Below, piece after piece: positions 1-64,000 of a stretch of DNA of 64,000 nt (position 1 is its first letter; each line of letters begins with the position of its first letter). The DNA is from Zygnema circumcarinatum SAG 698-1b (taxonomy: Eukaryota > Plantae > Zygnematophyceae). The notes beneath the pieces were generated by a model. That model saw nothing but the letters and a program-made list of their open reading frames with translations, did no database searches and was not told the DNA's origin. The stretch is from assembly GCA_037447605.1 (NCBI GenBank), contig CM074804.1, positions 7,541,909 through 7,605,908 on the forward strand, given 5' to 3'. Made by a program: the position numbers and the translations under genes.

Positions 1-3000
1 GGTATTGCTGGATAGAGGCCTGCACTGGATACCTGCAGATGGTAGGGTTTCTTCAGCTCGTTTGCAGGTTTACAGGCTCATAGGAGCAGTTCTTTTCTCT
101 TTGTTGCTGTTGTTGCAGGCCTAAACTTTCAGCTTTTCATAGACCCCTTCTACATGACAGAAACCTGCTACCGGTCTTAATGGTTTAAGAGAATGTCAGT
201 AAAGAGTTTGCCGCACTACGGTTTGAGGGGTTGAGCCACCATACTGTTCCAAAAGGTGGAGCTGAACCTCTTCCGGAAAAGGCTCCAAAGGCACCCATCC
301 GAGCCTCACACAGATGCGTCCAACATTGGTATCCACCTTTACTCCCCAAACATAAGAGGAAAAACTAAGCAAAGAGGTGAACAATAATCCTGAAGCATAA
401 TACCAGAATGTTTGAAGCTAATTGAAGTTCCAAAAATTTGCATAAGTACACGATATTTTGCGCGGTTTTGCTCCTCACAGGGAAGGCAAGATGGTGAAGA
501 CAGAGGAGACGGATGCACTCCGTACTTTTCAGTCCCATACCGCGAATACTGACAAGAAACTCCCTGCATTTCGCATGGAACTGTTCCGAGTCAGTAACAG
601 TAGAGGGTCAGTCGGCAGTAGCAACGCTTTGTTTGGTTGAAGGCACTCTTGTTCCATAAGCGCGTACAGGTGATCGTAGAATTGAAGAGTAAGGGGGGAA
701 GGAGGTGAGAGACTCTCACTGTGCTATGTCTGGAGACACATCATGCAGCCATTCAAGATCAATGTTCCCAAACTTGGTCCACAGTTCCTGCAGGAATGCC
801 TACAGACACGAGAAAGCGAGCGAGAGAGAGAAAGAGAGAGAGAGAGTGTGTGTGAGAGAGAGAGACTTATAAGAACCGAGAGTTCTGAAACCTCCTGGCA
901 ACTCTTCCACCTTGAACCCTTCCATCGTCTACCTCACATTCCATTCAACTTCAGTGTACTTTTGCATAAAGATGGTCAGAGTGTCTCCCACCTTGATCCG
1001 TCCCGCCAACATGTAGTGCTGCCCCCTCTCGCGAATGGTCATGGCTATGTCCTCCACAGAGGCTTGCCTTATGGCCTCCCAATCCACCCCATCGGGAGAG
1101 CCTCTCATGCCCCATTCCGCCGCTTGGCGGCTCTCTGCTACTTGCCTCCTGAACCCTCCCCAGTCTCTCTCTCCCGTCCTTCCCTTACTTCTGAACACTT
1201 TCGCCTTCGTCTCTCTCTCTGCTCTCTCTGAGCCTGTCATTTGCACTTTCACCGTGGGCTGTTTTTGGCTTGAGGGAGCCCCAAAACTATGTGGTGATTC
1301 CATTTCTATGTCCTTGACATTTTCGAAATCTCGCACACCTACTCCCTCTCGAACGTTCTCCCTTCCTTTGCGTCTCTCTTCCCTTTCATCCCGTGTCTTT
1401 CTCTCACTCCCAATGCAATTCGACACGGTCTTCTTCCTCTCCCTCTCCCTCTCTCTGCTTCCTCCAAGATCTGCCAATGAATGAGCTCCAAAGCCTTGCT
1501 CACGTTCGCCCGAACAATTTTGCCGCTCGTTGACTGACGGAACTGAAGATCTGTCTTCCATAGAAACCCTCTCAACTGACCGAACCCCAACCTCCTTCAG
1601 CAAGTCCCTTGTGAAACTCTCATCCTCAGAAAGCTGTTTCTCAGTGTTCTTTAACGAATCTGAAAATTTTCTTACATGGGTTTGGTAACATGAAACTTCC
1701 TGAGAGCCATTATCCCCCTCCCCCTTAGGACTTGTTGACCTGGATTTTGCTTTAGTCATTTCCCGGCGAAGCTTCCGGGAAAATGCACGAAGTGCCATGA
1801 AAGCGGAGCTGCATCCACATACCCAACGCGCGTTGAAGCGATAAATGACCATAGAAGCTGCATATTATACTTCATATTCTCTTTAAAAGTCCAATATTTA
1901 TCTGACTAAGTTTCTTTAAACTGAACCTGAGTGTCCATCTCAAGCCCAATCTGTCTCCAAGTTTTAGCAGCTTGTTTGGAATCAAGCATTGTCAGTACAT
2001 TCCATTCAATGCATGCTCCTAGCACACTGTCTCCCTCCCTCCTCCCTCCCTCCCTCCCAACCTGGACAAATGGTCGGAGACGTTCTGCGTAAGGAAAGCT
2101 CCCACAACGGAGTCAACAACTGAGCCGTTCCATGGAAGAAATCTCCTGTCGCCTACCATACGCCAGCATCCCATCCCATAGAGATTACAAACCTGCAGCT
2201 TTTTCATCACAGAACCCCTTCTTTATGGCTGAACCTATATATACAACACACGAGGGGTATCTGCAAACTTTGCTTGTTTTAACCTAAGCCTACAATCCTC
2301 CCAAGTTTCTCACTGTATTTTGATGAAGCTCCTTTCCCCCTCTCTCACCTTGAACCTGATGCATTCGAGAAAGAAAGAGCTCCACCTTCTCCTTCATGGC
2401 TTGTTGTGCTTTTCTCAGCTGCCCCTCTTCATCGTCCTCTAACAGTTCGGCCCACTCCAGCAGCCCCACTGGAATCCTAGGACCCCATTTTTCTTCTCCT
2501 TGGAGGTTAAACCAGACTCGTGGTATCAAAGGTTTCACCTTTTTGAGTACAAATGGGGAAATCTTTTTGGAGGAGGAGAAGGGCACAACATCGAGAGAAA
2601 GCTTGTTGCAATGTATGTTCGAAGTTTGCAAGGTTTCCAGCAATAGTTTGCTTATAGAAGCCATTTTTTTCGCTTTACGGAATGGTAACGGACTGGCGGG
2701 TGAATTCGTTTCACTGGATGAGCACTCAAAGGAGAAGGGAATATTGAACGAGGCTACAATGGGATTTTTACTGAAGGTTTGGAGATTGGGCATTATGGAC
2801 CTGAAACTTGGAATACAAGAGGAAATCTCGGAATGCTCTCCTCTCCCTCTCTCGCAGGAAGGCCTGATTTCGTCCCCCCTGACTCCAGTAAAGTCATCAG
2901 CTACTTTTAGATTCAGTTCTTTGTGAATCAAGTCGACATTCAAACCAGTATACGGCCACTCTCCTTGCTCTAAAGTCATCTCTATGCTGCTATGTGTCAA

Positions 3001-5205
3001 CTCTATGGACTTCCGAACCTCTCCTTCATTGTGGGAGCTCCTTTTCTTCTCCATAGCTCGTCTGTATTGGCGACAAATCACGCATTGACATGTGTCCTTC
3101 TGGTGCTTCTCCCAGCTGCTCCTAGGTTTCCTCTCTCCCATCTCTCCCTCCTTAACACTCTCATCGCCTCCCTCACCCTCCTTAACCGATTTCTTCCATT
3201 TCCTCTTCTTCTCCCTTTCTCCCCCTCCCTCTCTCAACAGTCGCTCATTGAAACCCTCTCCTTGCCTCCTACTTGCACTTCTCGCTTTGCTTTCCTTCCG
3301 CACTGCCTCTTCCACTACTTCGGCTCTCACGCTTCCTTTGCTTTCTTGCTTCTTTCTTGCTTTCGACACTCTCCCGCTTTCTTCAACACGCTTCTTAAAC
3401 TGACTGCTACGGCCCTCAGGTTCTCCAGGAACCCCTGCTTTCCTTCTCTCACCTTTCTCCCTAGACTTACAACTTACTTTATCTCTGCCTTGGAAGCCCC
3501 TTTCGATACTCTTCAAGACCTTAGGAATATACTTCTTCCTCTTTGGAGGAGTCATGAAGGGATTTTCATGGCTCCCTCCTTCCCGTTCCTCGGTAAGAGT
3601 TTCACCTTCATTATCTTCCTCAGCCATGGACGCTACATTTCCATCCAAAAGCCCTGCACTTCTTTGAGGTGAGAGAGGAGTAGGCTCTACAGAGAGGCTC
3701 TGATTTGCTTTGAGACTCATTACGGTCTCCATTCTCCTGCCCATATCCATGGCGGTACTCTTCCTCCGTGGCCTTCTCCATCTGCCTGCTGTCTCCTCCT
3801 CCATCGTCGTTTCTCCCTGCGGAACTTCGCCTTGCTTAGCTCCCAATCCCTCCTCCTCTCCCTCTCTCCGAGATTCTGTAAACTCTAGCTTTTTACACCT
3901 ATCTATCTCCTCCATGTCTTCCTCTATATCACAGTCAGTTTGTACTACTTCGGCAGAACCAAACAATCCACAAGCACTACTCCTCTCTTGCTCTATTCCC
4001 AACATTCTCTCACTCCCTCCCTCTCCCTCTGTCGCGGCTCTCCTCTCACTTACATGGCGATTGTTCTCCCTCTCTCCATCTTCACCTTCCGCAGTCTCCT
4101 CCCTATCCTCCGACGAGTTTAACCACGGAAAGAGATTTTTTTGAATTTTCTTTACAATCCTCGCTGACCTCGTCCTTCTCGGAACTTCGTATTCAACTGG
4201 AGATGCCCTTAGACTGTTCGCTTTCTCCGTCCTTTCCAATTTTTTTACCACATTGCCCCCAAATTTCAAAATACGTTTTTTCTCTCCCCTGCCATTCTCT
4301 CTGCAGGAGCGTCCTCCCACCGTCCCTCTCATTTCCCTCTCTTCCTTCTTCAGTATCTCACAACTACTTCTCTCTCTTGTCGTCATATGGTTTGACATTT
4401 CTCTTGCATTCATGTCATTTAAGAGACCAATTTCGTTCAAATTTCGAGCTCTGTCAGGCGTTTTTTTCAAGCTTAAAAGAACATCAAAATGCTCCTGAAG
4501 AGCCTCAAACTTTTCACGCCTCGTTGCGAACAAGCTCGTCCTCCTTGGCCGCTCCATGCCATCTGTTAGACTGTCTGTAACAACCTGCATTGCTCGGAGC
4601 TCATTCGGGACGCTCATGGAACCGCCTTTAGTCTCAGTATCGCCCTTGCCACAAAATTCCGCCATATTACATCTTCTTCCGCCCGCCTCTCCTCCCCCCT
4701 CCTCCTCCTCCTCTTCCTCCACCACCTTGTCCTTCTCCTGATCCTTCCCCTTCTCTTTCCCATTCTCTTCCACCTCCCTCACGACCATCACCACCACCTC
4801 CTCCTTCTCCTTCGCCTCAACAAGGTATCTTCCAATAATATCCCGCTCCTCCTCTCTACCCTCCTTCCGCAGCACGCGCTTTCGTCTAGAGTACTGAACA
4901 ACAGGGCCTTCCCACTTACTCTCCCTCCACTCCCCCTCGCCCGTCTCTACCTCCACGTCCAGTGCCACAACCGGGTCCTTCTCCAGTATAGCCTTCCCCT
5001 TCAAATTCGTCATGCGTTTCCTCTCCACACCAAGCCCTAAAATCTCAGCATTCCTGCTAGCCCTTAACCTCCCCCACCTCCCTCTTCCCCCCCACACCGC
5101 CTCCTCTCCCCCCTGCTCTCCCACAGCTCCTCTGTAGCAGGACATGGCCGCTTCCCCCGCCACGACTCCTCTCCAGGCCGCCATGGCCTGCCTCCTGGGC
5201 GCCAT
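1..5205 (-). CDS. DML: DEMETER/ROS1-like 5-methylcytosine DNA glycosylase/lyase, multi-exon, 3' end beyond the window start
   Basis: Spliced exons 5205-2349, 2152-2062, 1808-992, 799-720, 563-479, 336-245, 32-<1 join in frame at GT-AG sites. They give domain A (MHQVQGDRRFLPWNGSVVDSVVGAFLTQNVSDHLSSSAFM) and the HhH-GPD region (VDWEAIRQAS...IRERG...LAGRIK; IDLEWL; EFLVSIRGMGLKSTECIRLLCLHHLAFPVDTNVGRICVRLGWVPL..YPV). The N-terminal basic motif TPPKRKKYIPKV is also present. The start codon is the least certain part. Confidence 0.95.
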
Positions 5206-5747
5206 GGCTGCCTAGCAGGAACCTCCCTCCCTCCCTTCCCTCTCCCTCCTAACTCTCCCTCTCCCTCCTAACTCTCCCTCTCCGCCCTCTCTAAAAGTTT
5301 TAAAGCGTGTCAGACGACCAATGGGAGCCCTCCATTGTGACACGTAGGATTACAGGATCCAAATATTCGTACGAATGACGTACGAGCAAAAGGATGATTG
5401 CCATGTGGCAGCCCGCGGAGCGCATGCCACGATCTTGGATGTCGGTGGCAGCCGTTGCCGTACGGATTGTTTTGTCGTTTTACGAGTAGGGCAGTGTTCC
5501 CTATCCGAATGGCGGGGCAGGGGCTGTCACGGTGACGGCAGCTCGCAAGGGCGAAGGGCGGCATGTGGGAACGCGTGGGCTGTTTTCGTCGTTGTTCGGG
5601 CTCCTTCAGAACCGCAGGTCCGTACAGGGAGGCCACGTGGAGGGTCGTTATTGGAATGTGCGCGGGGGCGGGCCGGAGCGTCGGCCAATGGCTGCCCTCG
5701 GCGTAGATACGCAAATCGTGCTGACTCTTGCCTGGGCCATTGGGGGG

Positions 5748-5788
5748 ATGCATGCATGCATGCATGCATTCATGCATGCATGGCCATG
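5748..5788. promoter_or_regulatory. (ATGC)n / RY-repeat (CATGCATG) cluster upstream of the DME-like gene
   Basis: The sequence reads atgcatgcatgcatgcatgcattcatgcatgcatggccatg. RY elements are B3-domain factor sites, but this may simply be a microsatellite. Confidence 0.4.
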
Positions 5789-6054
5789 AACGGACAGGGG
5801 CATGCGGGGACATCCGGCCATCTGCCTCTCTCTCCCTGCGGCAGCAGTCGACGCAAGCATGTTATTGTTGCTCCATGTTGAACATCTGCTAGCCCCGTTG
5901 CTGCCGGCTCCACGCACAAGGCGGGCAGGCAGGCGGGCGATCCTAGACGATGGTGTGCACTTGAATCGCATGCCGTAGTGTTTGTTGCGGCCAGCGGCGA
6001 CAAGTGGGTGCAAAAGCTGGATCCGCCGCGCACAGCGCACTGGTTCGAACCACT

Positions 6055-6246
6055 GCCAATGCCAATGCCAATGCCAATGCCAATGCCAATGCCAATGCCA
6101 ATGCCAATGCCAATGCCAATGCCAATGCCAATGCCAATGCCAATGCCAATGCCAATGCCAATGCCAATGCCAATGCCAATGCCAATGCCAATGCCAATGC
6201 CAATGCCAATGCCAATGCCAATGCCAATGCCAATGCCAATGCCAAT
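6055..6246 (+). repeat. (GCCAAT)32 perfect hexanucleotide microsatellite
   Basis: 32 perfect units read directly; about 3 more units follow the MITE at 6539-6558. Confidence 0.98.
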
Positions 6247-6538
6247 AGGGGGAGTCAGACCTTGACCAGCGCCAAACCAATTCCGCGAGCCCGTCGGGCC
6301 AATTCCGCGTTGTACGGCAGGCCTTTTCCGCCAAAAGTAGACGTTCGACAGGCTCGGGCGCCGAGCCTGTATCTCATTTTTGTAACTCATTTTTGTAACC
6401 TATTTCGAAGTACGGACGGGACAGACAGGTTCGGGGGGAGCCGCGGTTTCCGACCCGAATTCTGCAATCGAAATCAGTACCTTTCCGCCGGCGGAATCTT
6501 TCAATTCCGCGGGCGATGGTCAAGGTCTGACTCCCCCT
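6247..6538. mobile_element. MITE, 292 bp, with 22-28 bp terminal inverted repeats and a probable AAT target-site duplication
   Basis: Left end AGGGGGGAGTCAGACCTTGACCA(gcgcc) at 6247; right end (ggcga)TGGTCAAGGTCTGACTCCCCCT ending at 6538. AAT lies on both sides (6244-6246, 6539-6541), and removing the element plus one AAT restores the GCCAAT repeat. There is no coding capacity. Confidence 0.85.
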
Positions 6539-8862
6539 AATGCCAATGCCAATGCCAACCAAGCTTCGAGCCACAGCCAACGGTTGGTCCAACGGCGGGC
6601 CTAGCCGAGCCGAGCCACCGCCGAAACACGTGATGAAAAGGCCATGCGGCGATCCGCGTGCCCGCCCCTCAGCCAGCCGTTTGGCCGGGCGGCCGGGCGG
6701 CCGGGCGCCGGGCATCGTCAAATGCGGGCTCTTTTGAAAAACTCCCGTAAATACCGAAAATAAAATTCAGAAAGTTCCGAAAATAAAGCCGCCCCTTCAA
6801 GGAGGAAAAAGAAAAAAACCTCCATGAGGCGTGCTAGACGTACGGATGAAACGAAATATGGTCTCCCTGCCTGCCTGCCTGTCTGCCTGCCTGCCCGCCT
6901 GCCTCCCTCTCTGCCTTGTTTCGTTTCAAGCCTGAATAATGCTGGCAATGGCGGAGGACAACAAGTTGCTCAAGGTCCAAGGAGGCCGCGACGACAAGTT
7001 TGGGCTCGAGGGTCCTCCCTGCTCGGACTCGCAAACAGGCCTAAAACGACGAAACAGAAAAGTCCCTCAAATCCCGAAGATACTCAAAATGGTCCCGAAA
7101 ATAAGTAAAATACGGGATTTCAGGCAAATCCCGTATTTGACGATGCCTGGCAGGCGGGCGGGTACAAATACTGTAAGGTACGTTTCCGTACTGCTGCAGG
7201 AAGGCCGCCTCCCTCCCTCCCTCCCTCCGTACAGCGAGGCGTACGGCCGACGCGCCCGGGCGGGTGCCGCGCGGCGCTGCCGGCAACAACCCTCGCCACG
7301 CGCTGCCACGTGGCGCCTGCGCGGCCCCCCCCGCGCACTAAAATGATTCCACGCCGCCGGCTGCCCGGCATGCCCATGCCCTCCGTACGGACGGGAGCGC
7401 GGACGCCCCGGGCGGAGGCATCGCAGCCGTCCGTTTGGACGATCGTGCGGTACGAACGACGCCTTTGAATTGGAAAACGTCGTCGACAGCAGCGCGAGAT
7501 CTCCATAGGGAGAAAGGGATGTACGGCCATGATGGCATGTGACGCCATGCCAAGTCATGCCATGCCATGGATGGGGGCCGGGGAGCCCATGGGCCAGCGG
7601 GCACATGGCACCATGTCACCATCGCGGAAGGGAGGCATCCTGGCATCCATGTATCCATGCATCCATCCATCCAGACATCCTGGGGGAGTCGGGGGCGAAT
7701 GCTATAAGGTGGATGAAAAGCAGGACCAGAGGGTCTGTATGGAGGTTGGAGCCTGCGGGGAGGGAGGGCTGCAGAGGGGAGGAGCAAGAGGAGCGGATGA
7801 GAGGAGAGGGCTGGATATTACCGAGGTAATTTGGGGATGAGGGCTGGTGATGATAGGGTTTAATGGCTGTTGCTGCAAAGGCTGGGAGGGCCGGGAAAGG
7901 TCGGGGATGTTGAAGCTTTGAAGGGGAGATAGTGGGGGAGGGAAGGAGGGAACAAGCGACTGCGTGGGATGTGTTGCAGGAGTGTATTTTTAACTGATAG
8001 GTGCGGAGGGGGGGAGGAGGGAGCGATGTATAAAAGTCATAGGAGAGCAGAAGTGTGCTTGTCGAGTGTATTGAGTGAGAGCGAGAAAAAGCGAAGAAGC
8101 GGGAGGATGGAGGGATGGTGTTGTACTTTGCACTGATTTACACATGCATTGAATTTCCGAGCAGGCGAGACACCATGGTAGAGCCTTAAGTTGAAGGCAT
8201 CCTGATTTGAAGCAGCACAAGCTGGCCATATATTTTTCGTCTGAAGCTTCTTTGCACGGCTTACCAAACGAGGTCTTTTATACCATCAACTTCACAAATT
8301 CACAGATTGGCAGGTTTGATAACATTCTTCGACTCAACCTGAAAATGACAAATGGAGTGTTCTGGTGGCAGGGCACACATGCTGCAGGTTGCTGAAAATG
8401 TCAGCAAAGTCGTCAGCTGTTTAATTTCCCCGAAGCCGTCGAGCGGTTTCTAGGTATTCCATCTTTTCTGCTCTTATTTCTGCACTCTAGAAAAGTTACA
8501 GATGGAGAAGCCGATGAAAAGTGCAAGGGCAGGGATGTTAGTTTATCCATGGAAACTGGCGAGGATGGGTGAGGTCTGCTGTCGAAAGTCAGATGTCCTC
8601 GTGTCCATTGCATTCTTGGTGCGAGTTGTCTTGGCGATACCAGTAATGGCAACTGCAGCTTATTATCCACCTGCGCGCAGAAGTCTTTCGTTTGGTTCAT
8701 TACAGGATAGAGCTACCGGAATTGAGTGTCTCATTGTACAGGGAGCAGCAAAATTTGAATCTTCGTATTTGCCTGCCAGGTACCTTATATATGATCCAAG
8801 ATGCAGTAGTAAATAGCTTAAAGTGTTGCACTGGTGCAGGCAATTTGACATAAGCAAACAAG

Positions 8863-11800
8863 ATGGGAGGGGTCGATGATGAAGAGAGAATGGACGGTTA
8901 TGCGAAGAAGATTGTGTCAACTTTTCTTTTCGAAGGGAAAGCTGAACTCGAAGAAACAGTTTTGGAATACATAAGCGAGTATGTTGGACATCTTTGCCCG
9001 AACCTTGATGTCATGTGGTGCGAGTTTGTGTATATGCCTGTCAGGCCCTAATTAGACCTAGTTCCAACACGCTAACAGCTGGTGGACTGTCAGTTTTCCT
9101 CTGAAATTGGATTTCAGGTAGGGAAGCAGCAGATTGTGGCCAAGGACTGAGTTTGAAGGATATTGCTTCTATCTCTTCTGTTTTAGTTTGGTGTGGTTTG
9201 TTTCCGTTTGCATGGCGTTGCATTATATTTCGTGTTGTGATCATTCCTGAACTGGTGAACATCAACTGATATTGTGTCTTGCTTGCAGAGCTGTACGAAA
9301 CGAGGCTTTTCATCCGAGTAATGGTCGCAGTGCAAAATCTATTGCTGATGCTCTCCGCCTGTTCGCCCCGTCGGTATGTCATATGTTCATAAGGGAATTC
9401 TTTGCAGTTTGTTTGACATTCGTCCGCTCACTTCGATGCGGAATTATCATCACTCTGTTTCCTCTGTTTCATCAATTCTGCATCAGTGTAGAAAGCAGGC
9501 AAGAGTTCGAGTGTGTGCTTTTACAAGTCCGCAGTCATCCTGAAACAGGAAGATTCGTGTTTTGCCTGCACAAGATGGTTAAAGTAAGCAGATAAATTAC
9601 GAGATGGGGTTCTCCTCTTGTCTTTGCTCTTAGTCTGACTAAGCAGAAGCTATTGGAAGGTTAGACTCTCTCTGAGGCCCATCCAAAGTAATGCCAGGTT
9701 CTGCACGTATGTTTCTGTCATTTTGCATTTTACGATACTTTTCTGGTGCCACCGGCCCCCCGGATTATTGGTGGATACTGCACAAGGTCAGAGTAAGGCC
9801 AGGGATTCTGAAAAATTGATTGAAATTGTCGATTGAAGGGTCGTCTATTTTGCACGCAGTTTGAGGCAAACAATCTGGAAGCCCGCGTTGAGGAATTGCT
9901 GGAGAATATTCGGCAGACGGCCGCATCAGGAAAGAATGGCACAAACACACAAGATGAACCGATTGATAAAGGCGATAGCACCCTTAGCGTAAACTCACGT
10001 TCTCCGGAAGTGTATCATGATGAACGGTGAGTTGAAAACATTGGTCTTGTATCCCATTAGCAGTTTTTTAGTGTACATGGATTTTGGCGCTGGTCAGCAT
10101 TTGTATTTGCTGGTTGTATTCCTTATTAGGAATTGGCATCACTTAACAGTTTGTTGTAATGACTCTTACGGGTGACCGTAACCAGGTCTACCAGCAGTCC
10201 TGTGCCCTCTCGGAGTCCCCCAGCGGCAGCCTTTCTTGCAAGTTCCAGCACACTTCAAGAGCTTTTGGGACCTGATGAGTCACTGGAGGACTATTATCGA
10301 GGCCCACCACATGCTCGAAATGGCAGTCCAGCGTTATCGTACTCCAGACCAACCTCAGCAGACAGTGGTTCACATGAGAGTGGAGCTGCAACAACATCTA
10401 GATTTGCCACTACTGAGTTCTCAGGGCAAGAGATTGGAAAAGTCATTGACAATACTGGAAGCCCGGGCGCCATGAGCTCACGCGGGAGGTCAGCTATTCT
10501 CTCCAGCAGTTCGAAAAACATCGCTGGATCTTTTACGGGCCATGGTTATTACGACAATCTGTCTGGGCAGTTTGGTGCTCTGACTATGTCGGAAGATGGG
10601 CCTGCGAATGAACGACTAGCCCGTTCAACTCCCCCCCCACCATCCGGGTCATCGAATGCAGCAAGATCTGTCTCAAATTCACCTGCCACTTTGGGAACCA
10701 GCAGCATTATGGGCAACACTACAGCCTCTCTTCAGAGTGACAGCCCTCCGGACAGCATGACTGCAGTGGCTGGAAGCTCCTCTGGGCTGTCTTCATTTGT
10801 GTCTTCTCCCAGAGCGTCTTCCCAGCTCCCAGTGAGACGTTCTCTTGGTACTCAGCTGAGTTTTGGGCGCATCAGTCTGAACCCCAATGCTGCGGAGTTT
10901 GTGCCAACAGGGAAGCCTGGAAGTACATCATCCAGTCCGAGCAGTATGAGCAGTCCTCGAAGCAGGCCAGCTGCTTTCAGTAGATCTGCTCCGAATCTCG
11001 GAGACCCTCTAGCCCCACGGTCATCCTTGGAAAAATCCATGTCTGTCAGCTCTAATGCCTCAGATGACGAATACAGGCGGTATTGGCGGGCACAGCTTCC
11101 TGATGAGCTCATTAGTTACGACGATGTGCCATCAGAGCAGCTTGCACCGGAGGATGCATTCGAGTACGACGAGCCTCCTATCCTAGCTCCTAGGGGCCTC
11201 TCTCTCGGTCCTGGCTCTGGAACAGGTCCCACTCCTGGAGGCATGGGCTTCAACTTGGACCCTTCACTGCCTTCCATGGGTCCCGGAGGTCCTAGGGGTC
11301 CTCCTCTTCCAGGTTCACCGCGGGGGTCTATGCAGAGTCCCTCGCCAGGGCTTGCTTGGGGTATGAACGGAGGCTCCGGTCCCCCCCCTCAAGGTCCTGT
11401 AAGTGGTGTGATGGGACCTCCCACAGGCAGTCCCTTGCACCCGCCACCTCCTGGAAGTCCCCTCCCAGGAGGGATGGGCCTTGGGAATGGAGGTGCTGGT
11501 TATGGCTATGGACTTCGCCCTCAGCTTAGCCCCCATCCTAGTCCGCCTCGGGGTGCGGGTGGACATTATAGCCCACCGCCAGGAGGGAGATATCCTCTTG
11601 GCCCAGCACCTATCGTCAAGGAAGGTCCTCCTACACCCCCGGGGCATGGCTATGGACGACCATTTGCACCACCTGATCATAGGCCTGGCATGCCGACGCC
11701 ATTTCAGCTCCCACCTGGCCAGGTCGGACATAGGGAGCGTCCCCCGTTACCACATTGGGGTGCAGAGTATGACATGGGTAGCCCCTTGTTAGATATGCGC

Positions 11801-14530
11801 TCCGAAAATGTTTTCCGCGACGAGAGGCTGGAGGATCCCGTGGGCATACTGGCCGCTGAATTCCCGGGTTTTGCTGCTGAAAGTCTGGCTGACATTTTTT
11901 ACGCTAACGGAGGGGATCTTGCCCTGACAATGGAAATGCTGACGCAGTTGGAGGTGAGAATCGATCCTTGCCATGTAACTTGCGAGAACCTTGCCCGATG
12001 AAGTGGTCACATGCTGTTGCATCTTGCTGGCCTTTTTAATCTTTTCCGTGTTTGCACTCTCTGCTTGCCGGGATGGTGCACTTGTCTTGGTTGAAGTCTG
12101 CTGCATGAATGTTGGGGAGAGAGACTCACTTAACTTGTTTGTGCGGCTCCTGGGATTACTGCAGCTGCAAGAAGACGGTGGCCGCTCACCTGGTCGTCTG
12201 CCACCCCCTCCTCCCTCCCTCGCTTCTATGGACTTCCCTGCTCTCTCAAGCGAGATGGGGAACAACACTCTTTCACATCCCCCACTCAGCGTTGATTCGT
12301 CGTCACCTATGGCCTTGCGAAGGTTAGAGGAGGGAGAAAGGCCTATGTTGGGAAGATCAGGCCCCCCAGGGGTGGATCCCCGGTCAGGACCCGATTTCGC
12401 TGCTGTTGTCAGAAAGCATGCTCAGCAAGCGCAGTGGCAGTATGAGAGGAATGGAATGGAGATGGGGGTCCTGAGAGGCAGAAGCCCTGGCCCTGGTGTT
12501 GGGCCATACCCAGCGGAGGGAAGAGGTGTTCCAGGGGAGAGGTTGGACAACTATGGGAATGTACGAGAGATTCATCGAGGCCCGCCTCAGCCATGGCTTG
12601 ATACAGGAGAGGCTGTCGGTACGTTGCCACACTGCTAGAAAGATTATCAGGGCCAATCAATGTGATGAGGTAGCATAATCGTAGCAGACAGGAAGTGATT
12701 GAGAAGATAATAGAACGAAGGAAGATGTGCACTTGTGCTTCAAGGTTTTGGTTTATCTGAGATGGTCTGCGCGAGACTGGGGATTGTTTGCCAGTAAGGA
12801 CAACTGCATAGTGCGGGAGATTTTTTCAAGCAAAGACAACTGCAAAATGCGTAGTGCAACCGTTCACGGTTTTGTCTCTTGTCTGTAGGACAGTTAAAAA
12901 TGCTCAGGTTTGTTCAGGTCCCATGAACTACGAGGATTGCAATGCTCTTGGACGTTTTTGCATGTTAAATGCCTCTTGGAGGGATAGGTGGATGATTCAC
13001 AACACCATGGACTAGCCTTTTTGGTCTAAGTGCAAATCAGCATCTAGCACAGTGAGAGGTCTTCGTAAGAGCTAGGAAAGCCGGTCTTCATTTCTCTACT
13101 GAGGAAATTCTTTTCATCTCCATATCCAATTTTGCCGGTGTCAACCAAAAACTTGGTTATAGGTGTCCAGGCTGCTGAAGGGCCGAGTTCATATGCAGTA
13201 CACGTGCGACTAACGACTTGTTCCTCTTTGGGCGCTCCTTTTTTCTGTTTGGCTGTTGTTATCAGCAAACATGTATGCTGAGATGAGGGAAGAGGCGAGA
13301 GACCACGCTCGAGTTCGGAACGTATACTTCGAGCAGGTAAGCACTGAATTTCGACTACTGCGGATAACATTTTTTGGATGCAGTTTGATGAGTGGTTCAG
13401 AGAAGAGTAGTGCTGCTGCACTTAACCCTCTCTTGTTCTGGCTACCACCATGACAGCACCAGCATCCCTTACATTGAGTGCTGTTGAATGTCGTGTAGAG
13501 AATGATGAAATTTCAGAAAGACTCAACGGCCTGGTTGAGCTGAAGGATGATTGTCTGGTTGCAGATAATGTTGCCCTCCGCTGTGGCGAATTCTCAGTGA
13601 TAGAGCATCTATTAAATATTCTGAAAGCTTGGTGGTGACTGTGTGCAGGCGACTCAGGCTTACATGGCAGGAAACAAAGCCCTTGCCAAGGATCTGAGCG
13701 CCAAAGGCCAATGGCACAATGAGCAGATGAAGGCGGCACATGCTAAAGCTGGAGATGCAATTTTCAGACAAAGGTAGGCATATTTGGTTTATCGTTCTTT
13801 GCGTGATGCATACACGTAATGCTTCACTGTCGGCATAACCACCTTGCTCGTATTCGATAGCCATGTTCTCTGTAGTCTGCCCTCATTTTGCCCTGTCCTT
13901 GAGCAACTTCACTGCTTGTGCATGAGTAAGATATAGCATGGAGGCGGGAAAGATATCAAAGCCTTGAGAAGTCCGGAAAGCCCTAGTTTCAGTCTCAATT
14001 GCAGCCCTTAGTCCTTGCTTTGGTTGGCCCCCACAGGAACACTGCATCTGGTTACCTTCCTGGACGAGGGGGGCCCGGAGGGCAGGCACGAGTGATCGAT
14101 TTACATGGCCTACATGTAAATGAAGCCATTCCATTTCTGAAGCGTGAGCTGGCTCAACTACGAGCTGCTGTACGGAGCACGGGCCAACGGCAACAGGTTT
14201 GTGTTGTTAGCATGGAGGCACCCTTTTCTCCGTCATCTTCAGCCTGCATGGTAGGACTGCGTGGTTAGACTGCGAAGACATTGTTGGTTTTTCGTTGTAA
14301 CTTTTTGCTGCAGGTACGTTTAACACAATGCTAGGGGCATTTATCTATGCAACTGGAATGATGTCTATGGGCTTCCTCTGCTGCAGGTTTTTGTTTGTGT
14401 TGGAACGGGACATCATACAAAGGGCCGTTCAAACCCCAGAATTCCGCTGGCGGTGGAACGTCATCTGGTGGAGGAGGAGCGCGTCCAGGTAGCAGAAACG
14501 CAGCCTGGTATGCTCCGAGTAATTGTGTAA
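8863..14530 (+). CDS. CID7: CID7-like PABP-interacting protein (PAM2 + CUE-like + DUF1771 + Smr) with an extra N-terminal region
   Basis: In-frame exons 8863-8978, 9289-9373, 9860-10026, 10186-11953, 12165-12618, 13266-13336, 13649-13773, 14037-14196, 14387-14530. Motifs: PAM2 SLNPNAAEFVP; SSNASDDEYRRYWRAQLPD; ILAAEFPGFAAESLADIFYANGGDLALTMEMLTQLE; PWLDTGEAVANMYAEMREEARDHARVRNVYFEQATQAY; Smr VIDLHGLHVNEA...VCVGTGHHTKG. Confidence 0.93.
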
Positions 14531-15046
14531 TCCTGTACCATGTGGAGGAGAGAAACTATCACAAATGGGGGAAAATAGGAGGAAAGGGGAGGAGGGGGGA
14601 GAGGCGCTCAAGACAGAACAAAAAGTGCTCGGGCTTCGGCAGTGCGTTTTTTGGATTTGGCAACCTTAGGTCCTCAATTTGCGCAGTCCCGGGGGGAGGC
14701 TCGCGGTCCCTCTGCGTTGGGCATAGGAGCTTTGGAATAATTGGCGGACAGATGTTTTTTTAGGGAGGCAAGCAAAAGTGTAGATGTGAGGGACTTGGGG
14801 TTCTGTCATTCGTGGTTTGTATAGAGCGGAATGAAGACATCCTGTATAGGAAGCAGAGAATGCAACTGGTAGGCTTGTGTCAGCCTTCCTTCGTGAATAC
14901 TTAGACTACTCTTTTGGAAGGGCTGCCGTGTTGTAGGCTACACTCTTTGCAGAACCGGTTTTTTACGGGTAGTGATTGAGCTGCCTGGGCCTTCATGGAG
15001 GGCTTCGTCTTGAGGCTTTCATAGGCGTAGAGGGGGGGCGGGGGGA

Positions 15047-15072
15047 AGAGAGAGAGAGAGAGAGAGAGAGAG
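15047..15072 (+). repeat. (AG)n microsatellite downstream of CID7
   Basis: Read directly from the sequence. Confidence 0.9.
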
Positions 15073-15976
15073 CGCGCGCTCGAAGAGGAAAGGTGCAGCG
15101 TGTCATTATGTGAGGTTAGAGGCCTTTAAGGCGGGGTACGGTCAGTCTAGGCCCATTTCTTTAGGGAAACTTAGCCATACTTTTTGGACAATTTTACTGG
15201 TAGACGTAGGCATGGCAGGTCGCTCATTGTAAGTTTGTTTTCTCTTGGTTTTTTGGCCTACTGCCTTAAGGCCAGAAGGTCCTCGTGGTGTTATTTAGTA
15301 TGAGCTCGTAGGTCGTTAGGGTGGCCCTCTTTTCTGTATTCATAGACAAAGCAGGCGCACGTAGTACAGCGTACCATATCCTTATTTGATGTGGGCCCAA
15401 CTCTACGGAGGTTCGCTGCATGTGGACAACACCCTGCAGGCGGACAGACGCATGCTGTCAGTTGACCCTTTCCAATGCTATGACCTAACATTGTATACTT
15501 GGGAGGGCATGGAGCTCGCAGATGGGTTGAGTTTTCTTGTTGTTTTTGTCTGTTCTTGTTGTACAGGGCCATTCTTTGTAAGGTTTGGAACTGAAGGTCA
15601 AAAGGCTGAGTCTGAACTCGTCTGTGTTCGTTGTATGTGTTGTTTGGCTTGCCTGGACCAATGGCTTGCTGGCCAATGGTTGCCAACCATTGGCAAACCT
15701 GAAGGGATAACACAGATTTGATCTCACACTAGGAAGTTACTAGTTATGTAACTAAGTTATTATGCGGTGCAACAAAACAAAAAATCTACATATTTTGCCA
15801 ATCGTGCGTCTACTGGCAAGCAATGGTCGGAACCACTTGCAGTTTTTTGCTACATCTGCCAACTAATGATTAGAACGATTGTCAATTTTGGCAATCATTG
15901 GCGATATACTCATTGATCACACGATGGCTATGCCATGAAATGCATATGGACAGACAATATGCAGAACCGGTGTGAA

Positions 15977-16016
15977 GGGGGGCTAGGGGCTAGGGGCTAG
16001 GGGCTCGGGGCTAGGG
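15977..16016 (+). repeat. (GGGGCTA)n heptamer repeat with G-quadruplex potential
   Basis: ggggggctaggggctaggggctaggggctcggggctaggg: six G-runs separated by 3-nt loops. Confidence 0.8.
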
Positions 16017-16510
16017 AGTGTACTGAAGCCTACGTGGACATTCTAGCAGCCAGCCTAAAGTAGGACACGTGGCATCACGAGAGCCCTCGAAGGCAGATTG
16101 GTGTTGATCCCCCGAAAGGATCAACAAATGGAAACAATCGCCGGTTGACCCCCGACAGGAAACTGTCGGCCCGCGCACTCGCACACACGGTGAATCGCAG
16201 ATCAACCATGAAACAAACGGCGAGTGGGTCGGATTCCACTTTGGTTGCCGCAGTTTTGCAGTTCCAAACATTCAGGGTCAATCCTTGATCCAAGCAGCTA
16301 CAGGAGTACTGTAGATCGCAGACGGTAGAATCCGGACCAAAGTAGGCTCCGGCCGTAGGGTCGGCGGTGGATCGAGGGGGGCTTCAAACGCACGGTAAGC
16401 TGCGCCTCTAGGGAGGGAGCGGGGGGGAAAGGGCCATGGCGGCGAGCTGAGGGAGTGCGGGCCTCGCACTAAAAGAGCATACGAGAATCATCGTGAGGAC
16501 AGTCCGCTTC

Positions 16511-26730
<10,220 letters not shown>

Positions 26731-27815
26731 TTGTCGGAGTAGGTTTCAAAGCAGAGCTCACTTGAGGGTGAAGGCATGGCTAGGATTCCAGCGGCTTGTA
26801 GAAAAGAAACAGGTAAGTGGATCTACAACATTCGAACAAGCATTTTGGTTATTGCAGTCGCAAGGCTATGTTTATGGTATGGTTTCAAAAAGGGAATTCC
26901 AGAATCACGTCTTTTGTGAAGGTCATGTCGCTTGCAGCCATAAGAAGGTTTGCATGCTGCGGCACATGGTGGCATGTTGGCATGTTTGAGTCATGATGCG
27001 CATAGGTGTGGCAAGGCTGACCAATTCCAGTCGCCCTGTACAGCCCTCAATCCACGAGTCAGTGTCTCTCACTTCCTATTTCTCTTCCCTCCTCTCCCTC
27101 TCCCTACCCAATCCAAGATTCGCGAATGCCTCCAGGAAATCCAACATGCTTTAATACAGTGCGGGCGTGAAGCTTCAGAGATACCTGGCCGTGAGTATGC
27201 AGAAAAAAAAAGCATACTTTCAGGTTACAATGAGGCCTACAGCATCTCAATTCTCCTTTGAAAGACTACTTTTCGACACGTACAAAGCAATCTGCTGCTG
27301 GTCATATAACCAACAAAAAGACCAGTCGGTGCCATCCTCACCACCCCATTGCGGTGCATGTCCTGCTCAAAGCTTTAGCTCGCACCTCGAGTACCTTCGC
27401 TGCTTTCATCTGATAGGAAGTACAGAGGAGAAGGAAGTGGCATAGAACAGAGCAGTCCCATAGAACAGAACTGCGGCTTTGAGAGAACTGTGGCAATTGC
27501 AGTTACACGCGCTACGGGACTGGAACAGCGCGCGTTAGGGATCATGGAACTGTTCTTCAGAGCTCACCAATATATCCATTTTGGACAATACGATATGGCA
27601 TGTAGCGATATTCAATATATCGCGATATTGCGATATTTCAAACGGAGCCTGTTTCCCTCCGAACCCCAAAGCAAACTTTCCCGCGCTCTGTTACTCTCAC
27701 TCTCGCTCTCTCCCTCTCCCTCTCCCTCCCTCATTTCTCCTATCTCCTCTCTACCGTCGTCATCCCTCCTCGTCTCCCTCCCGTCTAACACCCCTTGGCG
27801 CCCCTCTGAGCAGCA

Positions 27816-28444
27816 ATGGGCACAGACATATCCACAGGGGAGCCTGCTCCCATGGTGAACGGGATGCTGATGAAACGATACGTCGGCAAAAAGGTGCGCT
27901 GTGTGGTCAAGGTGGTCGAGAGGGGCGATTTGGAGATTGTGGCACAGACGTCAGACGGGCAGATGATCCGAGTGATACCTCTCTCCAAGGGCGCGTATTT
28001 ATCTCCATTTGTTGAGGTGATAGGGGTGGTGGATGGGAGCGGAGCTGCAATCAGGGAGCAGGTGGCAGTGGATTTTGGTACCAATTTTGGTGAGGAGCAG
28101 TCCTTTCCCTCTATTCTTTGAAGCATGCGGAAACCAGAGGCTTTGCACATAGACTTTGCAACTTCCTCCTTGTTTTTGTCAGCAGTTCTTATTGTTAGCC
28201 TTCCTTGTCGAGCTTTGCGTCAGTTAAATTCGCTCTCTCTTCTCCTCTTTTCGTTTTTTTCATGCATGTATGTAGTTTTTCCTAACTGAGCCATTATTTC
28301 ATTGTCTAATCAGCCAGGTTGAGTGTCCCTAATAAAAAAGTTCCAGTGGATGACACTTTTAAATCATCCTGCTTTGCAGATTTGGCCGCCTATGATAGGT
28401 TATGTCTGCTAGCCAACAATGAAGCTCGGTCCCTCTTCATGTGA
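27816..28444 (+). CDS. RPA3: Replication protein A 14 kDa subunit, two exons
   Basis: Exons 27816-28089 and 28380-28444 give PAPMVNGMLMKRYVGKKVRCVVKV...SPFVEVIGVVD...DFGTNFDLAAYDRLCLLANNEARSLFM*, which matches the plant RPA3 OB-fold pattern. Confidence 0.92.
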
Positions 28445-29440
28445 GCTCTTATTGCTCCTCCCATCAGGATTTGGAGACAATCGTGCCCACCCCTCTTGAC
28501 TTCTATCTAGACAGTTGAGTCCCAAGTTTCACATCTTGGAGCATCGAGTCTCATCGGTTTTGTAATCTATAAGGTCAGTAGTTTCCTCCAACTGGAAGGA
28601 CAAGTTTGCGGATTGTAGTGCTACCATGGTTGCAGCAAGGCTATAAGGAGATACATGAGAGAGTAGGTCCACACAATCAAGAAATGCTCGTTAGCATCTG
28701 ATTGTACATATGAGTTTGAATGTTTCGCTTCTGCGATTTTGCCTCTAGTCGAACGAGTGACATTTGCAAGAGCGTGGTGCTGTAAATGGACCTATCACAC
28801 AAAGTTTGTTTCATTTCGGTTTTATCTTCGCATCATCTCGACTGGTTGCAAAGAGTTGGTTTCATTTCAGCCGCCAAATTCTGAGGTATAACATGGAAGG
28901 CCTTTTGAAGCCTTGGCCAGACAGACTCACTTGATTTATGGGGCTCTTTGCTTTACCGGATTCCAAACAATTTTCCTATAGGATGATTCTCACTGCATTT
29001 GATCTCAAGTGAACAGATGGTTCTTTTATAAGGTATAACCTCAATTCATAACATAGTGTTACAAGCAGTGCTCCTTGAAACCAAGATCAAGACTTTTACG
29101 GACCTATGTTGGCTTCTATCCATAAGGGGTAACTCCTCCTAACCTGCATATGAGAGCGCCATGCGTTTCCTGCTCCGCTCTCTGCCCTGAATGGTCAACA
29201 CTCCCTTCAGACTAACTCTTTGACTGTGCCTTTGCAAATGATCCATCTGCAAAGCAAGAGCGCCTCCCCCTACTACACAGGCCTTTTCACGACCGCCTTT
29301 TTCAAAAAGCGATGAATTCTGACTACAGTGATGTCTGAGAGTTGATGCTCTTCATGGCTTCGAGAGTCGTCATAAGGACGCCCCTCCCATGTTTCGTAGA
29401 CATTCCTTCCTTCCACCACCTCCACCTCCATCACCACTCT

Positions 29441-32400
29441 CTACAGTTGGTTCAACCAGCCCTTTAGAGAAGCATGCTCTGAAAGAAGGTTGGAGGAGGA
29501 CCTTGCAACGCGTGAGCCGAGGACCATGGCGCCCCTTTCAACCATGACGCCTATGAGAGCCTCCACCAAAGCCACCTCGCTGAGCGGCTTCATCAGACAC
29601 AGATCAATGCCTGCCCTCTCCCCACTCAGCCAGAAGGAACTCGTCGTTTCTGAGTAGAGGCCGAGGATGGGAACTCGATCCAGAGCTTGAATCCTCTTTA
29701 CTGTCTCATATCTGCAAGGTGAAGTCACCCGCATGAGAAGATCCCATCAGCCACATGTTACATGAAGTTTGAACATCGCGATATTTCCTGCCAGATTAAG
29801 GAATTCAACTGCAAACAAGTATAGACTACCCTCAGGGTGAGTGTCATGAGAATGCAGTCGCAATGGCGGCATGAGAACCTTACTAGAAACATTCATCACA
29901 CGCTCCCCAAACTAAATGGGTTGCCTTATGTGAGATGCCACCATTTCTCCTCTTGGGGTAAAGGTTAATGTGGAACAAACCCGTCAACATCGAGGAGGTC
30001 CAAGTCCACTAAAAAGCACATGACGAGGTCCGACTCCTGAAGCCGCGCAAGAGCGTCTGAGCAGTCCTTCACGTGAATTGCAGCGTTCCTTTCAGCAGTA
30101 AGCAACGCTGCAACTTCAGACACCACTTTCCAGGTAGCAAGACTGCTGTCCAGAACCTGCAGTTGAAACAAAAAGGAGCATATAAGAAATTTGCTTGATC
30201 GAGAAATGAACCACGGCGCTCTCGGCCGCCTGCCTTAGATGACCTGATAAACAGGCATTTTTCACAGAGCAGAAGTTCAGAGCAAAACGAAAAAGTGTTT
30301 AGTACCAGCATTCGTTTCCCCCGCATGATGTCCACCAACGTTTGCAGCTGCTGCTTGTTGGTGGGGTTTGAAATTTGGGCTCTGGAGGGGCTCCCATTCA
30401 GCCCAAAAACCTCAGCTAGGCACGCTGCAAGCATCGTGCACCTAACCGGCTTCATCAAGGTACTCGTGAAGGGACCCCTCAAAAGCTGTGCCTTTTCCTC
30501 CTCGTCCAGACTGTCATTCCACATAAACAGAAGCATAATCATAAACATAGATCACCCACCATCCGCATCTCCCTTGAATGTTCAACGCTCTCAACCCAGC
30601 AGCTAAGGACACGGAGAAGGTCAGTCAATTCGGGTCAAACATATTCAAATCGATTGAATCAGCATAAGCCCTGGAGGAGAAAACCGCGAGATTGAAAAAT
30701 GGACACTGCTGACGAGTATTTAACGACTCTTGTTTGGCTGAACAAACACTTGTTTGGCTCTTTTTTGTTCGTTTGCTTGTTCAGCACAAGCTGCAGTCAA
30801 AAAACTATCTCTCACCCGCAAGCCACGAGGATGAGTTTTGGAAGGAGACGCTCCCACTGTGCGATATTCCTGGTTTCGCATGCCCGAATAAGTAGATTAC
30901 CGAGCTCAATGCCTGTACCCAGACCCCCTGCTTCTGCGTCCACAAGGACAACATCCCACCCAACTTTGATTTGACCACTATATGGCAGTTGCCCATTGTT
31001 TTCCAGCTTGCTACTGCTGTAGATAATGGACTCTTGTATCGCTACTGCCGCGCTAAATATGTTGTCGGAAAGCTCCACTTGAAGGCCAAGTTGGCGCAAG
31101 CAGGACGCCAACACCTGACATACGAGCAGTTATGCAGGTGGGTCAGGATGAATGCCATTAGAGCAGGTTCATATGGGGGACTCGCCTGACGCATATCATA
31201 AGCGACTCATCTGAGAACGACTAGTAAGGATACTTATCAAAAGAGAGAACCCCTTTGTAAAACGCAGCCAAAAAAAAAAAAGGCCACCTCAAGATGACAG
31301 TACAAAGCGCATGAGTTTTGCAGCTTGACATGTTACTGTTTTCTGTCTGAAAATGTGGATGTGAACAGAACCATGGTTTGTAAAACGATTTTGAAGAAGG
31401 ATTGAGACATGAAGCATACCTGCTGCCGAACTTGTTGCCCATCTACGACAAGGGCCTTCTTGCCTTTCAGTTGAGCCAATCCCGGTGGCTGCAGTTGCAT
31501 TGCTTCTAGTATTCTCTGTTGCTCTAAACTGCCAGGTGGTCTATCAAGCACATCCAACTTTATGTCAAATTTGAATGTAGTTCCTATTCTTGGTCGGCTC
31601 ACAAAGTCGATGCTGCCTCCCATGAGATCTATCAACCTGCGCCCTCCATCAGTGAAAACATAAGTTCAAACGTAGGAAAGTTGTTTAATAATCAATTATA
31701 TACTCTTCGCACTCTAGCAGACAATTATGGTTGCTTTTAATCCTGCTAAGCTTGAGCTGGTAGCAGTTCATTGCCTAATATCTCAACAAAAGCCTCAACC
31801 TGTGAACCCAAAAACCCGTCAACTGTTTGAAAAAAGTTATTAAGCTCTCAGCTATTTTTTAACACAGCCGTCCATTATGCACACAGCTTACCTCTGGGCA
31901 AGACTCAGACCCACTCCCACCCCAGTCCGACCCCGTTTTCTGCCAGTCTCCAACTGTGCGAATGGGAGATATATGCGGTCTTTTGCGTTCTCTGGAATAC
32001 CAATTCCAGTATCCTCCACATTGAAATCTAGCTTCACCCTCCGCCGAACCGGAACTAAGCTACTGCCAACTGCTTCATGATCCATTTTCTCCTTCAATAA
32101 CTGTCTCTTCTCATCAAATTGCACTGTTCGGCAAACTGCTTCCCAGCTGCAACTCGCATCTGCAGCTTCTCTCCCACTTAATGTATGAAATAGCCCTTCC
32201 CATCCTTGTCCTTTGTAGCTTGGAGGTATTGTTCCTGGAAGGTATTCTGCTGACTGGAAGGGGCTGGTTGGGGGGGACGGAGAGGGAGAGGCCGACATGC
32301 TAGTGGTATTGGAGGCCATGCTATCAAGACTACTACTAGAACCTGTTTTCTTAGTCGACCAACTGGGCCGTGGCTTCTCAGGACTTAGACGTACAGTGAG

Positions 32401-35400
32401 AAGCACATGGCCAAGGTCTGTAAATTTGAGGGCATTACCCACGATATTCACCAAAATCTGCAGGCAGGAAGGGTGGATCAGAATGAGACGGAACATCTTT
32501 GCTGAGTGGGAATACGCATGTTTTCCTACAACCTTGATTGGCACGCAATGGTTGGTTGACACGCAATGGTTGGTTGACCGATGAACGAGGCGTGCAGGAA
32601 TCACGTGAATTACTATAAAAACCACGACCTCCAATGCTCAACATTCCCTCTATCACACATGCGAAAAGGGCAACTGAACAGCATTCGCGATGTTCAACTT
32701 TTTCGGCATCTCCTGCAGTATTTCCCAACAGTACTGTATACGTGGATGATGAAAGAACGACATGAAGGTAGATTGCTGCCCTAGTTAAAAAGATTTTTTG
32801 GGTTTAGAGCCACACCTGCCGAAGGCGAACCGGATCCCCGATAGCAAATGTGGGCACGGAGTCAAAGACGAGGGCAGCGAGTTCTACTCGTCCCTGTTTC
32901 TCTTGTGCCATGGGTGATAGCAAGCTGTCCCAAATGCCCAAATGACGATGTGAGTTCGTATAGATTCAGTTATAAGCAAACAAAGTAACTGCACTTTCTA
33001 CGGTAGAACCTGGCGAGACTCCCTGTTTAATCCCACTTCTCTAAGTAAGTGTCAGATGATCTCCAATATCAATTGTCAGCCGAAAGGGACATATTTCCAT
33101 AGAAAGTTATCTTGATGAGCCGATCGGTTATCTTGATGAGCCGATCGGTTATCAAAGCTTTTCCTGAATGCGAACGTAACACTAATCGAACTACATATGT
33201 TACCAACCACAACTTCTTGTGGTTCCTTTATCCCAGTCCCAAATTCATGATAATGCATGTATCTACATAGGCAGTCAAGCTGACACGAGCTGATCCAAAA
33301 ATCACAATGTTTAGAATGTTCCTAAGGGAACTTACAGAGCCCCCAACTTTCATTCACATCTTCAGATTACATCAGCAAGACAAAATCCTCTACTGACCTT
33401 AGCACTTCGTCAATGAGTGAACGAAGGTTGAATGACATGCTCTCCAGCTCAAAATGTCCCGACTCTATCATGGCATAATCCAAGACATCGTTGATAAGAT
33501 AAATGAGAATCCTTCCACTTGCTTCAGCTGTTCGTACATAGTCGAGTTGCACGGGGTCCAAGGGAGTTTTGAGAAGCAAATCCATCATTGCCAACATTTC
33601 TGCAGGGCAGCAACAGTGGTTTCAGCAAAGCATTTCCTGACTATTCAAGAGGAGGCTGGATTATGTGAGCATTGCCCACGAAAGTTGACAGCTGTATGTA
33701 TGCAGGTTGGCTCTTCCGCATAGGACAGTTGGAGCATACCCCTCATGGGAGCGCGAACCTCTTGTGTCATTGCCGCCAGGAAAGTGGACTTTGCTGTATT
33801 GCCAGCTTCCGCAGCCTGCTTCAGCGAAGACATTCGAACAAAATCCTCCTTCATTTGGACAAACCGACGTATCGCCTCTATTAAAATCTGCAGTCAATCA
33901 GGAGTTGTGTATCACTGATCATAAAGGATCTGAAGTGTTGTAAAAACAGGCATGTACAGGAAGACGAGGTAATCCTTAAAACACTAGGCTAAGTTCAAAG
34001 ACATTGAGAAAGAGCACAAAGGCAAACATGTTGACTTCACGTGTGTCATCAAACATCCATCAGAGGTATAGTTCCTGTCCACCTCTGCCTGCAATAACAT
34101 TCTCAATTGATCTGTATTATTGTCTACTATTTTGTGGACAGCAGCAGGAGAAAATGAAGGTCTCACCTGCAAGAGGAGAAGGTAAATAGCCAAAGCTCCG
34201 AGCGCCATGATCAGTGCTATCGTTGGAAAATATTGTTCTTCTTTGTATCTGCACCGAACCTCGTGTATCCTTCCTTTATCACCAAGGTCAAGAGGTGTGA
34301 CCAACCACTTTGGTGACTTAATATCATCGTCTTCAACATCTTCTCTGAACTTCCAATTGTCAGGAACGAAGGCTGAATACGAAGTCTTTGACAAGAGCAA
34401 TTCCGGGGGCTTGATCTCTCTTTGCATCGGATTCAAAGAAGGCGGTTCATAGAGGGGGATAGGATGGCGAAAATCTGTGACATCATCCACTCGCATGATG
34501 ACATCGAAAATTCGACCTTGCTGCAGATCTCTGCAATCCAGCTACATGGGAAATGTTAGTTAAGGCCCTACAAAAACGAAGCGCAATGTAGAACACAGAA
34601 CAGAACGAAAGCTCTATGATAAGTGGCTATACACTTCCCATGCAGCTTCGGCGGTCGCCAGCCTACGGCCCATCGGTTAGCCAGCCAACCTACTTGGTGA
34701 CAGAAGGAAGATACGGACTTCAAAGATTACATGACTGTATCCACATCTCCTTTTCTGTTTACTTTTTTTGTTCATGTCCTGAAATGCATGGCTAATTGCT
34801 AGTATAATGGTAGTGCTCTCCATGGTCCTTCTTCATTGAAGCATAAAAACCATCTCCTCTAGCCGAGCAACCGAAATGTACTACGGATATGAACTCCCCC
34901 CTGGCTGAACATGATCACAACCTTAAGAACCTAAGACATACATATTCACGCAGTGGCTTGAAACTGAATGCACCATAGAACTCATGCCATCCAATAACAT
35001 AGACAAGCTCTTTTGCTGCCAGTTGAGTCGGTTCTAAGAGCTCACGCCAAGACTCCTTCCACCATTGACTCGAAATCAATAGTTGCACCTGCACAACCTG
35101 TGGTAGCGCTCCTTTTCTCCTCAATGCTGGAGTTTGGTCCCATCTCCATCGGCCGATTCGGAAAGGCAACACCTACACCCATCTTCTGATCCTGTTCACC
35201 CACCATGGAAAAGCTTGACAATCAGCCAATCTGGTTAATCCGAGAATACTAAGGAAAAGTGGGAGGACCCACACGAGAAGATACAGTTGAAGCTTGTCAA
35301 AGAAGCCTCCTGACTATTCGAGCACAACTTCATAGATATTGTGTTCTGAGGTACGAAGGAGGCAACCTCACGTTGTCCAAAAGTGGTCACGTAGCGATCT

Positions 35401-37976
35401 AAGAGAGACTGTGTTCGACCCTGCGCACAAACTTTAGGGTACCCTAAAAACCCTAAAAGCCCAGCCTATGGTTGTATGATGTACAATTCTCCGATCACAA
35501 AACTGGCATCTCCAAACATACATGGTTTGACCAGACAAGGGAAATCTCGTGGAGATGTGTGAGCATCAATGCATAAAAACAAGAAAACACAATGATTAAA
35601 AAATATATTCCTCAAAATTTAACACAATGCTGCATCAAACCCAGTCCTCCAATAAAGCGCAATAGCTCAGGTAATAGACAACTTGTAAACAAACGATTAG
35701 GCTTCGTTCTAAAACCCTTCGTGTGATCGTTTCCGAAAGATGACTAGCTGACAATTGGTTACTTTGGCAGAACTAATGTGCCAGTCAGTGCTAATATTGT
35801 CCCCAGGACACGGCAAGTGGCAGTTCGTCCATTCGGGGAATGTATTCAAAATTTTTGGCGTGTGCTGTGGAGAAGGTCCTTCTCTAGAATTCCCTTTAAT
35901 GACATGACGTTCCAAAGTGGACGATCTCAATGGCATCAGCCAGTTGAGCATGCTATTTGTGTCATGAAAGACCTCGCCCATATACTCATACCAATGCCAA
36001 GGAGTCGAAATGGTACAAACGGATAAATAAATTCCTAACCTCTAAGGCCACCCAAGAATAAGCTTACCATACATCAGAAGCTGTTTTCCCGCAGCAGCTT
36101 TCATAGAAAAATCACCTGCAGTTTCTTACCGCCATAGTCATGTCCTCTCGAGACACACTTCTGCATGTTATCGAGGTCGACAGGGCCTACTTTATTGACA
36201 AAGTAACCAAATCCAATTCGGCGGGCCGGGTCTCTAACTTTCACTGACCCCCTGGAAAACATGCAGCTAGGATGCATAGCTGGGAGAGTCCGACTGACCT
36301 TAGATGCCACCAACACGTAGGGTGGAGAAACCACTAGGCCATCCGCCTCTTTAGCTCGCTCCCAAAGTATCACATGCTGGTCCGATATTGAAGATAGATC
36401 TACTCCTTGCAAGTAGGTCAGGTTGGAGCCGTGCGTCTTAACAATGTAGTCTGGTCTAGGAGGACTGGGTTTCTGTAGGAAGCAATCATAATGGCAACTG
36501 AGAGGAGGTCAGCTGCTGAACATAAGAAAACGAAAGTTTGTCGATGAGCATTGATCCATCACAGACAATCAAGGCCACATGGGAGCAGAGATTCAGTAAC
36601 AAAGTCAGACCCGTGTATGCCAATCGATGATTGTCAATCCCATGCACTCCTCAAATTCTCGACGGAGATGATGGGGCACAAAGGCGCCGAAGCCCATTCG
36701 GAGAACCATGGGCCGTGCATGAAGAGTTTCTTCCAGATACTCCGCAACTGTTGCCTGCATAGAGATGCAGCAGTCCACCAGAAGTCGAGCCATTTTTACC
36801 AAGTTTGTTCTAATCCCCTGAGCATGTATGAACAGCACTCCTAACTGAGAAAATACCATTTTCTTTGACAGATAATGCTCCCTGTAGCTAAGCTGACGAC
36901 AATTTCTCCCAAGAACTCCTTCAGACTTCACTCTCTACGACTGCTTAGATTCCTGAACAGCCTTCCTGTAGATCCTATACTGACCTCTTCCACTCGCGGC
37001 ACAATGTGTAGTTGACAAGGAGGGGTTCCTGGAGCAAACACTGGAAATCGTGCAGGGGGGTTTTCGTAGGCACTGCGATTTAAAGTGACAATAAGTGCCT
37101 GCCACGCAACAGGCATGCCCGACACACACATCGACAGCACCGCTCACTGTCAGGAACATAGGTATCTCCCATTCCGTATACTTTGCACAAACTGCTGCTT
37201 GAACTTGTTGATCGATATGCCTACTGTGATTGAGATTATAATGCTGACACCTTTAGTACACGCTAGGATTGCAACACATGGTGCATCGAGCCCCTACTGC
37301 AAGCCGTCTTCAAGAAGCTATGGCCGTCCTGATAGAGCAAACAGTAAACAGTTCCTCATAAAGTGCGCTTATGAGACAGCAGGAGACCTCAACCTCCCTA
37401 AGGTCCTTAAGATGAGACAAGAATCACTATATAATGATAATTAGAGATTTAACACTAATGGCTAACATGCTACCTACACCGATCTCTCAAACACAATGCC
37501 CAACAAAATCTTCAATTTTAGCGTTAGCATGCAAGTGGAAACAGATAAAAGGGAACCTTCGGAAACCGAGAGTGCAGAATCGGGTCAGTGCAACTGCTAC
37601 TTTGACTTGCTTTTTCTCGGTCAACAGCTACATACGTTGAAGCAAGCGTGTTGCTCCTTATGGAATACGGCCAACAAACCTAGAAGGCAAAGAACCAGGT
37701 TTCAGATACAGCAGGAGTCACATTCACCTGGAACGTCTGCACATGGTTAGTGTTTTTTTTGAACAGGCCCGCCATTATTCGAGTACGATCGGTGCAAATC
37801 GTCTCCAACTGCAAACGGAGGAAGACTTTCGTTAAGAGTCTCCAATGAGATAAGCACTCTTCAAGTGAAGCTAATGTGTAGCCTCGAGATATTATCCGCC
37901 GGCATGAAATGAAGCAAATAATCCCACATGAAAGAACAATGGTGGCAAAATCAATGCTTGTATCCCCTATTGCCAT
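29441..37976 (-). CDS. CHASE-domain hybrid histidine kinase (cytokinin-receptor-like), paralog B, with His-to-Gln in the H-box (candidate pseudo-HK)
   Basis: Order: TM (FATIVLSCGIICFI); LETICTDRTRIMAGLFKKNTNHV; EETLHARPMVLRMG; LGDKGRIHEVRCRY plus TM2; KSTFLAAMTQEVRAPMRG; LINDVLDYAMIESG; N-box [14 protein letters not shown]; VEDTGIGIP; GVGVGLSL; receiver-like domain; receiver CFLVDLDLLDVDG...MKPL. All exons examined keep frame. An additional upstream exon is possible. Confidence 0.9.
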
Positions 37977-38299
37977 CTAGTGAGCCGCACCACTGCTTTT
38001 GGCATTGCAATGCAACTTCTGAGACGCATACGTAGGGCTTCATTTTGCCGTAGAGCCGAAGCCTACTAATATGCTCAAAATTAAAGCGATAGGCTGGCTT
38101 ATAATATTTTGAGGAATGGAATAGTCACTGAAGATAACCGGCCTAGTCAACTTTTCATATTCTAGCGCTTCAATATACTTTCGTTTCTCATTGAGCTGCA
38201 GAGTTTTTCGAGGTTCATCTATATTCCTATGCATGAAGCTAGCAACGGAAATGCACAGCGAATAACCGCAATCTCAAGGACGTCCAGTCACACTGAGTG

Positions 38300-39850
38300 T
38301 GGTTGAATAACAACCTGCAGAACATGGTAAATCCCTAAAACAGGTGAAAAAAGTGGATTTTTACATGCAATCTCCTCTCTTCGCCGTAGCTGCTGCGGGC
38401 CCAAAGGAATACATGAACCGAGACTGCAAGTCCGAGCATGTAACAAAAGGGAAGGAACGTTTTCTGAAATGCAGCTCCTCTTAAAGCAATATTTCCATGC
38501 AGAAACCCCCCTTCAACGAAACTCTTGACACCGCCACGCTTCTTTTCCATGGTAGGCCCGCATCCATTCTTCGGCTGAAAGCCAATCTGTTTGGCAGGGA
38601 GGGGGCCAGTCACGCTGCTCCGAGGAGGCTCTTCACGGGAGAGAGCTTCAGCTAAACCCGCTGTGTGGCGTCTTTTCAGGGTAGGGCGGGAAGGAGGGGA
38701 GGCGGGCCGCCGCCAGGCTGCAGCCATGGCTCCCCAAAGCCTTGCCTTCGTCCTCCTCCCAGCGAGAGAGAGTGAGAGAGCGAGAGAGAGGGGCAGACTA
38801 CTGCCTTCAACCTTTCAGAGCTTTTACGGGCAGCAAGAAAACATTCAATCCCAAATCATGATGACACGTCACGTTCATCCGCCAATTAGATCACGATTTT
38901 CGCTTCGGTCAGCTCAACAAACGGTCAGATCTTGCAAAAAGTTCACGCCCGCCCAAAAGAGTACGGCCCATTGTACGGCACTCGCAACAAAAACAAAACG
39001 ACAAAAGTCGATAACCGCCGGCCCCCTTCGCGCCACGTGGCGCCATAGCAGCAGGTGATGCTTGAGGGCGCCACGTGGCAGCCGCTGGAGGCCGATCTTA
39101 CAAGATGTACGGACGGCTTCGGTGCCCTCAGCGCACTTGCCTGTGGGCCCCACGCCACGCTCGCGCGCAGTCCCTTCACACGTGCGAACCGACAACTGGC
39201 TTTCAAAAAGTGCAAAGAGCAAAAAGCGCTGCAGGAAAAAGCCGCGCGCTTTCCCCACACGTGCACGTGGAGATCGCGGGCTGGGACACGTGGCGGCAGT
39301 GACGTGCGCCACCGACACCAGAACGCGGAGGTGCGCGCCACGTGGCCGCGCCGCGGTTAGGTCGCACGTGTGGAGAGTCCCTGATTGGCGCAGGCGGTGA
39401 CACGTGGTGGAGAGATGGGAACCGTTGGCAGATGACATGGAAAGGACGGGTCCTTTTCCATCGAGTCGCTGTTCTCCAATGCCTGGTCACCACGTGTCCG
39501 AAGTGTTTAGGTGGCGCTTCTCCATTGGGCGATGACCAACTCTTGTTCGCTCGCACGGGGAAATCTCCAGGGCGTGTGGCGAGCAGGGGAGGGCAGGCAA
39601 GGGAGGGAACGGGAAGAGATCCCTTGGAGGAGACGCTTCCCTGCTGCTGCAGATTAGGGTTTGGAGGCGGCCCAAGGGTCAAGTGCCGGCCGACAAGAAC
39701 TTCAAGGCGCAAAGGGTGCGCTGATAGCCGTTATCCTATTACAAGGAGGCGCGGTGGAGCTCGTGGCGCAAGGCTTCGCGGAGGATTTGTTTGCATGGTC
39801 GTATTATCAGAGAAAACTTGCGTTTCCTGAAGAGTGAAGTGTTTGTTGGC
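38300..39850. promoter_or_regulatory. CpG-rich region between the divergent CHASE kinase genes (putative bidirectional promoter), with 10 CACGTG G-boxes
   Basis: The two genes diverge from this region. CACGTG starts at 39034, 39072, 39179, 39258, 39264, 39287, 39339, 39365, 39401 and 39491. Confidence 0.7.
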
Positions 39851-39951
39851 AGAAATCTGCAGCAAGGGCATGCTGCTTTAGACTGCATTACCTTTTGCGG
39901 AGAGCTTCATTGTACGCAGAGCGTTTCAGACGGAGAAGGGAAGCATATAGG

Positions 39952-42900
39952 ATGCAAAAGGGGCCGACGACGGGGGGATATGGAGGTATGTCACCAAATG
40001 ATCGTGAAGGAAGTCGACGAGTTGTCACGAGTGCTCAGAATGGACCGCTGCACAAGGCAGGGTCGCTGCAAAGTTTTCCAATGTCACCTCGTGCAACATC
40101 TGGACAGTCATCCAGCAACGAACGGAAATCAAGGCGAATGTTACTGGAATGGCGCTCCTGGAAGATTATGCTTATATTACTCTGGCATTTTACAGGCATC
40201 GTTCTTTCTTTCAGTGTATTTAATGCTTCCTGGAAAAAATTTCAGCAGCCAAGACAGGCACAGGTTTGCGTCCATCCCTTTCATGTCTTCCGAAACATTC
40301 TGCCCCCGTGCGCCACATCTCAATGTGAAAATATGCAGCTAATTTGTTAGTGCAATTCTCTACAACCCCCATCTGGACGCCTTAGGTTGGCACCAAGGAA
40401 ACTGCGTTTTCCTATAGAATGCATTAACGAAGTGTGGAATCATGTTGGACTAAATTTGCGTCAAGAGCCCTCAAGGATTTCATGCTGACGATTGCTCACG
40501 GTTTTCATGCTAGCAACCCTGACTTTTTGTACTTTTGCAAGTGGAATTTTTTTCTGCAAAAGCAATCATTGTGTCGCGTTGTATACTTGGACACATTCCA
40601 GGCCAACTTTATACTGTCATAATAGTTGCTCTCACAGAGATCAATTTTGTCGGATTCAATAACCTACATGCTGGAATAAAGGTTGCCTACGTAAACCGGA
40701 AGATCATTATTATCAGTAATTTTTCAAAATGTAGCTGCATCAATAGAGAATAACTAGACGCTTGTGCGCCTGAAAAATGAGTTTTCTGTTTTCATGACCT
40801 CTTCCAATACTCAGAATCTCGATCGTTACGTATGCAATCGTTGTGCCAGTTGTTTGATCATTTCCATTATTGTGGATCTTAATGCCATTTGTCAGAGCAA
40901 ACGGTGTTTTAACCAGAAATAAATCAACAGTAGATTGCATTTGAACGTTGTTTTCGTGATAACTGCTGAGATTGCAAAGCAGGTTACACGGTTTAAATAA
41001 GGGATCCAAAGAAAGACTTTGAGTCAGAAGTGCAAAGCTTGCTGGTGATTCTCGAATTATTCCAATGCTTCCGGCAAGTATGGCGTCAAATACTTGAGAG
41101 TCTTTCCTTTAGTCAATGAAGTAGACATCTTGTCGAATAGTTTCCCGATTTTTCGCATGTTTACTGAATGTATAACATGTAAAAATAGAGAGGAGACTGA
41201 TTCTGTGTTCACTATGATATCAAGTCTGAGGAAGAAGCATCGTATTTAGGGAACAGGCGAAAAGCTGTAACCATGAACGGAATAACAAACTGTACACGCA
41301 GGGTCTCTCAGATGATTACATTATGCACCCTTGATAGAGCACCTCCTCAGTAGAGAGGGCCACCTCCTTCATTTCAACTTTTTTCTGGTCACTTGCATGG
41401 GACGGGCGATGAACTGAAGCCCTAGAAAGTTGCTGCAATGATTCAGTGACACGCTTGTTTCCTTCTTTATCTGCTTTTCACATCAATGAATGATGATCTG
41501 ACATGGTATTGATATCACGCTGATTTTAATTTGTTTGCTTTACCAGTTGATGATGATGTGCTCAGATCGGGGGCGAATAATCAATGGCATGTTTTTGTCG
41601 AACGCAAACCACGTTAAGTCAATCAAGGTAACTCCCCTCGACTGCTTGGGTTTTCTTTAGTTACGATGGAGAACGGCATCTTTAATCAAGTAATGAACGT
41701 GACGAAGTTGGTTTGGCATCTTGCTTATTTTGGACGGTATCAAATCAATCAGAGAGAAAACATATTTCAGAGAAGCCACCTTACACATGCCAATTGCAAA
41801 CAATCTCATGCCTGCCGGAGAGTCTCGGCAGTTTTGGTGCCCCACTATGATGATTCGGCAAGGACTGGATTGCAGGCATTTTTTGCAACTGTGAATAGGA
41901 CAAACTATGAATATCCCCCGCTTCAGCCGCTCACATTCGGAGACAATCTACCAGTATGTGACGGCACATATATTCCTCGAATCGACCAGGTATGGTCGAT
42001 CTAATGCTGTCGTCTTCATTGCGAATGTTCAGGAAAGTTGGTTAAAATTCCGTATAGCACTGCAAAGCCTAGCCGGTTTTGTGGGTTTAACACGTCTATC
42101 CTTAACATGGGTTGGAGGAAATCGGGCTTCTTGACACATGTTGGAATTAGTGTGCGTCAATAAATCCGCACTGCTTAGTTTAAGCCAGATGTTAGTTGGA
42201 AACATTCTAATTTTAGGATGCTTCGCCAATGACAGAACGTAGTAGATGAGCATTTATTGGCGACGGCCTTTGCACGGCCATTGGTGGATCGAATCGCGTA
42301 TTGCGTGAGAATACCTCACGCTTTTCGGAGCAAATTTGAGGAGTGCACTGGCCAGGAGATTATTGACTGGCATTCTCGAGTGCGTTTTCCATCATGCTAC
42401 TTTTTTTTCTTTACAGTTATTTGGAGTGCGATGAATGCATACATTTCCAACAAATTTCGTTTGTAATAAGAGTAGTCAGAATTTTTGCTGGCAGATGCTT
42501 GCACCAACTTCATACAGCTGGCAAACGTTTCTTGTTTTCGTACTCCTCGAGGGAGAAAGACTATACCCGAAGTCAATCTTAGCTGGATTGTTCAACCTTG
42601 TTGCAGGTACGACGATGTGATATGCGAGAGTATGTTGTAAAGACGCATTGTCCAAATGTGTCTTATCTGAACCAAATGGATGTCCTATCCATATCCGACT
42701 TTCACATACAGATGCTAGAAAGGGCTAAGGTAGCTGACGGAACAGGACCAACACTCTCTCCCCCGTTTCCTCTTGTTGCGATTGATGTGAGTTTTACTTC
42801 ACCATCATTCCTCACCACAACGCAGCCTATCCTTTTGTACCGTAGGCCGTACCTCGTGCCATTTCTCCACGATAATGACATGAATGCCACTGATGACGGC

Positions 42901-45900
42901 GACCTCACGCAGACTGGACTGACTAACTAAACTTTCATTTCTTTGTCGCAGAGAGTGGGCCTGGGTATGGCGTTTCCAATCAGACCTGCTGCTCTTGGGC
43001 CCAGTGCCACTGCTGATGAGAGGGCGGATGCGACGACTGGTTATCTAGTAGCGACTGTCGATTTCGAAACCTCAGTGGAAGAAGTGGTCAAGTGCGGCTT
43101 CTTCCCTGCATTGCGTGCACCTGCTGATGGCGTCACTGATGACGAGTAAAATTGAACAAGGGCTTCTCAATTGTTTGTAGGTGAAGGTCAAGCGACTTTA
43201 ATTCTGCTTGGCATTTGACTAAAGCTTTCCTTGTCGATGGGTTTCAGCAACTTACTCAAATGCTCAGACGATATGGAACGACTTGTTATGCGGCTGGATG
43301 ATGTAACGGATCCAAATCAGCCAATCCCCTTATACGAGCCTGATGATGGAACAAGGATCGAACAGAAATATGTTCCTCCACCTGAACTTATTGCTTCACA
43401 AGAGTCAAATTTGAAAACAATAGCTTGGGCAAAGGTTGATAAAGATGTCCTTGATTCCCCCGAATGGTTTGTGTACAAACTGGACTTTGGTGATCCGGAG
43501 CGGGTGCACGAGTTGCGATGCCGCTATGAATGGGAGATAATGTTCCCTCAAATGGCGGTCGTTCCTGCAGTGGGCACGCTGCTGATCTGGTGGCTTTTGT
43601 TACAGGTGAGCTTCTAGGAAGGATTTTAGGTTCCTTTATCTCAATCATAGCCTCTTGATAGACTACTGGTGGGTGGCCTTCTTTCACTCGCGAAGATCGG
43701 TTGTTTATGCAAAACTCAGCTTTTTTTCGTTTTCTCAGCCTAAATGTGAATCTAGAGGAAGGCTTCATTCACGTTAGGATGTTTGGCTGTAACGTGGCTG
43801 ATGTTTTGCAAAAGGACTTAATTTTAAAAGTTTTATGCCTTTCCTCGGGGAATAGATCATTTGGGGTGCTATACAACGATTTGAGCATATGAAGAGGGAC
43901 TTCATTCGAATGGCCACACTTAAGCAAGCAGCTGAGGCTGGGAATGTGGCAAAGTCGGCATTTTTAGCAACCATGACGCATGAGATCCGCACGCCAATGA
44001 ATGGTATGCAATGTCACTCGGAATCTCGTTTTCGTATTATGGTTGAATAGTACGACGTGCTTGATTTGAAGTTGCTCTTTTGCTTCTCATCCGTCTGCTT
44101 TTGAGTAAATGAAGGCACTCCGGAAGGTACTCCGGCCCAAGCTATACATGCATCGATTTTCTTCAGTTACTAGTCGGTTGAAGGTCATTACTGCACGTTA
44201 TTCTTATGCTGCTTACCGCGATTCTGCAGGAATGATGGGAATGATCAACCTCTTGCTTAAAACTGCTTTGGACCCCCTTCAGTTAGACTATGTGAAAACA
44301 GCTGAGGCCAGCGGAAAAGCGCTCGTTCATCTAATCAACGATGTGCTGGATTTTTCAAAGATTGAGTCTGGCAATCTTGAGATGGAGAGCATGTCTTTCA
44401 ATATTCGCAGCCTCGTTGACGAGGTCCTCAGGTAAGTTTGGAGTCCAAATTTTGGACTGCGAACGCGGAAGGAGTCATGTTGATTGCAACCTTTCCTTCT
44501 GGCTTGGAGCTGACATTGCTAACACAAGACTCTATGCATTTTTAGGCAGATAACATCTGATGATTAAAGAACTTGACTGTAACCTGCTTGGCAACAATAT
44601 GACATCCTGGGAGTCTTGAAGTCTGTTGAGCTTAGCATGTGCTTTGCAACCATGGGTGTTATGAAGCCATCCTGACGCAGTCCTGGCTGCAGTGTACTGC
44701 TCCCTCAGGTGGAGGAGAAGAGGGGAAAGTTAGAAGTGGCTGCACTCGTTCACGAGTCAGTGCCAATGACGCTCATTGGAGACCCCGTGCGCCTTTCCCA
44801 GGTAGGCCTGTCGTTGGTTGCCTCAAATTCGAGTTGGGCAGATTTATCCCGAACGCGAACAAGGAGTGTAAAATGGACCCACTTAGAGAAAGAAGGCAAG
44901 AGGCCTTTAAGGGAAAATGTGTGCATTTTCTGTTGATCTAGAGTAATCTGCCTGAGAAAACGTCCCATGTTGACTATCTTCGTGCCCAGGTGCTCGTTAA
45001 CTTGGTTGGGAATGCCCTTAAGTTCACGGAAACTGGACACGTCTTCATTACTGTGAGGCTGAACTATAAACCGGTCAAAGAGGGCTATAGGAAGACACCG
45101 AGATCACGTACTAGCTTCGAGAGTTTTTCATCTTCAAACCGCAGTACAACGCCTTCCCCTCCTCGGAGTCCGCTGAGGTCAGGCAACAGTTCAGACTCGC
45201 TCAATGAGCGTCCTGGCCCATTACCATGGGTCGCTTGGGAAGAAGGGGAGTTTCAAACGCTGAGTGGTCGCGAGACAGTTGATAAAAGCTGCAGCTGGGA
45301 AAGCATTTTGAAAGCTTTGGAGGAGGATGAGCGATACTTGGCGGAAAGAGCAGCCGTGGACACAGAAGGTTCGAAAGGGCTTGTACCCGTACGAAGACGA
45401 GTGAAACTAATCTTCCAGGTGGTTACTCGGCTTACTGTTGTTGTGTGAAATTTACCTTGCTGTGAGGTGTGTTAATAGCTTGCCAACTTGTTCACTTGCA
45501 CGGAGACAAACACATTTGTGACTATTTACTTACGAGTCACCGCGCTCAGCCAATTGCCTCTCCTTTGGAGTGAACCTTTCCTCCTGCATTGCCGGATTGT
45601 CAGGTGGAGGACACCGGGATGGGTATCCCGTTGGCTTTGAGGGATCGCATATTTGAGCCATTTGCTAAGCTGGACAGGAGGAAGAAAGTCATCAAGAATT
45701 CAGGAACAGGAATCGGAATCTGTTTGTCCAAAAGGTACTACGTATGTGACGCTTGCATACTGACTTAGCGAATTTAGGAAACGCTGCAGCCCTTCGTGCT
45801 GATATCCAATGCAGCGCCTCACAGCTCGTCTGGGTGGAATTTGTATTATTCTCAATGCGAAGTTTTTTAGTGATAGTGTTCTTGAAATCGTAACTTATTG

Positions 45901-48392
45901 CAGACCATTTGGTTCCTGTGCTTGAAGGTTGATCAACCTCATGGATGGAAACATCGACTTTGTAAGCAAGGTAGGAGTGGGCACTACCTTCACGTTTGAT
46001 CTGAAACTGGACTTATTGGAAAAGACAAACAACAGCACTATGATGAGCCCTCGGCGCTGGGCATGGGAACCTGTTGGGCTGAGCAAACTACGAGAAAAAC
46101 GGGCCTTGGTGGTGGATGGACGCCAAATCAGGCAACAGGTATGTTTGAGCTTTAATTTTCTTCGATTGTTAGCTAATTTCTTTTCATTCAGTGCATTCCA
46201 AACTGTCCAATTCATTTACACCCCCTAGTTCATTGCTTGGTCCAGGTATTAGCGACCTACCTACGCCGCTTGGGAATAACAGTCGAACTTGCAGACAACA
46301 TCTATAGCGCTGCGTTGGCCATTCAGGAATGTGCTCTCCAACGTCTGCAACCTAGTGAAGGGCATGGGGATCCATTTTCACTTATAACGGACAAGGAGTC
46401 ACCAGATCAATCAAGTGATGGATGGGATGTAGTGCTGGTGGATGCTGAACCGGGAGGACCCGACAGTGGTCTAGAACTGGGAAGATTGCTCCTCAAATCA
46501 AAGGAAGTGCAGCAGGCTTTGCAGAAAAACGTTTGTCTGCCAAAGCTAGTCCTTGTAACGTGGAGGTAGGTGATCACTTTTCTTTGACACATAAGTAGAG
46601 CTTTCTTCTATTTTTTCTGTTCTTTCTTCTGTTCTTTTGCTTCTGTTCTGTTTGTTTTTTCTTCTGTTTTTTTTTTGGTTGACTTTAGGTTCCTTACCTA
46701 CTTGGAGCCAATAGGGGGTCAAGGCTCGATTGTTGGCAGTGATGGTTTAGCAGAGTTTGGCAAAGGCTCGCTTGCAAGAGATGGATGGCTAGAACTGCAG
46801 GTGTATAATCTACAAACAGAGTCCCTATGGATAATTCTTGCAACTGTGGTAGAATTTCGACATGTGTGGTGGCAAGTCTCTTTCTGGGCTGCCTATGTAG
46901 TAGATCGATTCTGCTCGCATGCAGTAACTTCCCCGAATTGTTGCCTGGAGACTTGTGACCTTTTGAGGAGTATTGTGAACATATTTTGGTGCAGTTTGGA
47001 TGAGCAGCAAAGAACGGAGGCGGAGCAGTTGGGGTTTTCTGGATGGCTGTTGAAACCAGTACGCTCCTCGGTACTGATATCGTGTCTGCAACAAGTTTTT
47101 GGCCTCTCCACCAGAAAACAAGTAGCTGGCCAGGCACCACTTGTATCAAAGGAGCTGCAAATGCTTGCTGAAGTCCTGAAAGAGAAGAGAATCCTTGTGA
47201 GTGGAACTACCGTGTCTTTGCTTCCCCTTTGTTTAAGCAGACCCTGTAGGAGACTTGAAATTTCTGTGACCGACATGCAGAAAAACAGCTGTGGGTTTCG
47301 CGGAATATCACAGTATTCCAACTGTCAGATCGCATGTTCTCCCTTGTGCTAGGTGAATTATCTCCCTCAAAAAAAATAGGATGCTTGTATTAAGCTGCCG
47401 ATGATGTCTAATTTGCGAGCTATGAAACTCTTTAACTTTTGGCTGCCCGTTGTTGCAGGTTGTAGACGACAGCCCAGTAAACCGCAAGGTTGCATCAGCA
47501 ACAATGTTGAAGTATGGCGCGGCGGCAGTAGTGTGTGTCAACGGCGGAGTGGAGGCAGTGCGGAAAATGCGCTCGCCTCATTCATTCGATTGCGTCCTTA
47601 TGGATCTCCAAATGCCGGACATGGACGGGTGCGTTCCCGATTATACTTTGAGTTAGCCTGCAGCATAGGGGTCATGGAATGGAATGCATTGCATTGCCAT
47701 TGCAAGATATGCCACAAGTGCAGCCTGCACTTCATTAAACTGCGATTACCGGCAAGTCTAGAGCGTGAGATGCAATAACAGACTTAAGGACATCGAGCAT
47801 AGACTTGGCTGTTTCCTTGCAATCTTTATGTCGTTAGATTTTTCTGGATTGCGTTGTCCTGGTTAAGAATATGTGTCTTGCTCGGGATAAAGTTGAGTCT
47901 GGGTTTTGGCGGCCGGCTGGGCGATTGTGAAGGTTTTCTTCAAGTCAACCACCTTTGAGCCTGGAAAGTGGCATTACTAGTGAGGAGCTAACAAACGAGC
48001 TGTCCATAGAAACTTGTACAAAAGGCCCACTGTCTAAACTATGTTCTGGCTAATGGCCACCTAATGGTTTGCTGTTACACAGGTTTGAAGCCACACGAAA
48101 GATTCGAAGTATGGAGAGAGAATACAATGAGGCACACGGAACCTCCAACCACGTTCCAATATTGACGCTTACTGCAGAAGTGTTGAAGGGGTCCCGATTG
48201 GAGTCAGAGAGGGCGGGGATGGACGCCTTCATCACAAAGCCACTGGAAGAGGAAGCCCTCGTCGCCACCCTTTTGAGCGTTTTCAGCAAGAGGGGACAGG
48301 GCAAGGCCGTCACACCACAATTCGACGCTCCTTCATCATCGAAGCAGGAAAATCCCTCTCTTCGGAATTGGCTAAGGAATGGCAGGATGTAG
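39952..48392 (+). CDS. CHASE-domain hybrid histidine kinase (cytokinin-receptor-like), paralog A, catalytically canonical
   Basis: Exons include 39952-40263 ([21 protein letters not shown]), 41547-41627 ([20 protein letters not shown]), 41876-41989, 42236-42379 ([13 protein letters not shown]), 42607-42786, 42952-43091, 43248-43605 ([16 protein letters not shown] plus TM2) and 43856-44003 ([18 protein letters not shown]). Downstream motifs: [42 protein letters not shown], and receiver VVDDS...[13 protein letters not shown]...FITKPL. The start codon is tentative because the frame is open from 39838. Confidence 0.93.
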
Positions 48393-49414
48393 CACGCGAG
48401 CCAACAGGAAGTAGATCACTGGATCGAAGGTGTACAGGGGTGGTACAGGGGCTTGATAACGGAGTTTCAATGAAGGTGTGCGAGCGTGTCAGCTTGAGCG
48501 GGGTCCAACGTCAGCGCTGAACGAATGTCGCATGAGATCATCCCATTGGAAATGAAAGGCTCAATGTTTAAAGGAGGGGGACATTAGAGTCCCATCCTGG
48601 CATTCTAAGCGGAGACATAATTGCAGGGAAACTCGCTTATTGATTCGTTGTGCTTGACTGGAACAGATCATGTAGTTCCATAGCGGCTGTGATGCCATCC
48701 GTTTAGAGGAGACTTGCGACTGTCCTCAATGACATGCTCTGATCTGATTCAAGATGGGGCCATGTTTTTTAGCACGAGAGGCCTAGGCTTGGGCAGACTC
48801 CTGCACTCAACTGCCTAGAGGACCTTCTTTTTGTACGACCCACTGGCTGTAGCTGCAGCTGTAGACGCCCGCCCAATACTTGGCCAACTTCGGCAGGCAG
48901 TTCATTTGAGAACCTCTGAACCATCCTCCGGCCACATGCCTCCTCCGCCAATTCAAACACGTTCTGACCCTTGCTTTGGGCTCTCCGTGTAGTTACTCAG
49001 ATGCTTGCTGCTATGAGAAGAAGGGATAGGAAGGACTGGAGACACTTTCATGGACTGAAGTTATTTCCTTTGATAAGGTGTATAGGATGCACAGATACGA
49101 AGCATCTTAGGAAGAAAATTTTCCACTTCTCGTTTAGCCGGTCAAGTCAAGTGCCATTGTTTAGAAGTCATTGTGAGACGAACACTTCCGAGCTTTGCAG
49201 ATTGGAAAGGTCATATTCCACAAAAAGATATTGATGCGTGACATTTTCCGAAATGAAGAAGAACTTTCGAATTGCGCTTTTGAATTACCTTTGAATAGCT
49301 TTTGATGTAGAGCGACCATCGAAAAAAATTGGACAAGGAGCAAAGTTGTGGCCGGATCGCGGACTAGTCTTTGACATCCAAATATATGCACTAAAGAGAG
49401 GAAATGACACAATT

Positions 49415-49640
49415 GAGAGGGAGAGGGAGGGGGAGGGACAGCGGGAAGAGACCCGGGGAGAGCGAGGGAGAGTGGGGGGACAGGGAGAGGGAGATAAAGA
49501 GAGGAGGGGAGGGGAGGGCAAGGGGAGAGGAGGGGAGGGAGGGGGAGAGGGGGGAAGAGGGGGGAAGAGGGGGGAAAGGTGGGGGGAAGGGGTTGGGGGA
49601 AGGGAAAGAGGGAGAAGGAGAGAGAGAAGGAAGGGGAGAG
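49415..49640 (+). repeat. Polypurine G/A low-complexity tract
   Basis: GGGA/GAGG-rich intergenic run read directly. Confidence 0.8.
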
Positions 49641-50758
49641 CTGTGACAGCAACTGCATCAACAACTCTGTAAAAGCAGAATGCAACTTTGCAGCGAAGCA
49701 ATGACTTATTTCGACTATCATGTCAAGAAAGACAAGTTTGACACGTGTGGAGTAAACAGGCCCTCAGCCCCAATTTCTCATGTCTGAGCGAGGAGCGCAG
49801 CCAACGTTATTTCTACTAAACATATTTAGAATGCCCCGAGCTGTCTATGCTTGCAGCAACTGCCTCAATGAGGAAAGAATAGTTCCACTCCCAACTGCAA
49901 AGCAAGGAAGCAGTGAGAACAATGGAAACAGCAGTACCTCTCTCGTCATTTACGTCCAAACAATGAGAAATTCACTCAGTGTTCGACGCATTTCTAAGGC
50001 AGACAGGTCAGATCCCAGAGGAAGTTTACTCACAGTGGGCATACCACTGGCGTTCACCCTATCTCCTCGCAACAAAGCGAATGCAGAGAAGCTAAGGCTC
50101 CCCTGAATGTACACATCCATTGCGAGCTACAAAATAAAGACTGAAAGATCAAGGCCTGAAGAGAAGTCAAAGTCTGACTTTTGCATGTGAGACCATGTAC
50201 CCGCAAACATCTTCAGTGCATGGATGCTTTGCTCAGGAGCTCGACCTGTGGGGTAAAGTAGACAGCCCAGGACTGTCTGACATTTTCAGAGGTGCAAAAA
50301 GCTACTATTTCCCAACAACATTCAGTCGCTGGAAGCAGGACAAGAAAGCCTTTAGGCATGGCTCTCAGTAAGCCATATATCAATAATTTTTTCTGTAGTA
50401 TCTTAATCAAAACTCAGACATTAACATTTGGCCTAAAAAGAAAAAGGCTTTTTGAAATTCGAGCACTAGTCTGAAAAGAGGGTGAACACAACAGGATTCA
50501 ATCTTACAGGCCACTCTATTGACCACTATTTCGTATCCAAGCCTGCACAAGTTCCTGTTCAACGAAACCATGACTTGCGTCAGAATCAAGTTCAAAGTAT
50601 TCAAGAACCGGTAACTGCGAAATCCTCTCTCTCCTCCTTGACCTAATTTGCGTCATCAACCCTAATCTAAAACAAATATTCAGCTACAGGTCAACATCCT
50701 GCACATCCTCACACTTTCTTTCGATTCCCTTTCCAGAAAACCTCCTCACCTCACTGCC

Positions 50759-51076
50759 CTAACTCTCCTCCTCCTCCTCCGCCTTCTTCTTCAACGTACT
50801 TCCCAAAATCCGCACATCTTTCCCCCAGCCAACCTCCTGAATAGCACCCAAGTACTGCTTCACAAGCTCCCTGCAGTTCTTGTAATGGTTCACTCCCTCC
50901 AGCTTGTAGCACTCCTTAAGCCGCGCCCGGATGATCTTGGCAGTCTCCATCTCCACGAGCTTCTCCCTCACCAGCCATTCGCGGTGCTCGAGCCGCGCCA
51001 CAGCATCCGCGTATGGCCGCTCAGGGTCGTACTCAGGCGCCGCTTCATCGAATTTCGGCTTCCCCTTAAAAACCAT
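50759..51076 (-). CDS. NDUFB10: Mitochondrial complex I accessory subunit NDUFB10 (PDSW), single exon
   Basis: MVFKGKPKFDEAAPEYDPERPYADAVARLEHREWLVREKLVEMETAKIIRARLKECYKLEGVNHYKNCRELVKQYL...VGWGKD has the plant NDUFB10 pattern (C-Y-x2-EGVNHYx-x-C and GWGKD). Confidence 0.92.
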   Translation of the reverse strand: MVFKGKPKFDEAAPEYDPERPYADAVARLEHREWLVREKLVEMETAKIIRARLKECYKLEGVNHYKNCRELVKQYLGAIQEVGWGKDVRILGSTLKKKAEEEEES

Positions 51077-51690
51077 GGCTGCCTCCTCTCCTTCCTCCCT
51101 CTCTGCCTCCTCTGGAAGCACGAGCAAGCGACGCGTGGCAGTCGGCGAGGGGCTGCAGCCTCTCTGCCCTCTCGACGCCCTTCAAAAATAAAATTTCCGT
51201 CTGAATGAAGCTCCGTTTGGCGGAGGAGGGGACCATTTTAGAAATTATTTTCCATTGGAACCGCCATCCTGATTTCGTAGCCATATTTGCCGATTCACTC
51301 TCTCTCTCAAATGCTTCTGACGGGCAATCTAAATTTCCTTTCTTTTCTTAATTTTGTTTCTCTTTACTAAAAGTTTCTTCAAATTGCTTCATTGGTGATG
51401 AAATATGACCCAAAAACAGGCAGGCTGTGCCCCCAAAGCAGAAGGGAGAACCAAACCGGGTTTGAGCCTCACAGTTTAAAAAACCAAAAACATTTCATGA
51501 AATTCAGTGCCAACAATCCTCACACAACCAACTGCTTGCATTCGACATTTCTCGCTTTAGAAAAAAGGAAAGCAAAAGGCTTCCTCCCAACAAATGCCCA
51601 TCATTAAGCCCTAACTCAACCTCCCAACATCTCCCTCCGTTCTCTGCCCACTCTCTCCTCTCTTCGCCTTCATCAAACCCCATAACCTAA

Positions 51691-52725
51691 CTACTCCCTA
51701 TTGCTCGGCGGACCTTTCCCCTGCCCCCCCCCTGCTTTAGAAGAGTCTCCTTGCAGCAGCTGCTCCCCTGCAGCCCCCTCCGCGAGCCCTTCTTGGTATC
51801 CCACCACAAACTCCTTCACAGCATCCCTATAAGCTGCAGCTCTCGCCAAAAAGATTCGCTGCAGAACAGGGCGCATGCCCTTTGCTCCCGTCCTTGCAGC
51901 CACAGCTGCCATAAACACAAGAGTTTCCTTTAAGAGAACAGTTCCTTTCCTTTCATCCAACAATGCAATGATGTTCATGATTTTGCTTGAAGGGCTTCAA
52001 AGGGCAAGGTGATTGATAGACCCCCCTGTTCATGCTTGCAAATCTCTTAAGAAAACTAAGCAAGCCCACCGTTTTGCAACCCTAATTTACAGAAGCAGAA
52101 ACACAGGAGCAGGCTGCCGGCACTCCCATATGGCTCTCCTTCCTCCTCACCTAAATCCTCTAGCAGTGAGGGTTCAGCCTCCCTTCGCTCCCTTTTGTGG
52201 CCAGTCTCGCCCTTTGCTTCCTCTGCCTGCGGAAAGCGAGGGTCTTGAATGGGGCCCCTCCAGCTGGCCACATAGTCCCGCCCTGCTCTTCGAAACACCT
52301 GAGCGATACAGAAAGGGTTTCAGATTTCATTTGAAATTCAAAGTTTCAATAGTTGTTAATGCTTGTTATGACTCCCTCCCTCCCTTTCCTGGCATCGCTA
52401 CAGGATAGAGGTTCTCATGCAGAGATGATAACATTCAAGCTGCTTTACAGTGGGGTCTAAAGGACATTATTAACATCCAATACTGGCAGGGGGAAATAGG
52501 TCTAAAACTCCAGCTAAACCCTAAACATGACCTTTATCAAAAAGATCAGTGAAACGAGCAAGAAAAAAGAGGTGGGAGCCAAACCTCCACATGATCTTGG
52601 AAGGTGAGTTTCCTCCTCTTGGTCGCCAGCGAGGGGGGGTCCGGCAGGGAGGAGGGCCATGCAATTTCCCGAAAGTCGTGCCTGAAATAATGAATGATCT
52701 TCCTTGCCGCGTTACGCCACTTCAT
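51691..52725 (-). CDS. Conserved plant protein of unknown function, 3 exons
   Basis: Exons 52725-52585, 52298-52151 and 51905-51691 splice in frame: MKWRNAARKIIHYFRHDFREIAWPSSLPDPP..KRRKLTF..VFRRAGRDYVASW..EPSLLEDLAVAARTGAKGMRPVLQRIFLARAAAYRDAVKEFVVGYQEG. The pattern is familiar from land-plant uncharacterized proteins, but I cannot name it reliably. Confidence 0.8.
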
Positions 52726-53550
52726 ATCCCAAAGGCTGCCAAAAAAAAAGACAGCTCACTTGCCATTTTTCAATGAACTTATAACCCTAACTGAACATAA
52801 CGAGTAGCATGGAAACCAGTGCTGCTGCCACCCTGACAGCGGGTCAAGTGGCAAGGGAGAGGAGGAGAGAAGGCAAAAATTTGTCGCTTGCTACCCCTAC
52901 AAATGAAAAGCTTTGTTTTTTCAAGTGATTGAAATACCTGTCACTTCGTCTTCTCTTCGCGGTCCATGACCTCCCTAACAGCTGTCCGCATCTTCTCCTG
53001 CTCTTCTTTTTTCAGTCTTCGGTGCTCTCTCTGTACTCAAGTTCGAAGGGAGAAAGAAACGAGAACTAAGACTAACCCCAACTTACAGATAGACCCCAAA
53101 TTCTGCGGATCGTCTGAAAAGGTTAAACACATGCTTCTCTTGTTCAATGGAAGATGAGCACAGAGATTGATTACAACAATGCTGCATTCAAACATTTGCA
53201 TTTCATTTGAAAAAACTGAAGGGAGTCATATCTCTTTTCCTAAGCACTTGGTGGGGGTCTCTATCCCATAAAACGGAACCAGATATGGTTTCTACGATTT
53301 GAGAGTTTCAGGGTCGATTGGAATTTTAGGAAACAGAAGGCAATCAGTGGAAAGTTAAAGACTTCAAGTTGAAAAGACCACATGAGTGTTCACATTTCAG
53401 CCTGTTAATCATCCTCTAGCCCCCAAAAAATGATCTCTCATCAATCAAAGGATAGTTCAAGGAAACGGCGAAACCCGCCCATTGTGAACCCTACAGCCAG
53501 AATCGAAGTTCCTCAAGTTTACTTCCTCCCCTACCCTCCATTTCCTCAAC

Positions 53551-53715
53551 CAAACCCTAATTTCTTAACCCAAATTCCTTAGCCCTAATTCCATAACCCA
53601 AATTCCTTAGCCCTAATTCCATAACCCTAATTCCTTAACCCTAATTCCTTCGCCCTCATTCCATAACCCTAAATCCGTAACCCTGATTCCATAACCCCAA
53701 TCCCTGCCCTGAACC
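53551..53715 (+). repeat. Degenerate 14-bp minisatellite (AACCCTAATTCCWT), telo-box / telomere-like
   Basis: About 11 imperfect units such as aaccctaattccat, aacccaaattcctt and agccctaattccat. Confidence 0.8.
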
Positions 53716-53829
53716 CTCGCCCCCTTGACACCAACCCTAACTCCTACACCCCCCACTCCCTCCTCTTCCCTTCCCCCCTCCCTTCCCCCCCTTAACCCTA
53801 ATCCCTGAACCCTCCCCCCTCAGCCCCAA

Positions 53830-55915
53830 ACCCTAACCCTTTCCCCGGGGGGGCCACGTGGCGCACCCTCCGCGCCCAGGCGGGCAGGTCGCAGACGCCG
53901 TCGTAGAAGGTCCCCGCGGAGAGTCCGAAGGCGCAGTTTGCCGCCAGGAACCAGACGGCCGTCAGCAGGGGCCGCCGACGAATCGGCATGCGCCACGTCA
54001 CCCCAGGGCGGCGCTGGGCGTGCCACGTGGTAGCTCCACGTCACCCCAATGCGGCTCTGGGCGTGCCACGCGGCAGAGCCACAGTCGTGAGACGCCGTCG
54101 GTCGGCACGGGTCAGCGCAGTCGTGAAATATGATTGGCCCTCACCCAAAAAAAAAAAAAAAATCAAAAAAAAAATTGATAAAATTAATTAATTAAATTTA
54201 AAAAAAAAAAATTAAAATTATTTTCTCCATTTGTAAAGCGAGCCATGCGGGGATTGATTGCAAAGCAATGCAATGCAATGTTTGGAACAAACCCATTTGG
54301 GCCGAATGCTGTGTATGCGCTTCGGTAAAAGGCTTTGCAGCTTCATCTCATCGTCTCTTGGTCTCTGGCGCTTTCAGGACCCAAAAGCGACGATGGAAGT
54401 GTTAGTTTGATTGCGGAAAATGTTAGTCAGCGAGAATGTGGTTAGCGCTGGTTGATTAGTAGATGTGCATGGTTAACTGCATGGTTTGGTCAAGTGAGTA
54501 GTGTCTCGTGACTAAAGCAGGAAGTGGTGGCTAGAACTCGAAGGCGGAAGAAGAGAATCGCTGATTGGACTACACCTGACCAGACCAGTTCACTAACTAA
54601 GGCATGAAAATGTTGGCTAATTCGCCTCCATGACCACGACCTGCCGTCTAGTCAGCACAATTTGTAGATCCTAGTCACACGTGTGATCGAAAGTGACAAC
54701 GCAACTGTCTGCCCTCCACGGAACGGGCTTTATGTCGATATCCGTTTAACGGGATGATGTTGACCGTTCGGCGTAACACACAATCTCCGTCACACGTGGC
54801 AAGTCACGCGCAGTACGGCGGGGAGGGAAGCTTCCAAGATTTCTATTCCGACCGTACGGGAGCTTTGTCCGAAAGTAGGTTCAAAAAACGACAAAACGAA
54901 GGCCCGCCCGCGTGAAGCTCGGGCGCAGTACCACGTGGAGTCGTTGACTGCGGGCAGCCGCGGATTGACGCCACGTGGTGGTAGGTATTTCGGCGCGGCA
55001 TTGATGACGGCGGCGGGCAGCGCGTCGTCGTCTACGTTGCGCCCACAGGCCAAACCGACCAACCGATAGAAGTACGGCCATTCTGTCCCGGTCTGAACAC
55101 CAAGGACCAATCTCCGCCGTCCGCTCTGGTGATCTTACGGCGGAGGAACTCCCGGGTCCGCAGAAAAAAGGGCAATCCCCTCTGATTGGCTGCGCGACTT
55201 CGACCTCGATCTTCGTGGCGCGCTAAGCGGGGGTCACGCCACGCGCCTAAGTTTGAGCACTGCTGTACTTGATTGGCAGCCGGCTCGCACTTGCGAGTCC
55301 TTCTGTGTGCGACGCGTGGCGAATGTGGTCCCACCGAGACCCAATCTTCCACTTACGACCACCGTCGATGGCTGTCGGAGGATCCTTCAGCAGCGTCCGA
55401 TCAGCCATGAAGATACGGATGACGTCATCCGTCCGCTCGCCGTAGAATCACCGTGTAGCCGTGATGCCACGTGGAGCCCTCGCTAGACCTCCCCCCCCTC
55501 TGCCGAGGGACGCTTGTCGGGACCTGCGACAAGATCTGTCTTACTGCACGGACGGCCCGGATCGCCCATCGACCAAAATATGTGGCCACTGGCGTTATTT
55601 CAGTCGTTCGATCTCTGACATTGCCGATCAGGCCTGCACGCGCGCCCCCACCGACCAGAAAGCGCCGCCGCGCAGAATGAAATTCCTGGGAAAAGGCCGC
55701 CGTTGTGTCGGTGCGCTCTGGCGCTTTCGAACGCACGCCGACACGTGCCGCGTTTGGCCTCGCCAAAAGCGCCGTCCCACCGGTTGAACCGTCGTCTTGT
55801 CCAGACACGTGGCGTTCGGGAAGTGGTCTGGAGAACGACGGAACCGTTTTCTATACCGAGTCGTTCCCACTGCAATCTGGGATTTGGCACTCCATAAGGC
55901 GGCGGGGGGGGGGGG
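53830..55915. promoter_or_regulatory. CpG-rich, G-box-rich intergenic region between divergent genes
   Basis: CACGTG at 53855, 54024, 54678, 54793, 54932, 54972, 55468, 55742 and 55806, plus a 43-bp tandem duplication at 53993 and 54036. Confidence 0.55.
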
Positions 55916-56010
55916 TCCTGTCATCGGCAGCTGCAAGAGCTGTGCTTTCAGAGTGAGGGTCCTCTCACCGGAAGCTGCAAAACTTTGCTTTCAGAGTAAG
56001 ACTCCTGAGA

Positions 56011-57244
56011 ATGAGTAACATGGGGAAGCAGTTAACGAATGGATCCATGGGGAATAAAAGGGTTCGAGAAGAAGAGGAATTCTCTGGAAGCAAGAAGGCA
56101 CGACGCCTCAGCAGCACTAGCAGCTGCAGTGAGGAGAGGGGGAGGGAGACACCGGGAGATTTAGGAAAGAAAAGGGCTCGAGAAGAGGAGCTATATGGAA
56201 GCAAGAAGACACAACGTCTCAACAGCAGCAGCAGCAGTAGCGAGAGGGTGGAGGAAGAAGAAAGCGATGACGATTGTGTCATCCTCCCTGGAAACCCTAC
56301 GGCGAAAAAGGACACCGCGGAGAAAGTGGAAGCCGCGGAGGCGAAACAAGGAGAGGACGACGACGACGAGGACGTCGTCATATTGGGAGAGAAAGGACCG
56401 GTAAGTGGGGCTTGGGTGGAGCTCTCGCTTCTTTACAGCATTTTAGACAAAGAGAGAGGGAGAGAGGTGGGTAGAGAGATCTAATCTTGCATGGGAGGGT
56501 GGAATCGGCAGGTGGCGTGCCGCGATTTCGCGCACGCTCGTCACGACTGCATAAAGTTTAAGTTTAAGGCGTCCATCATCTCTGACCACCATCAGCACTG
56601 CGAGAAGGTAAGGAATGTTCGAGAATTGAATTTTTTTTGTATTATTTTTTTTTAATATTATTATTTTTTTCATTTTTTTTTTTTTTTTTTTTTTTTAATA
56701 AATACTTATGTCTGTATTGGGATGTTCTGCGCAGTGCTTCTGCTACGTGTGCGACTGTCGCGCACCGTGCTCGGAGTGGCGGATTCACTGCCACGCTACC
56801 AACAAGGAGTTCCTTTGGAAGGCGCTTCGGACGGCTGCAAGGATTGCAAGGAATGGCGGCGTTGAGGAGGAAGAGGAGGAAGAGGACGACTGGGAGGGGG
56901 TTCCTATCATTCCTATCAAGGACATTCCGGTAGCAAAGGAGAAACTGGAGGAAAAAATAGTTGTAAAGATAGAGAAGGGAGAAGAGAGAAAGCGGAAGGA
57001 GGATGAGGAGAGCGATGACGACGACTGCGTCATCCTCCCTTCAAATCCCTTCGACTCGGACGCCACGGAGGAGAAAGAACGCGAAGAGGAGAACGACGAC
57101 TCGGATGCCGCGGAGGAGAAAGAACGCGAAGAGGAGGACGACAACTCGAAGGAAACTGATATAGACTTCAAAAAAAGGTCTGACCCGGTGGCTGACACCG
57201 TCAAAGACCTGCATGTAGTAAAAGAGGAGGCGAAGGAGTGTTGA
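56011..57244 (+). CDS. RIN13-like (RPM1-interacting protein 13 family) Cys/His zinc-binding protein
   Basis: Exons 56011-56400, 56512-56607 and 56735-57244 give DVVILGEKGPVACRDFAHARHDCIKFKF...HHQHCEKCFCYVCDCRAPCSEWRIHCHATNKEFLWK, the family signature. The C-terminal extent is uncertain. Confidence 0.82.
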
Positions 57245-57322
57245 TTCTCGGTAGAGTGACAGCGCTTGGGACGAGGGGCTGGGACGCATTTAGGTCCTCA
57301 CTTTGACCCTCACTTTCACTTT

Positions 57323-57666
<344 letters not shown>

Positions 57667-57735
57667 AATAGAGAAAGAGAGAGAGAGAAAGAGAGAGAGT
57701 GGCAGGGAGGGGGGAGGAAGGAGGGGGGAGGGGGG

Positions 57736-58507
57736 ATGTCCCGCGCCAACCTGGAGGACCGCGTGCTGCAGAGGGCTGCCATGGCTCCTCCACCTGCTTA
57801 TGTTCCGCATCATGTCAATCCTACATGGGTGCCGCTGGAAAGGATGACAACGGAGTCGTTGAGAGGTTATGGGCAGGATGTTCTACAGAGCAGCAGGTAC
57901 ACCCCGCAGCAGATAGCCAACCAAGGCCTTGGCCAGGGTCAGGGACCGATGTCTTCCAATGGGGAATCCTCTGCGGTGGTGCGCCACACTAGTATTGCGA
58001 TCAGGCCCGGAATGGCCTATCAGCCGCGGCCCCGCCACGTGCCTGCTGCTGGAGTTATTGGCAGCGGCATGGCACTATCCAACAGCTCTGTTCGCTCTCT
58101 GCCGCAGACATCTGTCAGGCAGCAGCCTCCTCTGGATGAGCATGAGGCAGATGAGGAAGAATGGCTGCAAGCAAGAGACCACAAGCAGGAAAGAGATTGT
58201 GCGGCCGCAGATGGTCGTGTCAGAGGCCAACAATGAAATGGGGCAAGCGGATATGATGTGGCCCAGCTCTCGCACGTACTGGCAGGGTCTCGGGTCAGGA
58301 ATGTCATCGATGGGAATGGGTATGGGTCATTCTTCAATGGGATTGGAGGGCAGAGGCATGGGGCTTGCTCCTCCCGTCACTGTTCGTACACTCATTCAAG
58401 TCCATGCGGCTCCACGCCGGTCACGAGAAGAAGAAGATGATGATTCCAACGAGTCTATTGAAGGGGAAGCTGCCACGCGGCAGGTTCTTAGTCAGTTGAG
58501 TCTTTGA
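57736..58507 (+). other. Coding-like low-complexity stretch in two overlapping frames, possibly a frameshifted extension of the RIN13-like gene
   Basis: ORFs 57736-58236 and 57929-58507 have protein-like composition and appear to hand over near 58180-58200. No homology recognised. Confidence 0.3.
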
Positions 58508-59140
58508 GAGGAAGCTTCCGTCCCTGCTTTGGAGTAACGTGCCTGCATTTCCTGAAGGCAGGCAGGGAAAACGTGTGGGAAGGAATCATGGAGGCGATTA
58601 TTTGAGTGTCTTGTGCCCAGCCCTCGCACCGATCGGATATCACTTTGCAAAGAAGAGGGCGTCCACCAAGCTTTTTTATGGCAAAGCAATCATCGGCTGT
58701 GGCAAGGCTAGCTTGGTGGTGCCCTGCCATTGCATTGCATGGCATGCCTGGCCATGTGCGAACATGGGAGTTCGGTTTTGTTCCATGGATTGGCATGCCA
58801 TGAGGTCTTCTAGTATGCTATGGCATGGCAGTGCTGGCTATCCTGTCCATAGCACCAAGTAGGCTTGATGTTAGGGGAACTGGGAGGGAGGTGGGTTTGC
58901 ATGTATGTTGTGCAGTATATGGGGCCCCTGTGCCAAGTAGTCCTTTTTTAGCTATGTTTAGTTTATGGGGTGGTCTTTTTTAGCAGAGATATGGGCAGGG
59001 ATAAGTGCAGAGGCTTGCCTTTGTAGCCAAGGTCGTCCTCATCAGTTCATGGAAATCACTTCTTTATTGATGGTTTTACACAAAGAATTCATTTGTTTGC
59101 GCAACACTTGTTGGGTTTACAAACTCCTACAATCTTATGG

Positions 59141-59176
<36 letters not shown>

Positions 59177-59186
59177 NNNNNNNNNN

Positions 59187-59217
<31 letters not shown>
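59141..59217. other. Poly-A tract containing an assembly gap (9 N at 59178-59186)
   Basis: The N characters are in the sequence. Confidence 0.99.
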
Positions 59218-59218
<1 letters not shown>

Positions 59219-59497
59219 AGACTTGTCCTCTTTGAGGATGACGCTGCTAAACTTCTATCTCACTGAAATACTGGAACTGCAAGTGACATAGACACCGAGT
59301 ACAAAAATGAATGCAACAATCCACAAGTGCCCTCTACGCCGACCGCTGTGGCCAACCGCGAATGGCTGCGACGGCAGCGGCTTCCTCGAGCACTCGCTCC
59401 GCAACGCTCACCGCCTCCCCCTTCCTTCCCAAACTCGTGGACTTTACGCACATCAAATGCCAAACGCCCCCCCGGTTACAGACCGAAAGAAACGGAA

Positions 59498-60726
59498 CTA
59501 CTTTCCCATGAGGGTTTCAGCCGGACCTCCTCCCGGACCCGGTATTTGTCCGATGTGGGTTTCCACAGAGCGAGTGGGAGAGGGCCCCTCCTCCTCCTCC
59601 TCCTCGGACGGGCGGAGGGGTCGCGAGGGAGAGAGCCCCTTTTCTTCATCGTCTCTTTGCGACCCTTCGCCCGGCAGTCGTACACGTACTTGGAATACTG
59701 CACGGGACAGCCAAACAGAAAAACAGATATTAAAAAAAAAATAGAAATAAAATAGAAATAAACTTATAATAAAAAAAAAGAAAAAAAACGAACAAACAAC
59801 AAAGGAAATAAACAGGACAGGATAAACAAGAAGGACAGAAGAAGAACACGAAACAAGATACAGCAAACAAATAAATTCAAAATTTTCTGGTTTGAGAATG
59901 ATCTCCCCTCACCTTTCCGCGCTCTCCCAAGAGGGCGATGTCGTCCTTCTCCTCTCCTCGCGCGTTTCCCTCCCACTCCCTTACTAAGCATTGAATATTC
60001 CTTCTCATTGTCTTCATCCCCCCTCCTCTGTCTCTTCGTTCCTCTCACTCTTTCTACTTCCATTTCCTCCCCAGATTCGTTGACACTTCCGCATTCCCTC
60101 CTTCCTTGCATGCAGTTGCAGCAAAACGTCTATCACAACCACAGGTACAGCCCATTCGCATTACCTGCTTCCATACAAAGGCAGAAAGGCTTTCTGGGTC
60201 TTCCAAAGAAAATTGGAAAAACGAGGGAGGGAGGGAGGGAGGGAGGGAGCGAGGGAGTCCCACTGACCTTGCCTGTCTCGTGAGATTCCGCAAATCTCGC
60301 CATGATCCTCAACGGAGGGAGAGAGTGCAGCATCACTCCGCACCCTCTCAGCATCTCTCTTCTCCTCTCCCAGAGCACATTCTGCCCGGCCCTGCCCTCT
60401 CACACCGCCTCTCCAACACTCACACACCACATAACCGCAGCACCTCTGGAGCCGGGCGCGCATGCAAACGTGCTGCGCAGTTTGAGGCAGAGGGAGCAGA
60501 AGGAGCGATCTGCAGAGGCAGGTGCGAAGAATGGAGGCGAGAGGAGAGGGGGGAAGGAAGAGAGGGAGGGAGGCAATACCGCTGCAGCAGGGAGGCGGCG
60601 GGAAAGAGAAGAGACGCGCAGGCGGGAGGGAGAGGGGCGGCGCGCTGGCGAGGAGGAGGGGCATGCTGCGCAGCTGTAGGCGGTCGCCTCCACGGCGGCA
60701 AGAGCAGCGGCTTGGGCTGCCGCCAT
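59498..60726 (-). CDS. Putative small plastid-targeted protein gene, exon structure unresolved
   Basis: ATG at 60726 begins an Ala/Ser/Arg-rich transit-peptide-like stretch (MAAAQAAALAAVEATAYSCAA...). There is a textbook short intron with a polypyrimidine tract near 60578-60510 and a plausible last exon after the acceptor at about 59698 (VFQVRVRLPGEGSQRDD...GK*). No family recognised. Confidence 0.35.
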
Positions 60727-61031
60727 AGCTGCCTGCGAGGGCTGCAGGTGAAGGAGAAGTAGAGGGAAATTGAGAGTGAGAGGGAGAAAAGAAAGTGAGA
60801 ACCACGCCACGTGGAGCGCCCGAAACGTGGAGGCCTGTGATTCGCGAAGGGATTCAATGAAATATTTATCGCGTGTACTAAGGCAGAGAGGGGCCCTCTG
60901 CAGGACCTTTTTTTTTTACTCCTTTTGTAAAGCGAGCCATGCGGGGATTGATTGCAATGCAATGGAATAGGGGGAGTCAGACCTTGACCATCGCTTACGA
61001 AATTCCCGAATTCCATTGCCAGTAACTACAA

Positions 61032-61850
61032 CCATTGATTCCCGCCCCACCCAATCATTGCCAATGGTTGCAGCCATTGGCTGGCTACTCAGCCAACCAT
61101 TGCAAGCAACTGCAACCATTGGACCATTGATTCCCGCTCCACCCAACCATTGCCAATGGTTGCAACCATTGGCTCGCTTCCCAGATAACCATTGCAAGTA
61201 AGTTCAACCATTGGACAATTGATTCCCGCTCCACCCAACCATTGCCAATGGTTGCAACCATTGGCTGGCTAAGCAGCCAACCATTGCCAATAAGTGCAAC
61301 CATTGGACCATTGATTCCCGCCCCACCCAATCATTGCCAATGGTTGCAACCATTGGCTGGCTATCTAGCTAACCATTGCCAATGGTTGCAACCATTGGCT
61401 GGCTGGAGAGCCAACCATTGCCAATGTCTGCAACCATTGGATCATTCATTCCCGCCCCACCAAATAAATTGCCAATGGTTGCAACCATTGGCTGGCTTCC
61501 CAGCCAACCATTGCAATTAACTTCAACCATTGGACTATTAACTCCTGCTCCACCCAACCATTGCCGATGGTTGCAACCATTGGCTGGCTATCCAGCCAAC
61601 CATTGCCAATAACTGCAACCATTGGACCATTGATTCCCGCCCCACCCAATCATTGCCAATGGTTGCAACCATTGGCTGGCTACCCTGCCAACCATTGCCA
61701 ATAACTGCAACCATTCGACCATTGATTCCCGCCCCACCCAACCATTGGATCCTATGGTTGCAACCATTGGCTAGCTATCCTGCCAACCATTGCCAATGAC
61801 TGCAACCATTGGACCATTGATTCCCTCCCCATCCCACCATTGGATCCAAT
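61032..61850. repeat. Tandem array of about 92-bp units (about 9 copies) rich in CCAATGGTTGCAACCATTGG palindromes
   Basis: Unit starts at 61032, 61124, 61216, 61308, 61442 (one unit with an extra ~42 bp), 61535, 61627, 61719 and 61814. Confidence 0.93.
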
Positions 61851-64000
61851 GGTTGGCTGGATCGGGAACCAACGGTTTGCAAATCGCGACCATTCCAATG
61901 GTTGATCCAACTCATGGTCCGTCCAGCCCTTGGCCCGGAATGTGTTCGGCGACCCTTCGCGGACGTCCGCGATTGGGCGAGCGTCGGCCGGGCAGCTGAA
62001 GTCCGGCCACGGGCAGATTGGAAATGGTTTTGGCTGCCCCAACGGTGAAGCAAACGTCCGCGATTGGTCGTGCGTCGTCCGGGCAGCTGAAGGTTTGGTC
62101 CGGGGCAGCCCTAAACTGTTTTCGGCTGCCCTGTCTTCGAAGCAAACGTCCGCGATTGGGTGAGCGTCGGCCGGGCAGCTCAAGTTTGGCTCCGGGCAGC
62201 ATTCAAATGGTTTATTCTGCCATCCCAGGGAAATCAATCGTCCGCGATTGGGCGAGCGGCGGCAGGGCAGCTGAAATTCTTTCTGGTCCTCCGTCGCCGC
62301 GATTCCGATCAGGGGCAGCCCCCCTACGGCGCGTCCCGTCACGTCGCGCGCACCGTACCGCAGCATTCCCCAACGGCGGTGGCGCCACCTGTCCGTCCTT
62401 ACAGTTGTATCCACAGGGGAGATGATGTAGGCGCGCCGCCCGCCATTTTGGGCCACACCTCTCACTTCCGGGCAGCTCGCTGCCAAACTTGAGCTGCCCG
62501 GCCGACTCTCGCCCAATCGCGGACGCTTGCTTCACGTATAGGGCAGCCTGTTATACGTTTGGGCTGCCAGGGGGCCTCCCCAAGGCCTCGCCCCGCGGTC
62601 CGGGCTGTCATGTCTCCCTCCCTCACCGACCACCTGCTCTGTCTCGCTCTCTCGCTCTCTCCCTTCTCCCCCCTCACAATGGTTGTAACCATTGGCTGGC
62701 AACCCAGTCAACCATTGCCAATAACTGCAACCATTGGCCTATTGATCCCCGCCCCTCCCAACCATTGCCAATGGTTTCAACCATTGGCTGGCTATATAGC
62801 CAACCATTGCCAAAACTGCAACCATTGGACCATTGATTCCCTCTCCACCCCACCATTGGATCCAATGGTTGGCCGGATCGGCAACCAACGGTTTGCAAAT
62901 CGCGACCATTTCAATCGTTGATCCAACTTATGGTCCGTCCAGCCCTTGGCCCGGAATGTGTTCGGCGACCCTTCGCGGACGTCCGCGATTGGGCGAGCGT
63001 CGGCCGGGCAGCTGAAGTCCGGCCACGGGCAGATTGGAAATGGTTTTGGCTGCCCCAACGGTGAAGCAAACGTCCGCGATTGGTCGTGCGTCGTCCGGGC
63101 AGCTGAAGGTTTGGTCCGGGGCAGCCCTAAACTGTTTTCGGCTGCCCTGTCTTCGAAGCAAACGTCCGCGATTGGGTGAGCGTCGGCCGGGCAGCTCAAG
63201 TTTGGCTCCGGGCAGCATTCAAATGGTTTATTCTGCCATCCCAGGGAAATCAATCGTCCGCGATTGGGCGAGCGGCGGCAGGGCAGCTGAAATTCTTTCT
63301 GGTCCTCCGTCGCCGCGATTCCGATCAGGGGCAGCCCCCCTACGGCGCGTCCCGTCACGTCGCGCGCACCGTACCGCAGCATTCCCCAACGGCGGTGGCG
63401 CCACCTGTCCGTCCTTACAGTTGTATCCACAGGGGAGATGATGTAGGCGCGCCGCCCGCCATTTTGGGCCACACCTCTCACTTCCGGGCAGCTCGCTGCC
63501 AAACTTGAGCTGCCCGGCCGACTCTCGCCCAATCGCGGACGCTTGCTTCACGTATAGGGCAGCCTGTTATACGTTTGGGCTGCCGGGGGGCCTCCCCAAG
63601 GCCTCGCCCCGCGGTCCGGGCTGTCATGTTTCCCTCCCTCCCTCACCGACCACCTCGCTCTCGCTCTCTCGCTCTCTCCCTTCTCCCCCCTCACAATGGT
63701 TGTAACCATTGGCTGGCAACCCAGTCAACCATTGCCAATAACTGCAACCATTGGCCTATTGATCCCCGCCCCTCCCAACCATTGCCAATGGTTTCAACCA
63801 TTGGCTGGCTATATAGCCAACCATTGCCAAAACTGCAACCATTGGACCATTGATTCCCTCTCCACCCCACCATTGGATCCAATGGTTGGCCGGATCGGCA
63901 ACCAACGGTTTGCAAATCGCGACCATTTCAATCGTTGATCCAACTTATGGTCCGTCCAGCCCTTGGCCCGGAATGTGTTCGGCGACCCTTCGCGGACGTC
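61833..64000. repeat. Tandem array of 1016-1017-bp units: 2 full near-identical copies plus the start of a third
   Basis: The landmark cccaccattggatccaatgg occurs at 61833, 62849 and 63866. Identical ORFs are offset by 1016 (61912/62928, 62160/63176) and 1017 (62674/63691). Confidence 0.95.

Follow-up and report, generated by a model that had tools for sequence, protein, structure and literature searches.

Gene B of Zygnema circumcarinatum SAG 698-1b may be a functional pseudo-CHK of an old clade within the non-classical CHKs of streptophytes, acting as a regulatory partner of paralogs that bear the His, the neighbouring gene A among them, a reading to which we assign a probability of about one half. 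We document the integrity of gene B, its orthology with P0001 from another species, the conservation of a Gln at its H-box, the pattern of sites retained and lost among its relatives, and a G-box cluster in the spacer between A and B. As judged from sequence, the new element is a conserved CHK sub-clade without both phosphorelay sites, in which the sensor and the ATP site are kept and of which one member lies head-to-head with a complete paralog. The function of non-classical CHASE kinases in bryophytes and streptophyte algae matters for the origin of cytokinin signalling, and these CHKs, which bind cytokinin poorly, are regarded in current reviews as complete kinases. A His-less sub-clade beside a complete paralog points to regulation by receiver-receiver pairing, which would be to the receptors what the pseudo-HPt AHP6 is to the HPts. 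Moreover, A and B form a simple protein pair that is testable by in vitro phosphorylation and interaction assays.

The divergent gene pair and its spacer

Both genes were modelled by spliced alignment to the orthologous transcript and to each other. Gene A (39952..48392, + strand), a His-bearing non-classical CHASE hybrid histidine kinase, comprises 17 exons encoding 1186 aa: exons 1–6 at 39952-40263, 41547-41627, 41876-41989, 42236-42379, 42607-42786 and 42952-43091, exons 7–12 at 43248-43605, 43856-44003, 44230-44431, 44693-44801, 44990-45418 and 45604-45734, and exons 13–17 at 45928-46138, 46246-46565, 46995-47196, 47459-47628 and 48083-48392, with the start predicted at the first ATG of the exon-1 ORF. 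The model of gene B (38727-29441, – strand), its His-less CHASE paralog, was guided by the P0001 protein and comprises 16 exons encoding 1192 aa: exons 1–6 at 38727-38365, 37808-37728, 37098-36985, 36754-36611, 36472-36299 and 35191-35046, exons 7–11 at 34530-34167, 33887-33740, 33599-33398, 32924-32816 and 32457-31892, and exons 12–16 at 31636-31420, 31114-30816, 30510-30306, 30156-29981 and 29711-29441. GT-AG borders were present in 31/31 introns of A and B, and the gene ends given in an earlier note on this DNA, 29441 and 48392, were reproduced exactly by the spliced models. That note had also described shared intron positions and phases: 15 of these are indeed common to the two divergently transcribed genes, but A has an additional intron (45419..45603, + strand), private to it, that separates its N-box exon from its G1 exon. 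In B this stretch is uninterrupted, exon 11 measuring 566 nt versus 429 + 131 nt for exons 11 and 12 of A.

The paralogy of A and B was supported by exon-by-exon tblastn comparisons, with E-values down to 6e-32. The two proteins share 46% identity and are most alike in their DHp exons (67-71%), although the DHp of B is about as similar to that of P0001 as to that of A. Because high DHp conservation is general in the family, this likeness is non-specific for an A–B interface. A recent tandem duplication was rejected as the origin of the pair, given the 46% identity and a split from the lineage of P0005 (a third His-less protein) that came later than the duplication (AU p = 0.002).

The start codons of A and B lie 1224 bp apart (38728..39951), closer than the region of about 2 kb assumed previously, and this spacer, a candidate bidirectional promoter, has a GC content of 0.58 versus 0.43 in the introns. 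It contains a cluster of ten CACGTG G-box cores (39032..39496, about 463 bp), three of which (at 39032, 39070 and 39337) carry the perfect palindrome GCCACGTGGC. Throughout the window (the whole stretch of 64,000 nucleotides analysed), CACGTG occurs in 30 copies versus 9.0 ± 3.0 expected from shuffles, ten of them in the spacer cluster; further G-box clusters lie at 53855-55811, and the motif is not unique to the A/B spacer. Rfam yielded no match in the window. The head-to-head layout and the G-box-rich spacer fit the earlier idea of co-regulation, in which A and B would be co-expressed from a common bidirectional promoter.

Gene B and its His-less clade

At the H-box, codon 485 of A is CAT (43979..43981, + strand) and encodes His485, the canonical phospho-acceptor of an active two-component histidine kinase, whereas codon 504 of B is CAA (33762..33764, – strand) and places Gln504 at this position; both codons are as previously read. 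Of the B H-box formerly given as MTQEVRAPMRG, MTQEVRAPMR was retained in our model, but the spliced form continues as ...APMR-E-ML and the terminal G had been read into the intron. Within this box B has Ala in place of the HExxT Thr, and the alpha-1 helix of B holds no other His. No His-bearing alternative H-box exon was found anywhere in the B locus, and a form of B with a spliced-in His exon was rejected for this reason.

The HisKA dimerisation domain was recognised by Pfam in B exon 9 at 28.1 bits (cut-off 26.9), compared with 38.7 bits in A and 47.5 bits in P0001. B exon 11 (31892..32457, – strand) encodes the ATP-binding (CA) domain, in which the N-box, a Ser/Pro-rich insert and the G1, F and G2 boxes occur together (Pfam HATPase_c, 40.1 bits), including the N-box, G1 DTGIG and G2-like GVGVG listed in the earlier note. 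Single B exons are too short for a Pfam CHASE match of their own, and the CHASE assignment goes through P0001 (Pfam CHASE 46.4 bits, cut-off 25; AHK4 sensor 3T4J at E 2e-16), to which B is 70% identical over the CHASE region, with hydrophobic segments on both sides.

P0001 is the B ortholog and has a full-length ORF in transcripts of runs SRR8128903 and SRR8128907; in both of these independent RNA-seq assemblies, the H-box site is a CAA Gln, as in B. The two share 65% aa identity and about 74% nt identity. The H-box site of P0005, known as a protein only and without a contig, is Asn. B, P0001 and P0005 form one clade (100/98) with one His-loss state change on the tree, and alternative placements of the His-less proteins were rejected by AU tests (p = 0.001-0.006). 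The CHK phylogeny proposed earlier as a check on the H-to-Q change thus recovers the same change in P0001 and a single His-less clade; on these comparisons, the change is old and common to B and its expressed ortholog. In the maximum-likelihood tree, built without P. patens sequences, A and B fall among the CHKs of Mesotaenium and Spirogloea (98/97), apart from the classical angiosperm Erythranthe CHK P0109, and hence with the non-classical rather than the classical CHKs.

Because saturated synonymous sites defeat corrected dN/dS, raw values were used for B versus P0001, yielding a pS of 0.75 (saturated) and a pN of 0.23, with domain values of 0.17 for the sensor, 0.14 for the CA domain and 0.36 for the receiver. 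No in-frame stop was found across the 1192 codons of the spliced B model. The intact ORF, the CAA in P0001 and the low pN relative to pS bear out the earlier view that B is no decaying pseudogene, and B is an intact and selectively maintained gene. Columns invariant in seven His-bearing relatives were then scored as kept when retained in all three His-less proteins. Specifically, 23/24 were kept in the CA domain, 8/8 in the CRE1-like domain and 11/12 in the sensor, versus 25/34 in the DHp and 10/26 in the receiver (Fisher's test for CA versus receiver, p = 1.5e-5), and with a single exception the changes in the DHp fall inside the H-box.

Only three His-less sequences were found, in databases that are thin for these taxa. 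A homologue search with the whole P0001 protein was dominated by bacterial kinases, the P0001 sensor alone returned nothing beyond P0001 itself, and the only additions from the P0001 DHp were Spirogloea, an angiosperm CHK and a Logan fragment. Metagenome contigs L006-L009 contained His-bearing relatives only and no His-less CHK, while a CHASE C-terminal exon profile gave 14 matches against representatives. The relatives include a further paralog type, P0106, with the His but without the receiver Asp.

The receiver of B and rival explanations

Gene A encodes the full DD-D-T/S-K receiver set. In B, the 'DD box' (30145..30150, – strand) reads GAC AGC, or Asp-Ser, and has lost the second acidic-pocket Asp, while the phospho-acceptor Asp (GAC, 30004..30006, – strand) and the Lys (AAG, 29588..29590, – strand) are retained, as had been noted; P0001 has Asn and Thr at these two positions. 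The complete sets are D-S, D, S, K in B, D-G, N, S, T in P0001 and D-P, D, T, K in P0005. At the second DD-box position, a Mg2+ ligand in CheY, 7/7 His-bearing relatives have Asp, whereas the 3/3 His-less proteins carry Ser, Gly or Pro. Pfam Response_reg, which matches A exons at 36.4 and 21 bits, had no match at E < 0.01 in the B receiver exons, and of the ordered domains the receiver has diverged fastest between B and P0001 (45% identity). For the cytoplasmic part of P0001, AlphaFold nevertheless predicts (pLDDT about 80) a folded DHp hairpin and CA domain, and a terminal receiver whose (beta-alpha)5 fold is complete despite the loss of Asp and Lys. A C-terminal motif, SL(K/R)(G/N)WL, is common to A, B, P0001 and P0005.

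These data bear on the earlier proposal of a receiver-Asp-dependent, phosphatase-only receptor. Such a receptor, or phosphate sink, would drain HPt~P via its receiver Asp in the manner of AHK4 without cytokinin, whose phosphatase depends only on receiver Asp973 (PMC6963811), and in B the leading Asp of the DD box, the phospho-Asp and the Lys are all present, with Ser in the position of the Thr. However, dephosphorylation of a receiver requires the Mg2+ site (PMC6963811), and the Asp that has been lost in all three proteins belongs to this pocket; the rapid evolution of the domain and the missing Pfam match weigh in the same direction. Because the pocket Asp is lost across the clade and P0001 also lacks the phospho-Asp and Lys, receiver-dependent phosphatase activity is disfavoured and is therefore not the conserved function of the clade, and we judge it decidedly improbable for B. 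That B is a silent relic, or its Gln an assembly error, is hardly tenable, given 1192 codons and 15 canonical introns that are intact despite saturated synonymous divergence from P0001, a CAA that is also found in transcripts of another species, and a locus without a second H-box exon.

A different possibility is an output outside the phosphorelay, in which a B homodimer would signal alone via a binding partner or a newly acquired kinase activity, the pseudo-receiver and CRE1-like domain serving as docking modules. The strong constraint on the sensor and CA domains, a receiver whose predicted fold is kept while its chemistry is lost, the conserved C-terminal motif and precedents among plant histidine-kinase relatives (PMC6324907) are consistent with this; canonical N, G1, F and G2 boxes, however, fit His-directed catalysis on a partner His better, and we consider such an output unlikely. 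Of the functions suggested in the earlier note, a decoy or heterodimer partner of A remains the best reading of B.

Proposed partnership and comparison with known systems

As regulatory partners, B and its clade would be membrane receptors that have left the His-to-Asp phosphorelay, with Gln or Asn in place of His and the metal-binding Asp of the receiver gone, and with the CHASE sensor, dimerisation helices, canonical ATP-binding domain and CRE1-like middle domain retained under purifying selection. Through its highly conserved DHp helices, B would pair with paralogs that bear the His, A for example, and the A–B dimer would form an asymmetric receptor with a single phosphorylatable His. Within it, B might sense ligand and perhaps phosphorylate the His of A in trans with ATP, or might simply cap A output. 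A more specific and rather unlikely version holds that A and B form a 'split' receptor in which B phosphorylates the partner His in trans, hence its perfect ATP-binding domain. If true, output would need two different sensor domains, from a head-to-head pair with one G-box promoter, and, with P0106-type paralogs included, the close algal relatives of land plants would have a network of several kinases in which half-dead receptors complement each other.

The best solved-structure DHp matches of P0001 were GacS and RetS. RetS-GacS of Pseudomonas is the textbook kinase-kinase heterodimer pair, and RetS and DivL of Caulobacter, in which the His is dispensable or absent, act via kinase-kinase or kinase-regulator contacts. 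B may work like these systems, as a hybrid kinase that modulates a canonical kinase via DHp contacts, but they are bacterial with an unrelated sensor domain, and the likeness is one of analogy only and not of membership.

A and B share the order TM, CHASE, TM, HisKA, HATPase_c, CRE1-like domain and receiver with the non-classical ('sister', subfamily 2) CHKs. Such kinases are also reportedly the subject of Gruhn et al. 2014, and no report of a His-less CHK was found in the literature examined, which did not cover Gruhn 2014 and 2015. The cytokinin-contacting residues of the AHK4 pocket appear to be absent from A and B by alignment: the classical FAQDTV segment, which we take to contain the adenine-contacting Asp of the AHK4 structure, is matched in the alignment by THCPNV (A) and THGSNL (B), with Ser in place of the 'wol' Thr. 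Non-classical CHKs are known from Physcomitrium patens and streptophyte algae (Lomin et al. 2021, PMC8657898; Powell & Heyl 2023, PMC10338860), and both the pocket replacement and the Thr-to-Ser change match the non-binding sister CHKs, for which heterodimer action has already been proposed (Lomin et al. 2021, PMC8657898). Of the P. patens sister CHKs considered by Lomin et al. (PMC8657898), each is stated to have a typical H-box and typical DD, D1 and K boxes; the B clade, in contrast, lacks the His and the second pocket Asp.

The classical cytokinin receptor AHK4/CRE1 has the same domain order as B, and P0001 matches the Medicago CRE1 cytoplasmic fragment 7P8E (E 1e-104), but in B the cytokinin-contact residues are replaced and the His is absent. 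AHK4 acts as a phosphatase by reverse phosphotransfer, for which the receiver Asp is required (PMC6963811), and its bifunctional kinase/phosphatase cycle depends on a working receiver, absent from the B clade. Subfamily-2 ethylene receptors and phytochromes no longer have the His but still signal, via CTR1-type partners or Ser/Thr phosphorylation, and an output of B outside the phosphorelay would resemble theirs. Loss of a phospho-site has likewise turned AHP6, a pseudo-HPt, as well as pseudo-response regulators, subfamily-2 ethylene receptors and CSK into regulators (PMC5975490, PMC6324907). In those cases the loss occurred at the level of the HPt or response regulator or was accompanied by degenerate ATP-binding boxes, whereas B is a CHASE receptor without its His in which every ATP-binding box is kept. 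Degeneracy of the subfamily-2 ethylene receptor type is absent from the clade as a whole, the ATP-binding boxes being conserved in 3/3 His-less proteins.

Gene models and family placement

Both codons singled out by the earlier note were present in the sequence. Gene A carries CAT at 43979–43981 (plus strand; read as ATG ACG CAT GAG), and gene B carries CAA at 33764–33762 (minus strand), where ATG ACA CAA GAG is translated as MTQEVRAPMR. No second, His-bearing H-box exon was found in the B locus. With the final CHASE exon of A and of B as queries, a search of representatives yielded P0001, a protein of 1183 aa from another species, encoded by intron-less contigs of 3.9–4.1 kb from RNA-seq runs SRR8128903 and SRR8128907. 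Matches of its cDNA were confined to the exons of B (68–78% nucleotide identity). P0001 served as guide for the spliced alignment of B, and both B and the transcript protein P0106 served as guides for A, the GT/AG pair giving the best in-frame alignment being chosen at each junction. The resulting models predict 16 exons and 1192 aa for B (38727 to 29441, minus strand), and 17 exons and 1186 aa for A (39952 to 48392, plus strand; the predicted 5′ end is the first ATG of the ORF). All 31 introns are GT–AG with good consensus, and both frames are open. The claim that the paralogs share intron positions and phases held for 15 introns, which coincide in identical phase, but not for an extra A intron at 45419–45603, located in the ATP-binding (CA) domain, where exon 11 of B is uninterrupted. 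Exon-by-exon comparison of the loci gave 16 collinear protein-level matches with 34–71% identity (E down to 6e-32); A and B are an old paralog pair rather than the product of a recent duplication. An assembly gap (run of 10 N) lies at 59177–59186.

P0001 scored above the Pfam gathering cut-offs for CHASE, HisKA, HATPase_c, Receiver_CRE1 and Response_reg, and single exons passed for HisKA and HATPase_c in B and for HisKA and Response_reg in A. Among solved structures, P0001 matched the cytoplasmic fragment of Medicago CRE1 and the AHK4 sensor, its DHp matching GacS and RetS. In the maximum-likelihood tree, A and B cluster with CHASE hybrid histidine kinases (CHKs) of the zygnematophytes Mesotaenium and Spirogloea, apart from a classical angiosperm CHK (98/97). 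The classical FAQDTV segment, which in the AHK4 structure holds the adenine-contacting Asp, corresponds to THCPNV in A and to THGSNL in B, and the ‘wol’ Thr position is occupied by Ser. ‘Sister’ CHKs were reportedly first described by Gruhn et al. in 2014. With FAQDTV replaced and the ‘wol’ Thr changed to Ser, A and B resemble the non-cytokinin-binding sister CHKs, for which Lomin et al. 2021 (PMC8657898) described the same pattern in both places; reviews place algal CHKs in the non-classical subfamily (PMC10338860).

A long Ser/Pro-rich insert separates the N-box from G1 in B (32100–32380, exon 11), in A (45040–45330, exon 11) and in relatives. The P0001 model predicts disorder for this insert (pLDDT below 30), and a conserved LSGRE..D..CSW segment comes after it. 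The short conserved motif SL(K/R)(G/N)WL plus 2–5 residues forms the C-terminus of A (48360–48389), B (29444–29470), P0001 and P0005 (another His-less protein). This ending, which may be a docking or sorting signal, is not present in Spirogloea and classical CHKs. On a metagenome contig with a related His-bearing CHK (L008:220–714), the TM2 exon is continuous with the H-box exon, at a place where A and B have an intron.

Conservation and loss in the His-less clade

B and P0001 form an ortholog pair (100/100 on the tree, 65% amino-acid identity), and P0001 carries the same CAA Gln codon. P0005, a Trinity transcript from EukProt, has Asn at the phospho-acceptor position and joins B and P0001 at 100/98. 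AU tests, with groups named after inspection of the tree, rejected pairing P0005 with A (p = 0.001) or with P0106 (p = 0.006), as well as an A, B and P0001 clade lacking P0005 (p = 0.002). Presence or absence of the His switches a single time on the tree; since one nucleotide change leads from His to either Gln or Asn, the clade may have seen more than one replacement at this position. Every other relative recovered has the His: A, P0106, three Spirogloea proteins, a Mesotaenium protein and two classical-type CHKs, and also P0111 (a 752-aa Logan relative) and exons on four metagenome contigs. The His-less set is thinly sampled, comprising three sequences (B, P0001 and P0005).

The comparison of B with P0001 shows saturation at synonymous sites (pS 0.75) against a pN of 0.23; omega, where correctable, comes to about 0.08 for the sensor and 0.09 for the CA domain. 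Neutral drift could not have left 1192 codons and 15 splice-site pairs intact at such divergence; in agreement with the earlier impression, B is not a decaying pseudogene.

Columns invariant in seven His-bearing proteins were scored for the same residue in all three His-less proteins. Retention was 23/24 in the CA domain, 8/8 in the CRE1-like middle domain and 11/12 in the sensor, with 25 of 34 columns kept in the DHp (eight of the nine changes lying within the H-box segment) and 10 of 26 in the terminal receiver (CA versus receiver, Fisher's exact p = 1.5e-5). Only six columns are altered in all three proteins: three in the H-box (Thr at His–3, the His itself and Ile at His+2) and three in the receiver, including the second DD-box Asp, replaced by Ser, Gly or Pro. 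In B, the HExxT motif has Ala in place of its Thr.

The receiver of B retains both the phospho-Asp (GAC 30006–30004, minus strand) and the Lys, as well as a Ser at the Thr position. Its exons gave no Pfam Response_reg match, while the equivalent exons of A did. In P0001, Asn occupies the phospho-Asp position and Thr the Lys position. The AlphaFold model of its cytoplasmic part (mean pLDDT 67.5, lowered by the disordered Ser/Pro insert) nevertheless contains a DHp hairpin, a CA domain and a complete (beta-alpha)5 terminal receiver at pLDDT ~80, so that the latter is, as modelled, a folded pseudo-receiver. P0106, encoded by a transcript contig from the RNA-seq project of P0001, is a His-bearing non-classical CHK with its receiver phospho-Asp changed to Ala (ILALRLPDIDG), a defect complementary to that of the His-less clade.

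No natural His-less CHK was reported in the literature searched, which did not extend to two Gruhn papers, and the sister CHKs examined in P. patens all have typical phospho-sites according to Lomin et al. 2021 (PMC8657898). The His-less CHK is rated as real and conserved within a known subfamily, and the mechanism proposed below as plausible.

Possible modes of action

The phosphatase activity of AHK4 is reverse phosphotransfer onto the receiver Asp, and dephosphorylation of the receiver requires the Mg2+ site, the Thr/Ser and the Lys (PMC6963811). Because this site is dismantled across the His-less clade, with the second DD Asp lost throughout and phospho-Asp and Lys missing from P0001, the receiver-dependent phosphatase proposed earlier cannot be the clade's conserved function; in B by itself, such activity is doubtful. 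The fully canonical ATP-binding domain, which sets the clade apart from subfamily-2 ethylene receptors, calls for explanation. The simplest account, and a plausible one, is that each His-less protein functions as one half of a dimer whose other half is a His-bearing paralog. Between A and B, similarity is highest in the DHp exons (67–71%). A B-type subunit would dimerise with its His-bearing paralog and would then either donate catalysis in trans or restrict the dimer to one acceptor His; Lomin et al. 2021 (PMC8657898) had earlier suggested that sister CHKs could act via heterodimers. The main rival to dimerisation is an output outside the phosphorelay, in which the protein would dock to a partner or act on a new substrate.

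The intergenic spacer

The start codons of A and B lie 1224 bp apart, and the spacer has a GC content of 0.58 versus 0.43 in the introns. Midway between the divergent starts, ten CACGTG cores fall within 463 bp (39034–39496, the cluster as a whole being placed at 39032–39496), three of them as the perfect palindrome GCCACGTGGC; the 64-kb window holds 30 such cores versus 9.0 ± 3.0 in shuffles. Palindromic G-box/ABRE-type sites, bound by land-plant bZIP and bHLH factors, act in both orientations, which makes a promoter common to A and B plausible, and the cluster resembles a bidirectional promoter module of the light or ABA type. A second cluster, with nine CACGTG cores in about 2 kb (53855–55811), lies outside A and B and may be another G-box-rich promoter. 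Finally, a purine run of the AGAGAG(N)GAGAG type (38761–38796, plus-strand reading) is located 35–70 bp upstream of the B start codon.
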